This document shows positions 1 to 64,000 of a stretch of 64,000 bases of DNA, piece after piece. How positions within the stretch are numbered: position 1 is the stretch's first letter; every line of letters begins with the position of its first letter. The stretch is from Escherichia phage vB_EcoM_EP57. The notes under the pieces are model-generated. The model made no database searches. It saw nothing but the letters and a program-made list of their open reading frames with translations, and was not told the DNA's origin. Where the stretch lies: the sequence record OR544956, one strand, 5' to 3'. The translations under genes were made by a program, and so were the position numbers.

Positions 1-356
1 TCATACGAACCCAGTCAATATCTCTCCCTTTAAAACAATATAAGGATGGGTATTGATAACCTGGGTAAGGAATACCACGCCAACCGTCATATAATGCTGT
101 GTTAGGATCACTAATATTGGAAAATGGAATGATTCCTGGAGTATAATTCAAACTATCAAGTTTGTAGTCCAGTATTGTACAATCTCCAAGTTTTGCTGTA
201 TAAGGATTTTCAGATGAAACTGTAACCCTGAAATACATTGTGTAATCATCGCCAGCGGCTGAAGAATACAAAGATGGGATATCGTTAACGCAATAAAAGT
301 CGATTGCCCCTGTCAAGCCATTTGCAGGTTCAGAATCCAATGCAATATTGATCTGA
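1..356 (-). CDS. tail fibre protein, distal portion (partial, runs off window start; apparent continuation of 357..1406 in another frame)
   Basis: minus-strand frame open from ~400 to position 1 (>118 codons, Gly/Tyr/Asp/Pro-rich), no start codon with RBS, overlaps end of upstream ORF. Confidence 0.3.
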
Positions 357-1406
357 TCAACAGCAGTCAGGTTTATTGACGAAGGTTTTGCCTCGTTGCC
401 AAGTACTTAATTTGAAATCGGCAGGACTTAAAGCTTTAGTAACCCATGCAGAATTTGTTTTTTCTAACATGGCCCACCATCTCCAACCTGCGGAATCCGT
501 AATAGTGATGTTAAAATCATCTGCGTATGAACGATATGTAATAGATTTTAAATTGGCTGTTTTAGTTGGTGTTAACCAAAACCCAACAGTAAAACCACCA
601 TCTGAATCCATATTAGCAGAAACTATCTGATCACTATTTGTCCCAGCAATACCAGTTGCATATTTATATTGTATCACAGTATTGCTTCCCCAGTCAACAA
701 TAATTCTGGGTTCAGCAATAATATATACACCCCCTCCAGGAGGTTCAGTGCGCATAAAACTGGATAAAGGTATATCCATCTTAGTCATATTAGCTGCACC
801 AAGAGGTAAGCCACAACGATATGTCACTGTGTCTGTTTCACTCTTAGTCTTGCTTAATTCTAACTCTGGACGGAAAAGAACACCTTCCCCTGCATCATCT
901 ACACCTTGAAACTCAATACGCAGTTTTGAATTCTGATCCACTCTGAACCAAACTGCTTGTTGTTCTAGAGTTGTTTGTGCTGCAACATCTTGGCGAATTA
1001 CTGTGTATCCTAACTCGTCACGAGAATATTTAGGTATTGCTGTAGATGGGTATGAGTAATCATACGAGATACCATCTGTAAAAGGAATTATTGCTGTCGT
1101 AGATCTACGGAAGAATTTATCAAACATATCGATGTTTGAGTAGTCTTGACACAGCAATAAAGAAGATTGCCAGCAAAGCCAGTATTTTCTCTCTCCTGTG
1201 ATCTGATACATCAGGTAGTTTGCATCACACCACCACGTTTCAGCATCGGAAGCATTATCTTGATAACCTAACTCTACCGGAACGTTTACAGGACGGTTAT
1301 GCCACATCTCATTACGCTTAAGCAGATATCCACCGTGTTCTACAGGGTTGCATGTAGCGTAGTTGAATTTATAGTCACCGTTCACAGAAGCATTTTTAAG
1401 TTGCAC
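357..1406 (-). CDS. tail fibre / receptor-binding protein, middle segment; frame stays open upstream to ~1622
   Basis: 349-aa ORF; track start is an internal GTG; Trp/Tyr/Gly-rich fibre-like composition; position at distal end of tail module. Confidence 0.35.
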   Translation of the reverse strand: MQLKNASVNGDYKFNYATCNPVEHGGYLLKRNEMWHNRPVNVPVELGYQDNASDAETWWCDANYLMYQITGERKYWLCWQSSLLLCQDYSNIDMFDKFFRRSTTAIIPFTDGISYDYSYPSTAIPKYSRDELGYTVIRQDVAAQTTLEQQAVWFRVDQNSKLRIEFQGVDDAGEGVLFRPELELSKTKSETDTVTYRCGLPLGAANMTKMDIPLSSFMRTEPPGGGVYIIAEPRIIVDWGSNTVIQYKYATGIAGTNSDQIVSANMDSDGGFTVGFWLTPTKTANLKSITYRSYADDFNITITDSAGWRWWAMLEKTNSAWVTKALSPADFKLSTWQRGKTFVNKPDCC

Positions 1407-1480
1407 TGTTCCATATTCTGCAAAGCTGTGACCTGTAGATAAAATGTTACCGTCCCAATCAACTTTACGTCCTAGACGAT

Positions 1481-2107
1481 CTATAATCCATTCAACGTCC
1501 CACTGATCTCCATATTCTTTCCAGTTGGTTGAACCGTCTGGGTTAATTGCATAAACTGTTGCGTTAACGGAGTTCCAACCAAGATTACCATTGAAAGCAA
1601 ACCAAGCTTTATCTGCGCACCTTTAGGAATAATAGTCCTTCCGTTAATCCAAGTCATCATGCTACCTTTGAACCCACCGTGCGTAGGATACCCATCATCT
1701 GTGAGAGGATAGTGTGCTAAACGTGGTTCTTTACCATTGATGATCCAGTTGGGACGATATTTAGCTGGAGGATCAGGAATAGGTTGGCCCCCGAAGAAGT
1801 GATCTATATAGGCTTGCCAATACTTCTCGGCAGATTCAAGATATTTTTTATCCCCTGTAGCCAAATATGCATAAGCAAAACCAGTGATAAGCACAGATTG
1901 ACCTTCGGTAGTAGCGTCACCGTTTGGTTGCCCTTCCTGCGCTGTCCAGTTAATAAAGTGTCTGTTGTTCGCCAATACGTTTTGTGGGTTGATAATGTAA
2001 TGCTGAACCGTAGGATCTATGGTAAGCCCAGTATTTCTTTCCAAAAACTGAACCAACCCTTCAATCAACTGAAACGTGTTGTCAATATTGTGCTTAACTC
2101 TTGACAT
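1481..2107 (-). CDS. tail fibre protein, N-terminal segment (upstream frame of the same interrupted gene)
   Basis: 208-aa ORF; its last ~45 codons overlap the open upstream extension of 357..1406; TAATG coupling to 2107..2400. Confidence 0.35.
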   Translation of the reverse strand: MSRVKHNIDNTFQLIEGLVQFLERNTGLTIDPTVQHYIINPQNVLANNRHFINWTAQEGQPNGDATTEGQSVLITGFAYAYLATGDKKYLESAEKYWQAYIDHFFGGQPIPDPPAKYRPNWIINGKEPRLAHYPLTDDGYPTHGGFKGSMMTWINGRTIIPKGAQIKLGLLSMVILVGTPLTQQFMQLTQTVQPTGKNMEISGTLNGL

Positions 2108-2400
2108 TAAATAACTCCTGCTAAAACTAAGCTACCTGTCCAAGTTGCACCATTATCATAACTGATAAACTCAAAAGTGTCTGTTGCACCTTGACGATAA
2201 CTCAAAACTGGGGAACGACCAAAACTCCATTTTACAGAAGAAGGCCATACGACTTTATTTGCACCACTTCCTTGACGCAAAGCTAAAGTAAAGTTTAAAA
2301 CTGCATTTGTTGCTACTGGAATATTAGTAAAACTAATTGTGCACGTTGCAGAAGATAAAGTTGCAGAAAAATATTCTGCTGAACTAATATCTAATGCCAA
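2107..2400 (-). CDS. hypothetical tail/baseplate protein
   Basis: 97-aa ORF in the tail module; TTG start; 17-nt overlap with upstream ORF. Confidence 0.3.
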   Translation of the reverse strand: MALDISSAEYFSATLSSATCTISFTNIPVATNAVLNFTLALRQGSGANKVVWPSSVKWSFGRSPVLSYRQGATDTFEFISYDNGATWTGSLVLAGVI

Positions 2401-2578
2401 GGCTGGTTACTGTTCCCCGTGCATTCAGACGGTTTCTAGTTACCCCTGCACCACTCAACAACACTTTCAAAGAAGTTTTCTTTGTTATTCCAGCCTGATC
2501 TGTTACAAAGAAATCTGTATCAGACACAGAGGTTGTTTGTGTAAGATCAGAAATTTTGATCGTAGTTAAATCTGCCAT
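2384..2578 (-). CDS. hypothetical tail/baseplate protein
   Basis: 64-aa ORF; ATG overlaps stop of upstream gene (TAATG). Confidence 0.3.
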   Translation of the reverse strand: MADLTTIKISDLTQTTSVSDTDFFVTDQAGITKKTSLKVLLSGAGVTRNRLNARGTVTSLGIRY

Positions 2579-3204
2579 TACTCTTCTACTCCTGTCATAG
2601 CTGTTATACCGAAATTATTGTTTGTAGTTAATGCATCACCTTTTTCGTTAACCATGATTCTTTCCACTGCTGACTCTGTAGACCATTCATTCCACCAAGT
2701 AGAGTAGGTATCACGTGGCAAACCAACAAAGTTGATAAAGCGATAAAGTCTATTCGAATTCTCAACAATACTGTAAGCTTCACAAATGATCGCTGCATTG
2801 TCTTCACCAGCTTCAGGGTAAATAAACTCTTCAGAAGGTTGAGTATTGAATATAGATGTTACTGTATCTGCTCCTACTGTGACCATAACTGTCATTGAGT
2901 AATAACGTTGATCCATGTCATAAGCAGATTTATAACTGTTTATTGTATCTATGTAAACGTTTTTGGCAATCTCTGCTAAAAATATTCTGTCTACAATATC
3001 TTTCTTTCTAGCAACACCAATAATCTCTTGTAAGTAAGGAACACCGAAGTTAGTATTTAAAAACCACTCCCCACGATACGTGTTCAGAGTTATCCCAAGA
3101 GTTTGTGCTGCAATTTCTGTTCTGGTTGTAGTGAGGACCAAATCCCCATCATCCATGATGAGGTCGTTGTTTGGTCCAAGTTTTAAGTCAAAAGGGATTC
3201 CCAT
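2578..3204 (-). CDS. baseplate protein
   Basis: 208-aa ORF in collinear tail module. Confidence 0.35.
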   Translation of the reverse strand: MGIPFDLKLGPNNDLIMDDGDLVLTTTRTEIAAQTLGITLNTYRGEWFLNTNFGVPYLQEIIGVARKKDIVDRIFLAEIAKNVYIDTINSYKSAYDMDQRYYSMTVMVTVGADTVTSIFNTQPSEEFIYPEAGEDNAAIICEAYSIVENSNRLYRFINFVGLPRDTYSTWWNEWSTESAVERIMVNEKGDALTTNNNFGITAMTGVEE

Positions 3205-3205
3205 G

Positions 3206-3940
3206 TTAGGCTCCTGTTGGTTTTAAGGACTCGGCACTTGAGTTACCGCTCTGAATGTTACGAACCGTGTGCGTGTGAGTATGGAATCCGATGCCATTAC
3301 CATCTGTCATCAAACCGTTCTGGTCTATTTTAAGACCATTGATATCTGCCACGCCGCCTTTGAAAGTTAAATTACCACCTTTTAGATCCAAAGTCCCTGT
3401 GCCATCTGTAATAGTAATACCAGAGGTGGTAATATCTATTTTCATCCCTTGACTATTCCATATTGAAATATTACCTGTAGGGTCGAAAGAAGCGTACGTG
3501 TTTTTGTTATTAGAAATAACTACCTTTTCAGAATCTACAGCTTCTGTTGAATCTGTTCCTGTAGCTATTTTGGGAATAAAACAAATAGGGTATAATCCAC
3601 AAGGCTGCATAAAAGTGGATGATGAAGAGGTTTCTCCACTAGTTTGCAGTGCATTAGAAGGATCTCTTTCAGAAAATATAACAGTTCCTAAATCGCCAGC
3701 TTTAATAGGGAATGAGATTCTTCCTGTCCCACCACCATTAACCATAAAAGGAACATCTTCAAAAGTAGGGTAATCTATTTCATCTTCGCTAGATCGTGTG
3801 TTTTTAACAATAGATTCTAAGGTGACAGTCTTAGCACCATAATTAACGCCAGTCACACGGACTGGCAGGGCTGTATGGACTTCTGCTAATTGTTCTGTCA
3901 TTAAGCCACGCATTGCTGTGACAAAATTTAATGCATCCAT
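3206..3940 (-). CDS. baseplate spike-like protein with C-terminal Gly-rich repeats and HTHTHT motif
   Basis: 244 aa; C-terminus GGNLTFKGG...NGIGFHTHTHTV resembles beta-helical spike tips carrying HxH metal-binding motifs. Confidence 0.4.
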   Translation of the reverse strand: MDALNFVTAMRGLMTEQLAEVHTALPVRVTGVNYGAKTVTLESIVKNTRSSEDEIDYPTFEDVPFMVNGGGTGRISFPIKAGDLGTVIFSERDPSNALQTSGETSSSSTFMQPCGLYPICFIPKIATGTDSTEAVDSEKVVISNNKNTYASFDPTGNISIWNSQGMKIDITTSGITITDGTGTLDLKGGNLTFKGGVADINGLKIDQNGLMTDGNGIGFHTHTHTVRNIQSGNSSAESLKPTGA

Positions 3941-4950
3941 TATTTCTCCTTAGTCATTATTTCAGACACAGATACACACTCCACTTCAGTAACCCACTCT
4001 TTACCCTCTTTATCACCATTGTGAGAAACAGAAACAACTTTAAACGGACCATCATAATCTCGGCTTTTTAACCAGATTGTTTTTTCTGGTAATATTGCAC
4101 CATTCATTTGGCATTTGAATTTAACACCATCTGTAGGTTTCTTTGCCTTCTTAGAGGACTTGGTAACTTTTTTAGTAGGTTTTATATCGTTGTGGAATGG
4201 TTCTGGACTTCCTATCAGACCAGTTTCAGGGCTAATGTAGGCGCTACGTGCACTAGACATTTGTGAACGAGGAGTGACATAAACAGATCCATCTTGTATT
4301 GACACATTGTGATCAATACTTTTACAAATATGTTCTAGGTAATGTGAAGTGTTTCCACACATAGCTGTTGCTGAAGATAAGGTTTGATCATTATCTACGT
4401 GTATATTACCTTCTGTAGTTCCTAAATCCTTTACCAAATCTGTCACAACACGTTTGATTTTAGTTCCTTTTGGATAACTGCGGCTTGTTCTTGCTTCTGC
4501 AATGTTAATACCGCCATCCAAACAGTGTAAAGTGGTTTTCCTGTCTACCGAGTCAAAAGTATCACTAACCCACTGGATAGTTCCTTTGAAAATCATAACC
4601 AACTCTTCACCTTCGTATCCTACCGCTAAAGCAACAGCCAAGTTATTTCGGATACCACGGTTTATATAGTTAACAGTATCATCCGAAAGGTTATAAACTA
4701 CAATCTCTGCTTGGTTAGGATCTTTGTTATTATCTTTCTTAATACTGAAGGTTATTTGATGGTCTTGCAACAAATACAAATTAGAAGAGGATTTTTCTGT
4801 TGTTCCTAACTTGGTATCCAAATCTACTGTAGATTTAAATGCCGAGTTCTTAGTTCTCTTCTGTATTGTGTTTGTGGCAGAACCAATTAATAGTTTGTAT
4901 GCCCTGTTTAAATTAGGGGCAGGAGCTTTTGTATACTCTCTTTCTGCCAT
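3940..4950 (-). CDS. baseplate protein
   Basis: 336-aa ORF; start overlaps stop of upstream gene. Confidence 0.35.
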   Translation of the reverse strand: MAEREYTKAPAPNLNRAYKLLIGSATNTIQKRTKNSAFKSTVDLDTKLGTTEKSSSNLYLLQDHQITFSIKKDNNKDPNQAEIVVYNLSDDTVNYINRGIRNNLAVALAVGYEGEELVMIFKGTIQWVSDTFDSVDRKTTLHCLDGGINIAEARTSRSYPKGTKIKRVVTDLVKDLGTTEGNIHVDNDQTLSSATAMCGNTSHYLEHICKSIDHNVSIQDGSVYVTPRSQMSSARSAYISPETGLIGSPEPFHNDIKPTKKVTKSSKKAKKPTDGVKFKCQMNGAILPEKTIWLKSRDYDGPFKVVSVSHNGDKEGKEWVTEVECVSVSEIMTKEK

Positions 4951-4959
4951 ATTATCTCC

Positions 4960-5373
4960 TTACGCCTGATTAGGTTTGTTATCAATATAAACCAATACAA
5001 AACGTTTATCTCGACCTGTAGTTGTATACCCAGGACGACCATTAATCTTGACTGTATCTACTATATATAATTGACCATCTGGCACACTTTCAAGATATTT
5101 ATAAGGTTTAAGAAGATCTAAACCATTTGTAACTTTGAAACTTATACTCGGATCATCCCCAGATAATCCCATCTGACATTGCCAAGATTCGTCCCTAGTG
5201 TTCCACCTTAAACGAATGTCATAATCAACCCCATCCAATGTAACTGTATATGTTTGATCAGGGTACTCTTCAGTTTTCAGATACCATGCAAAATAAGTAG
5301 AATGGTCCTCCAGATAAACTGCACTGTAGCCTGTATTACTTGTAGACCTTGTTGTTTTAGAATAAGTTGTCAC
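4960..5373 (-). CDS. hypothetical tail protein
   Basis: 137-aa ORF in tail module. Confidence 0.3.
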   Translation of the reverse strand: MTTYSKTTRSTSNTGYSAVYLEDHSTYFAWYLKTEEYPDQTYTVTLDGVDYDIRLRWNTRDESWQCQMGLSGDDPSISFKVTNGLDLLKPYKYLESVPDGQLYIVDTVKINGRPGYTTTGRDKRFVLVYIDNKPNQA

Positions 5374-5375
5374 TA

Positions 5376-6077
5376 TTAACCTCCGTTGTTTGTTGGGGTA
5401 TTAGTAGCTTTGGCAGTTCTTACTGTAATATCTGACTTAGGACCATCCGAAGAAACTTGACCTTTCACATCACCACCAGTCGATTTATTTGGTGCTGTTT
5501 TTACAGCAATAGCATTAGTAGTGGCCTTAGAAACGAGACGGATTTGTTCGAACTCTAAATCAAATTGCATAGCAAATTCAGATTTATAATCATAAGAGTA
5601 GCCTTTGAGAATAACATTTTCAAAAGTTCTGTGTTCTGTCAAAAGAACTATTGGTTGTCTTGACTCAAATATTTGATCTAGATATTCTATTGCTTGAGAA
5701 ATCCTTGCACCATTTACACCTGCACTGTATAATTGATCTCGCATAAGCCGAATTGGTGTTTCGGTAATTATACCTGAAAGTTTAAATCTGTTGTTTTTTA
5801 TTTGAACGTGGTCACTTACATCCGATCCTGATTCTACTGGAAAACTTGTAACATCTGCCTCACGAGTTACACCTATTTCAGGGACTGAATCGAAAGTAAT
5901 TGCTTTAAAGTTTTGAATGTATTGATCACTTGAACTATTATAAACACTTGCTAAAATGCAGAAACCATTATCACCCTTTACAGTAGATGCCGAGGTATTT
6001 TTATTCTCGGTAGAGTTGATTTCCTGTTCTGCCTTATAGACGGCTCTCACCGACTGTTGTGGAGTCATTGCTGCCAT
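5376..6077 (-). CDS. hypothetical tail protein (distal tail / baseplate hub candidate)
   Basis: 233-aa ORF immediately downstream of tape measure gene. Confidence 0.3.
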   Translation of the reverse strand: MAAMTPQQSVRAVYKAEQEINSTENKNTSASTVKGDNGFCILASVYNSSSDQYIQNFKAITFDSVPEIGVTREADVTSFPVESGSDVSDHVQIKNNRFKLSGIITETPIRLMRDQLYSAGVNGARISQAIEYLDQIFESRQPIVLLTEHRTFENVILKGYSYDYKSEFAMQFDLEFEQIRLVSKATTNAIAVKTAPNKSTGGDVKGQVSSDGPKSDITVRTAKATNTPTNNGG

Positions 6078-6169
6078 GATAACCTCGTAGTAATGATAAT
6101 GCCAAAAGGAAGATGCAAGATCTTCCCATATTGATTATTGTAACACATATAGAAACTTCGTGTCAAGGG

Positions 6170-6198
6170 AAACGAAAAAACCCCGCCGAAGCGAGGTA
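6170..6198 (-). terminator. stem-loop plus T-run downstream of tape measure gene
   Basis: minus strand CCTCGC-TTCG-GCGGGG followed by TTTTTT. Confidence 0.35.
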
Positions 6199-6203
6199 TT
6201 TTA

Positions 6204-8048
6204 TTAACCACCAGTGTTAGATTGTCCACTTAGAGTTGAAAGAGATAAACGTTGGAAAATGCTATTTCCGCTATTTTGAATTCTTGCATCAAGAATATTT
6301 CCAAACTCTGAAGAAGGGCTGATCGTAACTTTGATAAGATCACTTGGTATTGCTACCGTATTCTCAACAACAGGTTGATTACGAGCCAAACTTACATTAG
6401 GTGTATATGCCGACTGACGTAAATCTTCCAGAGGATTACCAAATCCAAAAGCACGTGTCCTTGTTTGTTCTCCTCTCCACATACGACCAATATCTTGTGT
6501 ATCAATACCTGTTAAATTGTACAACCAATCTGCTACAGGATTGCTGTCTCCACTTTGCGTTGCCTCGTATGCTTTTTGTGCTAAAGATTTATTAGGATCT
6601 GTGTCTTTAACGTTATCCAACCAAGAATCATCTTTAGGTAAGGCTTTCACAAAACCCTCTAAGAAGTGGTTCTGCATACCTTGACCTACAAGCTGAACTG
6701 TTGCAGCAAAACGAGTAAACTCTTTAGAAGCATCTATTTGTTCTTGAGTTAATGTTGCACCTGTTCTTTGAAGCATTTTCAATACTTCATTATACCCTTC
6801 GCCGTTTTTACTAAACATACGTTGGTAGTGCATAAGGTCATCACCAAGGTTTTCAAGAAGTCGCCCGATTTGAGCAGAGTTCATACCTCGACGCTCACCT
6901 TCATTAACAGTAGCCTGAATAAAAGCTAAAGGATCGTTCTGTAAAGGTTTAAGCTGTTCTGGATTCCATCCAAACAAGTTCATAATGTCATTTATGCCAT
7001 TATCACCGCCTTTCCACTTCCCTTCTTTCTCATTCCATTTTGAGGCTAAAACTGTATTACCAAGACGTTCACGAACGTCTTTAATATTATCTATTGACTT
7101 AATAATATTTGCAGAGTCTACACCGTTCTGTTCACCCCAAGCTGTCATCGCTAAAATAGAGTTGGCGTTTGTCTGAACGTTTTCAGCGCCACGACTTACA
7201 AGTTTAATTCTTTCGTTAGTATTCATCAACGTGTTACCAACTACAGAACCACCTGCAAACAGCCCAGCACCTATTAAAGAGGATGCAATCATGCGTGGAT
7301 TAAGACCTGCTGCACCTTCTTTTAATTGTCCATATCGACGATCACGATCACGTTTTTGTTGAGCTAATTCACGCTTACGGTTGCGTTCTATATCTCTAAG
7401 TTCACGATTTCGCATACGTATACGCATTTTAGCTTCTGCTTCTAGCTCTCTACGAATACGGCGACGACCGCGAACCTCGTCTTCTATTTCAGCATTCTTT
7501 TCACGATGAGATCTGCGTAAGGCATCTAACTGGTGAGCAAGAGCTTGGTTCATACGTTGAAGAGTTATTTCACCCTTTTTGTATTGCTCTACAGCTTTAC
7601 CCATAACGTCCCTAGCTTCTTGCATAGCCCCAGGACTGGCTTTACTAAATGCTCTTGCTCTGTAGTTAAAGTTCTGCAAACGAAGATTACCTAAATCTTC
7701 CCTACGTGCTGCTGCTTTAGCTTCGCGTTCAGCAGCTTTACGAGCTTTTTCTTCTTCTCTTCCTTGCGGGGTTTTAGGAGTTCTAGGTCTACCAGATCCG
7801 CCTACAGGAGCACCCGCTCCAGCGGGAGTAGGTGCTCGCATAGGTTTTTGACTTTGAGTTTGAGCTTTCTTAAGTTCACGCTCAATCTCTTTCATTTGTT
7901 GTCTAAACTTGGTCATGTTCATAGTGGGTTGCATTTTATTTGCAAACTTCTGAACACTCAACACGGCATCTTTTGCTTCCTTGAGACTGTTCTTGTCCAC
8001 CTTAAACGTAACCACGTTACTAATTTTGGAGGCGTTAATTTCTAACAA
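6204..8048 (-). CDS. tail tape measure protein
   Basis: 614 aa, long charged coiled-coil stretch (REEEKARKAAEREAKAAARRE...), directly downstream of the frameshifting chaperone pair. Confidence 0.5.
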   Translation of the reverse strand: MLEINASKISNVVTFKVDKNSLKEAKDAVLSVQKFANKMQPTMNMTKFRQQMKEIERELKKAQTQSQKPMRAPTPAGAGAPVGGSGRPRTPKTPQGREEEKARKAAEREAKAAARREDLGNLRLQNFNYRARAFSKASPGAMQEARDVMGKAVEQYKKGEITLQRMNQALAHQLDALRRSHREKNAEIEDEVRGRRRIRRELEAEAKMRIRMRNRELRDIERNRKRELAQQKRDRDRRYGQLKEGAAGLNPRMIASSLIGAGLFAGGSVVGNTLMNTNERIKLVSRGAENVQTNANSILAMTAWGEQNGVDSANIIKSIDNIKDVRERLGNTVLASKWNEKEGKWKGGDNGINDIMNLFGWNPEQLKPLQNDPLAFIQATVNEGERRGMNSAQIGRLLENLGDDLMHYQRMFSKNGEGYNEVLKMLQRTGATLTQEQIDASKEFTRFAATVQLVGQGMQNHFLEGFVKALPKDDSWLDNVKDTDPNKSLAQKAYEATQSGDSNPVADWLYNLTGIDTQDIGRMWRGEQTRTRAFGFGNPLEDLRQSAYTPNVSLARNQPVVENTVAIPSDLIKVTISPSSEFGNILDARIQNSGNSIFQRLSLSTLSGQSNTGG

Positions 8049-8068
8049 AGTATGTTCCTCGTGTTGGA

Positions 8069-8407
8069 TTAAACAAGTTTCTTAAACAAATCTGACATTT
8101 TATTTGTCTGGTTTTGATGTTTTCTCTTTATTGAAGTGTCTTTAACATACATGGCTTCAACATACTCTTCGTATGTTAAATACTCATATAGTTTTAAAAG
8201 ATAATCTACACCGTAGTTATCCAATGTTTTCAGTGTTTCCGAGGTATCTTTAACGACTTTGCAAAGAATAACCTCATACCACTTCAAAGTAAGGGTTTTC
8301 GTTGCTGTGTCGATAGCATGTTCAATCGCAGGTGTTAATTTGCTGCTAAACTCGTCATCGCCTGAAGCTGTGTGAACAGTTTTCCGAAACCTCGTTTGAA
8401 AAAAGGG
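8069..8407 (-). CDS. tail assembly chaperone frameshift extension (GT-like, reached by -1 slip)
   Basis: -1 frame is open continuously from the slippery site at 8398..8407 to the stop at 8069; downstream ORF has no RBS of its own. Confidence 0.45.
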   Translation of the reverse strand, partial: PFFQTRFRKTVHTASGDDEFSSKLTPAIEHAIDTATKTLTLKWYEVILCKVVKDTSETLKTLDNYGVDYLLKLYEYLTYEEYVEAMYVKDTSIKRKHQNQTNKMSDLFKKLV

Positions 8408-8817
8408 CCGTAGTTTACCTCCAGAACTTTAGCAGTAAGATCTAACACTAGTTCTGGGTGAGCCATAAATAATTCATCAAAATTTTCTGCAACGTTATAA
8501 CCGTCTTGAGTATAAACCTCATCTAAAATTTTACGCAAAAATACAGTTAAATTCTTTTCTTCCAAACCTGCAAAAAGTTGGATCAGTGCCATAGCAATAC
8601 GTGACTCAAGGTCTTCGTCTGCGGACATTGTTGCTGTGCTATACATAGTCATAGGAACAACCAGAACACTACCCAATTCTGGAATCCTGTCAAACACTTT
8701 AGATGGACTCCACTTCATAATACGGAAAGTAACAGATCTGTTTCCATCTAACGGAATCTCAACTACTTCTTCTGGTCGAGCATATTTTTGAATCGTGTTA
8801 TCTTGTTCTTGTGACAT
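8335..8817 (-). CDS. tail assembly chaperone (G-like, zero-frame product)
   Basis: 160-aa ORF between tube and tape measure genes; slippery run near its 3' end. Confidence 0.5.
   Translation of the reverse strand: MSQEQDNTIQKYARPEEVVEIPLDGNRSVTFRIMKWSPSKVFDRIPELGSVLVVPMTMYSTATMSADEDLESRIAMALIQLFAGLEEKNLTVFLRKILDEVYTQDGYNVAENFDELFMAHPELVLDLTAKVLEVNYGPFFKRGFGKLFTQLQAMTSLAAN
8398..8407 (-). promoter_or_regulatory. programmed -1 ribosomal frameshift slippery site (CCCTTTTTTC)
   Basis: zero-frame codons GGC CCT TTT TTC; X_XXY_YYZ heptamer T_TTT_TTC. Confidence 0.45.
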
Positions 8818-8821
8818 ATTT

Positions 8822-8850
8822 TCCTCTCTAATGATAAAAAGGGCATTTCT
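8822..8850 (-). terminator. stem-loop plus T-run between tube and chaperone genes (attenuator candidate)
   Basis: minus strand AGGGCAGAAATGCCCT followed by TTTTATC. Confidence 0.3.
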
Positions 8851-8862
8851 GCCCTTTATTTA

Positions 8863-9314
8863 TTATTGAATTGTCAGAGCAGAGATTGAGTTAAGGGTGC
8901 TCAAACCTACACCAACTTCATTACGCAGAAGACTTGCATCTTTAAGACCAATAACCCATTGGTTCTCTGTAATCATTTCGCCAATAGTATCTTCAGGCTG
9001 ACTTTGAATCCATCCAATCGTGCTAATGTAATAGCCACGTGGGTCTTCCAAGTAAACACTGAACGCTACTTGACGAGTAGAATACATTGTTTGTGCATAT
9101 GTTGCAAGCAAGACATTGTGAGTGTTCCCAAACGGTTACGACTCAAAGCTAGTGAAACGTCGCCATCAGTCCCTGAATAAGGGTTGATAATATCGTTAGA
9201 TTTAGCAATAACGATTTTAGTATCAGCCGCAAAACCCCACGGTTCCCAACCACCTAATGAAAGGATAACTTGAGATGGGTCGTAGGCCATTACGCCAGTA
9301 AGCATTTTATCCAT
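8863..9314 (-). CDS. tail tube protein, interrupted by an apparent frameshift near 9111-9138
   Basis: two overlapping 82-aa ORFs in different frames (9066..9314 and 8863..9111); second has no RBS and TTG start; together ~145 aa, tube-sized, between sheath and chaperones. Confidence 0.4.
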
Positions 9315-9360
9315 TATAGATCCTCTTTATTTTGATAACGGGGGCTTAACCCCCGCCGTA

Positions 9361-10734
9361 TTAGTTTGCAGTACGGTTAGTCAGGACGTTGACCTGAACT
9401 TTAACGTAATGGAAGAAGCCAGCGTAAACATATTCAATCTTCATCCCATCGACCAGACGAGCATTGATTTGCGCATCAGTCATATCGGCACGAGAAGGAA
9501 TATAAACAATAGGTTTCAGATCGACACGCAAACCAGTCTCTTCAGAAGTAACAACTTCATTAGCGATGGAACCGTTGAGGATACCTACTTGGATTGGGTT
9601 AGCCAGAACAGCTTGTCGAATCAAAGCCAGACCGTTTGAAGTAGCACGAACACCACCACCCAGCATAGACTGTTGTTTAAACAGTGTAAACAGTGATTCT
9701 TCTGTGCGAGCTTTAAACCACAAAGCATGAACAACATAGTCAACAAAGAAACCGCTAACCATCAATCCATCACGATAGAACAGAGTTCCATGCTCTTTAC
9801 GATAGATGTTACCGTTCTGTTGAACAATATTGTTTTCCGAAGTCTGATCCAGTTTCTCGATCTCTACACCTACCAGTGTTTTACCGTGAAGAGTAGTTAA
9901 ACCAGGTTGACGAGAACAGATTGCACCAACAACTGCTGCTTCTGGGAATACAGAATCTGCATCGGTCATCCACAAAGCAAAGCAAGTGTTATTATAACCG
10001 AGGTCATTCAGTCGTTCCAGAACGTTATCTTCTGCTTTCGTTTTAATTCCAGGTTCAGAACTAGAGAAGAAGTAAACTTTATCATTCTCTTCTACCCATG
10101 CAGCCAAAGCTAGAACATCTTCTGTTTCATGGGAATCTGAAAGGGTCCAGAACCAGCTACTATCAATATCATGCAGAGCAGCGATATCTTCCGTAATAGC
10201 ATTAGCATAGACAGTTTCTTGAGTGAAACCTGTGCTGTCAATAGAACCAAACTTACCTTCTACTGGAGTGAAAGTCATTGCAGCGCCGTTGTTAGCTACT
10301 GTAAACAGTGGGCCATAAACAAGATCTGCATTGATCATTTCAGTCAGACCAACTACAATCTCTTGTGCAGTTGCAGTGTCATCAGCAATGAATTTAAATT
10401 CTTTTTTCTTGGTACCATTTTTGATGGTAATTGTGTAAGTTGCACTATCTTCTACGATTGGAGTTAGAGTAAAGTTTGTAACTTCACGCTTACCAACCAT
10501 GACTTGATCTGGTGGGAACAAACCGTTAAACAGTTTGACTGCCATAATATACGCTGGATCATTTAATCCATAACCTGCTTCCAAAAGTGCATCGGAAGAA
10601 GAGTAATATTGAATCGCTTCGCCAGTTACGTTCTGACCTGTAAGGATCAGGGGAATATCGAACTGGGTTTCACGAATTGATGTAGCACCATACAGTAAAG
10701 TTACGGTTGCTACCTTTTCACGAAAAGTTGCCAT
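9361..10734 (-). CDS. tail sheath protein (or major tail protein)
   Basis: 457-aa ORF immediately upstream of tube and chaperone genes; hairpin after its stop. Confidence 0.4.
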   Translation of the reverse strand: MATFREKVATVTLLYGATSIRETQFDIPLILTGQNVTGEAIQYYSSSDALLEAGYGLNDPAYIMAVKLFNGLFPPDQVMVGKREVTNFTLTPIVEDSATYTITIKNGTKKKEFKFIADDTATAQEIVVGLTEMINADLVYGPLFTVANNGAAMTFTPVEGKFGSIDSTGFTQETVYANAITEDIAALHDIDSSWFWTLSDSHETEDVLALAAWVEENDKVYFFSSSEPGIKTKAEDNVLERLNDLGYNNTCFALWMTDADSVFPEAAVVGAICSRQPGLTTLHGKTLVGVEIEKLDQTSENNIVQQNGNIYRKEHGTLFYRDGLMVSGFFVDYVVHALWFKARTEESLFTLFKQQSMLGGGVRATSNGLALIRQAVLANPIQVGILNGSIANEVVTSEETGLRVDLKPIVYIPSRADMTDAQINARLVDGMKIEYVYAGFFHYVKVQVNVLTNRTAN

Positions 10735-10768
10735 TTATGCTCCTGTTAGAAACTTAATTCCAATGAGT

Positions 10769-11407
10769 TTATTCGGTAGGGTTGTTAAATAATGATCCAT
10801 TTTGATTGACTGACGAGTATTCGCCTGGAACCAAAGTAATTGCATAAACCCTGTTTAGAATTAAATCTAAAGGGATAGGATCATTGTAACTATCTCTGAA
10901 TGAACGGATGTGCATGTTGATTGCTTCTATTGGTGTAGTAGCAATATCTTCAATACTCATACGAGTGTTGAACGTCATAACCATACGCGCTCTTAATTCA
11001 GTCTTATCTCCGTCTACAATTGTATTGGCTTGAGCTATATTGGAGGCTCCTAAAAAACCAAGACCTTTAGAATAGAGATGTTTGTATTTTAATTCCTCTG
11101 CACCACGGAGAGCAGCCAGAACATAGCTCATCAAAGTGGTAGGTCTTCCACGATAGGCTACAAGTTCAATCTCGTAGGTATTATCCATCTCGTAGGAATA
11201 CATATCATTTTGAATAGAGCTTCGGTAAGACCAACCTCCAGAATCGCTGGAAGTGATAATATGTAGTGCTAGGTAAGGAGTATCCGGTTTAATGAATGGC
11301 TTATCCATAACATAGACTGGCAACCCCACTAATTCTTGAAGGAAGCCACCTATATTTAAGTAGATGGCATTTTCGTATGCTTCTATTTGTTGGTAAATAT
11401 TAGCCAC
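10769..11407 (-). CDS. hypothetical head-tail joining / tail completion protein
   Basis: 212-aa ORF between head and tail modules. Confidence 0.3.
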   Translation of the reverse strand: MANIYQQIEAYENAIYLNIGGFLQELVGLPVYVMDKPFIKPDTPYLALHIITSSDSGGWSYRSSIQNDMYSYEMDNTYEIELVAYRGRPTTLMSYVLAALRGAEELKYKHLYSKGLGFLGASNIAQANTIVDGDKTELRARMVMTFNTRMSIEDIATTPIEAINMHIRSFRDSYNDPIPLDLILNRVYAITLVPGEYSSVNQNGSLFNNPTE

Positions 11408-11503
11408 TGTTCTGTTCCTTGTTGTAACCCCTTCATTTCTGTTTTAGTCCAGAAACTATATTGAGCCTTAGATCTGTAACCTTCAGGTAGTGCATTCAGT
11501 GTT

Positions 11504-11695
11504 TTACCAGATATCGGTTGTAAGCTTGCCTTCAATGGTAAATGGTTCATATTCTACACTACTTTCTAAGTTAGCAATAACTGAACCAACAGCCTCTTTG
11601 TAGACTCGTCTACGACCTTGGTATTCAGTTAGATCAAGGAGAGTAAATTGATCTAGTAACACTTGTATCTCCTTTTTAGTATACATCAAAAACAA
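11504..11695 (-). CDS. hypothetical protein
   Basis: 63-aa ORF, same strand, intergenic fit. Confidence 0.25.
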   Translation of the reverse strand: MFLMYTKKEIQVLLDQFTLLDLTEYQGRRRVYKEAVGSVIANLESSVEYEPFTIEGKLTTDIW

Positions 11696-11707
11696 AGTTT
11701 ATGCAAG

Positions 11708-12196
11708 TTATTTTTTAGACTTGCTTTTTGTGATTTTTGTTTCGATTGCATTTATCATGTGTGCCGTATCTATTAAGATATGATTAGAATAGTTTCCTTT
11801 ATCTTGTCGTATCTTAATTGTCACAGGAGACAAAGGACGATAACGTTGCATTGCAATCGCTTGAGCTATTCCTTCTCTAGAGGCTCTCGCTATAGGCTCA
11901 AAAACAGCTAACCCGACATTATTCATTAAGTAATTTGCAAACACCTGCTTCATCTTTTTAGCGATATCGTTCTGTGAGATAACAGCACCATCTGTTATAA
12001 AAGGGCGAGCAGGTATGTTATTTGTTTCATTACCATATTGTTGAATAGCTGCTATTGCAGGAATAGTGAGATCTGATTCAGGATGCCTTTTGTTTGTTAA
12101 AAAACCAGCTTCGATTTGAACTTGTTCAAGGTCCATCATCTTTTTGATAATGGTTTCCCAATCTGTATCGTCACCTGGTAAGATCTCACTTTCCAT
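11708..12196 (-). CDS. hypothetical head-tail connector protein
   Basis: 162-aa ORF; start overlaps upstream stop. Confidence 0.3.
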   Translation of the reverse strand: MESEILPGDDTDWETIIKKMMDLEQVQIEAGFLTNKRHPESDLTIPAIAAIQQYGNETNNIPARPFITDGAVISQNDIAKKMKQVFANYLMNNVGLAVFEPIARASREGIAQAIAMQRYRPLSPVTIKIRQDKGNYSNHILIDTAHMINAIETKITKSKSKK

Positions 12197-12744
12197 TATT
12201 TGTCCCTACGATAAAAAGAAACAGGTCCGTAATTTCGCAAATAATTAACGTTGCGTGTATTCCGATCAACACTTGCAACATTACCAAGACCATTTACAGA
12301 GTTAGGATCGCTGTTTACTCGATCAATCTCACGAGCATCCACACCACCAATAAGAACTTTACTGGTTGCTCCTCGTCCTGCCGTGCACCCAGGGATCACC
12401 ATAAGACCATTTAAATAGTTATGATAGATATCTTCCCACGGAGATTTATAAGTGACTTGACCGTTGTTAAATTTAACTTCAACTTCGACTTCACCCATCT
12501 TTTCTCTGCGGGACATAGCCCCTCCTGTTTGAGTACTGTTGTTAAGAACATCGTTGTTCCATAAATACTCTAAAACAGAAATCAAGCTGTTCCACAATAC
12601 TGCACACTTATCCTTATCTTCATTCCCTATAATATCAATCCAAGTTTGGATGATCTGAATCAGCATTGCGTCTGGCAATACTTCTTGAGAAGGGTTATAA
12701 ACAAGGATTCGGATCAGTGGTGCCAACTCTACCGCATTCAGCAT
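12196..12744 (-). CDS. hypothetical head completion / adaptor protein
   Basis: 182-aa ORF in collinear block. Confidence 0.3.
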   Translation of the reverse strand: MLNAVELAPLIRILVYNPSQEVLPDAMLIQIIQTWIDIIGNEDKDKCAVLWNSLISVLEYLWNNDVLNNSTQTGGAMSRREKMGEVEVEVKFNNGQVTYKSPWEDIYHNYLNGLMVIPGCTAGRGATSKVLIGGVDAREIDRVNSDPNSVNGLGNVASVDRNTRNVNYLRNYGPVSFYRRDK

Positions 12745-12753
12745 AAGCCCACC

Positions 12754-13152
12754 TTATTTTTTACGAAGGGAACGTTTTTTAGCTGGAGTGTCTACCGCTT
12801 CTACTTTTAAAACTTCTTCTTTGATTTTTACAGGCGAATAGTCTTCATAACTTACAAGATAGTAACCCATGTGTTCTTCACTTGCAAAAGGATGCACAAG
12901 AATACCTGTTTCTTCTCTCAAACGCGTGAGGAAGTGAATGAAGTTTCCACCTAATGCAATACGACCATCTTTCAGATAGAAAGACATTGGTGGCGCAGAT
13001 ACTAATGTTTTATCAGCATCAATCAGTGGTGAAAGCGATTCGAAATCACGAATCATTTCGTGATAACTAAAGTAACGTTTCAATTCTGGGTTTGACATAT
13101 CAATCTCCTCATTGTAAACTCTTATTGTAAACAGAAAAGGCTCGCCCATCAC
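12754..13152 (-). CDS. hypothetical head protein
   Basis: 132-aa ORF downstream of capsid gene. Confidence 0.3.
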   Translation of the reverse strand: MMGEPFLFTIRVYNEEIDMSNPELKRYFSYHEMIRDFESLSPLIDADKTLVSAPPMSFYLKDGRIALGGNFIHFLTRLREETGILVHPFASEEHMGYYLVSYEDYSPVKIKEEVLKVEAVDTPAKKRSLRKK

Positions 13153-13182
13153 GGACGAGCCTCTAATATTAACAGAGTTCTA

Positions 13183-14184
13183 TTAAGCCGTAGTCAGTTT
13201 AACTACCAGTTCTGGACGGGTGTTAACTGCGAGCAGCGAGAATTCAGACTGAAGCTGAATAGTGCGGTGCTGGCTGATCATGAAGGTATACAGTTCACGA
13301 GCCTGGGTGTTAGCCAGTTCTGGAGTATCCGCAGGAGCGTAGTGCGCCTGGAACATACCTTCGATACCCATAGGCAGAACATATGCTTCACCAGCAGGGA
13401 TGTTACCGTGGATATCTTCAATGTAAGTTACACCGTTCCATTCGAACACCTGAACATCCATGTTACCGCTAAGGCGGTCACGCAGAAGGTTAGGAGTTCC
13501 CTGGAAATACTGATATGCCTGGCGAACAAATGGAGAGTTAACCAGAGATGCGAAAAACTCACGAGAACACAGAGCTACGATACGGGTAGCGGTAGAGCCA
13601 TCTTGTTTAGTATCGATGATGTAAGCACGAGCTTCTTGTTCGATAGTGGCTGCTGGAGAAACAGTGGTAGAAGCAAAGTCTACAGCAACAGATTTCTGGG
13701 TAGCACCCCATTCGGTATACCAGTTGTATGCAGAGTTAGCTGCACCACCTACGCCGTTATAGGCACGACCCATAACTGCTTCTGCAAAGATTTTCTCTTT
13801 GGTTTTTGCTACGTCACGCAGAATCTGGGACATATAGCGGTTAACAACTTCAGCGTCTGTGCGCAGAGAGTCATTGATTCCTGCCATTGCAAAGCTACGG
13901 AAAGATTGAATATCTTGAGCTTTGATGTTTTTATCCAGAGGGAAGAACGGAATGCGGAACGCTTTCAGTTCTGGATTTTTCATGGTCAGGAAGTTACGCT
14001 CACCACCACGCTCACGAGCGGAGATCAGAGCATCTTCAGCTTTTTCTTTACCGATTTCAATAGCGGTAGTTGAATGATAGTCAACACTGAACAGATTCAG
14101 GCTGGCAATCAGTGTATCAGGGGAATCCTGAAGTTCGATCATAGGGCTGAAATCTACAACCTGATCTAAAATTACTGCTGGCAT
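13183..14184 (-). CDS. major capsid protein (candidate)
   Basis: 333-aa ORF downstream of scaffold-like and decoration-like genes; size and position typical of HK97-fold capsid proteins. Confidence 0.45.
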   Translation of the reverse strand: MPAVILDQVVDFSPMIELQDSPDTLIASLNLFSVDYHSTTAIEIGKEKAEDALISARERGGERNFLTMKNPELKAFRIPFFPLDKNIKAQDIQSFRSFAMAGINDSLRTDAEVVNRYMSQILRDVAKTKEKIFAEAVMGRAYNGVGGAANSAYNWYTEWGATQKSVAVDFASTTVSPAATIEQEARAYIIDTKQDGSTATRIVALCSREFFASLVNSPFVRQAYQYFQGTPNLLRDRLSGNMDVQVFEWNGVTYIEDIHGNIPAGEAYVLPMGIEGMFQAHYAPADTPELANTQARELYTFMISQHRTIQLQSEFSLLAVNTRPELVVKLTTA

Positions 14185-14205
14185 TATATTAATCTCCTAT
14201 TAAAA

Positions 14206-14604
14206 TTAAGAAGTGAAAACGACTTTTTCGGTCAGTTTCAGATCATGTGTTTCCAGTGCTGCTACGCCAGCGTCATCTACCAGGGAGCCATCTTTGTAGT
14301 ATACTGCAAAGCGGTTCAGAGTAAGATCACGTACGCCAACAACTGCGGTGAAAGTGTCACCTACTGCTACATCGTCAATACCGAACAGAGCATCAGTCCA
14401 AAGCAGAACTTTAGCAGCATCGGCAGCTTCAGCTTTAGCAGCTTCAGTGTTGTCAGCTTTCAGGATAGAACCAATTTTCATGGTTGCTGTTTTAACCAGG
14501 TTAACTTCACGTACACAGTGTCCAAGGTCAGAGCTAAACACTCCACCCAGAACCAGGTGTCCGAATTCCTGGCGAGAGTTAGATAAAGTAATTCCTTTAG
14601 CCAT
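14206..14604 (-). CDS. hypothetical head protein (decoration candidate)
   Basis: 132-aa ORF, strong RBS, between scaffold-like and capsid genes. Confidence 0.3.
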   Translation of the reverse strand: MAKGITLSNSRQEFGHLVLGGVFSSDLGHCVREVNLVKTATMKIGSILKADNTEAAKAEAADAAKVLLWTDALFGIDDVAVGDTFTAVVGVRDLTLNRFAVYYKDGSLVDDAGVAALETHDLKLTEKVVFTS

Positions 14605-14623
14605 TTAATTTAATCTCCTAAGA

Positions 14624-15739
14624 TTATTGTTTCTGGGCTTTTTTAAGTTCAGCAGCTTTCTGACTAATCAGTTCAGAAGAAGATTTAGCTACAGGTTGAG
14701 TATTGATCACATCAACACCACGTTCTGTTCCAAATTCTTTCTTAACTGCGTCCACTTCTGCACGTGCTTTTTCGAATGCTTTGACGATAGTTTCAGCGAT
14801 ATCTTTATTGTCTACCAGATATTTAACGAGAGCTTCAACTTTGTCTTCTTCTACGAAAGAATAGGATTTAACAACAGTTGTATATTCTTCTTCGATACGA
14901 GCTTGTTCAGCTTTACGAAGTTCTTCTGCTTCCTGTTCTGCCTTAGCGATTTTTTCCTGTGCTTCAAGTTCTGCGGCTGCACGTGCATCTGCTGCTGCTT
15001 TTTCTACAGCTTCAGCGATCTGTGCTTTCATCAGTTCTTGGAATTCAGCAGATTTCAGGAATTCTTCTTTGTTGATATTTTCCAAAGGGGTTTCTCCTTT
15101 ATTGATTCCAGTTGTGTTTGCAGATTTATCACCTGCGGGGTTAGCCTCTGCATCCACAGAGTTTGTATTAGCTTTAGCGTGAGCTTTCACTAAATAATCT
15201 TTAACTTGACTTTGTTTCAAGGAACTCTTAACGAGATTACTCAAAGCATCGTCTAAAACGTCCTCAAAGAAATCAATGGAGATCATTACATCACCATCAA
15301 CAACTTGATAATCAGTAACACGAACAACAGGTTTAGCAACCTCTTCAACTTCAACATTCAGTCCGTCAACTTTAAAGCCAACAGAGAACATACCGTTATC
15401 TGAACAGAAAATTGCAACGTTCGCATCGAAGTCAGCATCAATAACGTAAACCCAATCCCAACCAGCTTCAAATTTTTCACGCACTTTTTCAGAAATGCGA
15501 TCCATCACTTGTTGAATATAGCTTTTACGTAACTCTGTAACATCTTCTCCCATTTTAGTGAGAGCTTCTAACTTTTCAAAAGTTATGTCTGGAGATCCGT
15601 CTGACTTAAATAAAAGGGGGGTATTATAACCAGATGCCGCTCCACCTTGAAAATCAAAAGTGTAAGCAATATGAGCACCTAGTGACTCTTCCGTAGCTTT
15701 TCCAGAAAAGTCTACGTTAGTTAAATATGTATTTGCCAC
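14624..15739 (-). CDS. head scaffolding-like protein
   Basis: 371 aa with Ala/Glu/Lys-rich predicted coiled coil (AADARAAAELEAQEKIAKAEQEAEELRKAEQARIEEE). Confidence 0.35.
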   Translation of the reverse strand: MANTYLTNVDFSGKATEESLGAHIAYTFDFQGGAASGYNTPLLFKSDGSPDITFEKLEALTKMGEDVTELRKSYIQQVMDRISEKVREKFEAGWDWVYVIDADFDANVAIFCSDNGMFSVGFKVDGLNVEVEEVAKPVVRVTDYQVVDGDVMISIDFFEDVLDDALSNLVKSSLKQSQVKDYLVKAHAKANTNSVDAEANPAGDKSANTTGINKGETPLENINKEEFLKSAEFQELMKAQIAEAVEKAAADARAAAELEAQEKIAKAEQEAEELRKAEQARIEEEYTTVVKSYSFVEEDKVEALVKYLVDNKDIAETIVKAFEKARAEVDAVKKEFGTERGVDVINTQPVAKSSSELISQKAAELKKAQKQ

Positions 15740-15741
15740 GA

Positions 15742-16221
15742 TTAGTCCTTCTTGACTTTAACGCCCATTGCGCCTATACTCAAACCTTTAAGAACGCCGT
15801 CTTTACGAGCTTGATATAATTCAGGGTCGTTGAATTGGATTTTAACGAGGGGAGTTCCTTCCACAACGAGTTCGTCACCAATGTAACAATCGACTTCATT
15901 TACCCAAGCTTTAATTGGAGAAAACTTATCGGTGTTCTTCATGTGACCAAGATTACCACTAATGTTGGTAATATTCTCATTGAAGTTGTCAACCATCTTC
16001 CTGATTTCCAAATCAGACATGCGCTCTCCGTGGAGATCGTCTTCTTCAGGTGGACAATACAAGACCTCAATAACCTGCATCTTTTCTTCATCAAATTTAT
16101 TTTGTTTGACTAGAGTTTCAGGTTTTTGAGATGGTATAGAATCTTGTTGGGATTCAGAATTCTCTTTAAAACCAGCGAAGGTTTTGAAGAGTTCCCACAG
16201 TGTATCTTTATTGAGTTCCAT
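15742..16221 (-). CDS. hypothetical head morphogenesis protein
   Basis: 159-aa ORF between portal and scaffold-like genes. Confidence 0.3.
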   Translation of the reverse strand: MELNKDTLWELFKTFAGFKENSESQQDSIPSQKPETLVKQNKFDEEKMQVIEVLYCPPEEDDLHGERMSDLEIRKMVDNFNENITNISGNLGHMKNTDKFSPIKAWVNEVDCYIGDELVVEGTPLVKIQFNDPELYQARKDGVLKGLSIGAMGVKVKKD

Positions 16222-16314
16222 TTGAAACCTCTTAAAAACAGATATCCCATAAATCTTAGTCTACAGGATATTTGTTGTTTTGTCAATAGAAAAATTAAAA
16301 AATATTAAATATTT

Positions 16315-17880
16315 TTAATTCGACAGGTTTTGTGCTGAAGGATCTAAAGCAGAAACAGTATCAGACGTTCCAGTTCCCGCTGTAGCTAAACCGTCTCCTG
16401 ATCGTGAAGTTTTGTCAGGCATATAGTTATCCATGAATTCAAAGAATTTCTCTTTATTGGCAACAATATCGTCAGGGATACGATATTCAAAACCAATTTT
16501 TTCAAGGAACTCGTTAATAACTTCTGGGGTTAAAGGTATTGCACCAGAGGCTACCAACTGCTGAATAGCTTTAGCATTTACTTCAATATCAGGATCACCC
16601 ATTTCACCACTGACAAACTTAGGCATATCTTCATCAGAAAGGAAGATATTGTTTAGTCGTAGTGTTTGAGGGATCAGTTGAGAGTTTATAGCTTCTACAA
16701 CAATATCTACATCTCGCTCAATAAAATGAGACAATAGTGTTTGTTTGTTGTCAGAAAGCGCAAAACTTCCTGCATCACCATCACCCATAATCAACACACC
16801 CGCACCAAAACGGTTATAAATATCTAGCTTGCGTTGTTTGATTAGTGCTTGAGTGTCAAACTGTTTACCCGTGCCATCAACACCTTGGAATACAAGATCG
16901 TATTGACGCATCACTGTGCCTTCATAAACGTCTGAAGGCAATACCATGTAGGCTTGCTCCCCAGAGTGCAGGTTAGCGATGTTGGCTTGAAGAACTCGAA
17001 GAGATTGTGCTTCATCCCCAGCAGGATCTAAAGATGCCCTGTTTAGAATGTCACTTGGAACCTTAAGAACTGGCATACCACCTAAATCTTTAGATACCCC
17101 AATAACCTCAAATTCCTGAATAAGAGATTTTTCACGCCAGCTACGATATACAGCTAAAAGCGGACTAACTCCTAGTGGGTTATTCTCTGTAATGTTGCTA
17201 CCAACAAATAAAACTTTACTGAAAGGAATTTCTTTAATACCAGTTTCTAAAGTTGTATTACCTGGAGCTAACATCGTATTGGTGATATTCTGGTTAACAG
17301 ATAGAATAGAACGTCCGTCTGCCGAATATGTAAAAGGTTGAGCCATGTGAAGAGTGTCTTGTGGTCTAAAAGCCAGTTTGGTTAATCGCCAATACCCAAA
17401 GTAAGGACTTTTAGGATCTTCATCCAACTCATAAACTTTCTCTGCGAATGCAAAACCATATTGCTTATATGTCAAAAGTGATCTAACATATTGACGTAGA
17501 GGGGCTTGCATATTGCGTAACATGTAATCAATAAACTTAGCAGCTTTTCTTGACTTTGCCGAGTTTACATTGTATTTTATCTTGAAATCAAAGAATGCTC
17601 TATCTACAAAGATATATGTAGCGTCAAGAGCAGTAGCTACATCAGGGTCTTCACCCATCTCTTTAAAAGTGCGAATACATTCTGGGAAACGAGTCTCATA
17701 AGGTTGCATGAAATTCGTAAATGCTTTGATTGAGTTTAATCCGATCGTTCCTATTTCAGGTGACAGGAGTAACGTTTTCTCTTTCTCTGCCTCTTTTGTT
17801 GGAGAGAGAGCAGCTTTATTTGCAGCACCTTTGTCCCAGTATTCTGACTTTTTAGTGTACGTTCTTTTTCCTGTTGACAC
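16315..17880 (-). CDS. portal protein
   Basis: 521-aa ORF immediately downstream of terminase large subunit; promoter-like element upstream. Confidence 0.5.
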   Translation of the reverse strand: MSTGKRTYTKKSEYWDKGAANKAALSPTKEAEKEKTLLLSPEIGTIGLNSIKAFTNFMQPYETRFPECIRTFKEMGEDPDVATALDATYIFVDRAFFDFKIKYNVNSAKSRKAAKFIDYMLRNMQAPLRQYVRSLLTYKQYGFAFAEKVYELDEDPKSPYFGYWRLTKLAFRPQDTLHMAQPFTYSADGRSILSVNQNITNTMLAPGNTTLETGIKEIPFSKVLFVGSNITENNPLGVSPLLAVYRSWREKSLIQEFEVIGVSKDLGGMPVLKVPSDILNRASLDPAGDEAQSLRVLQANIANLHSGEQAYMVLPSDVYEGTVMRQYDLVFQGVDGTGKQFDTQALIKQRKLDIYNRFGAGVLIMGDGDAGSFALSDNKQTLLSHFIERDVDIVVEAINSQLIPQTLRLNNIFLSDEDMPKFVSGEMGDPDIEVNAKAIQQLVASGAIPLTPEVINEFLEKIGFEYRIPDDIVANKEKFFEFMDNYMPDKTSRSGDGLATAGTGTSDTVSALDPSAQNLSN

Positions 17881-17949
17881 TTGTTCCTCCAGTCAGGTAT
17901 AAAATCGTTAAGGCAAGGCTGTATTATATACAACCTCACCTATCTAGTT

Positions 17950-17978
17950 ATAATACACTTTAAAGTGACTTTTGTCAA
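17950..17978 (-). promoter_or_regulatory. sigma70-like promoter upstream of portal gene
   Basis: minus strand TTGACA - 17 nt - TATTAT. Confidence 0.4.
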
Positions 17979-17981
17979 CAA

Positions 17982-20057
17982 TTATCTTTTACGGACACTA
18001 TACGGTTGGTGAAATCCGCTGTTCATTCTACTGTATCCTGTAGGAGCATTTGTTGTTGTAGGGATAGCTACTGCTTTGAAAGTATTCTCTTTTGACAGAG
18101 TATTAAAACAAGAGGCAGCAGCATCGGGAATGTCATCTTTAATAGTGGCTGTAGATCTTTCACCATTGAAAGATTCCAATTCTTTATAAAAGTGGGTTAA
18201 AGTCTCCACATTAGGGAAAGAATCTTCAACAATATAAACAAAACCGTTTTGACACGCACTACTAAAAGGCATGAAACGCTGAAGCTTTTTCTTGTTACCT
18301 GGCATAGCATCTGGTTTAACAACAAAACCCTCTAGAATAAGTTTCTTTGCAGACTCTGTGTATTCTATTGTCCCAGCACCAGATGGGTCTTTAGGAAGCA
18401 CTACTGTAACTTCTGGTCCATCAATCTTACATTGATTTAGAATCAGGTTATCCCTTTCCCCAGGTAGTCTTCGAAACCTTCCGAAAATTTTACTTTTCTC
18501 ATCCACAGCATCATAATCATAGTCGCCAAAGATGTAGATATTACCATCTTGGTCTTTACCCATTTTGACAGATGTTGTATAGTCTGGATAACGGTAAGTT
18601 TCTGTAGGAACTGAAACAGCTTTATCCCATGCTCGCATTAGTTTAAGATTGTTAGGAACATCTTTATAAGATATTTTATGTAACCATTCACGTTGAAAGA
18701 AAGATTCTTTCTGGATACGTGCAAACCAACAACCGTCCAGAAGCTGTGCTCTTTTGATCGCTGTTTGTGATTTAAGCTGTGCTAAGTAATTAGGGTTAAG
18801 CCTAATGAGTTCTGGGTTATCAAATATTGTCCCACCAATAAATACGAAAGTTTGTGGTTCAATAACAACTGTCTCCCCTGTATTAGGGTTTTCCATGAAA
18901 CAGTTTTCTGGATATTTTTCTTTCAGTTCTTCAGGTGTGTCAGCAAAAACAGGTTCATCGTTAACAATGATGAAATATTTTTGTTTACCACACATATCTT
19001 CTCTAGGATAACCACCCTCATCAAGATAAGGTAACACCCAATTCAAAACCCAACTATCTGCGTCAGGGTTACATGTGCACAACATGAAACTTGTTTCTGA
19101 CTCTGAACGCATACGTCCCAGAAGATAGAGCATTTCATATTGTGTGAAGTGGGTTAACTCGTCAAAACCTACCATTGAATACTGTGTACCCTGATGGTTT
19201 GTTTCTGCTGTTACGTTATCATTTTCCAAATGGTCAAATTTGAGGGTTCCGCCACCAGTGGCTTCAAAAATGATATCCATTGTACTTTCTTTTACGTGTG
19301 GTTGTAAAGGAAGATACAAACGTTTTGCTTCTGTAAACAGACCACCTGGTTTACGGTGAGCAGTGGTGTTCTTACGGAAAAGTATTCCACCAAACAAAGG
19401 GTCTTTGTAGGCGTATTTTAAAGCTTTCAGCAATAGCAGACGAGACTTGCCGCTATTCCCAGTAACGAAGCAGTGATCGCCACGTCTAAAGACAATATAG
19501 CTGCTTGGAGTCTCAAAACAATATTTCTTATCATCTGTTGAAATAACCTCGTGTATTTTTAAGTAAGTGCTCTTTTTACCAGGTATGTTAAAAGGAACAC
19601 GTTTACCGAATGGATTTTCTACATAACCTTGCAGGGGTTTTCCTATTTGCTGTAATGCAATAAGATCTCCTACAAGAATCTCGAAATGTTTCTTTGATTT
19701 CTTTTTCTTATAGAATACAAAACGGTGTTCCATACTAAGTTCTTGGAATAATCCTACACCATTTGTTATTCTGTATAGGTTATCTCCATTTAAATCGTAT
19801 TCTACAAAATAAGGTGTTACCAATTCTAAACGCTTATTCTTAGGATTGTATTGGTAAATATCCTCTCCCGAATATTCACTAATCTGCCTCCAACCATCTT
19901 TTGTAAGATATTCCGTTTCAGCAGAAACACATCCAGCGGCACCACCATAAATCATAACCTCTGGCATTAAATCCATTGCAAGAGTCTGTTTACCTGGTTG
20001 AGCCTTTACTTCAATATCTACTCCAGCTAAACTACCTGCTGCCTTTTTCTTTGCCAC
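17982..20057 (-). CDS. terL: terminase large subunit (intein-containing precursor)
   Basis: Walker A split as GGAAG / SGKS around insert; Walker B MVGFDE; CTCNPDAD motif; 691 aa = ~532-aa terminase + 159-aa insert. Confidence 0.85.
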   Translation of the reverse strand: MAKKKAAGSLAGVDIEVKAQPGKQTLAMDLMPEVMIYGGAAGCVSAETEYLTKDGWRQISEYSGEDIYQYNPKNKRLELVTPYFVEYDLNGDNLYRITNGVGLFQELSMEHRFVFYKKKKSKKHFEILVGDLIALQQIGKPLQGYVENPFGKRVPFNIPGKKSTYLKIHEVISTDDKKYCFETPSSYIVFRRGDHCFVTGNSGKSRLLLLKALKYAYKDPLFGGILFRKNTTAHRKPGGLFTEAKRLYLPLQPHVKESTMDIIFEATGGGTLKFDHLENDNVTAETNHQGTQYSMVGFDELTHFTQYEMLYLLGRMRSESETSFMLCTCNPDADSWVLNWVLPYLDEGGYPREDMCGKQKYFIIVNDEPVFADTPEELKEKYPENCFMENPNTGETVVIEPQTFVFIGGTIFDNPELIRLNPNYLAQLKSQTAIKRAQLLDGCWFARIQKESFFQREWLHKISYKDVPNNLKLMRAWDKAVSVPTETYRYPDYTTSVKMGKDQDGNIYIFGDYDYDAVDEKSKIFGRFRRLPGERDNLILNQCKIDGPEVTVVLPKDPSGAGTIEYTESAKKLILEGFVVKPDAMPGNKKKLQRFMPFSSACQNGFVYIVEDSFPNVETLTHFYKELESFNGERSTATIKDDIPDAAASCFNTLSKENTFKAVAIPTTTNAPTGYSRMNSGFHQPYSVRKR
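19455..19931 (-). mobile_element. mini-intein (159 aa) inserted in the terminase P-loop
   Basis: starts CVSAETEYLT, internal SMEHRF (TxxH-like block), ends FVTGN followed by Ser; excision restores GGAAGSGKS. Confidence 0.7.
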
Positions 20058-20060
20058 TCC

Positions 20061-20405
20061 TTATTCAGCAATAATACCTTTTTCTTGCAGTGTTTTAATA
20101 TATGTTTGTAAACCTAGAACCTTTCGTCTATCTTGCTCCCAAAGAGCATTGTTTTGAGTTTGGTTGTTAACAACTTCAGATCTACTAACCCCTTTTGCAA
20201 TTTGATTTTTAGTGTATGGCACAGGTGTCGATACTTTATCCATCAAGTCCGAATCTGGACCTTTAACCTTTTCTATGGCTACAGCCTTACACTCATCAAT
20301 AAGAACTGGGGAAACTTTTGTTGATGATGAACAACCCGTCATCATTAGGGGCAAAGCAAGACATACTGCCAGAATTAGTTTTTGCATAATTCGTTGTATC
20401 CTCAT
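20061..20405 (-). CDS. o-spanin-like outer-membrane lipoprotein
   Basis: signal peptide with lipobox-like LMMTGC; overlaps the 3' part of the preceding gene out of frame (Rz/Rz1 arrangement). Confidence 0.45.
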   Translation of the reverse strand: MRIQRIMQKLILAVCLALPLMMTGCSSSTKVSPVLIDECKAVAIEKVKGPDSDLMDKVSTPVPYTKNQIAKGVSRSEVVNNQTQNNALWEQDRRKVLGLQTYIKTLQEKGIIAE

Positions 20406-20688
20406 TGATCGTTTGTTTCTTCTTCTCTAAATCTGCTTTTAATTGTGCATTGTTTTTAGACAAGTTGTTTATTTGAGTATTTAATAATGCTCTTTCTTCA
20501 TCTGCTCTTTTTTGAAGAACATCAAAATCTTGTTTTGCTTTTGCTTGGGCTGCTTGATATACTTGCGTTTGATAGGCAACACCATCTTTGTAGCCAGACT
20601 CACGTATCTTGTTATAAGCAAACATTCCGGCAAGAATAAGAACAACAATTAAAACAAAACTTAATACAGTTTTAGTCTTTAGATTCAT
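20296..20688 (-). CDS. i-spanin-like protein
   Basis: 130 aa, N-terminal transmembrane helix then charged coiled-coil region. Confidence 0.45.
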   Translation of the reverse strand: MNLKTKTVLSFVLIVVLILAGMFAYNKIRESGYKDGVAYQTQVYQAAQAKAKQDFDVLQKRADEERALLNTQINNLSKNNAQLKADLEKKKQTINEDTTNYAKTNSGSMSCFAPNDDGLFIINKSFPSSY

Positions 20689-20887
20689 TATCTTCTACTT
20701 CCTCATAAAATTTTATTTTAGGAAGAGAAGGGGCGTTGTTAACTATCTTCTTCACTTCCATTGGTTGAGCCTCCGCTAGGATCTCTTCCCAAGTCTTCTC
20801 TGTCATCATAAAGTTCTTCCTCCAAGTTCCAAGCCCGTGTGTAATCATTCTTTTTATCTTTATGATAAGAAGAACGGTTAAAATCAT
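20672..20887 (-). CDS. hypothetical protein (start uncertain; a 56-codon ORF with strong RBS at 20742..20909 overlaps in another frame)
   Basis: 71-aa track ORF; GAGGAGG precedes the alternative ATG at 20909. Confidence 0.2.
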   Translation of the reverse strand: MILTVLLIIKIKRMITHGLGTWRKNFMMTEKTWEEILAEAQPMEVKKIVNNAPSLPKIKFYEEVEDNESKD

Positions 20888-21049
20888 TTTTAACTACAAA
20901 ATTGCGCATATTTTATCCTCCTCATATCTGATCTTATCACAAAATGATATATAATTGCAAGCATTAAAAATAAAAAAGCCCCTAACCTTTCGGAGAGGGG
21001 TGTTAAAAATAACAAGGAGGAGGGGCAAAGCCCCAAGAGAGGAGAGGGA

Positions 21050-21346
21050 TTAGATTACGATCTTTTTAGGAACGTCATCTGTATTCTGCACGGCAGGGGT
21101 TTCTTCTTCCATAGCTTCATAATGTTCTTCTAACCATTCTTCTACTTGCTCTTTAATAGCTTTAGCTGCTTGGAAGCGGAGAGGTTTTGCTGCATCCTTA
21201 TCATTAACAAGTTCAACAATATACCGCATAGCTTCTAAATAATGCTCTGCAAATAATTCTTTTACACTTGCTTGCGCCGCATCCATTGCGTAAATCTGTT
21301 GCATTTCGGCTGTTGGTCTTCCACGACCACGTTTTAGTTTAGGCAT
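21050..21346 (-). CDS. hypothetical small basic protein
   Basis: 98 aa, N-terminal KLKRGRGRP; own promoter and RBS. Confidence 0.35.
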   Translation of the reverse strand: MPKLKRGRGRPTAEMQQIYAMDAAQASVKELFAEHYLEAMRYIVELVNDKDAAKPLRFQAAKAIKEQVEEWLEEHYEAMEEETPAVQNTDDVPKKIVI

Positions 21347-21368
21347 AATAAAATCCTCCTAAACTTTA

Positions 21369-21396
21369 TCTTAACATATAAAAAATAATAAGTCAA
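21369..21396 (-). promoter_or_regulatory. sigma70-like promoter upstream of 21050..21346
   Basis: minus strand TTGACT - 16/17 nt - TAAGAT, then AGGAGG RBS. Confidence 0.35.
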
Positions 21397-21413
21397 GTTT
21401 TATTCAATAGATA

Positions 21414-21437
21414 GCAAAAAGCCTCCAATAAGGAGGC
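21414..21437 (-). terminator. rho-independent terminator closing the tRNA operon
   Basis: minus strand GCCTCC-TTATT-GGAGGC followed by TTTTT. Confidence 0.6.
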
Positions 21438-21553
21438 TAATAAATACTGTTAAGTTGAAATGCTTTATTATAATTGTGCGTTAAGGAGTCGCACCCCTCC
21501 ATCTTAGAAGGAACCAGGCAAGGTCTTCAAAGATACCGCTGGCAAGCGATATT

Positions 21554-21632
21554 TGGAGGCGGGAATTGGATTTGAACCAATGATCTCCAGCATATGAAAC
21601 TGGCGAGGACGACCAGACTCCTCTATCCCGCT
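21554..21632 (-). tRNA. tRNA-Met (anticodon CAT), CCA encoded
   Basis: hand-folded cloverleaf; T arm ATTGG-TTCAAAT-CCAAT; anticodon loop TTCATAT; A1:C72 mismatch noted. Confidence 0.5.
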
Positions 21633-21638
21633 ATTATG

Positions 21639-21710
21639 TATCCCGTGCTGGATTCGAACCAGCATCACAATAAGCTGTGGAACTCTTATCCTGTAAGTCT
21701 AACGGGAAAC
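21639..21710 (-). tRNA. tRNA-like element, anticodon not resolved (possible pseudo-tRNA)
   Basis: T arm GCTGG-TTCGAAT-CCAGC and acceptor-like ends, but no canonical anticodon arm found by eye. Confidence 0.25.
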
Positions 21711-21784
21711 TGGTTGTTTCGACAAGAATCGAACTTGTGTCTCACGATTATCAGTCGTGGGTTCTACCATTGAACTACGAAACA
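21711..21784 (-). tRNA. tRNA-Ile (anticodon GAT), CCA encoded
   Basis: acceptor TGTTTCG/CGAAACA, D arm GTTC-AATGGTA-GAAC, anticodon arm CACGA-CTGATAA-TCGTG. Confidence 0.65.
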
Positions 21785-21790
21785 TTAAAT

Positions 21791-21867
21791 TGGTCGGAAT
21801 TGCAGGATTCGAACCTGCGACCCTACGCTCCCAAAGCGTATGCTCTACCAAACTGAGCTAAATTCCG
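21791..21867 (-). tRNA. tRNA-Pro (anticodon TGG), CCA encoded
   Basis: acceptor CGGAATT/AATTCCG, D arm GCTC-AGTTTGGTA-GAGC, anticodon arm TACGC-TTTGGGA-GCGTA. Confidence 0.65.
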
Positions 21868-21960
21868 TCATAACATTCTAAAGGTACACCGCAAAAGAAA
21901 GTGTTCGGCGGCTCCTCGTTTTTAACTTCACACTTGAGGTAGTGACTCACCTTTGTTATA

Positions 21961-22036
21961 TGGCTGGTCTGTCTGGATTTGAACCAAACCTACGACAGTC
22001 AAAGTGTCGTGTGCTACCGGACTACACTACAAACCA
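21961..22036 (-). tRNA. tRNA-Gln (anticodon TTG), CCA encoded
   Basis: anticodon arm CGACA-CTTTGAC-TGTCG; T loop TTCAAAT; acceptor pairs with one G-U. Confidence 0.55.
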
Positions 22037-22134
22037 ATAAATCATTTAATGAAGGGCAACCAGAAGAGGTGTGAGAGAAGGAGAAAACCATGAGTAAAAG
22101 AGAAAGTTTTCTGGCAACCCTTTATTAAATAATT

Positions 22135-22208
22135 TGGAGCGTTCTACGAGGATCGAACTCGTGCCGCCGACTTGGAAGGACGGAATGCTACCGCTACACC
22201 AAGAACGC
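22135..22208 (-). tRNA. tRNA-Gly (anticodon TCC), CCA encoded
   Basis: acceptor GCGTTCT/AGAACGC; anticodon loop CTTCCAA; T arm ACGAG-TTCGATC-CTCGT. Confidence 0.5.
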
Positions 22209-22219
22209 CCTACATCTTT

Positions 22220-22249
22220 ACTATACTACATTTTACTATTGGTTGTCAA
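22220..22249 (-). promoter_or_regulatory. promoter with AACTATTGACAA element, start site just upstream of the tRNA at 22208
   Basis: minus strand TTGACA - 18 nt - TATAGT. Confidence 0.45.
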
Positions 22250-22438
22250 TAGTTTTATTGAGTGGGACAGTGACGAGTATCCCGTTGGGTGACTAGCCCT
22301 ACGTTCGGTAAGCTAACTTAAAATAATACAAAACCAAAGTCAAATATTATTCTTCGTTGCTGTCGATGGGAGAGCCGCTTCTCATTTTGCCCCATCCAAC
22401 CCTACTCCGGTCAAGTTTCGGGTAACTCTTTTTGTGTG

Positions 22439-22527
22439 ATCAACACAATACTAAGAACACTGTCTTTCGAACAGACCTTGTGCACAGGATACGACGATCA
22501 ATCACAGTGCTCTTAATGTTGTGTTGG
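22439..22527 (-). ncRNA. tRNA-like degenerate element (GTTCGAA loop, 8-bp terminal pairing), not a canonical tRNA
   Basis: ends CAACACAA/TTGTGTTG pair; internal hairpin with TTCGAA loop; no cloverleaf could be completed. Confidence 0.2.
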
Positions 22528-22599
22528 TGCTCCCACACTGAATCGAACAGAGATCCACGGATTACAAAACCGTTGTAATAGCCATTATACTATAGGAGC
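22525..22599 (-). tRNA. tRNA-Thr (anticodon TGT), CCA encoded
   Basis: acceptor GCTCCTA/TGGGAGC (one G-U); anticodon loop TTTGTAA. Confidence 0.45.
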
Positions 22600-22605
22600 A
22601 AAGCT

Positions 22606-22682
22606 GGGACTCGGCAGGATTCGATACCTGCAATTCCAGAAGCCTCTTGGCGACTGGGGGTTTACCTTAACTCTACAAGTCC
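22606..22682 (-). tRNA. tRNA, anticodon not resolved by eye
   Basis: acceptor GGACTTG/CGAGTCC pairs; T-arm-like GCAGG-TATCGAAT-CCTGC with 8-nt loop. Confidence 0.3.
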
Positions 22683-22689
22683 ATAATTC

Positions 22690-22775
22690 TGGCGATGAGT
22701 ATAGGATTTGAACCTATATCGTTCTTTCGAACACGGATTAACAGTCCGCCGCTTAAACCATTCAGCCAACTCATC
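22690..22775 (-). tRNA. class II (long variable arm) tRNA with apparent anticodon GTT
   Basis: acceptor GATGAGT/ACTCATC; anticodon arm GCGGA-CTGTTAA-TCCGT; variable arm GTTC-GAAA-GAAC; T arm ATAGG-TTCAAAT-CCTAT. Confidence 0.45.
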
Positions 22776-22781
22776 TTAATT

Positions 22782-22869
22782 TGGTGGTGAGTGATGGAGT
22801 TGAACCACCCGAATCGCAATGATAACAGATTTACAGTCTGCCCCGCTACCCCTACGGAATTAACTCACC
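22782..22869 (-). tRNA. tRNA-Tyr (anticodon GTA), class II, CCA encoded
   Basis: acceptor GGTGAGT/ACTCACC; anticodon arm GCAGA-CTGTAAA-TCTGT; T arm GGTGG-TTCAACT-CCATC. Confidence 0.6.
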
Positions 22870-22947
22870 TAAATACTAATATTTAAATTCTTTTTAAAAT
22901 AGCCAGTGTTCACACCACTAACTATGTAAGCCATATTAAAAAGAACT

Positions 22948-23033
22948 TGGCGGTAGATGTAGGACTCGAACCTACACGCCGTTTCCGACTACAGTTTAGC
23001 AAACTGTCGTGGCTACCATTTCACCAATCTACC
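22948..23033 (-). tRNA. tRNA-Ser (anticodon GCT), class II, CCA encoded
   Basis: acceptor GGTAGAT/ATCTACC; anticodon arm ACAGT-TTGCTAA-ACTGT; long variable arm. Confidence 0.6.
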
Positions 23034-23038
23034 TAATC

Positions 23039-23129
23039 TGGCGGAAGGAGGGAGAGTCGAACTCCCAAGGCTCTTTCAAGCTCGGCGGTTTTCAAGACCG
23101 TTTTCGTCGCCACGTCGATTTGCCCTTCC
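23039..23129 (-). tRNA. tRNA-Ser (anticodon TGA), class II, CCA encoded
   Basis: acceptor GGAAGGG/TCCTTCC; anticodon loop CTTGAAA; long variable arm; T arm GGGAG-TTCGACT-CTCCC. Confidence 0.5.
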
Positions 23130-23138
23130 ATACTTATA

Positions 23139-23167
23139 ATCTAACATAAAATAATGTTTGTTGTCAA
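23139..23167 (-). promoter_or_regulatory. promoter with AACTATTGACAA element, start site at the tRNA-Ser 5' end
   Basis: minus strand TTGACA - 17 nt - TTAGAT. Confidence 0.4.
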
Positions 23168-23363
23168 TAGTTTTTTAAAACATTTTACCATGAATGGTGA
23201 CTCCACCAACCCCCGTTCTCCACGAACGGTGCTCTTCGAGCATTTATGTCTTCTAATATAACCGTGGCCTTTGTTTATAATGTCTGACATACTTGCCTCA
23301 TTCTCTGCCACCATGATCAGTAGTGGGTTCAAATTACTTGAGCTAATTCATGTTAAAATGTTC

Positions 23364-23438
23364 TGGTGTCTTTACAAGGAATCGAACCTTGACTAAGAGT
23401 TTAGAAGACTCCTGTGCTATCCATTACACCATAAAGAC
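23364..23438 (-). tRNA. tRNA-Arg (anticodon TCT), CCA encoded
   Basis: acceptor GTCTTTA/TAAAGAC; anticodon arm GGAGT-CTTCTAA-ACTCT; T arm CAAGG-TTCGATT-CCTTG. Confidence 0.6.
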
Positions 23439-23440
23439 GT

Positions 23441-23515
23441 TGGTGGCCCTGGCTGGTTTCGATCCAGCTACCTATCGGTTATGAGCCGACAGCTCTCCCA
23501 TTGAGCTACAGGGCC
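23441..23515 (-). tRNA. tRNA-Met (anticodon CAT; could be fMet or Ile2), CCA encoded
   Basis: acceptor GGCCCTG/CAGGGCC; D arm GCTC-AATGGGA-GAGC; anticodon arm GTCGG-CTCATAA-CCGAT. Confidence 0.6.
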
Positions 23516-23520
23516 ATAAA

Positions 23521-23712
23521 TGTGGTAACAGAGACGCTGACGATTGTAGAGAACCGCTACATTCTCTAAGACCAAGCCCAACTTTCAGCGTAAAAGTTCT
23601 TGAGCCGAGACTGTTCCTTTTCCTCTTTGGTAGCTAACCTCTGAAGAAGTAGTCTCTAACACTACCGCAGTGCAAGCCCCTCTTAACAAAAGTCAACGAC
23701 ACTGTTACCACA
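23521..23712 (-). ncRNA. candidate structured stable RNA (~190 nt) at the 5' end of the tRNA transcript
   Basis: perfect 11-bp terminal helix (5' UGUGGUAACAG / 3' CUGUUACCACA), internal hairpins, no long ORF, begins at the predicted start site of the 23725..23754 promoter. Confidence 0.4.
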
Positions 23713-23724
23713 CTTGATGAACGT

Positions 23725-23754
23725 ATCCTAACATATGAAGGATACGTTTGTCAA
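23725..23754 (-). promoter_or_regulatory. promoter with AACTATTGACAA element heading the tRNA operon
   Basis: minus strand TTGACA - 18 nt - TAGGAT; 6-bp inverted repeat GTATCC/GGATAC overlaps the spacer. Confidence 0.4.
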
Positions 23755-23761
23755 TAGTTAT

Positions 23762-24010
23762 TTAAGCATATTCTGCTACTTCTTCACTATCTTTCTTTTC
23801 CAGAAGAGCAACAACCAAAGCTTCTGCGTTAAAAGTATTAATTTCAAGATCCATCTCTCGCATCAGAGCCAAGAAATCAATAACTTTAACATCTTTAGTG
23901 ATTACAATAGAAGTTGTACCATTGTTTTCAGATGTGTATTTTTCTGGATGGAAAAGAAAAACTGCATTGCCGTTACCATCTTCAAACACGTGTTTTTCTA
24001 ATAGAGACAT
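23762..24010 (-). CDS. hypothetical small protein
   Basis: 82-aa ORF, first minus-strand gene left of the divergent region. Confidence 0.35.
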   Translation of the reverse strand: MSLLEKHVFEDGNGNAVFLFHPEKYTSENNGTTSIVITKDVKVIDFLALMREMDLEINTFNAEALVVALLEKKDSEEVAEYA

Positions 24011-24018
24011 TGTTCCTC

Positions 24019-24270
24019 CTAATCTGTTAGTTGTTCGTCCTCTACCAAGTTTGACACGAGAACGTCTGTTATATATTGATGCTGATAAACCCTTTCGGGA
24101 CTATCATCAAAAGCCAAACCTGTGCAAATAGAACAGAGGTCTGATTCCTTGATGACTCCATTTTTATCACGTCTGGAGTGGTTTGTCAAATGCCTATTAC
24201 AAGCACGGCACCTAAAATAAAAGCTATTTTGCATATATCCTTCGAACCCCAAATGGGGAGTGATCGGCAT
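24019..24270 (-). CDS. hypothetical zinc-ribbon protein
   Basis: 83 aa with paired CxxC (CRACN ... CSICTG). Confidence 0.35.
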   Translation of the reverse strand: MPITPHLGFEGYMQNSFYFRCRACNRHLTNHSRRDKNGVIKESDLCSICTGLAFDDSPERVYQHQYITDVLVSNLVEDEQLTD

Positions 24271-24307
24271 CTCCTCACTTCTAGTTTAGCACGAAGGATA
24301 TCTTAAG

Positions 24308-24505
24308 TCAACTAGGAATAATTTTATCCCTTTTGGTTTCATAACCAGTCCAATCTAAATCCTCCCAGCCTTCATCATCGTCTAACACATTGTCATCATC
24401 ATAAGATGCAATGTTATAAATAGAACGTGGATTACAAGACATACAATCTTTAATAGGCACATGATGCCATTTGCACGGATTCTCACTAATCATTGCACAC
24501 CTCAT
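24308..24505 (-). CDS. hypothetical Cys-rich acidic protein
   Basis: 65-aa ORF adjacent to the AT-rich divergent region. Confidence 0.3.
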   Translation of the reverse strand: MRCAMISENPCKWHHVPIKDCMSCNPRSIYNIASYDDDNVLDDDEGWEDLDWTGYETKRDKIIPS

Positions 24506-24519
24506 CTATAGATCAAGTA

Positions 24520-24690
24520 TTATTTATAATAATTTATTATTTTATTTTTAATTGATAGAAGTTGATCTGTACGTACCAGTTCTGATACACTGTACCTGTT
24601 TGTTAGATCTAATAATTATTTATTATTAATATTTAATAATTATTAATCTAGTACGGAGTACAGTACTTGAGTACAGAGTACTACATCAAC
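24520..24690. repeat. AT-rich iterated region between divergent transcription units (AATAATTATT repeats, GAGTACAG direct repeats, GTACGTAC and AGTACT palindromes)
   Basis: AATAATTATT at 24611 and 24635; GAGTACAG at 24656 and 24669; AGTACT twice; no ORF. Confidence 0.5.
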
Positions 24691-24915
24691 GACCTAAAAC
24701 CTTAACTCGCTGCGCTCGTTAATAGATTTCTAGGGTAACATACTTCGAACACAAAAGTCAAGAGTTTTATTAAAAATTATTTTCTGTGTGCAAAAACCTT
24801 GCTTAAACAGGTAGCAATAGTATTAAGAGGCTGTAGAGCAAGTTTACTTACTAGGTAAGGTGATTTATCATCTTATATATAAAAAGTGCGTCAGAGACGC
24901 GTTTAGGAGGCTAGA

Positions 24916-25332
24916 ATGAGATTTACAAGACAAGAGGTAGTTGTACTTGACGAAGCAATGACAATGATCGTCTTTTACTATGAGGATATCTTCTGTGCAG
25001 CATATCATTTAAATGATATTCAGATTGAATGGAAGCAGATAGCATTCCTGTTGGACAAGAGTAATCATTTGGATGGCTTTGAGTATTTGGAGTGGGATGG
25101 TGCAAAGGAAGTTAAAATTGTAGGGTTAAATCACGATCAGATTGTTGACATGCAATGTAAGTTGTGTCATTATCAGTTCTCAAACAATCCTGGCAACAAT
25201 TGTTCTGATTTTTGCCATGTGTGTGGTTCACGATGTTCTGGTAAGCTACTTTTGAAGACACAAGATGTGTCCTACAGCCGTGTTACGCTTACTGGCGACC
25301 ATACCCCAATCATGGAGTACGTAAAGAAATGA
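24916..25332 (+). CDS. hypothetical Cys-rich protein
   Basis: 138-aa ORF, AGGAGG RBS, CxxC pairs (CKLCH, CHVCGSRC). Confidence 0.45.
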   Translation: MRFTRQEVVVLDEAMTMIVFYYEDIFCAAYHLNDIQIEWKQIAFLLDKSNHLDGFEYLEWDGAKEVKIVGLNHDQIVDMQCKLCHYQFSNNPGNNCSDFCHVCGSRCSGKLLLKTQDVSYSRVTLTGDHTPIMEYVKK

Positions 25333-26132
25333 GCAACTATCCAATTACAGGCGTAACCTATTCTTGTGTAGCAAAAGGTGGTTTATATACAGTAGTGGAA
25401 TTTCCAAAACCTGCCGGAATATCTAAAGTGTTTGATCCTGTGGTTATCTATGAAGATCTTAGAACAGGTCAACGTTACTGGAGATTTGTGAATGACTTTT
25501 TAGATCGTATGGAGGTAGTAAGTGGCGAAAACACCGAAGAAGTTATCAAAGCCAACGTTACTAAGAAACCGAAAAACGAGGTTCTCAAAGTAGCCAAATC
25601 AGTTCCTAAGAAAGATAAATTTGATACGGAGGCATTCGTCTTTGACACACCAATCGAGAAGATTGAAGAAGCGTTGCAACGTCTTGAGGAGCAGGAGGCA
25701 GATCCAATGGCTGAACCACTCGCTGAAGCAAAAAACATTGGTCGTTCCAATGAAACAACACCAGAAGAACAAGCTGAACTTGAAGCTTTTGCCAAATGGA
25801 CAAAACAGTTAAAGAATGGCTATTATAAAACAAAAGAAGAAGCTGAAAACCATGTTCCTTCCACACCAATGAAATGCCAGGATTATAAAGATTATCCTGA
25901 AAGGGTTGTGTTCCCTGGTTATGCACAATACAAACTGAACGGGTTACGTTCTATGATTAACATGAAAGGAGAGTGTTTATCAAAAGCTGGGGAAGTGTAC
26001 AACCTGCCACCTCATTGGAAAGGTATTCCAAACTTTATTAGTGAAGTTGTTGGTCATCCTCTTGATGGTGAAGTGTTTGCTGGGTTAGGTGTCCTTAGTC
26101 TGCAACAAATTAACAGTGCTTGCAGTAGTTGA
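25329..26132 (+). CDS. ATP-dependent DNA ligase-like nucleotidyltransferase, N-terminal part (motifs I and III); apparently split from 26089..26592
   Basis: KLNGLR (motif I, KxDG-like) and LDGEVF (motif III); frame ends 16 codons after motif III. Confidence 0.45.
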   Translation: MSNYPITGVTYSCVAKGGLYTVVEFPKPAGISKVFDPVVIYEDLRTGQRYWRFVNDFLDRMEVVSGENTEEVIKANVTKKPKNEVLKVAKSVPKKDKFDTEAFVFDTPIEKIEEALQRLEEQEADPMAEPLAEAKNIGRSNETTPEEQAELEAFAKWTKQLKNGYYKTKEEAENHVPSTPMKCQDYKDYPERVVFPGYAQYKLNGLRSMINMKGECLSKAGEVYNLPPHWKGIPNFISEVVGHPLDGEVFAGLGVLSLQQINSACSS

Positions 26133-26592
26133 AGATTATGGTCTTGATGAGCTTATTTGTGTAGTTCATACAGAGTATATTGAAAACCAAGAACAGTTTG
26201 ATGCTTTCTATGAAAAAGCTTTACTTGAGAAAGCTGAAGGTGTAGTATATCGTAATGCTCACGGAGTTTACGAATTTGATAAACGTTCTTATGACGTTAT
26301 TAAACGTAAGCCTCGCCATACGCTTGAAGTTAAAGTAATAAATTCAAAAAGTGATAAAAATGGCGATGGAGTGTTGACAGGTGAGATGGAAAATGGTAAA
26401 GTAGTCGAATTCTTAATGCGTAAAGATGCTCATGAGACTATCAATTATCGTAAAGCAGAGAATGCTTCTACCTTGATTAATCAGTTCGTTGAAATAGAGT
26501 ATGAAGAATTTTCAGATGAAGGTATTCCAACAAAACCTGTTGGTGTTCGTATTCGAGAAATGATCCCAGGCACTTGGGAACCAGCAGAATAA
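26089..26592 (+). CDS. DNA ligase-like nucleotidyltransferase, C-terminal part (motifs IV and V), +1 frame relative to upstream ORF
   Basis: EGVVYR (motif IV) and DVIKRK (motif V); GTG start directly after an in-frame TAG, no RBS. Confidence 0.45.
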   Translation: MSLVCNKLTVLAVVEDYGLDELICVVHTEYIENQEQFDAFYEKALLEKAEGVVYRNAHGVYEFDKRSYDVIKRKPRHTLEVKVINSKSDKNGDGVLTGEMENGKVVEFLMRKDAHETINYRKAENASTLINQFVEIEYEEFSDEGIPTKPVGVRIREMIPGTWEPAE

Positions 26593-26645
26593 GGAGGAAA
26601 AATGTTCTTAGCTTATCATTGTGCAAAATACCTGGAGGCATTTTT

Positions 26646-26828
26646 ATGATAATTTTAGCAACAATTCTTATGATGTTGATAGCAATTGCTATTATAATTC
26701 TGGCATCTTTTCCGGCGGATAAATGGTATTTCAATATTCCACGTATGCTTGTTTTCGGTTTCGCAGGGATTTACATGGGTGAGTCTGTAGTAAATATTAG
26801 CAACTTTCTAGAAAGCTATTTTAAATAA
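26646..26828 (+). CDS. small membrane protein (two predicted TM helices)
   Basis: ATG at 26646 preceded by GGAGG; hydrophobic IILATILMMLIAIAIIILA. Confidence 0.4.
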   Translation: MIILATILMMLIAIAIIILASFPADKWYFNIPRMLVFGFAGIYMGESVVNISNFLESYFK

Positions 26829-26837
26829 GGAGTTATA

Positions 26838-27551
26838 ATGATCGAGAATTTTTTTAAAGATATTAAATTCGATACTGAATTTTTCAAAAATGCAGCAAAG
26901 CACGTAATTGATTGGAATGCCAAAGCACGAGGTGGTGAACAACCTGAATTCACTCAAGAGCTATTTATGTCCCAAATCGGGTTCGTTCGTGAAGAGCTTA
27001 AAGAGTATGAAACAGCCGCGAAAGTAAACGATCATGTAGAACTCTTGGATGCAGCAGCGGATATTTTTGTAGTATCCAGTTATCTTACTTACATGTTCTT
27101 TGGTGAAGAACATACGATGAATTTCTTGGACTATGCTGTAGGCGATGTTTTTACTCCAACTGTGTATACTGATTTTGATGCTTTGGAACAAACATTTACA
27201 GAGCCAGTTCAAATGGCACTAATGGCTGCTGGTATTATGCGTATGTCTCGTGACACTCTAATCCGTTCAAAATATCCAGAAAAGAAAGTTATTAAAGAGG
27301 TATTGAAAAGTAATGATTCCAAGTATCCAACTAAACAACAGTTGCTGAAAACTTGGAAAACTTCGGATATCGATTCAGCCATTGCACAAGAATGCGCTGC
27401 AATTGAAGAACGAAATGCCAATCGTCCAGAAGGGGCATACACTGGTGTTCATGCTGTTTATAATGAAAAACAGAAAGTGTATGTGTTCTTTGATGATAAA
27501 GGTAAGATCATGAAACCATCGACCTTTGTCAAACCTAATATTAATAAGTAA
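26838..27551 (+). CDS. hypothetical protein (weak MazG-like all-alpha NTP pyrophosphohydrolase resemblance)
   Basis: 237-aa ORF with RBS; REELKEYE...LLDAAADIFVV pattern. Confidence 0.3.
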   Translation: MIENFFKDIKFDTEFFKNAAKHVIDWNAKARGGEQPEFTQELFMSQIGFVREELKEYETAAKVNDHVELLDAAADIFVVSSYLTYMFFGEEHTMNFLDYAVGDVFTPTVYTDFDALEQTFTEPVQMALMAAGIMRMSRDTLIRSKYPEKKVIKEVLKSNDSKYPTKQQLLKTWKTSDIDSAIAQECAAIEERNANRPEGAYTGVHAVYNEKQKVYVFFDDKGKIMKPSTFVKPNINK

Positions 27552-27607
27552 TGTTGTAAGCCGCCCTTTATGGGCGGTAATGTGAGATGTATTAAATAGG
27601 AGGAAAC

Positions 27608-28486
27608 ATGTTTGTAAAATCTTTTAAATCCGCTCTGCCTATGGTTGTTGGTGACAATGCTTCTGTAGCATCCCTTAACAGCATTACAGATATTCCTCTG
27701 GAATTTGTAACAGCAGAAGGCTCCCAGTCACACACTATTGGTCTTGTTCGTTTTGAAGATGACTCTAAATTTGTAAAAGAGTTCTCAGATCTTGAACTGC
27801 TTAATGTAGGTCAATCTGTGAAGAAGGTAGATAAAAAGAAAGTTAAACGTATTCTGAATGAACGTCTAGAAGAAATGCGTCAGGACATGGAGAGCGAAGG
27901 TAAAGAGTTTTATGTCGATAAAGAAGTAGTCAAAGCAATGAAGGAAGATATTGAATTTGCACTATTGCCTGAAACAGAACCTGAAGATTTCTTTAACTAT
28001 GTTGTCTTGGATAAAACTACGAATCTTCTTTATGTTCTTAATGGAAGTAAAAAGGTTGCAGAAGAGATTACTTCTTTCCTCCGTTCCGTTCTGGGGACTT
28101 TCCCTTCGGTAGGTTTTAGTGTGCATGAAGAAGCTATTGTAAAAGGTTTTGGTGAATTGCTGGAGAATCACGAAGCAGATCGTATTACTCTCGGAAATTA
28201 TATCAAAATGGAGGATAGCGAGGGCGTTGTTGTTTGGAGTAAAGAATCCCTATACGAGTCTAAAGCTGTCGAACTAAAAGAAGATGGTAAAGATGTTGTT
28301 GCAATCGGTCTTGAATATGACGGTGTTGTAGATTTTGTAGTGGATAAAGAGTTTAAACTTTCTAAACTACGTTTTCCGAAATATTTTGCAGACGAAGAAG
28401 GTAGTATTGAAGCTTCAGTCCTTCTGTGCTTCAATGAGATTCGAGGTCTGATGGAAGATTTAACCAAAGCAACAATCCTTAAATAA
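27608..28486 (+). CDS. RdgC-like recombination-associated protein
   Basis: 292 aa; NLLYVLNGSKKVAEEITSFLRSVLGTFPSV matches the conserved RdgC core as recalled from E. coli RdgC. Confidence 0.5.
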   Translation: MFVKSFKSALPMVVGDNASVASLNSITDIPLEFVTAEGSQSHTIGLVRFEDDSKFVKEFSDLELLNVGQSVKKVDKKKVKRILNERLEEMRQDMESEGKEFYVDKEVVKAMKEDIEFALLPETEPEDFFNYVVLDKTTNLLYVLNGSKKVAEEITSFLRSVLGTFPSVGFSVHEEAIVKGFGELLENHEADRITLGNYIKMEDSEGVVVWSKESLYESKAVELKEDGKDVVAIGLEYDGVVDFVVDKEFKLSKLRFPKYFADEEGSIEASVLLCFNEIRGLMEDLTKATILK

Positions 28487-28490
28487 GTTC

Positions 28491-28519
28491 TTGACTTGCG
28501 GGATTAGTTATGATATTAT
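28491..28519 (+). promoter_or_regulatory. sigma70-like promoter overlapping a hairpin plus T-run
   Basis: TTGACT - 17 nt - TATTAT, then GCCTACCT..AGGTAGGC TTTTT and RBS. Confidence 0.4.
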
Positions 28520-28558
28520 GCCTACCTACTTAATGAGGTAGGCTTTTTAGGAGGCGTT

Positions 28559-28768
28559 ATGAAAAAGATTCTGACAGTCGTTCTTTTAGCTTTTAGTTTC
28601 ACAGTAGCAGCAGGTCAAATTACTTTAATCTTGTCTGATTCTGAAGTTAATGGCAATACAAAATATTGCTACTATTCTAACGCTAACCAAGATGAAGTTA
28701 TAGCAATCCCGAAAAGTCGTCAATGTCCGTATACTAAAACATTCTCAACAGAGGATGACGATGAATAA
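28559..28768 (+). CDS. small secreted protein with signal peptide; stop is in frame with the long open frame that follows
   Basis: MKKILTVVLLAFSFTVAAG signal peptide, two Cys, acidic C-terminus; single TAA at 28766. Confidence 0.45.
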   Translation: MKKILTVVLLAFSFTVAAGQITLILSDSEVNGNTKYCYYSNANQDEVIAIPKSRQCPYTKTFSTEDDDE

Positions 28769-28780
28769 TTAGGGGGAAAT

Positions 28781-29899
28781 ATTAGCGGTTATATTTTAAT
28801 TAAGCCTGAAGATCTTCATTTATATGTCAACGAAGAAACAATAGCTGCAATTGATTATGATCAGATCGCTTTCCAAGCAGCGTCTGCATTAGAGAAAAGA
28901 ACAATCATTGCAAAGCACATCCCTTCAGGTGCTCAAAAGGAATTTAAAAATAAGACAGAGTTTTGGGGTAAAAGCAAGACTAAGATTGGAGGTTGGCTAG
29001 GAGATACAAATGCAGAAAGAGCCTCCAAAAACAAACGTCCCTTCACAAAGGAAGAGTTCGAAATCATTGATAAGCAATACCCGCCAGAAGATATCGGACA
29101 CACCTTCCAAGCAGCTAAAACAAAAGTCTTAGGTATTCTAAAACATCTACGTTTAGAAAAATATTGCGGAGTTATTGGCGTAGGAAAAACTTTCAGACAC
29201 GCCTTCAAAATGCCTGTAGAATATAAATCTGAACGATTAGATATCAAACCACTTCAGCTTTCAGAAACCAAAGATTATCTTGTGGAGTTCCACAATGGTG
29301 ATGTTGTTACTGTAATAGAAGCTGATGATGAGTTAGAGAAGTATGGTTTCCAAGGTTATAAAGATTATAAAAGGACGGGTAAATTTTCTTATATCGTTGT
29401 ATCTATAGATAAAGATAGTTTACATACTCCTAGTATCCTTTTTAATTTCTACAAAGAGGATGGAGTATTTAAAAATCCAGATATAATTCTTATTGACGAG
29501 TCTATTGGCGATATATGGATCGTAGATAAAGGTAAAAAGAAAGAAGTTAAAGGTTGGGGCAGTTACTGGTTAGCATATCAGATGCTAATGGGAGATAAAA
29601 CAGATAGTATCCGACCTTATCAAGATTTTGATATTAAGTTCGGAGATATTACTTGTTTTAATCTTCTTTCAGCTTGTAAAACTCAAGCAGAACTTTTCCA
29701 AACAGTTAAAGACACTTACTACTCATGGTTCCCAGAGGGTGTTAATTTTACTTCTTGGGATGGAGAAGAAGTCCATATGACAACAGATGAATGGATAGAA
29801 ACAATTTTCCAGTTGGTATACATGAAACGCTGGGATAATGACGATACAACATTTGAGAGTATGCTTCAGTCATACATCTCGCAACAGGAGGCAGAGTGA
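28781..29899 (+). CDS. hypothetical protein, possible FEN-like nuclease; start uncertain (ATG at 29210, or ATT at 28781 after GGGGG, or readthrough from 28559)
   Basis: frame open for 147 codons upstream of the track ATG with no ATG/GTG/TTG; GDKTDSIRP resembles the FEN GDxSDNIPG motif weakly. Confidence 0.3.
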   Translation: MSGYILIKPEDLHLYVNEETIAAIDYDQIAFQAASALEKRTIIAKHIPSGAQKEFKNKTEFWGKSKTKIGGWLGDTNAERASKNKRPFTKEEFEIIDKQYPPEDIGHTFQAAKTKVLGILKHLRLEKYCGVIGVGKTFRHAFKMPVEYKSERLDIKPLQLSETKDYLVEFHNGDVVTVIEADDELEKYGFQGYKDYKRTGKFSYIVVSIDKDSLHTPSILFNFYKEDGVFKNPDIILIDESIGDIWIVDKGKKKEVKGWGSYWLAYQMLMGDKTDSIRPYQDFDIKFGDITCFNLLSACKTQAELFQTVKDTYYSWFPEGVNFTSWDGEEVHMTTDEWIETIFQLVYMKRWDNDDTTFESMLQSYISQQEAE

Positions 29900-30849
29900 G
29901 CAGATTAACAGAAGAGCAGAAAGCAGATATCCTTAGTATGAGTGCAGAGGGTATGTCTTCTCGTAATATTGCAGCAATTGTTTTAGGTAGTCCAACAAGA
30001 AAAAGCACAGTGAACGATTTCCTTGCACGATTAAGTAAACAAGAGCCAGTTAAAAAGAAACAACCCGTTATTAAAATTATTGATGTTGAAACTGCACCAG
30101 AGATTGCATATACTTTCCGTCGATTCAAAGCCTTCATTTCTCCAGATCAAGTAATTCGTAGGGGTTATTTGTTATCTTACTCTTCTGCTGACCTATATAC
30201 TGGTGAAGTGGAAGGTAAGAACTTGTCTTCTTATCCTCTTTTTGATATTGATCATACAGATGATTGGGAGCTTTGCCAAGATCTTTGGAACCTTCTGAAC
30301 GAGGCAGATGTAGTTGTGGCACACAACGGGTATAAGTTTGACCGTGCATACATTAACCAACGATTTGCATATCACGATATGGCTCCTCCTTCTAATTATG
30401 TAGTTGTTGATACATTGAAGGCAGCTAAGAAACAATTTGCACTTCCTTCCAACTCCCTTAAAGAAATGGGAGCATATTTCGAAACAGAAAGTGAAAAACT
30501 GGATAACGAGGGGTTCCCTTTATGGAAAGCATGTTGTGAAGGTGATCGTGATGCTTTTGAACGTATGCAGATTTACAATGATGGTGATGTTGTTTCACTC
30601 CGTGATTTGTATATGAAAATCCTTCCGTGGATTCCACAGCATCCTAACTTATCCGCTTATTACCCAGATGAGAAAGTCCGTTGTTCTCGTTGTGGCAGTG
30701 ATCACGTTCACGTTGTTACTGGTAAGCAATACCACACTGCGGTAAGTTCTTTCGATATCATTCGTTGTGAATCTTGCGGCGGTTTGTCACGTAGTAGAGC
30801 AAACACCAGATCCAAGGATAAACGAGCAGCAACTATCATTGGAATCTAA
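29896..30849 (+). CDS. DEDD-family 3'-5' exonuclease (DnaQ-like) with C-terminal zinc ribbon
   Basis: Exo I IIDVETAPE, Exo II VVAHNGYKFD, Exo III YNDGDVVSLRDLY; CSRCGS...CESCGG. Confidence 0.5.
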   Translation: MSRLTEEQKADILSMSAEGMSSRNIAAIVLGSPTRKSTVNDFLARLSKQEPVKKKQPVIKIIDVETAPEIAYTFRRFKAFISPDQVIRRGYLLSYSSADLYTGEVEGKNLSSYPLFDIDHTDDWELCQDLWNLLNEADVVVAHNGYKFDRAYINQRFAYHDMAPPSNYVVVDTLKAAKKQFALPSNSLKEMGAYFETESEKLDNEGFPLWKACCEGDRDAFERMQIYNDGDVVSLRDLYMKILPWIPQHPNLSAYYPDEKVRCSRCGSDHVHVVTGKQYHTAVSSFDIIRCESCGGLSRSRANTRSKDKRAATIIGI

Positions 30850-30855
30850 TAATCA

Positions 30856-30878
30856 GGGAGCTTATTGCTCCCTTTTTT
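30856..30878 (+). terminator. rho-independent terminator
   Basis: GGGAGC-TTATT-GCTCCC followed by TTTTTT. Confidence 0.6.
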
Positions 30879-30879
30879 A

Positions 30880-30908
30880 TTGACAAAAATTTTATATTAG
30901 TGTATACT
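30880..30908 (+). promoter_or_regulatory. strong sigma70-type promoter
   Basis: TTGACA - 17 nt - TATACT. Confidence 0.55.
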
Positions 30909-31090
30909 CTGCTAACCACAATAAAAGGAGGAAATATGAGCATTACATTAACAGGTAACGAAATTTTCGAACTGTTTGAAATGTTAGGTTTGAACTATAC
31001 CATCCGATGGTGATATTATCTATCAAGGTAGGGTAGCTTATTATGCAGACTACCCAGAAGAAGGCGCAGTAGGAATTCAGGAGGAAAATT

Positions 31091-31492
31091 ATGTCTAATG
31101 CTTTTGATAATCAGGTTGACGGTGATCACTACACAAAGATGGCAATGCAACCTATTGAACTAGCTTATTTGGTTGGTGGCACACCTTGTTTTTGCAAATT
31201 GGCAAAATATGCAACACGTATTAAAGGTGAACGTCAGATTAACCTAGATAAAGCTATTCATTGTATTGAACTAGAAAGAACCCTTATGCAAAATAACACG
31301 TATATGGTTCGTGAAAATTATCCCTCTATGACAAATGCAGCTAAACATGATCAAGCTATGCTTCTTATTGATTTCTTCACAAAAGATCCTTTAATACGAG
31401 TAGCACTGAAACACATGTATAACTCTTCTTATGTAGATGCAATCGAAGCTATTAAACAACTTAAGGAACGTATTAGTGGCGAGCAATACTAA
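31091..31492 (+). CDS. hypothetical protein
   Basis: 133-aa ORF with AGGAGG RBS. Confidence 0.45.
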   Translation: MSNAFDNQVDGDHYTKMAMQPIELAYLVGGTPCFCKLAKYATRIKGERQINLDKAIHCIELERTLMQNNTYMVRENYPSMTNAAKHDQAMLLIDFFTKDPLIRVALKHMYNSSYVDAIEAIKQLKERISGEQY

Positions 31493-31582
31493 ACAATATG
31501 GAGCAGGAGAAGTTTATAAAATATTCAACCGAAAAGGTGATAAACTTTTACTAACTTTGACTATTCCAGAAACAATGTGCAA

Positions 31583-31610
31583 GGCGGGGTTAGACCGCCT
31601 TTTGTTTTTT
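31583..31610 (+). terminator. rho-independent terminator
   Basis: GGCGG-ggttaga-CCGCC followed by TTTTGTTTTTT. Confidence 0.5.
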
Positions 31611-31659
31611 AAACATAATATCCCACCAGGGGAATATACAGCTAAAAAGGTGAGCAATA

Positions 31660-32235
31660 TTGGCAGGTGAACCAAAAATAATGTGGGGTGAAGGAACACC
31701 CTGGAAAACACAAGCTGAATTTTATACTTATCTTAGGGGATGTTTTAGAAAAGCATGGATGAGACACCCTAATAAAATTAAGGTTATCAATGCAAGGCGT
31801 TTTAAAGTTGATCGTGTAGATAAAGACGGCAATGTAATGATAGACAAGAAAACTGGAAAACCAAAACAAGTTTGGAATTGTGAGTGCGAAATATGTGGAC
31901 ACAGAGGAGGAATGAAAGACTTCCAAGTGGATCATATTCACGCAGCAAAACAACTTCAATGTTTTGAGGATATTCCCCTTTTTGTTTTCCGTTTAATCTA
32001 TGTGAAAGAAGAAGATTTGCGCATGGTTTGTAAATTGTGCAACTCTATTCTTGCTTATGCAGATAAACAAGGTATATCTTTTGAAGAAGCGAAAGCTGAA
32101 AAAGAAGCAATAGCTTTGTGTAGAGCTAAGAAAGATAAAGCTTGGTTGAAGAAGCGTAAAATAGAACCTGAAAGCACAGTAGCGAAACGCCGCAAACAAA
32201 TAGTCAAAATCCTATTGCAGGAAATTGAAAGTTAG
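31660..32235 (+). CDS. HNH endonuclease (free-standing homing endonuclease-like); likely start ATG at 31681
   Basis: CECEICGH...QVDHIH...CKLCN HNH zinc-finger motif. Confidence 0.5.
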   Translation: MAGEPKIMWGEGTPWKTQAEFYTYLRGCFRKAWMRHPNKIKVINARRFKVDRVDKDGNVMIDKKTGKPKQVWNCECEICGHRGGMKDFQVDHIHAAKQLQCFEDIPLFVFRLIYVKEEDLRMVCKLCNSILAYADKQGISFEEAKAEKEAIALCRAKKDKAWLKKRKIEPESTVAKRRKQIVKILLQEIES

Positions 32236-32271
32236 TATAAGATAACTATACTAAAAGAGAGAGGAGGTTTT

Positions 32272-32880
32272 ATGCAGATAGTATGTGATTGGGATTTAGT
32301 TGTGGCTCCATTAGATGTTGCTTGGTTAGAATGGTTGAATAAGATTAGTGGACTTGGTGTTAAGATAGACACATTCACAAAAAATGCAGACTATGATCTT
32401 ACCAACTACTTTCCTGGTTTCAGGGAGGAGTTCAATATAGATCCTTACGGATTTCTGGATAATCCTCATCTCTATGATACAATGGGTTTTGTTGCAGGTA
32501 TGCCAGATTTCTTAAAGTATGTTTCAAGGAAAGGTAGCAATCTTTTGATCGCAAGTGTGACAAAAGGTGGTCACTTAAGTTCTAAACATAAGCATGTTTT
32601 AAGAACATTAGATACGATTGATTTTAGCAAAGGATCTGGCAACGGCTTTTTTGCTACGAAAGAAAAATACTTATTACCTTGTGATATAGCAATAGATGAC
32701 AGGGCTGATAACCTACTATATTTTCCAGATGAAGTGGTTAAAATATATTTTAATACGCCTTATAAAGATAACCATCTAGAAGAACTAAAGAAAAAACCAA
32801 ATGTTGTGATCACAGGTTTAGAAGATCAGTGGCTAACATGTTTGGATGTTTTTAACACTTTGAACAATTTTAAAAACTAA
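32272..32880 (+). CDS. HAD-superfamily phosphatase (5'-deoxyribonucleotidase candidate)
   Basis: N-terminal DWDLV (DxDx[TV]) and IDDRADN motif; sits among nucleotide-metabolism genes. Confidence 0.4.
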   Translation: MQIVCDWDLVVAPLDVAWLEWLNKISGLGVKIDTFTKNADYDLTNYFPGFREEFNIDPYGFLDNPHLYDTMGFVAGMPDFLKYVSRKGSNLLIASVTKGGHLSSKHKHVLRTLDTIDFSKGSGNGFFATKEKYLLPCDIAIDDRADNLLYFPDEVVKIYFNTPYKDNHLEELKKKPNVVITGLEDQWLTCLDVFNTLNNFKN

Positions 32881-32889
32881 GGAGAAAAA

Positions 32890-33888
32890 ATGACAAAACA
32901 GATTTCGGCTAGTATTATTGCGCATTCCATTACTGAAGACGGAAAAGAGATTGTAACTTTTGAACTAGAATATCCACGTATTATTCATTCAGAATTGATG
33001 ACTCACCGCCTGTTCAGTCGTAATGCTGCTTCTAGCCGTGCTATACCTGTTAAAACACTGATTGAAATGGTGCGAAATCAACCTGCTCGTCCTTATCGTT
33101 TTGGGGCTAACCAACCTGGTATGCAGGATAAAGGTGTTGATCATGACGCTCTTATTGATGCAGGTTATACTGCTCAAGAGTGGTGGGATCTTGCCGCGCT
33201 TAGTGCAGCACGTTTTGCAGAAGAATTCTCTTTGGCAGGGTACCACAAACAAGTTGCAAACCGTCTTCTGGAACCTTTCCAACGAATTAAAACAGTTCTG
33301 ACAGCAACAGAATATGAAAATTTCTGGTGGCTACGTGATGACAAAGAAGCCGATCCTACTATCGAAGCTTTGGCTAAAGAGATGCACAAAGAGTATGAAG
33401 GATCTACACCAGAAGTGCTGAAACCAGGGCAATGGCACACACCTTATGTAGACCATTTCTATGATAATATTGGTACAGAAGGTGACGATCATTTTGTTTT
33501 TGGTGGATACTACGTTCAAGATGAATCTGGAGAAGTTGTTGTGCTTACTTTGGAAGAAGCCAAAGCTATTTCAGCTTCGTGTTGTGCACAGGTTAGCTAT
33601 CGTCGTTTAAATGCAACTAAAGATAAAGCTTTAGATATCTATGGTCGCTTGCTGACTGGGCGCAAGGTTCATGCTTCTCCGTTTGAACATCAAGCTACTC
33701 CAATTCAAGAAACATGCGAACAATATGGAGAGAACTGTTTTGAAGATTTGTTTATCAATGCTCCTTGGGATTTTAACTCTTGGGAACCAGGTATTACCCA
33801 TGTAGATCGTAATGGTAAGTTTTGGTCTGGCAATTTCAAAGGCTGGATTCAACATCGTCAACTTTTAACAAATCATACTAAATGGTGA
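32890..33888 (+). CDS. thyX: ThyX-like flavin-dependent thymidylate synthase family protein with divergent signature and C-terminal extension
   Basis: MTHRLFSRNAASSRA aligns to the ThyX RHRxxSxxxxSSRY signature with first Arg replaced by Thr and Tyr by Ala; 332 aa. Confidence 0.45.
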   Translation: MTKQISASIIAHSITEDGKEIVTFELEYPRIIHSELMTHRLFSRNAASSRAIPVKTLIEMVRNQPARPYRFGANQPGMQDKGVDHDALIDAGYTAQEWWDLAALSAARFAEEFSLAGYHKQVANRLLEPFQRIKTVLTATEYENFWWLRDDKEADPTIEALAKEMHKEYEGSTPEVLKPGQWHTPYVDHFYDNIGTEGDDHFVFGGYYVQDESGEVVVLTLEEAKAISASCCAQVSYRRLNATKDKALDIYGRLLTGRKVHASPFEHQATPIQETCEQYGENCFEDLFINAPWDFNSWEPGITHVDRNGKFWSGNFKGWIQHRQLLTNHTKW

Positions 33889-33904
33889 TCTGTTTAAATA
33901 GTTA

Positions 33905-33932
33905 TTGACTTTAGTATTAGTTTTAGTATAAT
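33905..33932 (+). promoter_or_regulatory. consensus sigma70 promoter
   Basis: TTGACT - 16 nt - TATAAT. Confidence 0.55.
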
Positions 33933-33986
33933 ATAGCACAATACTGGGAGGAGGTGAGTCCTCCCATTCAAAATGAAGGAGAAAAT

Positions 33987-34397
33987 ATGTCATTAGTAAA
34001 TACTACAACTTGGGCTACCGTAAGCATGTCTACTGTAATGTCTACCCCTATCTGGAAACTAGAATCAAATAAACACAATGGCAATATCCCACACGAGAAA
34101 CAAAATGCTGTTATTAGAGCGTCGCTTGTAATGCTGGGTATGGCTGAAGATTCACACTATTCTGTTGAGCGTAATGTGAATATCAGAAGCAATAACGATA
34201 AGCGAGTAGTGTTTGCAAATACAACGCTTTTCACTTTCCCTGTTTCACCTAATTGTGGTTTTAAACGAATCTATCAAGAAAATGATATTTTTCATTTTGG
34301 TGATGAAGAATTTACAGGTTGGGGTGCGTCACATATTAAGATGGATGATTTCGGTAACTCTTATGATCCTGCGAAAGCAGATGATACTAATCAATGA
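33987..34397 (+). CDS. hypothetical protein
   Basis: ATG at 33987 with RBS. Confidence 0.4.
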   Translation: MSLVNTTTWATVSMSTVMSTPIWKLESNKHNGNIPHEKQNAVIRASLVMLGMAEDSHYSVERNVNIRSNNDKRVVFANTTLFTFPVSPNCGFKRIYQENDIFHFGDEEFTGWGASHIKMDDFGNSYDPAKADDTNQ

Positions 34398-34648
34398 GAG
34401 GGACAATGACTGATAATAAATATGAAGGCTGTGAAATCGAAGTCTATTTTGATGAAACTGTTGGTTGTAATGTAACTGTAATTCTAGACACTTCAAAACG
34501 TTTATCTCCTAAAAGACAAGAAGCAGACCGTCGAGCAAAAGCAAAAGGGTTTGATGACATAACTCATTTTGAAGGTTTTCTATATGCTAATGGACTTTTT
34601 AATGAAATGAAGTTTGGTTATGATGTAGATGTTTTGAATATGCATTAA
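34394..34648 (+). CDS. hypothetical protein
   Basis: 84-aa ORF, start overlaps upstream stop. Confidence 0.35.
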   Translation: MRGTMTDNKYEGCEIEVYFDETVGCNVTVILDTSKRLSPKRQEADRRAKAKGFDDITHFEGFLYANGLFNEMKFGYDVDVLNMH

Positions 34649-34664
34649 TAATAGGGAGGAGAAG

Positions 34665-36905
34665 TTGATTCGTTTTGTAACTAAATCTAATGGTAAGACA
34701 GAGGAGTTTAATCCAGAAAAACTTCGCAAGTGGTCTGAATTTGCAGCAGGTAAACTAAACTGGTCTGAAATTGAATTAGAAGCTGTGAAGCGGTGTTATG
34801 ACGGTGTGTCTACACGTGATCTGCATAAAGCAATGATTGCAGCGTGTATTGACAAGAAAACACAAGCTTACAGTGATATGGCAGGAAGACTTCTTCTGGG
34901 TATGATTTACAAACAGGCTCATGGGGGATACCACAGTATCCCTTCACTGAATACCTTTTATCATGATATGGTAGAACGTGGACATTGGGCTAAAATGGAT
35001 TATACTGATGAAGAGATCAAAGAAATAGGTAAGATTGTAAAGCATAATAAAAATCTAACTTATGGTTATTCTGTTTTACGTCAGATGGTAGATAAATATC
35101 TTATTCGAGATGCAGTAAACGATGTGGTGCATGAGTCTCCACAATTTCTTTTCATTGGTATCGCAATGAAGGTTATGGAGATCCAACCAAAAGAACGCCG
35201 TATAGAAGATATTAAAAAACTTTATACTTATGTTAGCGATCTTAAGATTAATCTGCCATCGCCGTATCTGACAACTCTACGAACTCCAATCAAAGGAAGT
35301 GCGTCTTGTTGTTTATTCCGTGCAGACGATACGGCAGAATCTTTAGCCATTGCTAATTACTTAGCTCATGAGTATACGTTGAATAACGCAGGTATTGGTG
35401 TTAATCTTCAAACTCGTGCCACAGGTCAAGGTGTTAAGAATAATCGTATTATTCATGGTGGTCTTCTTCCGTATCTGAAATGGATGGAAGATAGTGTTGG
35501 AGCTTCGAAGCAAGCAAGCCGTGGAGGTAGTGCTACAGTTACCTTCACCATACTTGAACCAGACTTCGACGATCTGATTCGACTGAAGAATCCAACAACA
35601 CCTATAGATAAACGAGTAGACAAACTGGATTATTCTATTGTTGTTAACCGTTCGTTCTTGCGTCGAGCAGCAAAAAACGAAGATTGGATGTTAGTTAGTT
35701 GTGATGATGCTCCTGAACTTTATGAAGCTTTGTATAAAAGTGAAGAAGAGTTTGATGCAGTTTATGACAAAGTAAGCCGTCGTCGCATTAAGAAAAAATT
35801 TGTTAAGGCTCGTGATCTTCTGACAGAGATTATTGTTCAACGTGCAGAAACAGGACGTATTTACATGTTCTTTGCTGACAACGTTAACAACCATACACCT
35901 TTCCTGGATACGGTGTATCAATCAAACCTGTGTCAAGAGATCTTCTTACCAACTAAAGCTTTCCACAGTATGCCGGATCTCTTTACTGGTGAGAATACAG
36001 AAGATCAAGAATTGGCTTTATGCTTCTTATCTTCTATTGTTGCTGGTCGTGTCTTACCTGAAGAATATGAGGATGTTGCATATTACACTGTATTGACAAT
36101 TGACAACGTTATTGAAACAATGGATTATCCATTTAAACATAACGAAATAACTGCTAAAGCACGTAGATCTATTGGTGTAGGTATTACAAACTTAGCGCAT
36201 TATTTGGCAAGTAATTTTGTAAATTATTCAGATGCTTATGCTAAAAAATTAATGCATGAACTTGCAGAACGTCATTACTTTTGGTTGGCAAAAGCCTCTC
36301 TGCGTCTGGCTAAGGAAAAAGGTAATGCAGAATGGATCGATAAGACCAAATGGCCTCAAGGTTGGCTACCAATTGACACTTATGCTAAAACAGTAGATAG
36401 TATCGGTAATTTTGATCTTAAAATGGACTGGGAAGGCTTACGTGCTGAAATCATTGAACAAGGTGGTATCCGTAACAGTGTCTTGGCTGCTATTGCACCT
36501 AATGAGTCCAGCAGTTTGGTAAGCAATACTACTAACTCTCTGTACCCTGTTCGTGATACTATTATGTATAAACAAAGTCAGAAAGGTAGCGTATTATTTA
36601 TTGTTCCAGATTACGAAAAACTGAAAATGTTCTACCAATCCGCCTGGGATACTCCGGCTAAAGACCTTGCAGAAATGTATGGTATCTTTACCAAGTTTAC
36701 GGACCAAGGAATTTCTTGTGATTCTTGGTTAGATTATTCTAAATTGGTAGGGGGACGTTTATCAGTTAAAGAAGAGATGAAATTTATTTTGAACTTTGCT
36801 AGACTGGGTGGTAAGTCATTGTATTACCTTAATAGTAGAACAAAATCAGCAGATTCTTTAGCACAAGAAGATTCTGATGGTGGTTGTGAAGCTTGCAAGA
36901 TGTGA
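34665..36905 (+). CDS. nrdA: ribonucleoside-diphosphate reductase large subunit
   Basis: 746 aa; N-terminal ATP-cone (VTKSNGKTEEFNPEKLRKW); TTG start after GGGAGGAG; followed by nrdB. Confidence 0.8.
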   Translation: MIRFVTKSNGKTEEFNPEKLRKWSEFAAGKLNWSEIELEAVKRCYDGVSTRDLHKAMIAACIDKKTQAYSDMAGRLLLGMIYKQAHGGYHSIPSLNTFYHDMVERGHWAKMDYTDEEIKEIGKIVKHNKNLTYGYSVLRQMVDKYLIRDAVNDVVHESPQFLFIGIAMKVMEIQPKERRIEDIKKLYTYVSDLKINLPSPYLTTLRTPIKGSASCCLFRADDTAESLAIANYLAHEYTLNNAGIGVNLQTRATGQGVKNNRIIHGGLLPYLKWMEDSVGASKQASRGGSATVTFTILEPDFDDLIRLKNPTTPIDKRVDKLDYSIVVNRSFLRRAAKNEDWMLVSCDDAPELYEALYKSEEEFDAVYDKVSRRRIKKKFVKARDLLTEIIVQRAETGRIYMFFADNVNNHTPFLDTVYQSNLCQEIFLPTKAFHSMPDLFTGENTEDQELALCFLSSIVAGRVLPEEYEDVAYYTVLTIDNVIETMDYPFKHNEITAKARRSIGVGITNLAHYLASNFVNYSDAYAKKLMHELAERHYFWLAKASLRLAKEKGNAEWIDKTKWPQGWLPIDTYAKTVDSIGNFDLKMDWEGLRAEIIEQGGIRNSVLAAIAPNESSSLVSNTTNSLYPVRDTIMYKQSQKGSVLFIVPDYEKLKMFYQSAWDTPAKDLAEMYGIFTKFTDQGISCDSWLDYSKLVGGRLSVKEEMKFILNFARLGGKSLYYLNSRTKSADSLAQEDSDGGCEACKM

Positions 36906-36913
36906 TGAAACTA

Positions 36914-36935
36914 GGGGCTTCGGCCCCTTTTTATT
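36914..36935 (+). terminator. stem-loop GGGGCTTCGGCCCC plus T-run
   Basis: GGGGC-TTCG-GCCCC then TTTTTATT. Confidence 0.5.
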
Positions 36936-36949
36936 GAGGAGAATTTTAA

Positions 36950-38035
36950 ATGGCAGCAATTAATTTACACAATGAAGTTTACAAAACAGGAAAATATCCA
37001 GTATTTTTGGGGGAGCAATTAGGGATCTTTGATTCTGTTAACGTAACTTATCCAGAAATGCACAAACTCTACAAACTTCAAAAAGCACAAGATTGGGATG
37101 AAAACGAAGTTAATCTGGATCAGACACGTAAAGATTTCGTAGCTTGTTCTAAAAACAACTATGATGTTATGATTAAAAACTTATCGTTCCAATGGGAAAA
37201 TGATTCTCTTGCAAAATCAATCATCACTTTGTTCTCTCCATTCTTGAGTAACAATGAAGCCTGTGCTATGATGATGAAGCAGAGTGAAATGGAAGTTCTC
37301 CATGCGTTAACGTATTCTGAAATAATCCGTCAATGTACTCCAGATCCAATTGAAGTCATCAATCAGATTATGATTAATGATAAAATTTTCAATCGTATGG
37401 GTATCATTGCTGATATCATGGGTCAGTTGGAAGAAGCTGGTCATAAGTATGCTCTAGGATTGATTGAAGCTAACGATGAACTTCGCTTGCTGATTCTTAA
37501 AGGGATGGTAGCCCTGATTGGATTAGAAGGTATTCAGTTTATATCTTCCTTCTCTGCTACTTTTGCTATGGCAGAACAACAATTGTTTGTTGGGGCTTGT
37601 AAACTGATCCAGAAAATTATGCTAGATGAAATCTTGCATGTTAAGATGGACTATGCTGTAATTGATGCATTGATGCATGACCCAATTTGGCGTAAAATTT
37701 ACGAAGATAATATTGAAGAGTTGACTTTGATCCTCGACACTGTTGTTGAACAAGAGGAACAGTGGTGTGACTACCTGTTTAGTGAAGGTCGTTTTATTGT
37801 AGGTCTTAACGCCGAATTGTCTAAACAGTGGGTTTATTTCAATGCTGCTCCTATTTATCGTCGATTGAAAATGAAAGCCAAGTTTAAAGCACCTAAACAT
37901 AGTCCTTTAGCTTGGATGGAAAAATGGTTGAATCCTGATTTGATTCAGTCAGCAGCCCAAGAGATTCAGTTAACTAATTACAAATTGAATTCAGCTAACA
38001 AAGATCTCTCTGATGATGAGGAGCTTGACTTCTAA
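36950..38035 (+). CDS. nrdB: ribonucleoside-diphosphate reductase small subunit
   Basis: 361-aa ORF directly after nrdA, RBS and ATG; size typical of class I R2. Confidence 0.7.
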   Translation: MAAINLHNEVYKTGKYPVFLGEQLGIFDSVNVTYPEMHKLYKLQKAQDWDENEVNLDQTRKDFVACSKNNYDVMIKNLSFQWENDSLAKSIITLFSPFLSNNEACAMMMKQSEMEVLHALTYSEIIRQCTPDPIEVINQIMINDKIFNRMGIIADIMGQLEEAGHKYALGLIEANDELRLLILKGMVALIGLEGIQFISSFSATFAMAEQQLFVGACKLIQKIMLDEILHVKMDYAVIDALMHDPIWRKIYEDNIEELTLILDTVVEQEEQWCDYLFSEGRFIVGLNAELSKQWVYFNAAPIYRRLKMKAKFKAPKHSPLAWMEKWLNPDLIQSAAQEIQLTNYKLNSANKDLSDDEELDF

Positions 38036-38244
38036 TGATTTTGAGATGTGTTGGTATAATCGACACATTCAAAGACGTTTTTGACAAAGGGGCTTCTTAT
38101 GAAGCCTCCGAAATGAAGAATGGTTTTTGTGATGTATTCGGTAAACGCCCGAAGAAAAACGGCGATCCTTGGCTAGGAGTTATGTCTTGTGGTCATATTA
38201 TTGTAAATGGTGTTGCCAAGTTTGAAATAATTAAGGAGGAATAA
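38035..38244 (+). CDS. hypothetical small protein
   Basis: 69 aa, ATGA overlap with nrdB stop. Confidence 0.35.
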   Translation: MILRCVGIIDTFKDVFDKGASYEASEMKNGFCDVFGKRPKKNGDPWLGVMSCGHIIVNGVAKFEIIKEE

Positions 38245-38537
38245 TGGCTGAAAAACTTATTTTTTGTCCTGTGTGCGGTGGGACTGGACAGATGGAAGTG
38301 GAAATTATGGTAACATTTCCTTGCCTGAATTGTCATGGTGAAGGACGAGTAGTAATCTTTGAAAAAGAAGAGGTGGAAGATGGAGAAGAGTATGTCCGTA
38401 TTCCACGAGAATTAACAGATCACATTGCAGAAGCAATAGCTTTCGAAGCTAGATGTTGTGGAGGCATTGCTTACGATATTTATGAAGCAATTATTAAAGC
38501 TGCTCAAGAAGAGGAGGAGATGAAAAATGGGTATTGA
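38244..38537 (+). CDS. hypothetical zinc-ribbon protein
   Basis: CPVCGGTG...CLNCHGEG; acidic C-terminus. Confidence 0.4.
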   Translation: MAEKLIFCPVCGGTGQMEVEIMVTFPCLNCHGEGRVVIFEKEEVEDGEEYVRIPRELTDHIAEAIAFEARCCGGIAYDIYEAIIKAAQEEEEMKNGY

Positions 38538-38853
38538 TATCGAATGGCGTATGTTACAGGGTGCACCTTTTAATAAGTGGGAAGAGGCTGTAGGAGAAGA
38601 TCCTAGAATTGAAGAAGAATTTGACGGAGATTTTAACTGGTTCTTACAAGAAGGTCTGGACTTAAGCCGCATCTCTCCTTTCTACGATGCGGATGAGTCT
38701 TATTGCATATATGGCCTTGATTTAGAAGGCGGAGAGGGAAGCATAGCTGTAGATCTTGAGCAATTGAATGAGAATGCAAAAGAAGCCTATGCAAAGCTAC
38801 TTGAAAAATATAACATTAAAACGGAAACTATTATTTCTCAACATGTTTGGTAA
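38527..38853 (+). CDS. hypothetical acidic protein
   Basis: 108-aa ORF, coupled to neighbours. Confidence 0.35.
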   Translation: MGIDIEWRMLQGAPFNKWEEAVGEDPRIEEEFDGDFNWFLQEGLDLSRISPFYDADESYCIYGLDLEGGEGSIAVDLEQLNENAKEAYAKLLEKYNIKTETIISQHVW

Positions 38854-38862
38854 GGAGAACTG

Positions 38863-39855
38863 ATGCGCTATCTGGTAACAGGTGGTCTTGGTTTTATTGG
38901 GAGTGCCGTGGTGCGCTCTCTTTGTCAAGATCCTAATAACGAAGTTTTTGTCGTTGATAAGATGGGCTATGCAGCAGATATTGAGAATGTAGGCGATATC
39001 ACTCACGTTAAACTAAGCATAACAGATTTGGCAAACGAAACCCAGGTCAAAAGTTTAGTAGTAGAGTGCAATCCTGACTTCATCATTCACTTAGCGGCAG
39101 AAAGTCATGTGGATAATTCTATCAAGAATCCACGAGTTTTCATCGACTCCAATATTATCGGTACATACAATTTATTGGAAGCTGCAAGGCTCCTCCCAAA
39201 AAATAAACTGAAGATGTTCGTACACGTCTCCACAGACGAAGTGTACGGCGATATGGCAGACTCTGGCGTTCCCTTTACCGAAAAGACAGCTTATGCCCCT
39301 TCAAGCCCGTACAGTGCGTCTAAGGCAGCATCTGACCATCTTGTGAAAGCTTGGCACCGCACCTACGATTTGCCTGTTGTGATAACCAACTGCTCCAATA
39401 ACTTTGGGCCTTATCAACATCCAGAAAAGCTGATCCCAAAAATCATCACAAGTATCTTGACGAATAAAGAGATTCCGGTGTATGGTAAAGGCGACCAGGT
39501 GCGAGACTGGCTTTTTGTTGAGGATCATGCGCGAGCTATTCTTCAAGTGGCAACAGGTGGAGAACCAGGTCAAACGTATAATGTTGGAACACGTAATCCC
39601 AAAACCAATATGGAGATCATCTATATGGTTTGTGACTATATGGATACTGTACATCCAGAAGCAGTAACCTACCCTTCTTCCAACTTGATAACTTTTGTTG
39701 AAGATCGTAAAGGACATGACTTGCGTTATGAAATCAATCCTTCTAAGATAGAGTCTGAACTGGGCTGGAGTGCAAACTCTACATTTGAACAAGATCTCTA
39801 CTCAACGATTGAATGGTACTTAAACAACCCTCAATGGTGGAGTGAGAAAATTTAA
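38863..39855 (+). CDS. rmlB: dTDP-glucose 4,6-dehydratase
   Basis: [17 protein letters not shown] Rossmann motif; catalytic [15 protein letters not shown] (YxxxK); 330 aa. Confidence 0.9.
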
Positions 39856-39863
39856 GGAGGGTT

Positions 39864-40742
39864 ATGAAAGGTATTATTTTGGCGGGAGGAAGTGGAACCC
39901 GCCTTCATCCGGTAACACGCAGTGTGAGCAAGCAATTGCTCCCTGTGTATGACAAACCCATGATCTACTACCCTTTATCGGTATTGATGTTGGCTGACAT
40001 TAAGGATATTTTAATCATCACCACACCAGGTGATCAGGAAGACTTTGAGTATCTTCTCGGAGATGGGTCTATGTTTGGGATAAAACTCACTTACGCAATC
40101 CAATCCGAGCCACGAGGTCTTGCGGAAGCTTTCATCATAGGTAAAGATTTTATCGGAGAAGACTCTGTTGCTCTTATTTTAGGTGACAACCTATTCTTCG
40201 GACAAAGCTTTGGTAAACTACTGATTAACGCTAGTGAGATGGTAGATGTTTGGGGTGGAGCTTGTATCTTCGGGTATTTGGTGAAAGATCCTGAACGATT
40301 CGGTGTGGTTGAATTTGGGAGTAATCGTCAAGCTATTTCTATTGAAGAGAAACCTGAAAATCCTAAATCAGATTATGCTGTCACAGGTTTGTATTTCTAT
40401 GATAACTCTGTTATTCAACGTGCATTAGAAGTAACCCCTTCCGCGCGTGGAGAACTGGAGATCACTGATATCAATCGCAGCTACCTAGAAGACAGCAAGT
40501 TACAAGTGGAAGTTCTCGGACGAGGATTTACTTGGCTTGACACAGGAACACACGCCAGTCTGATGGAAGCTGGTCAATTCGTGCAGACTATTGAGAACCG
40601 TCAAGGATTGAAGATTGCGTGCCTGGAAGAAATTGCTTTCAAAAAAGGGTGGATTTCTTTAGAGACTTTGGTGTATCATGGAAACTCACTGAAGAAAACA
40701 GAGTACGGGCAATACCTACTCAAATTAGCGGAGAGAAAATGA
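39864..40742 (+). CDS. rmlA: glucose-1-phosphate thymidylyltransferase
   Basis: [39 protein letters not shown] signature; 292 aa. Confidence 0.9.
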
Positions 40743-41305
40743 AAGTAGAAAAAACAAAAATTGAAGGTGCGGTAATTATCAAACCAGACGTTTATAAAGA
40801 TGATCGTGGTTTCTTTCTAGAAACATATAATGAACAAAAATACGAAGATATTATTGGTAGACAAACTTTCGTTCAAGATAACATGTCTAAATCAAACTTC
40901 GGTGTTTTGCGAGGAATGCACTTTCAAACAAATAACCCGCAAGGTAAGCTTGTTCGTTGTGTAAGTGGGGAAGTATTGGATTTCGCTGTAGATTTACGTA
41001 AAGATAGTCCAACTTACGGTGCTTGGGACGGTGTTGTTCTTCGTGCACGACACCATACGCAGTTTTGGCTTCCACCTGGTTTGGCACATGGTTTTATAGT
41101 TTTGAGTATGGATGCGATCTTTGAATACAAATGCACAACTCCATACGACCCTTCTAGTGAACAAAGTTTACGTTGGGATGATCCTGATATAGGGATCGAT
41201 TGGGGCTTCGATATGATTTTTGACGAAGGTTTTAAACCTATTCTATCAACAAAAGATGCAATGGCTAAATCTTTTCAACAGTTACGTAGCGAGGGTGTAT
41301 GCTAA
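40739..41305 (+). CDS. rmlC: dTDP-4-dehydrorhamnose 3,5-epimerase
   Basis: ATG at 40739 overlaps rmlA stop (ATGA); cupin with RGMHFQ motif; 188 aa (track start 40619 is an upstream alternative start inside rmlA). Confidence 0.8.
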
Positions 41306-42141
41306 CATATCTGGTATTGGGCGGTAATGGACAACTGGGACAAGCTTTACGTAAAGTGGCTCCTTCAAATGTATCTTTAATTTATCCTAAAGAACGTGTA
41401 GATATTACAAATTTTGAAGCTGTGCGAAACGCTATTATTGAAGATTATGTAGATGGTGTTATTAATTGCGCCGCTTATACGGCTGTAGATAAAGCAGAAC
41501 ATGATTTTGCTACTGCTTTGGCTGTTAATGCGTATGGACCTGCAAATATTGCGGCAGTGTGCAGCAAACTTAAAATTGATTTTGTGCATATTTCTACAGA
41601 CTATATTTTTAATTATTCTCATCCTATTTTTGAAGATACTACACCTAACCCAATAAACAATTATGGGTATACGAAAGAACTTGGTGAAAAAATGGTGCGA
41701 GGAGTTAACCCAAATGCATATATTATTCGAACAGCCTCGGTATATAGCGAATTTGGAAATAACTTTCTAAAAACCATGTTGTCTCGCTATAATGATGGAC
41801 AACGTGATTTTATTATTGTTGCTGATCAGTTCTCTTGTCCAACATATGCTCCAGATTTAGCAGAAGCTATTTTTGAAGTATTAAAAACAGGTTGGTCAAG
41901 GTCTGTTAAGACTTACCATTTTGCAGGAAGCCATCTTATTTCTTGGGCGGAGTTTGCGGAAAAAATCTTGACACAGATGCCAGAACCTGTTAAGATATCG
42001 GCGGTATCAGCTTCAACCTATAATGCTCCAGCAGCACGTCCGGTGAAGTCACAACTAGTAACCAGTCACTATCTTACAAAATCAGATTTAAATAAAGGTA
42101 TTGAACAGTCTTTAGCAGTATTACTTAATAAGGAGAGGTAA
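41299..42141 (+). CDS. rmlD: dTDP-4-dehydrorhamnose reductase
   Basis: N-terminal LVLGGNGQLG; YGYTK (YxxxK); 280 aa; overlaps rmlC stop. Confidence 0.7.
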   Translation: MLTYLVLGGNGQLGQALRKVAPSNVSLIYPKERVDITNFEAVRNAIIEDYVDGVINCAAYTAVDKAEHDFATALAVNAYGPANIAAVCSKLKIDFVHISTDYIFNYSHPIFEDTTPNPINNYGYTKELGEKMVRGVNPNAYIIRTASVYSEFGNNFLKTMLSRYNDGQRDFIIVADQFSCPTYAPDLAEAIFEVLKTGWSRSVKTYHFAGSHLISWAEFAEKILTQMPEPVKISAVSASTYNAPAARPVKSQLVTSHYLTKSDLNKGIEQSLAVLLNKER

Positions 42142-42401
42142 TGGAATTTGTAATTTTTGGTAAACCTAACTGTCAATTTTGCGAAATGTCAAAACAACTA
42201 TTAACCATGCGCAATAAACAGTTTGAATATTTAAGTCTTGATCAAGACTATGATTTAGAATCAATGACTAAAACAGTTGTTGATCTTACCGGAGTTCCTC
42301 CACGCACATTTCCACAAATTCTGTCCGAAGTGAACGGGGAGGTAACATACGTAGGCGGTTTTACCGAACTGCGTGATCTCATGGCTCAAATTGCGGAGTA
42401 A
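42141..42401 (+). CDS. glutaredoxin / NrdH-like redoxin
   Basis: 86 aa with N-terminal CQFC (CxxC); TAATG coupling to rmlD. Confidence 0.6.
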   Translation: MEFVIFGKPNCQFCEMSKQLLTMRNKQFEYLSLDQDYDLESMTKTVVDLTGVPPRTFPQILSEVNGEVTYVGGFTELRDLMAQIAE

Positions 42402-42563
42402 CAATTATGAAAAGTAAACAGAAACGTAAGATCTTTTCTCGTGCTTTGGCAAATGAGCTGAAGTCCAACATAAAGAAAACGAAACCAAAACGTGAAACTT
42501 CTCCAGAACATCTGTTGTTTAACGAGTTGGATCACGGAGTAGGAGACGACGAATAGGAAGTAA

Positions 42564-43064
42564 ATGGCTAAAGTAGTAGATGAGTTTGATATGCTACGAG
42601 TCGATGAAGGACTGAAGCTTACTGTTTATCAAGACCATCTTGGTTATTGGACAGTCGGCATAGGACACCTTCTGACTAAAATAAAAGATAAAGCAAAGGC
42701 TATTCAAATCTTAGATAATCTTCTTGGTCGTAAGACTAATGGAGTTATCACAGAAAAAGAAGCCCGTCAAATCTTTGCTGATGATGTTGCAAAAGTGAAG
42801 AGAGACATAAAAAACAGTGCTATCTTATCACCAATCTATGATAAGGTTAGTGATACTCGTAAATTGGGAATAATCAACATGGTTTTCCAGTTGGGGTTAA
42901 AAGGTGCTGAAGGGTTTCAAAATAGCTTGACTTTAATCAGCAATGCATATTATACTCAAGCAGGTAAAAACATGCGTAAAAGCCGATGGTATAGCCAGAC
43001 GCCAAACCGTGCTGAACGAGTAATTAAAGTTCTGACTTCTGGAACTTTAGATGCTTACAACTAA
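42564..43064 (+). CDS. T4-type lysozyme (endolysin)
   Basis: MLRVDEGLKL...YQDHLGYWTVGIGHLLTK with catalytic Glu/Asp/Thr; SRWYSQTPNRAERVI matches T4 gene e lysozyme as recalled. Confidence 0.85.
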   Translation: MAKVVDEFDMLRVDEGLKLTVYQDHLGYWTVGIGHLLTKIKDKAKAIQILDNLLGRKTNGVITEKEARQIFADDVAKVKRDIKNSAILSPIYDKVSDTRKLGIINMVFQLGLKGAEGFQNSLTLISNAYYTQAGKNMRKSRWYSQTPNRAERVIKVLTSGTLDAYN

Positions 43065-43860
43065 TAAAGGGGCTTCGGCCCCTTCTAAAAGGAGTGCTAC
43101 TATGGGAAATAAAACCGCAGCTAAAACACAACGGCAGAAACTGGCTAATTCAGCAAAGATTGAAAGCCGTTATGCAGCAAAAGCGGTAGGTAATGACGAT
43201 TACCGTTTAGATGAATTTATGCCTGAAGGGGACCAAAATAAGATTGTTCAAAGCATGATTTGGAATGATCTGACTGTTGTAAATGCTCCGGCAGGGACTG
43301 GTAAAACCTCTGTTGCTTTATGGAAAGCTTTGCAGATGCTTCGTTCAGGAGACTTCCGTAAACTACTTTTTATCAAGAACCCTACTGAAGTCGGAGATGA
43401 CCAGATTGGTTTCTTGTCTGGAGATAAAACAGATAAACTAGCAGCACACTATGAATCTACAAAACGTATTTTCCAGCAATTCATGACAGCCAACAAATTG
43501 GAAAACGACATTGGATCAGGTAAGATCGAATTGAATATTCCTAACTATTTGTTGGGGGCCACCCTGGATAATACAATCGTCATTATTGACGAAGCACAAC
43601 TTATGTCAACAGAAACACTTAAACTTCTTATTGAACGTGCAGGTATTAATACGCATGTTATTGTATTAGGCGATGTTCGCCAGACATATGCAATTAAAAA
43701 ACGTAGCAATGGTCTGCATCAAATTTTGGAACTTTTATATCCAGAAAATGAAGAAGGTGTTCGTGAGCCAATTGTAGATTTTATTGGATACGTTGAACTG
43801 ACAACGGACGATAATAAACGTGGACGTTTGTCTAAACTGATTACTGAAGTGTTTATTTAA
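43051..43860 (+). CDS. phoH: PhoH-like ATPase
   Basis: Walker A NAPAGTGKTS; IIDEAQ Walker B; 269 aa. Confidence 0.75.
   Translation: MLTTNKGASAPSKRSATMGNKTAAKTQRQKLANSAKIESRYAAKAVGNDDYRLDEFMPEGDQNKIVQSMIWNDLTVVNAPAGTGKTSVALWKALQMLRSGDFRKLLFIKNPTEVGDDQIGFLSGDKTDKLAAHYESTKRIFQQFMTANKLENDIGSGKIELNIPNYLLGATLDNTIVIIDEAQLMSTETLKLLIERAGINTHVIVLGDVRQTYAIKKRSNGLHQILELLYPENEEGVREPIVDFIGYVELTTDDNKRGRLSKLITEVFI
43068..43082 (+). terminator. GGGGCTTCGGCCCC stem-loop without a clear T-run
   Basis: same hairpin as at 36914 and 54099, followed only by TT. Confidence 0.25.
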
Positions 43861-43895
43861 TAACATGGCAGGGAAGCCATTTATAAGGAGGATTG

Positions 43896-44396
43896 ATGGG
43901 TGTAGCAACAATAGCTATCGGAAGAAGCGGTATAGATGAGTGCTATCAAACGGGACTCGTAAAACCTAACGAATTTCGTCAAATTTGTGTAAACCATATT
44001 GAAAAAGAGATTGCTCTTACTTTAGAGAATATGACCCTCCGAGATAAACTGGAAATGTTTAAATGTTGGTGTCTAGGAGAAGATTGGCTTTTAAACCATT
44101 TTCAAGAACTTTCTGATAGTAAAGAAAGCTTGTTTGATTGTATAATAGGAATAGCTGGCTCCGATCCTAGCCTTCTGCACATAACAGAAGAAGAGGCGAA
44201 GTTACTGTTCTTAAGTAATTTGTTTAATAAGAAAGCACTGCTTGTTCGTGATTGCAGTGATCTTCTTAATAACCCGCTCGCAACGTCTGATCAAATTTTT
44301 GTTGACAAAGAGACACTACGTGCGATAGAATACATCTGCAAATATGTGAATGGTGGGAAAGCGGTTCTTAAAACATTAACAGAGGAGGAAGAATAG
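43896..44396 (+). CDS. hypothetical protein
   Basis: ATG at 43896 after AGGAGG. Confidence 0.4.
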   Translation: MGVATIAIGRSGIDECYQTGLVKPNEFRQICVNHIEKEIALTLENMTLRDKLEMFKCWCLGEDWLLNHFQELSDSKESLFDCIIGIAGSDPSLLHITEEEAKLLFLSNLFNKKALLVRDCSDLLNNPLATSDQIFVDKETLRAIEYICKYVNGGKAVLKTLTEEEE

Positions 44397-44998
44397 TGAC
44401 GACAATTATTGCAACCAAAAATAAGATTTTGAGTGATGGTAAGGTAACTTTTGGTGGACGTGTAGATTCTATTAATTTCAAAAAGGTCCGAAAAATTGGA
44501 GATTACCTTGTGGGTGGTGCTGGTCGTCTGACCTCCGTGCTTTCTTTCTTTCAATGGTTTGAACAAAATCTACAGTGCGAAGCAGCACGTGATGCTGTCC
44601 CTGGTTTGATGATTCACTCTGATCCAGATAAAGAAGATGAAGAGTTTATTGCACTTGTTGTTCATCCAGACGGACGTATTTTCCTGCACGAAGGTAACAA
44701 CCCAACACGTGCATATCCGATTGATGAAGAATATTATGCGGTAGGAAGTGGGTCAGACTTTGCTTTAGCTGCTCTTGATGCAGGGGCAACACCAGAACAG
44801 GCTATGGAAGTAGCTAAAAAGCGAGATGCTTTTTCTGGTGGTGAAACATTTATTGAAGAACAAGACGAGATTATTGAATTAACAGACGATGATTTAGAAA
44901 ACTTCTCCAAAGAAGAATTGATCAATCTTTTGAAATTCGGTAATCCCTACGGTGAAGAAGAACCTCGTAACGTGGCAGGGTTGCAGAAAACAACTTGA
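44396..44998 (+). CDS. HslV-like (proteasome beta-type) peptidase
   Basis: N-terminus MTTIIATKNK...GGRVDS...KVRKIGDYLVGGAGR parallels HslV with Thr nucleophile after Met; 200 aa. Confidence 0.55.
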   Translation: MTTIIATKNKILSDGKVTFGGRVDSINFKKVRKIGDYLVGGAGRLTSVLSFFQWFEQNLQCEAARDAVPGLMIHSDPDKEDEEFIALVVHPDGRIFLHEGNNPTRAYPIDEEYYAVGSGSDFALAALDAGATPEQAMEVAKKRDAFSGGETFIEEQDEIIELTDDDLENFSKEELINLLKFGNPYGEEEPRNVAGLQKTT

Positions 44999-45066
44999 CT
45001 TCTAAATCTGAAAATATTAATCTCGTAAATGTGGCGGATTTCGAAGGAACCGCTATTTAACAAACT

Positions 45067-45087
45067 GCCCCTTCGGGGGCATTTCTT
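45067..45087 (+). terminator. stem-loop GCCCC-TTCG-GGGGC with weak T-tract
   Basis: hairpin followed by ATTTCTT. Confidence 0.3.
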
Positions 45088-45105
45088 AAACATAGGAGAT
45101 TAATA

Positions 45106-45540
45106 ATGTTACAAGTTCCTGCTAAGTTTGTTGAAGGCGCTATCCACTCTTACCGTCAAACATGTAAGAGGGCAAGAAACTGTTTAGATGGTCTGGTGGC
45201 AAAAACCTATACTGTTGAAAAGAAAAAACGTTGGTTTGGCAAAGATGTTTACGAAGTTAATATTTTTGGTGAACATAAACTAAACCACGATACTCCTGAA
45301 AACATGTTAGAAATATTTCTAAGAGATGACAAAATATCTCCTATGGATTACCAACTTTTAAAATTTTATGATTCTTCTTTAGCTATTGATAAGTTTGTTG
45401 AAGATATTCTGTCTAGAAAAACAGATAAAAACACTTATCCTCTAGAAGCTGATCAAATAGGATTATTAAATGAGATTTCATCCTTTAAAGAGTTGGATAA
45501 TATTACAAAAGAGGAGATTTTAGATGGCATTAGATTATGA
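45106..45540 (+). CDS. hypothetical protein
   Basis: 144-aa ORF with RBS. Confidence 0.4.
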   Translation: MLQVPAKFVEGAIHSYRQTCKRARNCLDGLVAKTYTVEKKKRWFGKDVYEVNIFGEHKLNHDTPENMLEIFLRDDKISPMDYQLLKFYDSSLAIDKFVEDILSRKTDKNTYPLEADQIGLLNEISSFKELDNITKEEILDGIRL

Positions 45541-46033
45541 TCGCCCAACGAGCGATTATTATCCGACACCGCAAAAAGCAATCAATAGTTTGTTTAGTGT
45601 TATAGATTTCAAAAATCTAAAGGAAGAAGGTTGGGTTTTTGCAGAACCTTGCAGAGGTGAAGCTGAAGCGATTTATCGCCATTTTCCTGAAGGTTCAGAA
45701 TATTGCGAACTTGAAGAAGGTAAAGATTATTTTAGTCATGAATGGGAAAATCGTCCCGACATTATAATCACAAATCCTCCATTTAAGTTAGCAATGGAGT
45801 TCTTGGAAAAGAGCTTAAAAGAGGCGGATGTTTGTATTTATCTTCTTCGGTTGGGCTTCTTGGAGTCAAAGAAACGACGAGAGTTCCATCAAAAGAATCC
45901 ACCAACAAACCTTATAGTTCTTTCAGAACGGCCTTCGTTTGTTGCAGGTGGAACAGATAAGACAGCATACGCTTGGTATGTATACGACCCAAAGAATCGT
46001 TTGGGCCTCTCTCAACCATTTTATTTTGTTTAA
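45524..46033 (+). CDS. small N6-adenine DNA methyltransferase-like protein
   Basis: DYYPTP, AEPCRGEAEA (AdoMet pocket-like) and IITNPPF ((D/N)PP(Y/F)) motifs; 169 aa. Confidence 0.45.
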   Translation: MALDYDRPTSDYYPTPQKAINSLFSVIDFKNLKEEGWVFAEPCRGEAEAIYRHFPEGSEYCELEEGKDYFSHEWENRPDIIITNPPFKLAMEFLEKSLKEADVCIYLLRLGFLESKKRREFHQKNPPTNLIVLSERPSFVAGGTDKTAYAWYVYDPKNRLGLSQPFYFV

Positions 46034-46045
46034 GGAGTGTGAACT

Positions 46046-46282
46046 ATGGGTAAACTAATTATGACAGTGGCTATTGATTTTGATGAAGTAGATGAAAGCC
46101 TCAACCTTTCACTTTCTACTGACGTAGATGGCGAAATGGATAATATTGAAGCAGCTACTGCTCTTTTCTTCAAAAAAGCCATTGAAGTTTATGCCGAACA
46201 TGCTGCAAATCAGGCAGTAGATTACGGTGGTATCGTGCGAGCTTTAGTTCACTCTACCGAGGGCAATGACTGGGAAGATTAA
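46046..46282 (+). CDS. hypothetical acidic protein
   Basis: 78-aa ORF with RBS. Confidence 0.35.
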   Translation: MGKLIMTVAIDFDEVDESLNLSLSTDVDGEMDNIEAATALFFKKAIEVYAEHAANQAVDYGGIVRALVHSTEGNDWED

Positions 46283-46485
46283 TGGCTTACAATTATTACT
46301 GCATTTATGCACATGAAAAGAAAAAAGGTGACACTGGGACTAACGTTTATGCGGAGTCCGAATCTCATGCAAAAGAGATTGGTGCTATCCTTTTATCACG
46401 CTGGACTGGAAATAATTACAGTGCAGAAGATATGTTTGCAGAAGTGGATTCTAGTATCCAAGAAGACAACATAACAACTACGTGA
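46282..46485 (+). CDS. hypothetical protein
   Basis: 67-aa ORF, ATGA overlap. Confidence 0.3.
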   Translation: MAYNYYCIYAHEKKKGDTGTNVYAESESHAKEIGAILLSRWTGNNYSAEDMFAEVDSSIQEDNITTT

Positions 46486-46963
46486 TATACTTATACTCCC
46501 TTTTCGGAGGGAGTATTTTTAAGGAGGGATTATGCAGAGCGGAGAAGAACTTTTAGAGAAACAATTCTCAACGCGTTAAGTTATATAGTTTTTCTAAGCA
46601 ATCTTGATGTGAATGAGATACTTTTACGGCGCGAAGGTAATTTCTGGAGCGTTAAATATCATGCAACAAGGTCTGTAATCTACCTGGAAGAGGCGGAATT
46701 CTCTTTGGTAGAATGATCCGAGGAGTAGTTATGCGTTCAACTTTCACTGGCAAAATAAATGCTGGTTTGATTTTTACAGCAGTAAGCATTCTTAGCAAAA
46801 AGTTTAAAGTTGTTAACTTACCTGTGTGTGTCGATTTCGATCATGTTTTTGATCCTTCGAACCCCACTCGTTGCATAGTAAGGAGCAATGTTGAAAACCC
46901 AACAGAAAATCTTTTTATGTAACAAAACCATCTCAAAGCATACTTAACCAGGTTGAGGCGAAA

Positions 46964-47302
46964 TTGATACCTAACGGTAAATATTACTCCTTTTTACCTT
47001 GTAAGTCGGTTGAAGTAGAGAATAGCAATACTTTCGCTAATAACTTGTCTGTATTCGTTTTCTTTGTTTCACAGGAAGACGAAACAGATGAAATGGTAGC
47101 AACAGTGAGATCACTTTATGACTCTTTAGGGGTTGTTTATAGTCAACAAGTGTGCGAAAATAATAAAGCCTGTGTAGATTTCATTATCAACGGTATTTGT
47201 GTTTGTAGAGTAGAATCTTTTTGGCTGCACGATACATATGTGACTGTAGCAGAGGTTATATCTGAACCAAGATTTAGTCATGCAGTTTCGTTAATAATTT
47301 GA
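46964..47302 (+). CDS. hypothetical protein
   Basis: 112-aa ORF. Confidence 0.3.
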   Translation: MIPNGKYYSFLPCKSVEVENSNTFANNLSVFVFFVSQEDETDEMVATVRSLYDSLGVVYSQQVCENNKACVDFIINGICVCRVESFWLHDTYVTVAEVISEPRFSHAVSLII

Positions 47303-47312
47303 GGAGGAAGGA

Positions 47313-47642
47313 ATGGAAATTACTACAGAACAAGCCCTTATCGATGAGGGTCGTAAAATCTTAGAAAAGTATTTAGGGGAGATTCATAAAACCCCTGGCT
47401 ATTTGGGTTGGAGAATTGTTGAAGCTGTAGATTTCCTTCCTCGTAACAGTAAAAACGTCGAAATGCGATCTCTTTTCTTATTAGTAAAGGTGGATGGGGA
47501 TACGCCTTTTAAAGATGCCGCAGAACATATTGAAAAAGTTGAAGAGAAAGCTTATGCAGAATTTGCCGATCTTGTTTTAGAACAAGAGATTGAAGGAAAG
47601 GTGAATATTTTTATTTTCTTAGATTTTGAGGAGGATAAGTGA
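47313..47642 (+). CDS. hypothetical protein
   Basis: 109-aa ORF with GGAGG RBS. Confidence 0.4.
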   Translation: MEITTEQALIDEGRKILEKYLGEIHKTPGYLGWRIVEAVDFLPRNSKNVEMRSLFLLVKVDGDTPFKDAAEHIEKVEEKAYAEFADLVLEQEIEGKVNIFIFLDFEEDK

Positions 47643-48382
47643 TCATACACAGAGAAATTACTGTTAAAAGCGATCAAGATCTTTTTATAATTGGAGATCT
47701 ACACGGTTGTTATAATTTGTATGAAAAAGGAAAGGCAAAGTTAGGTATCCGAGATACAGATGTGGTTGTATCTCTAGGAGATCTTACTGACCGTGGAAAG
47801 CAAAACTTTCGTTGTGTTTTAGAATTTACTCGTAAACACAATCGCTACGCTATTCGTGGCAATCATGAAGACATGATGATTAAAGGTATGCTGGAAGGAG
47901 ATCGTAGCTACTACGAGTGTTGGTATCAAAATGGAGGATATACGGTCTTTGAAGAATGTGGTGAAGAAGGAGCTACAGCCTTAGCAATGATGACAGAAGA
48001 TTTACCTGTTGTTCTCATTGTTAACTACAGAGGCATGAAACTTGCGTTTATTCATGGTGGGTACCCATCTTCTTTGGAATATCTCCCTGTAACAGATATT
48101 CCAGAATACATTTCGAAGATGACGAAAACACAGGAAAACCGTTTTGCTGAAGCACTTGTGTGGGACAGAGATATGGTAGACTGTGCTAAAGAGGGAATGA
48201 AACTTCCTGTTGTGATGGGTGTGGATTATGTGTTTCATGGACACTCTTATGTAAAAACACCTATTATCAATGCGAATCGTGTTTATATGGATACTGGATC
48301 TGTGTTCAATAATAACTTAACATTTGCTTATTTCGATATGGACGGTGGTCTTCAATTTTATTCAACTCTTGAGGAGGATTAA
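47639..48382 (+). CDS. Ser/Thr protein phosphatase (metallophosphoesterase)
   Basis: GDLHGC, GDLTDRG and RGNHE motifs in order. Confidence 0.8.
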   Translation: MIIHREITVKSDQDLFIIGDLHGCYNLYEKGKAKLGIRDTDVVVSLGDLTDRGKQNFRCVLEFTRKHNRYAIRGNHEDMMIKGMLEGDRSYYECWYQNGGYTVFEECGEEGATALAMMTEDLPVVLIVNYRGMKLAFIHGGYPSSLEYLPVTDIPEYISKMTKTQENRFAEALVWDRDMVDCAKEGMKLPVVMGVDYVFHGHSYVKTPIINANRVYMDTGSVFNNNLTFAYFDMDGGLQFYSTLEED

Positions 48383-48690
48383 TGTATAAGATTACAATTA
48401 TTCAAAGTGTAGGTAATATCCGTAAAGAAGTTATCTTAGAAACAGAAGATGTTAATCTTGTTCGTGAGATTGTTCTTAAGGAAGATAACCTGCAAGCTGT
48501 AGAATCAGATGCACCGAATCTTATGGTGGATCAAGAATATTCTGAACTTCGTCGTATTTTTGAAGAGATTCAGAAGAAAGAAACACAACCTACCATAAAA
48601 CCTTTTGGTCCTTATGATCCGAGCAATCCTAGCAGTCCTTGGATCATGAGAAATACGGAACCCTATACACCTTTTGAAATTACTTGTTGA
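48382..48690 (+). CDS. hypothetical protein
   Basis: 102-aa ORF, coupled. Confidence 0.35.
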   Translation: MYKITIIQSVGNIRKEVILETEDVNLVREIVLKEDNLQAVESDAPNLMVDQEYSELRRIFEEIQKKETQPTIKPFGPYDPSNPSSPWIMRNTEPYTPFEITC

Positions 48691-48697
48691 GGTGATT

Positions 48698-49279
48698 ATG
48701 GCAGAACTGTTCTATACGGGAGTTGGAAGTAGGGACATATCTGAAGAAGAGTGGGCTTTGATGGTAGGCATAGGGAAATGGCTTTCAAACCTTGGGTTTA
48801 AATTACGGTCTGGGAAGGCAGAGGGTAGTGATTCTGCTTTTGAAACAGGTGTCCAAGAGTCTGAAAATCCTACTAACAAGGAGATTTATGTTCCTTGGGA
48901 AAATTTCAAAGGTAATCAGATTCCAGGTGATGTTATTGTTCTTGCAAAACCAGATACAATGAACTATGCTATCTCTGTGCAATGGATTAAAGATGTTCAC
49001 CCAGCTTATGAAAAGCTTAAGCAGGGTGCTAGAAAATTGCACCAACGTAATGTGCATCAAGTGTTAGGCAGAGATTTGGAGAATCCTGCTCCATCATGTT
49101 TCTTATTGGCTTGTGCTAATACTGATAAACATGGGGATGCAAAAGGTGGAACAGCTACGGCTTGGAAGATAGCTAAAGCCAATAATGTTCCTTGTTTAAA
49201 CATTCGTGGGAAAACAAAACAAGAGATTTACGATTTTCTACGACCTTTGGTAATGAGGGCGATAACAAGTGATTCCTAG
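48698..49279 (+). CDS. DprA/Smf-like Rossmann-fold (SLOG) protein
   Basis: YTGVGSRDIS...LRSGKAEGSDSA matches the DprA GSR...SG.A.G.D pattern; ATG at 48698 with RBS. Confidence 0.45.
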   Translation: MAELFYTGVGSRDISEEEWALMVGIGKWLSNLGFKLRSGKAEGSDSAFETGVQESENPTNKEIYVPWENFKGNQIPGDVIVLAKPDTMNYAISVQWIKDVHPAYEKLKQGARKLHQRNVHQVLGRDLENPAPSCFLLACANTDKHGDAKGGTATAWKIAKANNVPCLNIRGKTKQEIYDFLRPLVMRAITSDS

Positions 49280-49781
49280 ACGTAAACGTGGTGAACAAAG
49301 AACAAACTTGGCAGAAATCTTAGATTACAACATGGTTAATGATGTGACAAAAGAAATTCTGCCTGTTGTAGAAGATATTCTTCGTAGAGGGTTACGATTC
49401 TGCTCGGATCGGGTGCATTTCATGTGGACACATAAAAGTGACTCCGCTTTGAATTTCTATCCTTTGGACTATACTCTGAACAATACAGAGATGAAAGATA
49501 TCAACAAATATTTAATGGGATATAAAGATATAACCGAAACTGTTCTTGGAGAATTGGCAGAAATCTTGGCTAACGATATCCTTAGAAATATTAATAAGGC
49601 TCTTGACAGAAGCCCAGCAGGAGTAGTAGTATCTTTTGCTGTGCCAGATATGGTTAAATATGAGTCTACAATACCTAATAAAGCTTATGCCTTTCTTCGG
49701 AGAGACGTTCGTGGAAATGTGTTGGAGATGGAGTCAAACTACAAGATTGAGGAGGTTTTATGGCAGAGTTCGGATCAGTAA
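49269..49781 (+). CDS. hypothetical protein
   Basis: 170-aa ORF. Confidence 0.35.
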   Translation: MIPRRKRGEQRTNLAEILDYNMVNDVTKEILPVVEDILRRGLRFCSDRVHFMWTHKSDSALNFYPLDYTLNNTEMKDINKYLMGYKDITETVLGELAEILANDILRNINKALDRSPAGVVVSFAVPDMVKYESTIPNKAYAFLRRDVRGNVLEMESNYKIEEVLWQSSDQ

Positions 49782-50050
49782 CAAGTTTTGAAAGTAACTT
49801 CGTTACCGCTTGGGAAGCTTGGGATGAAATGGGTGTTGGGGAACTTTATTTTTACAATGTAACACTACGCCCAGAGTATGTTTACCTGGTACCAGAAGGA
49901 ACAGTTCAAATTGGCATGTATTTGTCTTCTCAAGACGGTGTTGTTCAATTTGAGTTTTATTCAAACACAACGGACAACGAATTTACATACCGCGCATTTC
50001 ATGTCAACATGTCTTTAGGAGAGGAGAAATTTTATGACGACCAAGTTTAA
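49760..50050 (+). CDS. hypothetical protein
   Basis: 96-aa ORF with RBS. Confidence 0.35.
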   Translation: MAEFGSVTSFESNFVTAWEAWDEMGVGELYFYNVTLRPEYVYLVPEGTVQIGMYLSSQDGVVQFEFYSNTTDNEFTYRAFHVNMSLGEEKFYDDQV

Positions 50051-50231
50051 AACAGTAGAAGAAGCCGTAAAAGCAGCTTATGAGGCTTTAGCGGAAGCAG
50101 AGCAGTTAGCAGACGAGACTGGTGAAGGTTTCAGCTTCTCCCCTGAATATGGGATGGGTGGTTATTATGATCCAGAAGATGAAAATGAGAATACTGGAAC
50201 AAATTGGCATCCATCTTCTTTAAGTTGTTAA
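50034..50231 (+). CDS. small acidic protein, family member 1 (C-terminal W-x-SS-x-C motif)
   Basis: 65 aa ending NWHPSSLSC. Confidence 0.4.
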   Translation: MTTKFKTVEEAVKAAYEALAEAEQLADETGEGFSFSPEYGMGGYYDPEDENENTGTNWHPSSLSC

Positions 50232-50242
50232 TAGGAGGTAAA

Positions 50243-50512
50243 GTGGGAATCGAAGATATCAAAGGTTATAAACCGCATACCGATGACAAAATTGGTAAAG
50301 TGAATGCTATTAAAGATGCTGAAGTTCGATTAGGATTAATCTTTGATGCTCTAATGTCTGAATTGTGGGCTGAACTGGATGATTGTGAAGATTTGGAAGA
50401 GTCTACCAATATATCCACCCGCCTTGACCAAATTTCAATAGCAAAGACTAAGTTGAAAGAAGCTTCTATGTGGGCCTGTCGTTCCGTTTTCCAACCAGAG
50501 GAGAAATACTAA
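50243..50512 (+). CDS. hypothetical acidic protein
   Basis: GTG at 50243 after AGGAGG. Confidence 0.3.
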   Translation: MGIEDIKGYKPHTDDKIGKVNAIKDAEVRLGLIFDALMSELWAELDDCEDLEESTNISTRLDQISIAKTKLKEASMWACRSVFQPEEKY

Positions 50513-50730
50513 TGAGTTATCGTAATGTTGAAGAATTAACTGAAAAAGCCCAAGCTATTATGGCTTTGGTGGACGAACTTACAAAAGAAGCTGAAGATGC
50601 TGGTTTTGGTCTTAGTTTAGAAGATGACGCAATCTGTTTTGAAGATTGGCAATCCTCTTCTTGTTATGGTGAAGGTGATGATGGTTTCGTTGTTAATTCT
50701 CAAGGCGTTTGGCACAGTAGTAGCTGTTAA
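50512..50730 (+). CDS. small acidic protein, family member 2
   Basis: ATG at 50512 after GAGGAG; ends GVWHSSSC. Confidence 0.4.
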   Translation: MSYRNVEELTEKAQAIMALVDELTKEAEDAGFGLSLEDDAICFEDWQSSSCYGEGDDGFVVNSQGVWHSSSC

Positions 50731-50739
50731 GGAGAGATT

Positions 50740-51012
50740 GTGGAGTCTGAAGGCGAACTGCTGATAAAAAAGAAAGTTAAAGAGATGGAACAAGCACAAA
50801 GAAAGTTTCGTAAGGAAATTGAAGAACTTTGTGAACAGTTTCAGGAACAAGCTTGGATAGGTGACTACGGTAACGGAGAAACTTATTACCCTACAGGAAC
50901 GCCAGCCGCAGATCACTATATTGATTTCATTTGTGAAGATTATGGTGTAGAGTTGGATGAAAATGGTTTAACCACAAGAGGTGTTTGGATCTCTTCTTCC
51001 TCAATGTGTTAG
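50740..51012 (+). CDS. small acidic protein, family member 3
   Basis: 90 aa ending GVWISSSSMC; RBS AGGAG. Confidence 0.4.
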   Translation: MESEGELLIKKKVKEMEQAQRKFRKEIEELCEQFQEQAWIGDYGNGETYYPTGTPAADHYIDFICEDYGVELDENGLTTRGVWISSSSMC

Positions 51013-51022
51013 TAAATAATAA

Positions 51023-51044
51023 CCCGCTTCGGCGGGTTTTTTAT
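51023..51044 (+). terminator. rho-independent terminator
   Basis: CCCGC-TTCG-GCGGG followed by TTTTTTAT. Confidence 0.6.
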
Positions 51045-51072
51045 TGACAGGAATCTGGAAGCTTGATAAACT
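51044..51072 (+). promoter_or_regulatory. sigma70-like promoter
   Basis: TTGACA - 17 nt - TAAACT. Confidence 0.35.
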
Positions 51073-51102
51073 TAACCTATCAACCAATAGAGGAGAAATA
51101 TT

Positions 51103-52044
51103 ATGGTGTTAATTGGTAGCCGTGCATTGCAAATTCATGCTATGGACATGGGAAAAGACTTGTATCGCCCTTGTGTAGATTTAGATTACCTGTGTACAGA
51201 ACAAGAGTGGGAAGAATTATCAAAAATGTTCTCTCAAGACGAGTTTGTTGAACTTGTAGAACGTAAAGGAAACAAAGGCCATGTCAAAATGATAGCTGGT
51301 GCACATTTGGAATACGATATTGCTTCTCAAGGAGATAGCACAGAAGCTTTGATTAGCTATTGTGAAGATTCTGATGATGTTCGTCGAACTTACGCTGGAC
51401 ATGTTGTTGCTCCTTTAGATGTGCTCTACCTTCTTAAAATGAGTCATCGTTTTAAAAAGGATAGTCCTCACTTCTTTAAAACTATGAAAGATATTCATTT
51501 CATGCGGTCACTGGGCGCAAAGATCCCAGAAAATCTTAAGAGTATTTATGAGTTGCGTGAGAAAGAAACATACACTTACTCTCATCCGAACTTAAACGTA
51601 AAAAGTAAAGAGTTCTTTAAAGGTGACGAGGTTCCGTATGTTTATGATCATGATTCTATCCATGAAGCAATCGCGTTAATGGATGCTCCAGCATATAAAT
51701 CTTATATGAAAGATGGAAGTGAAGTTATGACCAGCAAAGAAAAGTTTTTTGCTCAACCAAAACATGTGCGGCTGTTAGGTGTTTATGAAGAAGCGTGTGT
51801 TTTGGCTTTGGAACGTTCACAAATTCCTTTCGGTGAAGAGATCGGAGGTCCAACCCCTAAGCAAAGTTTTATAATGGCTTTATCTAAAGTCTGCACATCC
51901 ATCACTAGTGGTTGGTTTAGGGAATATGCTTGGGAAAACTTTTATGTTGTTACTAAGCTATATGAAAACATGGGCGAAAACGACTATGTTGAACGTTTTA
52001 AAGCTAATCAACATGTAGTTAAGCCTTTTGAAGGAGGTTATTAA
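51103..52044 (+). CDS. hypothetical protein with weak nucleotidyltransferase-like GS...DxD pattern
   Basis: 313 aa; N-terminal LIGSRALQIH...CVDLDYL; spacing longer than canonical minimal NTases. Confidence 0.3.
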   Translation: MVLIGSRALQIHAMDMGKDLYRPCVDLDYLCTEQEWEELSKMFSQDEFVELVERKGNKGHVKMIAGAHLEYDIASQGDSTEALISYCEDSDDVRRTYAGHVVAPLDVLYLLKMSHRFKKDSPHFFKTMKDIHFMRSLGAKIPENLKSIYELREKETYTYSHPNLNVKSKEFFKGDEVPYVYDHDSIHEAIALMDAPAYKSYMKDGSEVMTSKEKFFAQPKHVRLLGVYEEACVLALERSQIPFGEEIGGPTPKQSFIMALSKVCTSITSGWFREYAWENFYVVTKLYENMGENDYVERFKANQHVVKPFEGGY

Positions 52045-52045
52045 T

Positions 52046-52441
52046 ATGTGTGGATATCTTTCAGAAAGTTATTTCAAAGTGACCCAGGAGGATTTAGAAA
52101 AAGCACGATTGAAACTGACAGCTATTATTGAATACTCTAATACTGTTGATCACAGATTAAAGACTACTAAAGTATCTGTTCCTTGTTGGTTAGGTTTACG
52201 GCATAAAACAATGTCTCAGCATGACCATGTTGTTCGAGAGATGCATGGTTGGTGTTGGTTTCACGATGTGGCTCTGCATTTTGGTTATATTACAGAAGAA
52301 GAGCATAGATTCTGTGAACTAACATATCGTATTCCAACCCTTTACGATTTAGATTTGTGGAAGAAAGCAAACGAGATTTTTCTTACAGAAAGTGATTGGC
52401 GTAAAGTTATGGCTTGTCTTGAATGGAGGGGTAATGAGTAA
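52046..52441 (+). CDS. hypothetical protein
   Basis: ATG at 52046 after GGAGG. Confidence 0.35.
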   Translation: MCGYLSESYFKVTQEDLEKARLKLTAIIEYSNTVDHRLKTTKVSVPCWLGLRHKTMSQHDHVVREMHGWCWFHDVALHFGYITEEEHRFCELTYRIPTLYDLDLWKKANEIFLTESDWRKVMACLEWRGNE

Positions 52442-53117
52442 AACAGTTTTGTCTATGTTTGACGGATCTGGGATCATGGTGTTACGTTATGCCGAAGCAG
52501 GTCACAAGTGTTTTTGTGTAAACGCTGATGAAGGGGATCACGGTAAATACGAGGTTAGGATGGAGCACCCAAACATAACCTATGTGAATGCTTGGATAGA
52601 TTCTACATTCAACCCTGAAGATCATGGGATACCTAAACCCGATATTATTTTTGGATTTCCACCTTGCACTATGTTAGCAGGTAGTGGTAGCAAACATGAA
52701 CGTAGCACAGAGGAATTAGATGAAGCTTTAGCTAATATTCGTGTAGTGGAAGCTTTGGGTAACAAATATAATGTTCCTTGGATGATTGAGAACCCAGTAG
52801 GTAAACTTTCAACCTTATGGCGTAAACCCGATTTTTACTTTGATCCTTATGAGTATGGTGGGTATTTGTTTGAAGAGGAAGGAAGCTTTCATCCTAAAAT
52901 GCCTACCCGTGATGGGTATACAAAGAAAACTTGTATTTGGCACGGCAATGGTTTTGTTCAACCAGTGAAGAAACCAGTAGATCATATAGGCTGCTTTTGG
53001 GGTTGGAAAAGCTTAGGTGGAGCTAGTGCAAAAACAAAACAACTTAGATCCCTAACCGCACGTGGTTTTGCTCGTGCCGTGTTTTTGTCTAACAATCTTC
53101 TAGATAAGGAGAAATAA
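52434..53117 (+). CDS. C5-cytosine methyltransferase-like protein (short, no obvious target-recognition domain)
   Basis: motif I FDGSG, motif IV GFPPCT (PCQ-like catalytic Cys), motif VI ENP; 227 aa from ATG 52434. Confidence 0.5.
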   Translation: MSKTVLSMFDGSGIMVLRYAEAGHKCFCVNADEGDHGKYEVRMEHPNITYVNAWIDSTFNPEDHGIPKPDIIFGFPPCTMLAGSGSKHERSTEELDEALANIRVVEALGNKYNVPWMIENPVGKLSTLWRKPDFYFDPYEYGGYLFEEEGSFHPKMPTRDGYTKKTCIWHGNGFVQPVKKPVDHIGCFWGWKSLGGASAKTKQLRSLTARGFARAVFLSNNLLDKEK

Positions 53118-53770
53118 TGTCAAATTCAAAACCAGTAGTTGCTTATCAAGTAGATCGTAATGATGGTGAAGGAAGTGTTGTTATTTTCAGTACACACGGT
53201 CTTGAGGCTCGTCGAAAAGGTGCATATCGTTTAGAATGTGAGTTTGAAGACTGCACAAGCCACCGTGTCAAACAATTCGATCAATATGCTGATAAAGGCT
53301 TCGTCCCTGTCAAAGCCTTACTGGAAGATGGTTGGTGGGTATATTCTGCTTTTGATTACTCAAGACTGGAGGAGTCAGCTTCGTGCGCCTCCGAGATCGA
53401 ATATGATGATTACTATGACACTCTGTACCTTCCAGAATGGCTTGTCTTTTCTCCTGATGAAAAAAGTGTCTGGAAAACGTGGGAAGAAATGGAGAGACAT
53501 GCGTATAGCATCAATGAAGCTTTAGATCGTAAAGCTTGGTTTATTGAGGCAGTAAAGGCGGCATACCCCCAATTCTCATTCTGTGATTTCACTGGTGGCC
53601 CAGGATACATTACACATACAGCCTCTTTTGAGTTTCCTGGTTCACGTTATAAGGGTAATGTTTATTGGGACTGGGATGAAAATAAACAACCTTCGGCTCA
53701 AGACTTCCGTTGCTATGTTTGTCAAGGTGATCAAGAAGCCCTTGACAAATACCTTGAAAGTCTGGTATAG
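53117..53770 (+). CDS. hypothetical protein
   Basis: 217-aa ORF, start overlaps upstream stop. Confidence 0.35.
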   Translation: MSNSKPVVAYQVDRNDGEGSVVIFSTHGLEARRKGAYRLECEFEDCTSHRVKQFDQYADKGFVPVKALLEDGWWVYSAFDYSRLEESASCASEIEYDDYYDTLYLPEWLVFSPDEKSVWKTWEEMERHAYSINEALDRKAWFIEAVKAAYPQFSFCDFTGGPGYITHTASFEFPGSRYKGNVYWDWDENKQPSAQDFRCYVCQGDQEALDKYLESLV

Positions 53771-53829
53771 TGCCGATATCTGAACAAAGCCTCCTGTTTC
53801 AGGGGGCTTTTCTTTTATAGGAGGGAATA

Positions 53830-54081
53830 TGTTTCAATGCACATTGGTTGGTGAGCAAACTAAAAGAAAAAGAGAAACCATTTCCTACTCTGCTTGATCG
53901 TTCTCTTGTGGAAGATGCAGGTAAAGCATATGCAGACTATGCGTATGCAGACGGGAAATATTTGGAAGATGATAAGGCTAACCATTTGCTTTATGTTTAC
54001 TATGAAGCTGAATCTGCCTACGATAATTATTACAGCATGTCTAACATCCTACGTCTGTTTGCAGAGTTTGATATTTATTAA
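53830..54081 (+). CDS. hypothetical protein, apparently frameshifted in an A-rich run (ATG 53830 frame closes after 22 codons; 77-aa frame from 53848)
   Basis: strong RBS and ATG at 53830; downstream frame lacks RBS and starts TTG; homopolymer-rich aaactaaaagaaaaagagaaacc at junction. Confidence 0.3.
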   Translation, partial: CFNAHWLVSKLKEKEKPFPTLLDRSLVEDAGKAYADYAYADGKYLEDDKANHLLYVYYEAESAYDNYYSMSNILRLFAEFDIY

Positions 54082-54098
54082 ACAAATAAACCACTCAA

Positions 54099-54118
54099 GG
54101 GGCTTCGGCCCCTTTCTT
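54099..54118 (+). terminator. GGGGCTTCGGCCCC hairpin plus T-tract
   Basis: GGGGC-TTCG-GCCCC then TTTCTTATT. Confidence 0.45.
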
Positions 54119-54132
54119 ATTAGGAGAATAAA

Positions 54133-54366
54133 ATGACTGAAGAAATCCGTGATTACTACCTTGCACATTACGTTTACTACTTTGCCAATGCTACACAAAA
54201 AGGGGAAGGTAATCTTTACTTGGCAACAGGACATGGAACAGGCGTTAGGAAATCAGAAGATAAACTTCAAACACCTGTAGTTGTAGTGATGCAAAACATA
54301 AGTTACCTAGCAAGTTGTACTGAAACCGAATTTAACGCGTCTGAAACGCAATCTAACGAAGAATAA
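54133..54366 (+). CDS. hypothetical protein
   Basis: 77-aa ORF with RBS; last plus-strand gene before convergent terminator. Confidence 0.4.
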   Translation: MTEEIRDYYLAHYVYYFANATQKGEGNLYLATGHGTGVRKSEDKLQTPVVVVMQNISYLASCTETEFNASETQSNEE

Positions 54367-54372
54367 AACAAA

Positions 54373-54401
54373 GGCACCCAAGTGGGTGCCTTTTCTATTT
54401 T
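54373..54401. terminator. bidirectional rho-independent terminator between convergent blocks
   Basis: GGCACCC-AAGT-GGGTGCC flanked by T-rich tract on plus strand and TTTGTTTT on minus. Confidence 0.6.
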
Positions 54402-54435
54402 AGAGCGTCTCTGTTCGATTTAGGTGGGTTCTAGC

Positions 54436-54666
54436 TTACTTGTGTAGTGCTCTCTCGTATAACTCAATGATCAATTCATCCTCTACTGTAATACGCGCCA
54501 TTTGATCCGTCTTAAGTATTGTTGGTTGGTAGTGGTGCATTTCACTATTGATAATACAATCCCATTCGTCATAACCTAAATACTCTCCTACATGGACCTT
54601 AACCATAAAGGGAAACGGGTTATCTACCAAAAATGCCATACAACCTTCTTCGATTTTATTTAACAC
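54436..54666 (-). CDS. hypothetical protein
   Basis: 76-aa ORF. Confidence 0.3.
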   Translation of the reverse strand: MLNKIEEGCMAFLVDNPFPFMVKVHVGEYLGYDEWDCIINSEMHHYQPTILKTDQMARITVEDELIIELYERALHK

Positions 54667-54692
54667 ACGACCTCCTATTGCTACAGATATGA

Positions 54693-54718
54693 AAAAACCC
54701 GCCGAAGCGGGTTCTATT
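54693..54718 (-). terminator. rho-independent terminator
   Basis: minus strand CCCGC-TTCG-GCGGG followed by TTTTTT. Confidence 0.5.
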
Positions 54719-54757
54719 GCTACGATAGGATCACTATCCTATAGTATTGTTTCTGTG

Positions 54758-55039
54758 TCAAGCCTTAGCGTAGAAAAACTTCTCATATTCAGCTTTTGTT
54801 ACGATTGTGGGGCAACCTTTTGTTCCATCCTCGATAACAGGGGCTTCTACCATTCTGGTGTTGAATAAGCAATAAGTTCCACGCATGTAAATACCCAGTT
54901 TTGTTTCTACGATGTGCTCTTTACTTACGCTTGAAAACTTAATCTCACCATCGGAGTCTCTTATAGCAATAAGCGCATGTTCGGGCCAATCTTTTCCTTT
55001 TGCTCCTAAAGCATTATACAATTCTTGAACGAGTTCCAT
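54758..55039 (-). CDS. hypothetical protein
   Basis: 93-aa ORF. Confidence 0.35.
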   Translation of the reverse strand: MELVQELYNALGAKGKDWPEHALIAIRDSDGEIKFSSVSKEHIVETKLGIYMRGTYCLFNTRMVEAPVIEDGTKGCPTIVTKAEYEKFFYAKA

Positions 55040-55051
55040 ATGACCTCCTTA

Positions 55052-55226
55052 TTAAATAACAAATTTTTCTTCTTCTGGCTTATCGTAATCTGGAGAATAA
55101 ACATGTGCGGGATTAAAACCTTTAAAATTTCCGCGACCTTTACGTGGACAGTTGAATGTGCGAGCTTGATGATCCCCAAAAGATTTCCCACAATGCATAC
55201 ATTTAAAATCAGTGCGTTTAGTCATG
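55052..55226 (-). CDS. small zinc-ribbon protein
   Basis: ATG at 55226 after AAGGAGA; CMHCGK...CPRKG. Confidence 0.4.
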
Positions 55227-55388
55227 CCATATCTCCTTTTAAAAGGCTGCACCTATTGAAGATGCAGCTTTGATAGATTATTTAGATGAGTCTAAAATGT
55301 CTTTTACTTTTGCCGTGATAACGTCTTGATATTTGTTAATAAGATAGCCTACAACTACACCTACGATAAATGAAACCATTATTTCTCC

Positions 55389-55997
55389 TTATTTAAGTGG
55401 TGAGAGAACAATCTCTCGGTTTTTTAAGAACCAAAGCATGTCATCTTGATCATAGTCTGATCCCTCTGTAGTAGAATTTTTGATAGAATCAAAAAACCAA
55501 CGAGGTATACCAAAACAACTTCCAGATGACTGCATGTCTTTCTGCGACATTTTAAATGTGATTGGAAAATCACAATTATCAATCTCTCGGATATCTGCTG
55601 AAGATAAGATTGTAACTTCAACCAGTTCGTCGTTAGATGTAGTATCGTTGTCTTCCTGAATAATGTCAAATGCTTTTTGCACATCTTTTGCATCTAATGT
55701 TAAACCTGTGGCTTTCTGAAAAGCCGAAACAAAAATTAGAGCTTCTTCAGAGCAAGGGGCTTCCAGCAAATGAGCCATAATAGGTGACAAGCAAATGTTA
55801 AGATCTTTGTCATACCAACGAACAATCCACACAGGCGTTGCTCCGTTTTGTTTGTCACGAGCCAAAATTGTAACGTGCTGACCTTCTTCTGGTATATGAT
55901 ACAAACCAGAAAAACCAGGACCTGTAGTAGATTTTTTGACACGCGCTACGTGTCCAACTTCTAAAGGATCTTTACCATCCCAAATCTTCTCTTCCAT
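55389..55997 (-). CDS. hypothetical protein
   Basis: 202-aa ORF. Confidence 0.4.
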   Translation of the reverse strand: MEEKIWDGKDPLEVGHVARVKKSTTGPGFSGLYHIPEEGQHVTILARDKQNGATPVWIVRWYDKDLNICLSPIMAHLLEAPCSEEALIFVSAFQKATGLTLDAKDVQKAFDIIQEDNDTTSNDELVEVTILSSADIREIDNCDFPITFKMSQKDMQSSGSCFGIPRWFFDSIKNSTTEGSDYDQDDMLWFLKNREIVLSPLK

Positions 55998-56005
55998 ATA
56001 ACCTC

Positions 56006-56269
56006 CTAAATAACATCTTTGAAATAGTGAATCACTTCAATATTATGGTACAAAGTGCTTCGCTCTTTTGTGTACTCTGTTTTAGTAACAAACACTTTTG
56101 CAATACCGTACTTATGCGCTGGTAGGTTTGGATTGGTTTGCATAATTTCTTTCACTACACTTATAGTTTCGTGCTCGGATTCCCAATAAGTGAAGTAACC
56201 CTCACTATCAACGATTAAAGACTCGTTTTCAAGATCTACAAAACAGAAAAATATTGACGGATGGCTCAT
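56006..56269 (-). CDS. hypothetical protein
   Basis: 87-aa ORF. Confidence 0.35.
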   Translation of the reverse strand: MSHPSIFFCFVDLENESLIVDSEGYFTYWESEHETISVVKEIMQTNPNLPAHKYGIAKVFVTKTEYTKERSTLYHNIEVIHYFKDVI

Positions 56270-56271
56270 TC

Positions 56272-56439
56272 TTTTTCTTCAACCTTCCTCAAAGCTTTTT
56301 GATCGAATATAGCGTGTTGCAACTCCCCGTTTTCATCAAACCAAGTTACTTTACAAGATTCACCATAACTTTCTATTACTGTCATTTGTTTGTTTGCACC
56401 TTTAAGACAAACCACATCACCTACTTGCATCATGATTGA
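56272..56439 (-). CDS. small YodC/DUF2158-like protein (55 aa, below the track cutoff)
   Basis: MMQVGDVVCLKGANKQMTV... matches the GDxVxLKSGGPxMTV pattern. Confidence 0.4.
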
Positions 56440-56861
56440 GTTCCTTTTTGTTTTTCAATAGCTGCACGAATTTCTGCTAAAGGCTCTGCTACCAGATCTT
56501 CAACTTCTTGGATTTGTTCATTCATTACGTCACGAACCATTTGAATCCGCTCTTCAAGGGAGACAGCAAGTTCATCTGCATAAGCCATATTAAGAACGTG
56601 GTAGAAATTTTCTTGTGCACTTAAAGCACCAGATAACAAATAATCCTGATCTTCCTCTGGTAAAAGCATGTGTTGCTCATATTCAGCAAAAGTGTTTTTG
56701 TTAATCTCAAGCAAAGCACCCATCATAACATCATACTGATAATCTTTATGACCAGGATTGTTTAAAACAACATCTTCAAAAATATTAAGAAGAATCTTAG
56801 TAACAAATGCTTCCATCTGACGGATTACCGTGATTACTTCTCTTTCTTTAGCGTTTTGGCT
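56430..56861 (-). CDS. hypothetical acidic protein
   Basis: likely start ATG at 56861 after AGGAG (track start further upstream). Confidence 0.35.
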   Translation of the reverse strand, partial: SQNAKEREVITVIRQMEAFVTKILLNIFEDVVLNNPGHKDYQYDVMMGALLEINKNTFAEYEQHMLLPEEDQDYLLSGALSAQENFYHVLNMAYADELAVSLEERIQMVRDVMNEQIQEVEDLVAEPLAEIRAAIEKQKGTQS

Positions 56862-57021
56862 CATAGTATTTCTCCTCTGACTCTGTTTGGATATAACCCG
56901 TGGTTTTGCACATCCGCCATAACATACCCTGAACCACCACAATAGGGGCAAGGCATAGGAGGACAAGGTATGGACGTAGTAATTGTTACAACATCATCAA
57001 TTGCTAACATTTTCGCCATTA

Positions 57022-57270
57022 TTACCACTCCGCTATTAATGTCAGACCAAGTGCATCGTTAAAACGCTCAACATTTGAATATAGGTATGGAGGGGTTATT
57101 TGCTCTAAAATTTGTGCTGCTTCCACTTGGTGCTCTATGTTTTGAGAAGTTCGGGCATAAACTAAGACACCCATTTTATTCAAAATAAAAACAGAATCAG
57201 ACCCATCCAGCTTATCAACGGCTGCATACATTTTAGTCATATCTTCTCCTGGATTACCATTCAGCAACAA
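57022..57270 (-). CDS. hypothetical protein
   Basis: 82-aa ORF. Confidence 0.3.
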   Translation of the reverse strand: MLLNGNPGEDMTKMYAAVDKLDGSDSVFILNKMGVLVYARTSQNIEHQVEAAQILEQITPPYLYSNVERFNDALGLTLIAEW

Positions 57271-57469
57271 GACTAGGATTCATAGCAAAAGCTTTGAAAG
57301 TTGTTATATCATGACTAACATTAAAACTAACACCTTTTACTTTCTCTAGTATTTGAACTTTCGTCTCTCCGTCCCACGGTAGGATGATAACACCATCTTC
57401 TGTGATCAACCACCAATGGTTCTCTCCATCTCGTGAATCTTTTGCTTTGTATAGAAAATTGGAACTCAT
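57254..57469 (-). CDS. hypothetical protein
   Basis: 71-aa ORF with AGGAGG RBS and upstream promoter. Confidence 0.4.
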   Translation of the reverse strand: MSSNFLYKAKDSRDGENHWWLITEDGVIILPWDGETKVQILEKVKGVSFNVSHDITTFKAFAMNPSLVAEW

Positions 57470-57496
57470 TCTTCCTCCTGTTCGGTATTATTCACT

Positions 57497-57526
57497 TGTG
57501 AGACACAATGTAACACAAGCTTTGTG
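57497..57526 (-). promoter_or_regulatory. sigma70-like promoter
   Basis: minus strand TTGACA - 18 nt - TACATT. Confidence 0.4.
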
Positions 57527-57573
57527 AGTTTGTCAAGGATCTAATTACATTCTACAGAAGAAGAGGGTTAATA

Positions 57574-57661
57574 ACTATAGGAATAGTCTTACTATAGGTG
57601 CAATACTAGTTAAGAGTTAGATTGATAGGTAAGACTTATCTTAAACAGATAATTGATAGGT
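57574..57661. repeat. paired direct repeats in an intergenic region (ACTATAGG x2, ATTGATAGGT x2)
   Basis: ACTATAGG at 57574 and 57591; ATTGATAGGT at 57621 and 57652. Confidence 0.45.
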
Positions 57662-57829
57662 GAATCAGCATTGACTTTTTCAAAAAAATATGGTACCCTA
57701 AACATATGTTTACGAGCGATAGCGAGTAGTAGATTTCTATATAATAATGTTTCATGTTACTCACGATAGTGAGGTATGAAACGTAAGTGAAGGTAGATAA
57801 ACTATGATCATCTATCTACCATCTATTAA

Positions 57830-58039
57830 TCAATATAGATCTAATGTTAGACTAACAGTTATCCAACAAACAATAGCAGTCCATATAACAAGTAATGATC
57901 TACAAACTACATCCCATTCAAATACATTGTATGTTAACCATTCTCCCATCACAACAGAAGAACCCAACCAACATCCAACAATAACTATAATCCAATAAAA
58001 GAATCCTACAGTAGAGTATACAGCAAAAGCTTTTAACAT
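57830..58039 (-). CDS. small membrane protein
   Basis: 69 aa, two hydrophobic segments. Confidence 0.3.
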   Translation of the reverse strand: MLKAFAVYSTVGFFYWIIVIVGCWLGSSVVMGEWLTYNVFEWDVVCRSLLVIWTAIVCWITVSLTLDLY

Positions 58040-58452
58040 CTTTCCTCCAGAAGTTGTTCAACAGTTTGACGAGTATGATTGTCCCAGTAAACCTTAGTGA
58101 AGTCAAGAGTTCCTTGTTCGTTTCTCTTAGTTTCGAAGAAGTATCCGCCTTCTCTTTCTACTCTGTCTCTAATGTGCTCTATGAGGTGCTTTTTACAAGA
58201 TGCTGATAAACAATAGTCATACTCCCCACGAAGCAATGCTATAGCTGCAAGTCTGTTATCACCAACTTGAGATATTGTCCAAGAAAGCATACTACCTTCT
58301 ATACCTAAAGGTGTTTGTCGAATGGAATATCCACCATGCCGACTGATAGAAATTATGGCAAGTGGTTCTCCTGTTAGAGATCTTCCTAATGCACCTTCTG
58401 TTGGACTTCCTTCAACAATACGTTTGAAAAAAGCTTTGATCTTACCTAACAT
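58033..58452 (-). CDS. hypothetical protein
   Basis: 139-aa ORF. Confidence 0.35.
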   Translation of the reverse strand: MLGKIKAFFKRIVEGSPTEGALGRSLTGEPLAIISISRHGGYSIRQTPLGIEGSMLSWTISQVGDNRLAAIALLRGEYDYCLSASCKKHLIEHIRDRVEREGGYFFETKRNEQGTLDFTKVYWDNHTRQTVEQLLEERC

Positions 58453-58596
58453 AAGTCCCCCTTAAAAACTTACTTGTTTAAAGTATCTCTTACTTGTTCT
58501 GCTTGACGTTTAGTAATAAAAGTCCCAACCGAAACGTTAAATTCATTGACTACAGAGAACGATCCATCACGATTCTCACGAATATTAAACAATTTC

Positions 58597-58800
58597 TTAC
58601 TCATTTCTACCTCCTTCAATGCTTTGTGCCGTACCATCCCAAGCCATTAGAATATTTGCCAATAGCTCACGAGGCTCTTTAAACCAAACTTCCATTTCAT
58701 CAAGGATCTCGTCCGTGTCGTAAGTATAACCTGGAACACCAAGTTCACATTTCTTAAGATAGCTTTCTAACCAGCGGTGATAATTCTTAACCCCATTCAT
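58597..58800 (-). CDS. hypothetical protein
   Basis: 67-aa ORF. Confidence 0.3.
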   Translation of the reverse strand: MNGVKNYHRWLESYLKKCELGVPGYTYDTDEILDEMEVWFKEPRELLANILMAWDGTAQSIEGGRNE

Positions 58801-59173
58801 ACTGTGCTACCTTTTCTTTTACCCAATCTACACGATCTTTATCATAATGTTGAGTGCCAAGGAAAAGACCATTGTGGAAACTTTCCTCACCGAAAGGATA
58901 AATTGGATCTAAACCATCTTCTTCAAACAACATTTTTAATCTGTTTGATGTAGATTTCTTAGTTTCTGAATTGTAGTTTGTGGTTATAAGCCAATCTTCC
59001 AAACAACGACACAAGCCTTGACGAGAATCCCAAGGAAAAACACAATCTCCGACAGGAGCTTGTTCCGCCCATTTCAACCAACCTTTAAAAAAGTTATACA
59101 ATATGTAGTCTTCAGTGTAATACATTAGCGCCTCCTTTACATATACAATAACACCCCGCAGAACGGGGTGCAA
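58787..59173 (-). CDS. paralog family member A (DR[VI]xWV[KR] C-terminal motif)
   Basis: shares GLC core and C-terminal DRVDWVKEKVAQ with 60065, 62948 and 63707 ORFs. Confidence 0.45.
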   Translation of the reverse strand: MHPVLRGVIVYVKEALMYYTEDYILYNFFKGWLKWAEQAPVGDCVFPWDSRQGLCRCLEDWLITTNYNSETKKSTSNRLKMLFEEDGLDPIYPFGEESFHNGLFLGTQHYDKDRVDWVKEKVAQYEWG

Positions 59174-59176
59174 CTG

Positions 59177-59788
59177 TTATTTAATCTGTTTGAAAATTTC
59201 GTTTGGAACAGTACCGTTTAAAATACCTTCTACGATCTCCTGTGCAGACGTGTAAGAGAGTCCAAAAGAAGCTACGCCTAAAATTGCCTCCTTCAAAGGA
59301 TCTGGCAGGGGTTCAAAGTTACCTGCAACAAAGCCACCTGCACAAGCAGCGCCTTCATCATCCCAGAAAACAACTGCTACATCGTTACCATGCGAAGTCG
59401 TGCGATGTGCAATAACTTCAACTTCGGTGCCTTCTTTAGGAACAGAATAAGAACTGTCCCAAGAATATCTTTCCAAATCAGGAACAAAGATAACCTTTTC
59501 ACCTACTGGCGGCAGTTCACAACGATAATACCAAGAATTTTTTTCGTTCATTGTTTTATTTTCCTCCACGTCTTCAAAAGTAACGATCCAATCGTAGCCG
59601 TAAGAAAACGGATATTTTAGATCTAAAGAATAAGTTTGACCCAGATCGTCCTCAACAAGAACCATCCTATCAAAGTTTGCGATGTTAGGATTATGTTTAA
59701 TGACAGGGTATGTTTCCCCTACAGTAAATTGTCCCAAATGGTAAAGTTCATCTCTCCAAGTAATTTGGATATGAGTGCATTGAATCAT
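59177..59788 (-). CDS. hypothetical protein
   Basis: 203-aa ORF. Confidence 0.4.
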   Translation of the reverse strand: MIQCTHIQITWRDELYHLGQFTVGETYPVIKHNPNIANFDRMVLVEDDLGQTYSLDLKYPFSYGYDWIVTFEDVEENKTMNEKNSWYYRCELPPVGEKVIFVPDLERYSWDSSYSVPKEGTEVEVIAHRTTSHGNDVAVVFWDDEGAACAGGFVAGNFEPLPDPLKEAILGVASFGLSYTSAQEIVEGILNGTVPNEIFKQIK

Positions 59789-59792
59789 AAAA

Positions 59793-60065
59793 TCACCCCC
59801 AAGAAATATTTATATATCTTACAATGTTTGCACTGTCTAAAGCCATGTTTGCACCACACCCACGCTCGCGCCAGTAACTAACAATACCTTCACAGATACT
59901 CTCTTGTATCTTCTTATCACTTGGCATTTCTAGTATAAGACTTGGGTTATGGATGTTTATGTTATAATATCCTTCCTCTGCGGCTTGAGCTACCAATTTA
60001 CTTACTTTTTCAAAGTACGGGGAATTAGTGGCATCTGCTATTGTTTTTAAGGTTTGTCTATCCAT
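59793..60065 (-). CDS. hypothetical protein
   Basis: 90-aa ORF. Confidence 0.3.
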   Translation of the reverse strand: MDRQTLKTIADATNSPYFEKVSKLVAQAAEEGYYNINIHNPSLILEMPSDKKIQESICEGIVSYWRERGCGANMALDSANIVRYINISWG

Positions 60066-60463
60066 TATTCTGCCTCATCATAGAAGAAATCCAACTCTTG
60101 TTCCAGTTGTTTAACTCGATCCTTAACCCACTGTACACGTTTTTCATTAAACATGCAACGTTTTTCCTTACACTCTTGCTCAAAAGATTTTGCTGTGTTA
60201 AATGGGAAAGTTGTATCTAAGCCAGCGTTTTCAAAACTGGCTAATTGCATACCATAAACAGAATATGCTAAAGAATGCTCGGCCCGAAATTCATCACTTA
60301 TATACATACGTAGACCTCGGCATAAGCCAACATCAGCGTAACCACTTTCTCTTGGAAAGAGACGGAGGTGTTCTAACCAATTATTATAAAAATCTAAAAG
60401 AATCCTCTTACACTTCAAATCGATTGTCATAAAAAGTTTCTCCTTCATCGAACAAGTTGGCAA
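60065..60463 (-). CDS. paralog family member B
   Basis: C-terminal KRVQWVKDRVKQ and GLCRGL core. Confidence 0.45.
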   Translation of the reverse strand: MPTCSMKEKLFMTIDLKCKRILLDFYNNWLEHLRLFPRESGYADVGLCRGLRMYISDEFRAEHSLAYSVYGMQLASFENAGLDTTFPFNTAKSFEQECKEKRCMFNEKRVQWVKDRVKQLEQELDFFYDEAE

Positions 60464-60749
60464 GATTGTTCACGGCAATCTGGGTGGAAAGAAGACAACT
60501 GTTTGCAGACACATAAGCACGAGCTATTTTGTAAACATAAACTTTCGTATTACAATTGTCTAGGATCGGAAGACTTTCGTCGATAGCATCTATAACACTA
60601 AACATCACATCTAAAACTTTAATGGTGAGTGTTGTATTTGTATCTTCGTAACCTTTTTCAATCCGACCTGAATAGAAAGCATAGTCCTCAACAGTTCGTC
60701 GTTTAAACTGGCGCATAAAATCGGAACCATCTGTAGCAGAATTGAACAA
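60408..60749 (-). CDS. hypothetical protein
   Basis: 113-aa ORF. Confidence 0.3.
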   Translation of the reverse strand: MFNSATDGSDFMRQFKRRTVEDYAFYSGRIEKGYEDTNTTLTIKVLDVMFSVIDAIDESLPILDNCNTKVYVYKIARAYVSANSCLLSTQIAVNNLANLFDEGETFYDNRFEV

Positions 60750-60837
60750 ATTTTCAAAAAATACGTCCCATCCGGCAAAAGGGCTGACAGCATGATTAAG
60801 TGATCTACAGATTCATTTTCTTGTTTCATATCCTCTC

Positions 60838-61515
60838 CTATTTAATGTTCAGTCTGGCACACAAACGGGAAACAGTTTTAGCATCCCATTTACCACCACG
60901 TGCTGTTGCTATTTTCTTACTATTGAATTTTTCAGCAATAGTTTTGTAAGGTGTATTTAAATCTCTAAGGATCTCCAAGCGTTCACGGAATGTCTCTGCA
61001 AAAGCGTCTGCTTTAACAGAATTGTATTCCATTTTTCCTTTTCTACGTGCAGCGGCAGTTTTAGGATTAGCACTGCCTAATAAAACACCTTTACTTTTTG
61101 CTACAGCAAGACCCTTTTTAATACGATCAGCAATACCTCTAACTTCTTGTTCAGCCAGAACAGACAGAAGCTGTATAACCATTTTATCTGCGTCTGGCAT
61201 AATGGCTATCTTAACATCGATCATTTCTAGAAGAGTTGCTACGGAGGCGTTGTTACGACCCAAGCGGTCAACTTTAGCTACCAATAAAGTTGCTCCGGTA
61301 GCTTTACACATTTCAACCGCTTTAACCAGTTCCTTACGTTGCTTCCAATCGCCCTTACCCGAATAGTATTCAGAAAATTGACCAATAACTTCCGCATCAG
61401 GCACAGAGTCTAAGAAGTAACGGATATCATTCTCTTGGCTCTCCATACCATATTGTGCCTCACCTTTTTTCTGTTTAGAAAGACGACTGTAAACAACAAA
61501 CTTTTTCATAACCAC
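60838..61515 (-). CDS. serine recombinase (resolvase/invertase family)
   Basis: N-terminal VYSRLS (catalytic Ser region), LLVAKVDRLGRN, LSVLAEQEVRGIADRIKKGL; 225 aa. Confidence 0.7.
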   Translation of the reverse strand: MVMKKFVVYSRLSKQKKGEAQYGMESQENDIRYFLDSVPDAEVIGQFSEYYSGKGDWKQRKELVKAVEMCKATGATLLVAKVDRLGRNNASVATLLEMIDVKIAIMPDADKMVIQLLSVLAEQEVRGIADRIKKGLAVAKSKGVLLGSANPKTAAARRKGKMEYNSVKADAFAETFRERLEILRDLNTPYKTIAEKFNSKKIATARGGKWDAKTVSRLCARLNIK

Positions 61516-61579
61516 TCCTAAACTATTGCTGTATTCTCACTTTACAAAACGAATAAACACTTGTCAAGGTATTTATTAT

Positions 61580-61792
61580 TTACAGCCATTCTACTCTTAA
61601 GCAGTATTCCTCGACATGTTGTTTACGCTTGTTTTTGTCTATGTAAGTGTATTCAACAAATGTCCCAAGATAGTCCTTGTCTACATTGTGTGGGCTATTG
61701 ATTGGACATTTAGTACGACAAACCCGTTGCCACTGACGAAGAATTACGGCTTTGTTTTTAGGATCAAAGGGATGAGGGTAATGTACCTTCAT
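61580..61792 (-). CDS. hypothetical small protein
   Basis: 70-aa ORF. Confidence 0.3.
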   Translation of the reverse strand: MKVHYPHPFDPKNKAVILRQWQRVCRTKCPINSPHNVDKDYLGTFVEYTYIDKNKRKQHVEEYCLRVEWL

Positions 61793-62116
61793 TCACGCCT
61801 CCTGTTTTAGTCGAAAAATATTTTGAATAACTAGAGATGTATAGTTATCACCTAGTCCCATAAGTTCTACTTCCAAGTTTCGAATATCCTCCACCGTAGG
61901 AGGATATGTTGGTAAAAATGCTTGAGCATTACCAGATCCAACTTCATTGCTGTAAGCAGTTGTAAAATTGTAAGATACAAAACATGAAACACCTTTTTGT
62001 CGGTACCCGATTAATCGACGAATACACCAGATAAGAGCCAAACCTATGAGAACACCTCCTAAACCAGCTAACAAGAAGGATAAGTTCATAATAGCTTCGT
62101 TAACAACTGCTTCCAT
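61793..62116 (-). CDS. membrane protein (one predicted TM helix)
   Basis: LSFLLAGLGGVLIGLALIWCI hydrophobic segment. Confidence 0.35.
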   Translation of the reverse strand: MEAVVNEAIMNLSFLLAGLGGVLIGLALIWCIRRLIGYRQKGVSCFVSYNFTTAYSNEVGSGNAQAFLPTYPPTVEDIRNLEVELMGLGDNYTSLVIQNIFRLKQEA

Positions 62117-62126
62117 TCTTTTCTCC

Positions 62127-62426
62127 TTAGTTATGTAAACCCAAATGTGCTACAACTTCTCTACGATAAGACAACTGCATAGCGATTTTATAGCCAGGAT
62201 GAAAACCATTTACATCAATGTCATCAAACCAAATCTCAAACGAACCGTGCTTAAGAGTCATTAAGTTGATATACCATTCGATAATATAATGATCGTCAGC
62301 AATACCTTCGATGTAAAATTCTCGGCAACAGTGAGATAGGTCTTCACTCGTTTCACGTTTCCAGTCTTTGATAGCACCCTTCTCTTTGGCTTTATTCAGA
62401 ATCTGGATCAGGTCTTCAACTTGCAT
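62127..62426 (-). CDS. hypothetical protein
   Basis: 99-aa ORF. Confidence 0.35.
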   Translation of the reverse strand: MQVEDLIQILNKAKEKGAIKDWKRETSEDLSHCCREFYIEGIADDHYIIEWYINLMTLKHGSFEIWFDDIDVNGFHPGYKIAMQLSYRREVVAHLGLHN

Positions 62427-62479
62427 TTTCTCTCCTTTTGTGGTTAATCTTTATATTTTAAATATTGCACCGTTTTCTG

Positions 62480-62893
62480 TCAAATAGCCTCTTTCTCTAA
62501 AACAACTCTTTGGATCACAACATCTTCAATGTTTGCCAAACAATGACCCAAAGTCAATCCCGCCTTGAAAGGTGCTTGTAGCTTGGATTCGGCTTCTACG
62601 CGAACAGAATGTTCCGCTCCGCACATGGTGTAATCTACACGGTAAACGTTTAAACCTAAGAACATAGATTCTTCTTCTTCACAACAAGGATTGAGTTCAG
62701 CCCAGTCCCAAGCATCTCCTTCTAAAGCAAATGGAGTGTTGTAATTGAAGAAAGTGCAGCGCGGATATTCCCCGTTGAAAGAATCTTTCAGCAGAATATA
62801 TTTCTTACCGTTTGCATGGAAGAGTTCTCCTTTGATAACCTTACCTACAAGGATATCACTGTTAGTGGAACGGGTGCAAATAAACTTTTTCAT
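62480..62893 (-). CDS. hypothetical protein
   Basis: 137-aa ORF. Confidence 0.35.
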   Translation of the reverse strand: MKKFICTRSTNSDILVGKVIKGELFHANGKKYILLKDSFNGEYPRCTFFNYNTPFALEGDAWDWAELNPCCEEEESMFLGLNVYRVDYTMCGAEHSVRVEAESKLQAPFKAGLTLGHCLANIEDVVIQRVVLEKEAI

Positions 62894-62947
62894 GATTTTC
62901 TCCTCTTTGTTTCGATGAGATGATTATGACAAAGACAGATCCTTCTG

Positions 62948-63274
62948 TCAACTATTTATTTCTTCTGCTACACGTTCTTTTACCCAGTTCACACGATCCA
63001 CATTCAAATGACAACGGCTTTTTTCCGCTTCTAAGGTGTACTTTCCAAAATTACTGTTGAAAGGCAACACCATAACCAAATCTTTGTGGTAGAACTGCTC
63101 ATGCATTTCATCCAGTACGGGTTCGTATCGTTCGCTTTCACCCATATCGTAAAAATCATAGAGGTTCGAGCACAAACCTGTGCAACGGGTGAACGGTTCG
63201 CCTTCAGGAGCACCAGCTTCCAACCATGCCAAATACGTGCGGTAAAATGTTAATAGTTCTTCGCTCATTTCCAC
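62948..63274 (-). CDS. paralog family member C
   Basis: YLAWLEAGAPEGEPFTRCTGLCSNLYDFY and C-terminal HLNVDRVNWVKERVAEE. Confidence 0.45.
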   Translation of the reverse strand: MEMSEELLTFYRTYLAWLEAGAPEGEPFTRCTGLCSNLYDFYDMGESERYEPVLDEMHEQFYHKDLVMVLPFNSNFGKYTLEAEKSRCHLNVDRVNWVKERVAEEINS

Positions 63275-63483
63275 TCTCCTTCATGATAGTAAACCTCAAA
63301 AGAATAGTAAGTGAACATGCTCATTGTAACACCTGCCATTTCTGGATCAACGGAAGTGTTGTTATACATGTCAACTACTGCCTGACCCGCTGCTTTGGCA
63401 TGTGCTGCCGAATCACAAGCACAAACATCTTTCTCCCACGGAAACTTGCCATCATACTTAAGACGCACAATCCACATGATCAT
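63265..63483 (-). CDS. hypothetical protein
   Basis: 72-aa ORF. Confidence 0.3.
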   Translation of the reverse strand: MIMWIVRLKYDGKFPWEKDVCACDSAAHAKAAGQAVVDMYNNTSVDPEMAGVTMSMFTYYSFEVYYHEGEWK

Positions 63484-63707
63484 TCTTCCATCTCAAACCA
63501 TTCAGGGAACACTTTGCGGAAGACCCGCGTGTTTTCTAAGAGAAATTCCAACTCTTTTTCCAAATCTGCGTTCCAACCGTTTATTTTAACACGGATTGCC
63601 AATGCACTTGCACGGCGACTCAATTCTTGACAGATTGGATCACGCAGAACTATTGAGTCATAAAACTGACAAACAGCCTCAAGTTCATACCAGTTATAAT
63701 CCGACAT
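63480..63707 (-). CDS. hypothetical protein
   Basis: 75-aa ORF. Confidence 0.3.
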   Translation of the reverse strand: MSDYNWYELEAVCQFYDSIVLRDPICQELSRRASALAIRVKINGWNADLEKELEFLLENTRVFRKVFPEWFEMEE

Positions 63708-64000
63708 TATTCATCCTCCTCTGCAATACGATCTCTTACCCAATTAATCCTGTCCACATTCAGGTGACATACCTCTGCATCTGATTCTAAGACATATGCA
63801 TCGTAGTTCTCATTGAAGGGTAATTCTTGACTCAACCCTTTGTAGTAAAACTGTGCGTGCATTTCATCTGACAAGGTTGTTATAAGGGGATTGTAGCCAT
63901 CCGCGTGCACATAGTCGAATAAGTTGGCACACAAACCGCAATCCCGCCGAAAAGGTTTACCATCAGGAGCACCAACATCAATCCATGCTAGATAAATTTT
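63707..64000 (-). CDS. paralog family member D (5' end beyond window)
   Basis: frame open to window edge; IYLAWIDVGAPDGKPFRRDCGLCANLFDYV and HLNVDRINWVRDRIAEE; track M is an internal TTG. Confidence 0.45.
   Translation of the reverse strand, partial: KIYLAWIDVGAPDGKPFRRDCGLCANLFDYVHADGYNPLITTLSDEMHAQFYYKGLSQELPFNENYDAYVLESDAEVCHLNVDRINWVRDRIAEEDE

Follow-up and report, generated by a model that had tools for sequence, protein, structure and literature searches.

Profile comparisons place three short genes of Escherichia phage vB_EcoM_EP57, here called A, B, and C, as paralogs within the large, uncharacterised, and phage-only PHROG 899 family, whose members are probably substrates or regulators of a nucleotidyltransferase (NTase) encoded downstream of them, and not DNA mimics. 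The window analysed here is a stretch of 64,000 nt of record OR544956 and belongs to a phAPEC8-like myovirus of the genus Phapecoctavirus, its region 49000–52500 being 98.6–99.6% identical to TSP7_1, tuntematon, and phAPEC8. Re-reading of the sequence bore out the positions of the three ORFs reported in an initial annotation of this DNA, as well as their ends NWHPSSLSC, GVWHSSSC, and GVWISSSSMC (Table 1). CDSs are called alike for A, B, and C in the RefSeq record of phage tuntematon (99.3% identical), where these three genes and the large gene downstream are all labelled "hypothetical protein". The start of B is the ATG at 50512, which overlaps the upstream stop as TAATG, and that of C is the GTG at 50740, with the ribosome-binding site GGAGAG located 5' of it. 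A terminator is annotated in phAPEC8 records at the hairpin that follows C, and a scan with Rfam between 47 and 54 kb returned no RNA families. The wider neighbourhood, according to the tuntematon RefSeq annotation, includes DNA methyltransferases, a NinI-like phosphatase, a DprA-like protein, and a Sir2-like protein.

Table 1. Features of the array and of the adjoining NTase gene (positions within the 64,000 nt window).
Feature	Position	Strand	Description
ORF A	50034..50231	+	65 aa, pI 4.05; short YGMGG-type (EYGMGGYYDP), C-terminus NWHPSSLSC
Tail motif of A	50205..50228	+	W-H-P-S-S-L-S-C, stop codon next
Acb2/Vs.4 homolog, outside the family	50243..50512	+	89 aa, GTG start; PF24729, 7UQ2, tuntematon RefSeq CDS
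ORF B	50512..50730	+	72 aa, pI 4.05; B-type: helix, then GFGLSL; C-terminus GVWHSSSC
Internal motif copy in B	50647..50664	+	W-Q-S-S-S-C, then YGE (DWQSSSC-YGE)
Tail motif of B	50710..50727	+	W-H-S-S-S-C; short spacing, Cys at W+5
ORF C	50740..51012	+	90 aa, pI 4.40; C-type (GDYGNGETYYP), C-terminus GVWISSSSMC
Tail motif of C	50986..51009	+	W-I-S-S-S-S-M-C
Intrinsic-terminator-like hairpin	51021..51038	+	7 bp stem with 5 GC pairs, then T-run; directly 3' of C
Sigma-70-like promoter match	51044..51072	+	TTGACA-17-TAAACT with TG extension; consensus match only; 5' of the NTase gene
Partner NTase gene	51103..52044	+	313 aa, DUF7277 + DUF7275 (Pfam); predicted pol-beta-fold nucleotidyltransferase

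A search with the pattern W.{1,3}SS.{0,2}C followed by a stop, run over the six frames of the 64 kb (1361 stop-to-stop segments, each 25 aa or longer), matched A, B, and C only, so frequent an occurrence of the W..SS..C tail at these genes being far above chance. Ser in the motif is encoded by tct tct in A, B has agt agt agc, and C has tct tct tcc tca, the codons changing between the TCN and AGY classes from gene to gene. When the three genes were compared with their orthologs on a related contig, L005, whose NTase is 77% identical to that of the window, pN ranged from 0.11 to 0.16 against a pS of 0.62 to 0.84, with synonymous sites near saturation, and dN/dS was 0.05 for A and 0.13 for B. Both the switches of Ser codon class and the low pN against a high pS indicate that A, B, and C are real genes under purifying selection, conserved at the level of their proteins.

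The three genes had been described as tandem. They do form one array, but the gene at 50243–50512, between A and B, belongs elsewhere: it matches the Pfam family Acb2/Tad1 (PF24729, E 1.2e-19) and, over its full length, the T4 Vs.4 protein in PDB entry 7UQ2 (E 1.8e-42), and its product is accordingly a predicted Acb2 anti-CBASS sponge of cyclic oligonucleotides, closely homologous to T4 Vs.4. As the orthologs of A, B, and C on contig L005 are contiguous and the Acb2 gene is missing there, the latter looks like an insertion into the array.

Sequence and predicted fold of the small proteins

When A, B, and C were compared in pairs by BLASTP, similarity was weak or nil and offered nothing usable. 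At the profile level, homology was found beyond likeness of composition: all three proteins match PHROG 899, a family of unknown function (A, E 1.4e-13; B, E 7e-6; C, E 5.1e-14), and a family HMM built here recovered A (5e-22) and C (2e-18), with a weak match to B (0.026). The B-type proteins were joined to the main family by hhalign with a probability of 94.8% (E 4.9e-8), in an alignment that runs over helix, first strand, and tail. Against Pfam, NCBIfam, and PADLOC, the three proteins yielded only sub-threshold noise of coiled-coil type, and searching the PDB by sequence with the family profile retrieved no relative.

Among 1.84 billion cluster representatives searched by profile, 308 clusters (defined at 50% identity) were detected at E ≤ 0.001, and the C-terminal motif is thereby found in other phages, RB69 and JS10 included. 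The common plan begins with an amphipathic helix ending in ..EAE.IADE.G, followed by a strand F.F, a turn (A)YGMGG, and a strand TYYP, after which a variable acidic linker, containing in some members an inserted helix or an additional copy of the motif, leads to the tail [DE]-G-W-x-[S/A/P]-S-S-x-x-C. Cys was the last residue in 171 of the 176 family proteins retrieved, and among the divergent representatives that end in Cys the tail is close to invariant (W at -7 in 141/143, S at -4 in 142/143, S at -3 in 143/143), with Thr at neither Ser position in any of the 143. Counted from the Trp, the core consists of S at +3, S at +4, and Cys either at +5, as in B-type tails and internal copies, or at +7. 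Outside the tail the sequence drifts to 20–30% identity, yet Ser-Ser and the terminal Cys are retained, a pattern that fits chemistry, whether modification or catalysis, better than packing alone. The suggestion that the shared motif reflects one chemical role is thus well supported by the near invariance of W, S, S, and Cys across representatives. Regarding the nature of that role, for which a common modification or metal binding had been put forward, modification is compatible with the data, but an intramolecular metal site is unlikely, because in 94 of 148 representatives the terminal Cys is the only one.

Additional internal copies of the motif were present in 12 of the 148 representatives, an example of repeated motif being GWESSSEGWESSSEGWVSSSSQC. 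Such a copy is a regular trait of the B-type subfamily, which combines an internal D-W-x-x-S-x-C-(Y)-G-E with a tail DG.(I/V)W..SSC, and in which D45, W46, S49, C51, G53, and E54 never vary and Y52 hardly does. The Y-G-x-G-G/E beta-hairpin seen in A (EYGMGGYY) and C (DYGNGETYY) is absent from B and its entire subfamily. C-type relatives were found in 438 phage records, those of RB69 and JS10 among them, and the three subtypes (YGMGG-short, double-motif B-type, and GDYGNGETYYP C-type) are each kept between Phapecoctavirus and T4-like phages.

The acidic and helical character attributed to the N-terminal parts agrees with the isoelectric points in Table 1 and with the AlphaFold2 (AF2) model of A (pLDDT 90.3), which contains a helix (8–29) and strands at 33–38, 41–45, and 58–60. 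Net charges are -11.4 for A, -13.4 for B, and -10.4 for C, and the median pI of the family is 4.47. In the predicted fold, a helix lies against a sheet of three strands, the last of which bears the invariant Trp, packed into the sheet in the model of A, and is followed by Ser-Ser and the terminal Cys. A Foldseek search of BFVD with the small-protein model returned uncharacterised family members only, and no characterised structural relatives of the model of A were found.

Association with a nucleotidyltransferase gene

The alignment of the protein encoded downstream of C and its homologs showed invariant G5-S6, D26-x-D28, and E70, the classical signature of pol-beta NTases, together with a helical region spanning the C-terminal two thirds and rich in invariant residues, and an invariant Cys in KVCTSITSGW. 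Its AF2 model (pLDDT 91.6) presents a MenT-like minimal pol-beta fold with the catalytic GS and DxD motifs and resembles the nucleotidyltransferases MenT1, TglT, and ANT(2''), with MenT1 as the closest structure. In Pfam, only DUF7275 and DUF7277 were matched at E values up to 1, with no match to DUF1814/AbiEii, and none of the PADLOC models was matched. RlaP, an RNA-ligase-associated NTase reportedly described for jumbo phages, was considered as its identity since Rnl1 adjoins the gene in one contig, and was rejected as there was no match to PF10127. On the basis of the invariant signature, the model, and the lack of AbiEii/DUF1814, RlaP, or PADLOC matches, the protein is predicted to be a separate minimal NTase, specific to phages and structurally of the MenT/ANT type.

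A tight linkage between NTase and small proteins emerged from either side, in contigs collected by way of the enzyme and in loci collected by way of the small proteins. Starting from the NTase, 73 of 80 viral contigs had at least one tail-bearing ORF; the 196 tail-bearing ORFs near the enzyme gene were all on its strand, 195 of them upstream and 191 within 2.5 kb. The number of small ORFs per locus varied (none in 7 of the 80 loci, one in 15, two in 22, three in 13, four in 17, and five in 6), and in many loci the last one stops 8–20 nt 5' of the NTase start. When NTase lineages were split at 65% identity, tail-bearing ORFs accompanied 27 of the resulting 29, and no other neighbouring gene cluster, in a search for a third conserved component, was found in more than 6 of the 29. 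Starting from the small proteins, 22 loci with family members were obtained with a DNA pattern for AYGMGGTY, and in each of the 18 with enough flank the NTase was downstream and on the same strand. A 217-aa ORF of the window was considered as third component and rejected, being unrelated to RB69 ORF132c. Covariation of the SGW/SGR residue of the NTase with the presence of small proteins was also sought and failed, since arrays are present at two SGR loci and the loci in question are related.

Among T4-like phages, RB69 and JS10 carry arrays of three and five W-SS-C paralogs, respectively, between e.3 and e.2, with the NTase gene next to them, and the module is absent from the e.2/e.3 junction of T4 itself; in a distant T4-like Logan contig, three paralogs abut the NTase gene. 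Homologs of the NTase were found in 700 records of cultured phages, with Escherichia, Acinetobacter, Aeromonas, Pseudomonas, Stenotrophomonas, and other hosts. The NTase was detected in only five contigs among 185,579 species genomes, all five of them from MAGs and all five with small ORFs upstream, and the module is judged from its distribution to be phage-restricted. NTase lineages or phages without small proteins were L009, L010, L011, and L017, as well as Gordonia and Streptomyces phages. In Brevibacillus phage Sundance, which holds the most divergent NTase lineage, the NTase gene is preceded by a gene for an acidic protein with repeated EEEEYSSSYY and no Cys; by its sequence, this protein keeps the aromatic-plus-Ser-run and not the Cys.

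This linkage indicates that the enzyme would act together with its small neighbours. The downstream NTase gene is the strongest contextual clue available at the locus, and it had been missed in the initial annotation.

Candidate roles and comparison with known systems

The explanation that we favour, tentatively and at less than even confidence, is that the tails of A, B, and C are acceptors for the MenT/ANT-like NTase encoded at 51103–52044, which would nucleotidylylate their Ser. We infer from the data above a physical interaction, with the tail as the contact point and Ser as the modified residue. The small proteins would work jointly with the enzyme encoded directly downstream, their tail would be offered to its acceptor site, and a Ser hydroxyl of the tail would be nucleotidylylated (protein NMP-ylation), while the thiol and carboxylate of the terminal Cys might aid recognition, metal binding, or follow-up chemistry. 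What favours this reading is that Ser-Ser is never changed to Thr and the last residue stays Cys in proteins that otherwise drift, and also that the motif is repeated in some members and has a counterpart in the Sundance EEEEYSSSYY protein, which point to the aromatic-plus-Ser-run as a putative functional element. Moreover, the neighbouring enzyme is an NTase with all its catalytic carboxylates invariant, and there is precedent, in MntA and HepT, for pol-beta NTases that modify a partner protein.

Several observations argue against an acceptor role of the tail. C and the NTase gene are separated by a hairpin resembling a terminator and by a promoter-like site, so that co-transcription of the two is not required; the Trp is packed in the sheet of the AF2 model, and the tail may thus belong to a folded domain and not be a free peptide; several NTase lineages are devoid of small proteins; and the closest structural relatives of the enzyme have tRNA or small molecules as substrates rather than proteins. 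Nor does an acceptor role specifically explain why there are several paralogs. It is somewhat doubtful, in our estimation, that the NTase modifies the tails to give a set of small phage proteins enzymatically decorated by Ser-O-nucleotidylylation. As variants of this chemistry, a short oligonucleotide could be linked to Ser, as MenT enzymes add several nucleotides, or elimination could be followed by attack of the terminal Cys to form a lanthionine-like C-terminal ring. If true, the outcome would be a virus-encoded system not described before, either a protein-nucleotide conjugate or RiPP-like, carried by about 700 sequenced phages, RB69 among them.

As an alternative to the acceptor role, the small proteins could be antitoxin-like pseudo-substrate inhibitors or regulators, which would bind the NTase, block or tune its activity, and stay unmodified. 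This is an unlikely explanation in our view, as is, with the same reserve, its more detailed version, in which the acidic linker and the Trp/Ser-Ser tail would mimic the acceptor end of a tRNA in an electropositive cleft of the enzyme. The model for it is MenAT1 of M. tuberculosis, whose NTase MenT1 is blocked by MenA1, a 68-aa protein encoded just upstream (PMC10435456). The phage loci have the same gene order, with a small protein directly upstream of the NTase on the same strand, often at the short gap mentioned above, and the strong acidity of the small proteins also speaks for inhibition. However, MenA1 is a two-helix V and has no sequence similarity to the phage proteins, which have another predicted fold, that of a helix with a three-stranded sheet, and no resemblance was found between the upstream small proteins and known antitoxins (MenA1, COG5340/AbiEi). 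One to five diversified paralogs per NTase, with an invariant W-x-x-S-S-(x-x)-C tail, would be unusual for an antitoxin, and the invariance of the terminal Cys and of Ser, never Thr or Ala, is stricter than that of a usual binding interface. On the enzyme side, the conserved helical domain of the phage NTase (DUF7275) is much larger, the enzyme gives no sequence match to the AbiEii or MenT models in Pfam and PADLOC, and the predicted terminator and promoter separate its gene from C.

The initial annotation had proposed DNA-mimic anti-restriction proteins, a proposal for which nothing speaks except acidity, as no sequence or structure match to known mimics was obtained. In a broader form, A, B, and C would be independent counter-defence proteins sharing an island with the NTase, either as nucleic-acid mimics acting against restriction or other defences that bind DNA, or as sponges of small ligands, which we regard as quite improbable; in the sponge version, the Gly-rich YGMGG loop and Ser-Ser-Cys would make up a binding pocket. 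Their pI values, of 4.05 to 4.40 in the window and similarly low in the family, the insertion of an Acb2 sponge gene within the array, the nearby methyltransferases, Sir2-like gene, and phosphatase, which are typical of accessory or anti-defence regions, and the diversified paralog arrays, suggestive of an arms race, are all in line with counter-defence. A, B, and C share small size and strong negative charge with Ocr, ArdA, and Arn, and with the Acb2/Vs.4 sponges they share being small acidic early phage proteins. Nevertheless, no sequence or structural likeness to Ocr, ArdA, Arn, or any sponge was detected, Acb2/Tad1 in Pfam included; the DNA mimics described so far are not known for an invariant terminal Cys motif or for linkage to an NTase; and the three genes are linked to the NTase and not to the Acb2 gene, which related contigs lack in their arrays. 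Sharing of an island also leaves unexplained the linkage in 27 of 29 NTase lineages, which spans jumbo, T4-like, Pseudomonas, and Acinetobacter phages and MAG contigs. Finally, we consider very improbable a hetero-oligomer in which the paralogs would be non-redundant subunits pooling their terminal cysteines, whether for a shared metal or Fe-S site or for a redox/thiol relay. The conservation of each of the three subtypes across Phapecoctavirus and T4-like phages, which suggests distinct retained roles, the single invariant Cys per chain, and the invariant Cys of the NTase would suit such an assembly, but copy number varies from one to five per locus and many lineages are single-copy, the small proteins have no conserved His or Cys partners, and the Sundance variant is free of any Cys.

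The acceptor role has its closest mechanistic template in the type VII HepT/MntA system, in which an MNT-type pol-beta NTase covalently AMPylates its small partner protein (PMC7641770). The likeness lies in the genetic pairing of a pol-beta NTase with a small protein and provides a template for a substrate model, whereas the acceptors differ: a Tyr on a HEPN RNase toxin in HepT, and C-terminal Ser of acidic non-enzymatic proteins as candidates in the phages, with no HEPN domain found by Pfam.

A further parallel is offered by the pairs CitX/CitD and MdcG/MdcC, in which a transferase of NTase type attaches a prosthetic group to a Ser of its carrier, a small acidic protein. The resemblance consists of a dedicated transferase of nucleotidyl type paired with a small acidic partner whose Ser is invariant. 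The carrier proteins have a fold different from that of the phage proteins, and their Ser is internal; the phage proteins have no sequence relationship to them (no Pfam match), and no genes for CoA precursors are found nearby. With RiPP systems, the phage loci have in common multi-copy small genes beside one enzyme, although this enzyme is an NTase, which corresponds to no known RiPP class, and no recognised maturase is present; B scored 13.5 bits (E 0.05) against an NCBIfam lanthipeptide model, below its cut-off of 25 bits.

Literature searches for phrog_899, DUF7277/DUF7275, the RB69 ORF names, and the motif strings found nothing relevant. The motif, the fold, the paralog arrays, and the coupling to the NTase appear to be undescribed in the searchable literature, the family being known only as an unannotated PHROG, while the module as a whole falls under the known theme of an NTase with a small partner protein. 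What is unusual is the trio of a terminal Cys after Trp-x-x-Ser-Ser, multi-paralog arrays, and a near-obligate pairing with a MenT/ANT-like NTase. If the favoured acceptor role or the regulatory one is borne out, the module would represent a new viral protein nucleotidylylation or a phage-borne set of regulators for a toxin-type NTase. The tempting annotation by which acidic means DNA mimic is corrected here, and the presence of an Acb2 anti-CBASS gene within the array is flagged. The module spans T4-like, phAPEC8-like, jumbo, Pseudomonas, Acinetobacter, and Aeromonas phages, and every one of its components is annotated as hypothetical.

Composition of the small-protein array

Paralogs A and B are separated by a close homolog of T4 Vs.4/Acb2, an anti-CBASS cyclic-oligonucleotide sponge (match to 7UQ2, E 1.8e-42), whose stop codon overlaps the start of B in the sequence TAATG. 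In the related contig L005, the orthologs of A, B, and C adjoin one another, and the Acb2 homolog is absent from between them. The terminal Cys is not absolutely universal in the family, because degenerate tails were found in two paralogs, one from Acinetobacter phage AbTZA1, ending in ...QVWHNSNWSNSEA without Cys, and the other from the comparison locus L074, ending in ...EEWYSSSEAWTPSGCSY, two residues beyond the Cys.

ORF B matched the NCBIfam family of SflA class IV lanthipeptide precursors at E 0.05 and 13.5 bits, below the 25-bit cut-off, and this match is probably due to chance. Such a sub-threshold match is nonetheless worth recording in view of the Ser/Cys-rich tail.

Relatives in T4-like phages

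The annotated ORF139c and ORF138c of RB69 look like one C-type member of the family divided by a frameshift, the counterpart of which is intact in JS10; the gene may be a pseudogene, the frameshift may be programmed, or the split may reflect an error in sequencing. The module is absent from T4 between e.2 and e.3. A weak match to the family HMM was detected in T4 Tk.1 (LSFEISSEYGDAETYY), with an E of 4.5e-4 in a tiny database. The match may be due to chance, or it may point to a remote relationship with the helix-hairpin domain in a protein that has no tail.

Location of the features described
Feature	Location	Strand
Vs.4/Acb2 homolog	window 50243-50512	+
ORF B	window 50512-50730	
KVCTSITSGW (NTase residues ~264-273)	window 51892-51921	
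Two small ORFs (69 and 112 aa)	window 46713-47302	
tRNA gene cluster (10 genes)	window 21554-23515	-
RB69 ORF139c + ORF138c	L002 3995-4301	
Intact JS10 counterpart	L003 4001-4291	
T4 tk.1	L133 2347-2535	-
Sundance 95-aa acidic protein (NC_028749)	L129 3669-3956	
AbTZA1 degenerate-tail paralog	L132 2291-2494	
L074 degenerate-tail paralog	L074 4244-4480	

The NTase and its homologs

Conservation in the NTase is highest across C-T-S-I-T-S-G-W, a stretch that includes the invariant Cys of the enzyme. Roughly, this sequence resembles the small-protein tail G-W-x-S-S-S-x-x-C in reverse. No covariation was found between the presence of small proteins and the SGW or SGR variation (W/R) beside this stretch. 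In the actinophage homologs, from Gordonia phage Bachita (L130) and Streptomyces phage Ankus (L131), the DUF7275 part and the N-terminal ~30 residues are retained, but residues ~30-95 are missing from the NTase domain, and the Cys found in KVCTSITSGW is absent too. W-SS-C ORFs do not occur upstream of either gene. The Bachita gene adjoins a tRNA gene array.

In Brevibacillus phage Sundance, a 95-aa acidic protein is encoded directly upstream of a divergent NTase homolog. The protein ends in ...EEEEYSSSYYEEEEYSSSYYEED and contains a repeat of an aromatic residue plus a Ser-run, with neither Trp nor terminal Cys, and it may be an analogous partner in a Gram-positive phage.

Elsewhere in the window, two small ORFs are labelled "histidyl tRNA synthetase" in the RefSeq record of phage tuntematon, a label that looks like an annotation artefact.

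Follow-up and report, generated by a model that had tools for sequence, protein, structure and literature searches.

A phAPEC8-type copy of a common small phage DNA cytosine-5 methyltransferase in a four-gene unit of Escherichia phage vB_EcoM_EP57

The closest described relative of the protein considered here is the Dcm protein of KarlJaspers Bas06/K42 (bas06_0055, 236 aa; hereafter K42 Dcm), which is effective when expressed alone and has been reported to raise the level of 5mC in the msDNA of retron Ec86 in vivo, triggering the Ec86/Eco1 defence. The effect was lost in a catalytic quadruple mutant (C82, E128, K175 and K176), and toxicity of Dcm itself was noted by the same authors. These data were obtained in a dcm+ host; CCWGG, the target of Escherichia coli Dcm and M.EcoRII, was proposed as the motif of the phage enzyme, a specificity that the authors assumed rather than mapped. 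E. coli Dcm, after which the phage proteins are named, is a full-length PF00145 enzyme of 472 aa with a large target-recognition domain (TRD), and the common name does not establish common specificity. Among the type II enzymes of PF00145, which include M.HhaI and M.HaeIII, the TRD of M.HhaI comprises roughly 80 aa or more.

In the window, the 64,000-nucleotide stretch of Escherichia phage vB_EcoM_EP57 (OR544956) analysed here, a homologue of K42 Dcm, denoted ORF C, is encoded within a four-gene unit of its own (ORFs A to D) that has terminators at both ends:

51021..51038, + strand: intrinsic-terminator-like hairpin at the end of the preceding unit (7-bp stem with 5 GC pairs, then a T run)
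51044..51072, + strand: candidate sigma-70-like promoter of the four-gene unit (TTGACA-17-TAAACT, 10/12 matches, with TG; a consensus match only)
51103..52044, + strand: ORF A, 313 aa, MenT/AbiEii-like nucleotidyltransferase (Pfam DUF7277 and DUF7275; phrog_2141)
52046..52441, + strand: ORF B, 131 aa, unknown function (phrog_16551)
52434..53117, + strand: ORF C, 227 aa, short Dcm-like DNA C5-cytosine methyltransferase (phrog_757)
53117..53770, + strand: ORF D, 217 aa, of unknown function (phrog_8514), with a start that overlaps the ORF C stop
53786..53810, + strand: intrinsic terminator at the end of the unit (11-bp stem, then a T run)

The start codon of ORF C is an ATG with GGAGGGG upstream of it, and the gene shares 8 nt with the 3' end of ORF B; an alternative in-frame GTG at 52392 would extend the protein to 241 aa, and the relatives are annotated from the ATG. 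The initial annotation had assigned the gene to a module with ThyX and rml genes, a link that we reject on distance and separate transcription units, given that these genes lie 10-20 kb upstream, outside the terminator-bounded unit of ORF C. The same annotation had suggested an action on nucleotides, and this suggestion, along with the presence of ThyX and nucleotide-metabolism genes in the window, is the sole support for a scheme in which ORF C, together with ThyX, methylates free dCMP or dCTP before incorporation. Such a scheme has next to no probability: ThyX belongs to another unit ~19 kb upstream, the 50%-identical K42 homologue is reported to act on polymeric DNA, and the known C5 methylation at the nucleotide level is performed by thymidylate-synthase-like enzymes, not by proteins with the fold of ORF C.

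ORF C matches phrog_757 with an E value of 1.8e-84, and its residues 5-220 align with residues 6-234 of K42 Dcm at 50% identity (E 1e-71). The two proteins have in common their family, their architecture and the FPPCT, ENP, KK and LRSLTPRGFARAVF segments, and both are products of stand-alone genes of lytic coliphages, although of different phage families, namely, Drexlerviridae in the case of K42 Dcm and Stephanstirmvirinae in the case of ORF C. The four residues mutated in K42 Dcm correspond to C78, E119, K164 and K165 of ORF C. ORF C is the phAPEC8-type copy of a very common, already known phage DNA cytosine-5 methyltransferase of unusually small size (~220 aa). The family comprises 965 clusters, and among 150 listed cluster representatives nearly all have lengths of 200-260 aa; ORF C, a single domain of 227 aa, falls within this range. 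In view of this family-wide short length and of residue conservation, we reject the possibility that ORF C is a truncated pseudogene. The relatives of ORF C are variously annotated as 'hypothetical protein', 'membrane protein' or 'Dcm'; the Pfam and NCBIfam models miss the short Dcm-like family, and automated annotation is inconsistent as a result. That the family already carries the Dcm label in relatives was not known to the initial annotation, which had been made from the letters of the DNA.

The motifs FDGSG, PPCT and ENP that had been read from 52434-53117 are all present in the 227-aa product, where the following segments can be delineated:

52458..52472, + strand: motif I, the SAM-binding loop F9-D-G-S-G13, which conforms to FxGxG
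52659..52670, + strand: motif IV, P76-P-C78-T79, with the catalytic cysteine (C78 in 131/131 sequences; C82 of K42 Dcm)
52788..52796, + strand: motif VI, E119-N-P121 (E119 in 131/131 sequences; E128 of K42 Dcm)
52917..52940, + strand: motif VIII-like strand, Y162-T-K164-K165-T-C-I-W169, with Lys where the canonical motif has RxR (K164/K165 are K175/K176 of K42 Dcm)
52941..53042, + strand: residues 170-203, the sole candidate for target recognition, with part of the segment varying among family members
53043..53081, + strand: motif IX-like segment, L204-R-S-L-T-A-R-G-F-A-R-A-V216, at its best ungapped placement, with weak shuffle support

The motif residues do not occur by chance, as is shown by their conservation across 131 family members with identity to ORF C down to ~33%. 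In this set, C78 and E119 are 100% conserved, P121 99% and T79 90%, the residue following the catalytic cysteine being Thr rather than Gln; the combination of PCT and ENP is a signature of the family, found in 86 of the 150 cluster representatives. Motif I of the wider family reads SLFDxTG. Further downstream, Y162 is 100% conserved, and K164, T166 and W169 are each 99% conserved, with strand beta-7 of the structure model spanning residues 166-171. The canonical motif VIII, QxRxR, was not found in ORF C, and the Y162-T-K-K-T-C-I-W strand has no sequence match to motif VIII of M.HhaI or M.HaeIII; K164 and K165 probably substitute for the motif VIII arginines. No sizeable TRD is present between motifs VIII and IX, in agreement with the initial annotation, which had seen no evident recognition domain: the variable region is tiny, with ~35 aa (residues 170-203) separating the motif VIII-like and motif IX-like segments, and column conservation drops to 0.36-0.44 across residues 181-200. 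ORF C differs strongly from K42 Dcm in residues 170-203, and conservation between the two proteins is poor in loops 143-162 and 176-195, the only loops that are candidates for reading DNA. When LRSLTARGFARAV is placed without gaps, its best position coincides with motif IX (canonical form RxLTxRExARLQGFP) in M.HaeIII, at position 271, and in M.HhaI, at position 270, with 38 to 653 of 2000 shuffles scoring as well, and in 92% of the family members Pro occupies the position of A209 in ORF C. Motif X, GN(A/S)V, is not recognisable in ORF C, which ends 11 residues past the motif IX-like segment, its last helix being formed by residues 210-220. Compared with M.HhaI and M.HaeIII, ORF C is ~100 residues shorter, with ~35 aa in place of the TRD, and differs in having PCT for PCQ, ENP for ENV and KK for RxR.

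The absence of motif X and of the motif VIII RxR would be explained if ORF C were non-catalytic or barely catalytic and acted by binding, for instance by sequestering SAM as a sink, by serving as a DNA-binding decoy or by regulating. At position 30, moreover, the ORF C clade has Asn (N30) in place of the Asp of the wider family, and the BASEL study (PMC8594841) saw no protection from restriction-modification systems; both observations would fit a binding protein. We nevertheless assign this alternative a very low probability, because invariance of the nucleophilic Cys and of the Glu in all 131 sequences is unexpected for a pseudo-enzyme and because the catalytic mutant of the K42 homologue lost its effect.

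Sequence searches place ORF C at the margin of the known C5-methyltransferases. Its match to PF00145 (E 0.18, 11.6 bits) covers residues 4-92 only and falls below the 22-bit gathering cut-off, and, of 55 family members, just two attain E<=0.01 with this model. The NCBIfam search with ORF C gave no match, and across PF00145, NCBIfam and PDB sequence searches, whether with the single protein or with a 55-sequence profile, the matches were marginal and confined to motifs I-IV. With hhalign, ORF C aligned with M.HhaI alone at motif IV only; against an M.HhaI/M.HaeIII profile, which is shallow, all added homologues being >=71% identical to M.HhaI, the alignment extended over residues 1-143 (E 1.9e-4, 48% probability) and can be trusted only as far as the DYG segment that precedes motif VIII, with nothing obtained for the C-terminal third. 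Canonical C5-methyltransferase sequence models, in short, barely detect ORF C.

Structural comparison identified a class I SAM-methyltransferase fold of the C5 type, which, with the catalytic Cys and Glu intact, bears out the methyltransferase-like character initially attributed to the protein. Among the structural matches are DNA enzymes (DNMT3B 14.0, M.HhaI 11.8). The identity of ORF C to the catalytic domains of DNMT3A and DNMT3B is 15-19%, and, unlike ORF C, the eukaryotic DNMT3 domain is ~280 aa long, contains motif X and forms an oligomer with DNMT3L. The DNA enzymes outscore Dnmt2, which argues against ORF C being a DNMT2-like m5C methyltransferase acting on RNA such as tRNA. A tiny, conserved recognition segment would fit a single conserved RNA, but we consider an RNA substrate very unlikely, given that the K42 homologue raised 5mC in DNA, namely, the msDNA, and that the family is found in many small phages.

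Transfer of a group other than methyl, such as carboxymethyl from host Cx-SAM, yielding a hypermodifiable base, would have a precedent in CmoX, a phage DNA cytosine C5-carboxymethyltransferase (PDB 8yf3; solved chain of 333 aa). CmoX combines an SPPC motif with a key Arg, numbered R350 in the paper, at the position of M.HhaI N304, whereas ORF C has FPPC and no counterpart of the Arg was found in it; furthermore, CmoX is linked to the Cx-SAM synthase CmoA and the ligase CmoY, and neither is annotated in the ~60 kb of tuntematon that match the window (an annotation-level check). Carboxymethylation by ORF C appears highly improbable.

The initial annotation had pointed to a loose GS...DxD pattern in 51103-52044 and regarded this ORF as nucleotidyltransferase-like, and both observations hold. 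In 30 homologues with 51-81% identity, G5-S6, D26-x-D28 and E70 of ORF A are invariant, so that the protein displays the Pol-beta motifs (hG[GS], DxD and a third acidic residue), and its fold is that of a nucleotidyltransferase, with the bi-lobed organisation of MenT. In the same homologues, K112, R116, K126 and D130 are (near-)invariant within the segment 'KMSHRxKxxSPHFxKTxxDI'; in MenT3, the C-terminal motifs III/IV are represented by K189/D211. The features of the DUF1814 MenT/AbiEii proteins, that is, addition of nucleotides to tRNA 3' ends and a cognate antitoxin, have been defined previously (PMC7450476). Compared with the DUF1814 toxins MenT1, MenT3, MenT4 and AbiEii, ORF A is phage-encoded, lacks a recognisable antitoxin and carries ~150 aa of additional helical structure (DUF7275) in which numerous His, Asp and Tyr residues are invariant. 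Pfam searches with ORF A returned DUF7277 and DUF7275 only, with no match to DUF1814, and PADLOC gave no match. A literature search for DUF7275, DUF7277, phrog_757 and phrog_2141 found no papers; ORF A is a member of an uncharacterised phage protein family, its domains being named in no paper that we found.

The tight packing of the four genes, with overlapping stops and starts, could be taken to indicate that ORFs C and A, together with B and D, form one pathway for a two-step nucleic acid modification. Citrobacter phage Tr1 retains the succession A-C-D at ~65% identity, with an ORF D homologue (51% identity) following C; ORF B is missing from the Tr1 unit. In six loci inspected from phage groups outside Stephanstirmvirinae, however, the A and C families never occur together, and we rejected a linkage of ORF A with ORF C beyond this subfamily. 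The C gene is found alone in the unrelated contexts of Drexlerviridae, Vequintavirus and a 45-kb siphovirus, whereas two other large contigs carry the A family but not C, with no conserved neighbour found there, and K42 Dcm works when expressed alone. We accordingly view a joint pathway as highly unlikely; ORF A is a MenT/AbiEii-like nucleotidyltransferase independent of ORF C.

In our favoured reading, ORF C belongs to the widespread short Dcm-like phage family and is probably an active enzyme that stands alone and methylates cytosine at C5 in DNA with SAM as the methyl donor; the orphan status proposed at the outset applies to it. By analogy with other C5-methyltransferases, Cys78 would attack C6 of a flipped-out cytosine and Glu119 would protonate N3, after which the methyl group of SAM would be transferred to C5 and beta-elimination would free the enzyme. 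Lys164 and Lys165 would occupy the place of the canonical motif VIII arginines, and DNA recognition would rest on the minimal ~35-aa segment. During infection, the gene would be transcribed from the promoter of its unit along with three unrelated genes, and the most likely substrates of the enzyme would be the DNA of the phage and that of its host, both methylated at a short motif. The frequency of CCWGG in the 64-kb window (60 sites observed versus 64 +/- 7 expected) is uninformative on specificity.

A plausible benefit of such methylation would be protection from 5mC-sensitive nucleases, and an anti-restriction role of ORF C, as initially proposed, is likewise plausible; a cost is also known, namely, the triggering of retron Eco1 (Ec86) by enzymes of this kind. 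In the BASEL collection, Vequintavirinae and their relatives are exceptionally sensitive to restriction-modification systems, and no pattern ties methyltransferase genes to restriction resistance (PMC8594841). Because relatives of the phage are so sensitive, a protective role of ORF C is not evident.

A more far-reaching reading, which we deem rather unlikely, is that the short Dcm-like family represents a natural minimal C5-methyltransferase, devoid of motif X and equipped with a ~35-aa recognition element, the target of which is perhaps not CCWGG but a very short sequence, a structure-dependent one (such as hairpin DNA or single strands resembling retron msDNA) or a clade-specific one; under the same reading, the phAPEC8-type copy might also work with the co-transcribed MenT-like nucleotidyltransferase. 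The differences between the candidate recognition loops of ORF C and K42 Dcm, as well as the toxicity of K42 Dcm itself, bear on the question of a target other than CCWGG.

For a stand-alone DNA cytosine-5 methyltransferase of the kind we favour, the main value of the analysis is clarification: a gene that looks odd from the raw sequence is an ordinary member of its family. The short Dcm-like family is among the commonest accessory gene families of enterobacterial phages and is represented in ~3% of all phage records. At ~220 aa, and apparently without motif X or a normal TRD, its members may represent the smallest scaffold of a natural C5-methyltransferase, a point of relevance to enzyme engineering. 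For the biology of these phages, the relationship to K42 Dcm leads to the prediction that retron Eco1 should sense phAPEC8-like phages.

Four open reading frames (ORFs) form a single compact, terminator-bounded, and translationally coupled unit within 51021-53810 of the window:

51021-51038, terminator, upstream boundary of the unit
51044-51072, promoter-like site
51103-52044, ORF A, 313 aa, MenT/AbiEii-like nucleotidyltransferase
52046-52441, ORF B, 131 aa (phrog_16551)
52434-53117, ORF C, 227 aa, short Dcm-like C5-cytosine methyltransferase
52434/52441 and 53117, stop/start overlaps
53117-53770, ORF D, 217 aa (phrog_8514)
53786-53810, terminator, downstream boundary of the unit

Escherichia phage tuntematon matches the region at 99.6% identity, and phAPEC8, ESCO13, ZCKP1, and further genomes of Phapecoctavirus (Stephanstirmvirinae) match it at 99% or more; in these records, ORF C is labeled "Dcm," "DNA methyltransferase," or "putative site-specific DNA methylase" and ORF A "hypothetical protein." ORF C is already known, both in kind and in annotation. 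Its ATG start is preceded by GGAGGGG, and the product carries the following features:

F9-D-G-S-G13, motif I
P76-P-C78-T79, motif IV
E119-N-P121, motif VI
residues 210-220, final helix of the AlphaFold2 model

The coordinates and the FDGSG, PPCT, and ENP motifs reported in the initial annotation are all present, and the motifs are strongly conserved: C78 and E119 are kept in all 131 homologs (identity down to ~33%), P121 in 99%, and T79 in 90%. Curated sequence models almost miss the protein, with PF00145 matching residues 4-92 at E 0.18 (and just 2 of 55 family members at E≤0.01), no match among NCBIfam models, and marginal matches to M.HaeIII and DNMT2 over motifs I-IV in sequence searches of the PDB. 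The methyltransferase-like character proposed earlier is borne out by firm PHROGs assignment to phrog_757, "DNA methyltransferase" (E 1.8e-84); Foldseek matches to DNMT3A/B (E ~3e-7, probability 1.00) with an AlphaFold2 model built from 21 homologs (pLDDT 84, pTM 0.85); and profile comparison with M.HhaI/M.HaeIII, which aligned residues 1-143 across motifs I, IV, and VI (E 1.9e-4) and ended at PYEYGG versus ALDYGI, immediately before motif VIII.

Short length is the usual state of this family. A search of 5.8 billion proteins yielded 870 matches, and an exhaustive search of 1.84 billion cluster representatives yielded 965 clusters at E≤0.001; among the 150 representatives listed, nearly all are 200-260 aa long and cover the whole query. 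The gene was detected by tblastn in 1,487 of 50,697 phage records, with carriers including Klebsiella and Escherichia Drexlerviridae, Vequintavirinae, Stephanstirmvirinae, and Dhillonvirus. Because the short full-length form, the wide spread, and the PCT and ENP signature are family-wide, a truncated pseudogene is excluded; an intact but catalytically idle pseudo-enzyme is a slim possibility. A second small methyltransferase-like ORF (45524-46033, 169 aa) contains NPPF, a motif characteristic of amino (N6A/N4C) methyltransferases; its match to phrog_799, "DNA methyltransferase" (E 2.8e-59), spans only the C-terminal part of the 458-position profile.

In phage K42, a KarlJaspers/Bas06 relative, escape mutants selected against retron Ec86 showed loss or silencing of a 711-bp "dcm" gene, whose expression was toxic only alongside the retron and, according to LC-MS, increased 5mC in msDNA; the quadruple mutant C82A/E128A/K175A/K176A was inert, and such a Dcm is encoded by 34 of the 35 Ec86-sensitive phages (bioRxiv 10.1101/2023.08.16.553469). 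The authors also mention toxicity of Dcm itself, used dcm+ MG1655 as the host, and carried the CCWGG target over from E. coli Dcm, with an msDNA stem mutation as its sole support (same preprint). A 2026 paper restates that this retron (Eco1) is activated when a phage cytosine methyltransferase methylates its msDNA (PMC12916289). The 711-bp "Dcm-like C5 cytosine methyltransferase" of KarlJaspers (MZ501090) has C82, E128, K175, and K176 exactly as described for K42, corresponding to C78, E119, K164, and K165 of ORF C, to which it is 50% identical over the full length (E 1e-71). ORF C therefore belongs to a named family on which some experimental work exists. The orphan methylase suggested initially is the most likely reading: ORF C probably encodes an active C5-cytosine methyltransferase of DNA, an orphan enzyme from the short phage Dcm-like family; an RNA methylase is improbable. 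The candidate DNA-reading loops (residues 143-162 and 176-195) show the lowest conservation within the C-terminal half and are unlike in K42 Dcm and ORF C, and the 60 CCWGG sites in the window, against 64 ± 7 expected, say nothing either way. An anti-restriction benefit would be plausible only, because Vequintavirinae and their relatives are exceptionally sensitive to restriction-modification systems and methyltransferase genes show no pattern with resistance (BASEL study, PMC8594841).

The label "nucleotidyltransferase-like" for ORF A proved right at the fold level. The protein (Pfam DUF7277 and DUF7275, phrog_2141) adopts the pol-beta-type nucleotidyltransferase fold seen in MenT/AbiEii enzymes, which add to tRNA 3' ends (PMC7450476). 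It begins with MVLIGS and contains D26-L-D28; G5, S6, D26, D28, and E70 are invariant in 30 homologs. Such conservation, across 131 and 30 sequences, respectively, indicates that the motif residues of ORFs C and A are not due to chance. ORF A also has an additional helical half in which many His, Asp, and Tyr residues are invariant; it matched neither the DUF1814 sequence model nor PADLOC models, and no conserved antitoxin-like partner adjoins it.

The compact unit, together with the A-C-D order conserved without B at ~65% identity in Citrobacter phage Tr1, where ORF D also follows the methyltransferase, would fit a two-enzyme pathway of ORFs A and C. However, the methyltransferase occurs without ORF A in a 45-kb siphovirus, where it lies among tail genes, in Vequintavirus EmilHeitz, among replication genes, and in Drexlerviridae, among small early genes; the nucleotidyltransferase occurs alone in two other large phage contigs; and K42 Dcm is effective by itself from a plasmid (bioRxiv 10.1101/2023.08.16.553469). 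We therefore take the adjacency to reflect lineage synteny, a functional link being very unlikely. ORFs B and D matched no Pfam, NCBIfam, or PADLOC model.

Nor do ThyX and rml genes share a module with ORF C, as initially proposed: ThyX, nrd, and rmlABCD belong to other units, 10-20 kb upstream. Methylation at the nucleotide level is very improbable. The full rmlB-rmlA-rmlC-rmlD set (dTDP-rhamnose pathway) and ThyX occupy ~38800-42100 and 32800-33800 (by correspondence with tuntematon L007). Published comments on DNA glycosylation in related phages are speculative, including rhamnose glycosylation of hydroxymethylated nucleotides in some wastewater phages (Danish wastewater-phage preprint) and putative dTDP glycosylation machinery in phi92-like relatives (PMC8594841). 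A few genes upstream of the unit, 47639-49279 encodes, on the same strand, a NinI-like Ser/Thr phosphatase (metallophosphoesterase) and a DprA-like/SLOG-type protein (phrog_768). Downstream, 53830-54300 differs from tuntematon by three separate deletions (152, 873, and 39 bp; junctions near 53838, 54080, and 54255) in otherwise identical sequence, which frameshift the gp209 homolog, eliminate the entire Sir2-like (NAD-dependent deacetylase) gene, and shorten the gp207 homolog by 13 codons. None of 64 related phage records matches this segment contiguously; it may reflect natural variation, escape from a defense, or editing or misassembly of the sequence.

ORF C departs from canonical enzymes in several features. 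The strand expected to bear QxRxR reads Y162-T-K-K-T-C-I-W, with Y162, K164, T166, and W169 conserved at 99-100%, and only residues 170-203 separate it from L204-R-S-L-T-A-R-G-F-A-R-A-V216, beyond which the protein terminates within 11 residues. The best ungapped placement of this segment, with weak shuffle support, is on motif IX of M.HaeIII (RRLTVRECARV) and M.HhaI (RKLHPRECARV); hhalign found no match for the C-terminal third, and motif X, GN(A/S)V, is not recognizable. The final helix (210-220) could stand in for the motif X helix beside the SAM pocket, and the segment may combine the beginning of motif IX (RxLTxR) with a degenerate motif X in which G-F-A replaces G-N-A. A cofactor other than SAM, on the model of CmoX (PMC12783734), is improbable.

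Follow-up and report, generated by a model that had tools for sequence, protein, structure and literature searches.

A putative small serine recombinase with a predicted early promoter in phAPEC8-like virulent phages

The recombinase gene and its predicted product

The stretch of DNA analysed in this work (64,000 nucleotides, referred to as the window) belongs to Escherichia phage vB_EcoM_EP57 (sequence record OR544956). The list of open reading frames contains a serine recombinase ORF on the minus strand at 60838..61515, which encodes 225 amino acids if translation starts at a GTG codon. The features of the gene and of its product are listed below, with residues numbered as in the 225-aa version.

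60838..61509, minus strand: coding sequence of the recombinase, 223 aa from the ATG at 61509, the GTG at 61515 adding two codons (Pfam, PHROG 125, public records)
61515..61519, minus strand: Shine-Dalgarno sequence AGGAG, 5 nt upstream of the ATG at 61509, read from the sequence
61084..61497, minus strand: catalytic (resolvase N-terminal) domain with E-helix, residues 7-144 (Pfam limits, structural model, Foldseek)
61477..61479, minus strand: codon for the predicted catalytic serine of the motif Y-S-R-L-S (S13 in the 225-aa version, S11 in the 223-aa version)
61252..61281, minus strand: motif VAKVDRLGRN, residues 79-88, equivalent to the D67-R68...R71 active-site cluster of gamma-delta resolvase
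60853..61065, minus strand: predicted C-terminal four-helix DNA-binding-type domain, residues 151-221, recombinase-domain HTH-like (probably HTH_62 type) and not HTH_7

The first-pass annotation had described a protein of 225 amino acids. The reading frame itself stands, but its length probably does not: the ATG at 61509, giving 223 amino acids, is the most likely start because the AGGAG at 61515-61519 overlaps the candidate GTG, the coding sequence in the public records of UP17, nepoznato and phAPEC8 is 672 nt long, the representative of the 90%-identity cluster (P0001) has 223 residues, and phage Schickermooser has GCG at the position of the candidate GTG.

In a Pfam profile search residues 7-144 matched PF00239 (Resolvase) with E=5.4e-18 and 65.9 bits, the curated cut-off being 23.3 bits. 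PHROG 125 ('DNA invertase') was matched with E=1e-32, and the PDB chains matched were those of Tn3/gamma-delta resolvase, Sin and Gin. The Y-x-R-x-S motif near the N-terminus and the conserved set of Arg, Asp and Glu active-site residues are both present. VYSRLS occupies residues 8-13 (225-aa numbering), and VAKVDRLGRN aligns to VKKLDRLGRD of Tn3/gamma-delta resolvase. These matches place the protein in the serine recombinase superfamily (PF00239), and the reading frame, the two motifs and the resolvase/invertase assignment of the first-pass annotation are all borne out by the sequence and by the Pfam, PHROG 125 and PDB matches. Nine residues (Y9, R11, S13, Q27, R60, D83, R84, R87 and E124) were invariant in 30 of 30 aligned relatives, down to 32% identity, and by alignment they are the predicted counterparts of the serine-recombinase active site. 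They include S13, the catalytic serine whose retention had been left to a careful alignment.

The AlphaFold model (mean pLDDT 90.6) has a beta-alpha core followed by a long E-helix (111-141), in agreement with the alpha/beta catalytic fold and long E-helix expected of the superfamily. C-terminal helices were predicted with high confidence at 151-174, 177-185, 190-199 and 212-221. With Foldseek the best match over the full length was Bxb1, and Sin, gamma-delta resolvase and TP901-1 were matched by the catalytic part (probability 1.00). The C-terminal DNA-binding region noticed earlier finds its counterpart in a predicted helical domain, residues 151-221, which is probably HTH_62-like. This domain matched PF07508 ('Recombinase') with E=0.003, which is below the cut-off. 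PF20552 (HTH_62, 'recombinase-like HTH') was not matched by the window protein itself in the Pfam search, while the relatives P0052 and P0064 pass its cut-off, and the C-terminal consensus IA..LN..G..T.RGG.W....V.R is common to the aligned relatives. HTH_7 (PF02796) was not found in the protein at E<=0.1. Judged from its domains, the protein probably belongs with the uncharacterised group that combines Resolvase with a recombinase-like HTH (PF00239 + PF20552).

Among the known systems compared are the Tn3/gamma-delta and Sin/beta resolvases, with which the protein shares the catalytic domain, the E-helix, the catalytic residues and the size (~200-225 aa), and also, as proposed below, resolution between directly repeated sites. 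In contrast to the three-helix HTH_7 at the C-terminus of Tn3-type enzymes, a longer, four-helix recombinase-like HTH is predicted here. Tn3-family and plasmid resolvases have a multi-subsite res region beside the gene, in most cases coinciding in part with its promoter, and a linked transposase or plasmid replication and partition genes, whereas here there are no repeated dyads in the upstream gap, and the neighbours are small genes and DUF7202. The C-terminal helices resemble the first part of the recombinase domain of the large serine integrases (Bxb1, PhiC31, TP901-1, SPbeta). However, these enzymes exceed 400 aa and have the full recombinase domain, a zinc ribbon and a coiled coil, whereas the 223-225 aa found here accommodate the first helices only, and of integration there is no sign in this virulent virus. 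When read by eye, the insertion after the catalytic serine (S-K-Q-K-K-G-E-A-Q-Y-G-M-E-S-Q) is more like that of large serine recombinases. In IS607-type transposases a MerR-like HTH precedes the catalytic domain; here the order is reversed, the catalytic domain beginning at residue 4-7 and the DNA-binding domain following at the C-terminus.

The predicted HTH-type C-terminal domain would also suit a protein that is mainly a site-specific DNA-binding regulator or an architectural protein, with strand exchange not being its biological role; Tn3/gamma-delta resolvases do repress their own promoters. However, none of the catalytic residues, the nucleophilic serine among them, varies across the family, which is unexpected if only binding mattered, and no conserved operator overlaps the promoter described below. 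We regard a purely regulatory role as very improbable.

Conservation, genomic position and predicted promoter

With TSP7_1, a Phapecoctavirus, the window region shares 99.9% identity, and with about 60 phAPEC8-like phages (Stephanstirmvirinae) it shares 97-99%. The phAPEC8-like Stephanstirmvirinae phages are virulent myoviruses of ~150 kb, and Phapecoctavirus, the genus of the window phage, is virulent. The orthologs phAPEC8_0049, phi92 gp052, UP17 CAA7332583 and the 'resolvase' of Ro121lw are the same gene, without any difference in kind. The phAPEC8_0049 gene has been labelled 'putative site-specific recombinase' since its GenBank deposition, and the labels in other records are serine recombinase, resolvase and DNA invertase. 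Several records mislabel the gene 'methionine ABC transporter ATP-binding protein'. As the identical protein is present in about 60 public genomes and is annotated there in an essentially correct way, the object itself is not new, and the finding adds no new kind of system. The existing public annotation was left out of the first-pass annotation, as were the gene's own predicted early promoter and its Phapecoctavirus-specific, derived relocation (see below). Literature searches found no functional or experimental study of the recombinase or its orthologs. Concatemer resolution was proposed for it, without data, in the SKA64 genome paper, and another genome paper overlooked the gene altogether.

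The recombinase was carried by 64 of the 64 Phapecoctavirus records that matched the gene at a DNA identity of at least 95%, and the same number of records matched the surrounding 25-kb region at this identity. Among the 64 records the DNA of the gene varies by up to 2.4%, and the protein is identical, start-codon call apart, in 62 records. Comparison with UP17, nepoznato, phAPEC8 and TSP7_1 gave 29 synonymous and no non-synonymous differences, and the dN/dS value relative to the divergent Phapecoctavirus phiWec179 was 0.17. These values indicate that the gene is under strong purifying selection, and the selection on the catalytic residues lends indirect support to site-specific strand exchange as the predicted activity of the protein. 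In our interpretation the window encodes an intact, selectively maintained small serine recombinase. The suggestion that the gene could be a remnant of a mobile element is contradicted, as far as a decaying remnant is meant, by the invariance of the catalytic residues, by the synonymous nature of 29 of 29 substitutions and by vertical inheritance. In the Schickermooser record there are seven small deletions in the 5' half of the gene; if these are real, the record may represent a natural knock-out and the gene may be dispensable.

Outside Phapecoctavirus, homologs were found in Justusliebigvirus (57% identity), in unclassified Klebsiella Stephanstirmvirinae (52-55%, with phi1_175008 at 55%), in Shewanella phage 1/40 and Vibrio phage 424E50-1 (35-37%, with Shewanella 1/40 at 35%) and in a metagenomic large phage (contig L012, 42%). 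Two ICP1 isolates from DRC carry a homolog with 30% identity in an isolate-specific variable region, and in Aeromonas a homolog with 42% identity is found at the border of an integrated element, beside a large serine integrase. IMG/VR contigs that have hardly anything else in common with the window phage contain more than 540 further, more distant relatives.

In the window the recombinase is surrounded by small genes without recognisable function. A family of four paralogs lies nearby (58787-59173, 60065-60463, 62948-63274 and 63707-63934), the flanking genes gave no informative Pfam match except DUF7202, PADLOC gave no match, and the NCBIfam matches were all far below threshold. No tail-fibre gene and no attachment site were found near the recombinase, so that the setting as originally described (a lytic phage, small accessory genes and paralogs, neither tail fibres nor an attachment site in the vicinity) holds.

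By tblastn synteny the genes of the window follow the same order as those of Justusliebigvirus VEcB throughout, the recombinase excepted. In VEcB and in Klebsiella phage phi1_175008 the recombinase is located between a small methyltransferase gene followed by two short ORFs and the gp049/phosphatase/DprA-like genes, on the same strand as these flanking genes. In Shewanella 1/40 and contig L012 its neighbours are PhoH on one side and a DprA-like gene on the other, and in FBKp34 it closes the same module, following the methyltransferase. The spot at which Justusliebigvirus and phi1_175008 carry the promoter and the recombinase is empty in the window:

46486..46532, plus strand: empty ancestral position, a spacer between the homologs of VEcB gp051 and gp049 that contains a terminator hairpin only

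In the window and in phiWec179 the recombinase is found directly behind the DUF7202 gene, in the leftward block of small early genes, which is transcribed in the opposite direction. VEcB gp011, which occupies the corresponding early-block position, was considered as a degenerate recombinase and rejected, as it is not one.

When Justusliebigvirus, phi1_175008, Shewanella 1/40 and contig L012 were compared, the divergence of the recombinase (57%, 55%, 35% and 42% identity, respectively) was about the same as that of the neighbouring PhoH, HslV and DprA-like genes, which indicates vertical descent. These values fit vertical descent combined with a single relocation, together with a promoter, in the ancestor of Phapecoctavirus; the 'accessory block' setting would therefore be derived. 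On this evidence the recombinase is an old gene of the lineage of phi92/phAPEC8-like virulent myoviruses, and the position among PhoH, methyltransferase, phosphatase and DprA-like genes is the older one.

The predicted promoter is located as follows:

61539..61567, minus strand: predicted sigma-70-type promoter, TTGACA (61567-61562), 17-nt spacer, TAAAGT (61544-61539), matching the consensus at 10 of 12 positions

It sits in the gap of 64 nt that separates the recombinase from the DUF7202 gene upstream. An equivalent promoter with TTGAC(A/T) or TTGATT was found upstream of the homologs in phiWec179 (where it lies inside the preceding ORF), VEcB, phi1_175008, Shewanella 1/40, Vibrio 424E50-1, ICP1-DRC and L012, and for the FBKp34 homolog a promoter with a weaker -10 was predicted. 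In the homologs examined from phages of gamma-proteobacteria the -35 hexamer lies ~60-80 nt before the start, whatever the genomic position of the gene. A comparable promoter was present in only 9 of 80 IMG/VR relatives, therefore the scan is not trivially positive. The nine consist for the most part of the closest relatives, together with a few contigs of unassigned host. The promoter calls are consensus matches only; they suggest that host RNA polymerase probably transcribes the recombinase very early from the gene's own promoter.

The changing location of the gene raises the question of whether promoter and recombinase form a self-propagating or hitch-hiking cassette that moves within or between phage genomes with little or no benefit to the phage. 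Among Stephanstirmvirinae there are at least three different positions, each time with an own promoter, and the accessory status in ICP1, the more than 540 relatives in unrelated viral contigs and the one record (Schickermooser) that may be a natural knock-out are all compatible with such an element. In contrast, the divergence tracks that of the neighbours over a deep lineage, so vertical descent is indicated rather than repeated transfer, and a single relocation suffices to explain the Phapecoctavirus position. Moreover, the gene is universal and protein-identical in the 60-odd Phapecoctavirus genomes despite DNA differences of up to 2.4%, and neither terminal repeats nor target duplications were found flanking it. 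These observations make a cassette of this kind improbable.

Search for target sites and rearrangements

Repeat searches for sites and REARRANGEMENTS were carried out over 14 kb (50-64 kb), over the 64-kb window and over the whole 150-kb TSP7_1 genome. No inverted or direct pair of crossover sites was found in any of the three, and thus the repeat search that had been suggested as a check gave no candidate pair. The repeats that were found represent terminators, ribosome-binding sites and paralogous coding repeats and, outside the window, also promoter-hairpin repeats. A scan for dyad symmetry (12-nt arms) gave 33 matches as compared to ~14 in shuffled sequences, the excess being terminators. 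No conserved operator or res-like array was detected beside the recombinase in any clade compared, and the promoter hexamers are the only elements that the clades have in common in the spacer upstream of the gene, which measures 64 nt in the window and 10 nt in phiWec179. The complete genome searched for sites was that of TSP7_1, so that a site co-occurring with the gene in the distant carriers could have been missed.

Several candidates were considered and rejected. Most of the gene lies between the two copies, at 60933 and 61520, of the 12-nt inverted repeat CAGCAATAGTTT; this repeat is likely due to chance because it is not conserved in UP17, which is 98.7-99% identical here, and is absent from other clades. 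A 17-nt perfect inverted match between 45591 and 60588 is a coding coincidence, being in the same frame (LFSVID vs MFSVID) and without dyad symmetry; about eight such inverted 17-mer matches exist genome-wide. Two dyads, at 54721-54746 and 61884-61907, occur once each and could not be linked to the enzyme. Finally, the sole dyad motif detected in the terminal repeats resembles the host Fur box, adjoins no recombinase homolog and shows no tie to the window protein. The terminal repeat itself is 342-343 bp long in BME3 and VEcB and is homologous to a non-coding gap in TSP7_1. From the repeat and the gap, the left genome end is predicted to lie ~7 kb past the right-hand end of the window, ~10 kb from the recombinase.

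No inversion was seen among the ~60 genomes, which are collinear over 25 kb with a single placement in each. The apparent rearrangement in WPEC2 is a patchwork, i.e. a chimeric mis-assembly. Inversion or deletion between repeats within ~10 kb, the first of the functions envisaged in the first-pass annotation, is thus not borne out, as there is neither a repeated nor a dyad site pair and the ~60 genomes are collinear over the 25-kb region.

These results bear directly on the possibility that the enzyme is a Hin/Gin-type invertase that flips a nearby segment or promoter to give two phage subtypes. The label 'DNA invertase' in several records and in PHROG 125 points in this direction. So does, marginally, the family profile, with which Gin was the best solved chain (E=3.5e-17); however, Gin, Sin and Tn3 score about equally, and the resolvase or invertase subtype cannot be read from the sequence for this reason. 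The window protein has the serine recombinase catalytic core in common with the Hin/Gin/Cin/Pin enzymes, of which Gin and Cin are also phage-encoded. The invertases are, however, associated with flanking inverted crossover sites, an invertible segment and a tail-fibre context, none of which was found here; the inverted match at 45591/60588 is the coding coincidence mentioned above, and there are no tail-fibre genes nearby. Both orientations of the segment are expected among genomes, whereas the ~60 genomes are collinear over 25 kb and the single exception, WPEC2, is a chimeric assembly. The DNA-binding domain of the invertases is HTH_7 and that of the window protein is a different one, and the phage studied here is virulent. 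By genome comparison the invertase reading appears largely refuted, and we consider it highly unlikely.

Possible roles of the recombinase

Small serine recombinases that are linked to neither a transposon nor an invertible segment usually serve in resolution or cyclisation. In the role that we rank first, the recombinase would have phage DNA as its substrate, with one site in each genome copy, and would catalyse, early in infection, a resolution- or deletion-type reaction between directly repeated copies of this site. The outcome would be the circularisation of the incoming, terminally repeated genome or the resolution of early replicative multimers, and flipping of a DNA segment would probably not be the job of the enzyme. 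The concatemer resolution mentioned in the first-pass annotation, or a related single-site reaction, is possible because only one site per genome copy is needed. In line with a single-site role, there was no site pair in the 64-kb window or in TSP7_1, and no inversion in the ~60 genomes. The terminal repeat of the relatives (342-343 bp) is short for efficient circularisation by homologous recombination, and the expression signals suggest that synthesis would be restricted to the early phase, in which case late concatemers would be spared. In terms of function, though not of descent, the proposed cyclising of terminally redundant DNA and resolution of multimers is analogous to the Cre/lox system of P1; resolvases have the corresponding function in plasmids. 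Cre, however, is a tyrosine recombinase unrelated in sequence and mechanism, P1 is temperate, and no lox-like site was found here.

An early resolution or circularisation reaction on phage DNA, although ranked first, is put forward only tentatively because no site has been found: the searches yielded no recombination site, and no res-like array lies beside the gene. In addition, the accessory nature of the ICP1 homolog, present in two DRC isolates, fits a dispensable or conflict-related function better than a core replication role, and in phages whose DNA has terminal repeats, concatemers can arise with no site-specific recombinase involved.

The main rival to this reading is an action on the host or on competing mobile DNA. 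The recombinase would then target non-phage DNA such as the host chromosome, prophages, satellites or plasmids, which it would rearrange, excise or break in the course of host takeover or counter-defence. The predicted immediate-early, host-type promoter, the failure to find a site on the phage genome and the location of the ICP1 homolog in an isolate-specific variable region all speak for such a target. So does the move of the recombinase into a small early-gene block in Phapecoctavirus, as small early-gene blocks are the usual place of takeover and anti-defence genes, and so does the Aeromonas homolog with 42% identity, given its place beside a large serine integrase at the border of an integrated element. 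On the other hand, no candidate target is known and PADLOC was without a match, while the older genomic neighbourhood of the gene is one of DNA metabolism. Furthermore, the protein is kept in phages of Escherichia, Klebsiella, Vibrio and Shewanella; because these hosts share few mobile elements, a common non-phage target is hard to picture. We consider action on non-phage DNA unlikely, while regarding it as the alternative to be taken most seriously.

It would be rather surprising, but it is conceivable, that the recombinase performs, early in the infection of this virulent myovirus lineage, a reaction that is new for lytic phages. Such a reaction could be cyclisation via a site in the ~340-bp terminal repeats, perhaps the Fur-box-like dyads located there, or it could be the targeted rearrangement of host or rival mobile DNA, serving takeover or counter-defence.

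In the screening of phages for therapy, site-specific recombinase genes are routinely regarded as a warning of lysogeny, and phAPEC8-like phages are common therapy candidates. For this use a clear statement is of value: the gene encodes, as far as can be predicted, a short resolvase-type enzyme of a virulent lineage, it is not an integrase gene, and it has no attachment site. The presence, across a virulent genus, of an apparently intact recombinase that is under strong selection and has its own predicted early promoter suggests that site-specific recombination may have some role in lytic infection. Identification of the target would tell whether the enzyme helps genome circularisation or replication, or acts against the host or competing elements.

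Labels and assembly quality in records carrying the recombinase

The small serine recombinase gene is labelled 'methionine ABC transporter ATP-binding protein' in TSP7_1, a 99.9%-identical Phapecoctavirus (MW175890, 103549-104220), and the same 'methionine ABC transporter' label is attached to it in AV125, Mt1B1_P17, the NWU phages and phAPEC8_ev052. Other records give the adjoining DUF7202 gene, which lies just upstream, the name 'putative ABC transporter ATP-binding protein'. The transporter labels on both genes look like propagated annotation errors.

Two further records deserve comment. In Schickermooser (MK373788) at least seven small deletions are found in a patch of about 500 nt, equivalent to ~61250-61700 of the window and running from the end of the preceding gene through the recombinase promoter and the 5' half of the recombinase gene, and the sequence flanking the patch is clean. 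The patch is either a natural knock-out of the recombinase or a badly assembled stretch. WPEC2 (PV691511) is a chimeric assembly, because 34.1-40 kb of its locus is a patchwork of 75-150-nt pieces originating from scattered genome positions and lying in both orientations; one junction fuses TSP7_1 position 54698 to 118839.

Disrupted genes, repeats and gene clusters within the window

Two small genes are disrupted in the window. The gene directly downstream of the recombinase (60408-60829, minus strand) is frameshifted; sequence comparison showed that the T-run at ~60776-60780 is one T shorter than in TSP7_1 and in UP17, a close relative, in both of which the counterpart is an intact ORF of 140 aa. 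The homolog of VEcB gp049 (46533-46715, plus strand) has lost 10 nt at ~46574 when compared with TSP7_1, and the loss cuts it off after 15 codons. In Justusliebigvirus, the genus of VEcB, gp049 is the small gene next after the recombinase.

A perfect 22-nt inverted pair, AACCCGCTTCGGCGGGTTTTTT, occurs at 51021-51042 and 54692-54713. The copies are identical terminator hairpins, standing face to face where convergent transcription units end; the genome has a third copy elsewhere. Two dyads are single-copy:

54721-54746, TACGATAGGATCACTATCCTATAGTA, between two genes of the minus strand, overlapping a promoter-like site
61884-61907, ATATCCTCCACCGTAGGAGGATAT, within ORF 61793-62116

Four small early genes are paralogous and have in common a C-terminal motif resembling C-H-L-N-V-D-R-V-N-W-V-K-E-R-V; a Pfam search with one of the four returned no family match. 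The structural and replication modules of the window are separated by a cluster of ten tRNA genes.

58787-59173 (-), paralogous early gene
60065-60463 (-), paralogous early gene
62948-63274 (-), paralogous early gene
63707-63934 (-), paralogous early gene
21554-23515 (-), tRNA genes: Met (two), Ile, Pro, Gln, Gly, Thr, Asn, Ser, Arg

Repeats outside the window

At 82.7-91 kb of TSP7_1, outside the window, about ten direct repeats lie between evenly spaced small genes. The unit, TAAGATGTATCACAT-AGGGCGGCAATGGTGCCGC, pairs a -10-like promoter element with a GC hairpin downstream of it, and resembles the promoter-early-stem-loop cassettes described for T4-type phages.

The dyad ATGATAATNATT(A/C)TCAT, a near-match to the E. 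coli Fur-box consensus, is present in several copies in the terminal repeat and in non-coding gaps close to it (6 copies observed in 50 kb vs 0.85 expected), with zero copies within the 64-kb window. Its sites are:

VEcB, 77-92 and 273-289; BME3, terminal repeat
TSP7_1, 31974, 32032, 42726, 43320, 43556 and 43735

A host invertase and distant homologs of the recombinase

E. fergusonii becomes resistant to the Phapecoctavirus Tay4 through a reversible inversion of its hyxR promoter, which is located downstream of ipbA, an invertase gene of the host; the study shows no tie between this inversion and the phage recombinase (bioRxiv 10.64898/2026.05.13.724931).

A homolog with 30% identity is encoded in two DRC isolates of ICP1 (4007-4762 in 2017_DRC_48), where it has its own TTGACA promoter and sits between gp30 and gp41, in a gene block missing from the classical gp numbering. 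Among the IMG/VR homologs on contigs of at least 15 kb, 8 of 33 were within 5% of a contig end, vs about 10% expected, and several of these contigs measure about 31-35 kb. The Aeromonas homolog (8001-8654) is 42% identical, and its neighbour in tail-to-tail arrangement is a large serine recombinase of 501 aa; the pair is located beside a dus gene, on the border of an integrated element that also codes for a DUF5906 primase-like protein.
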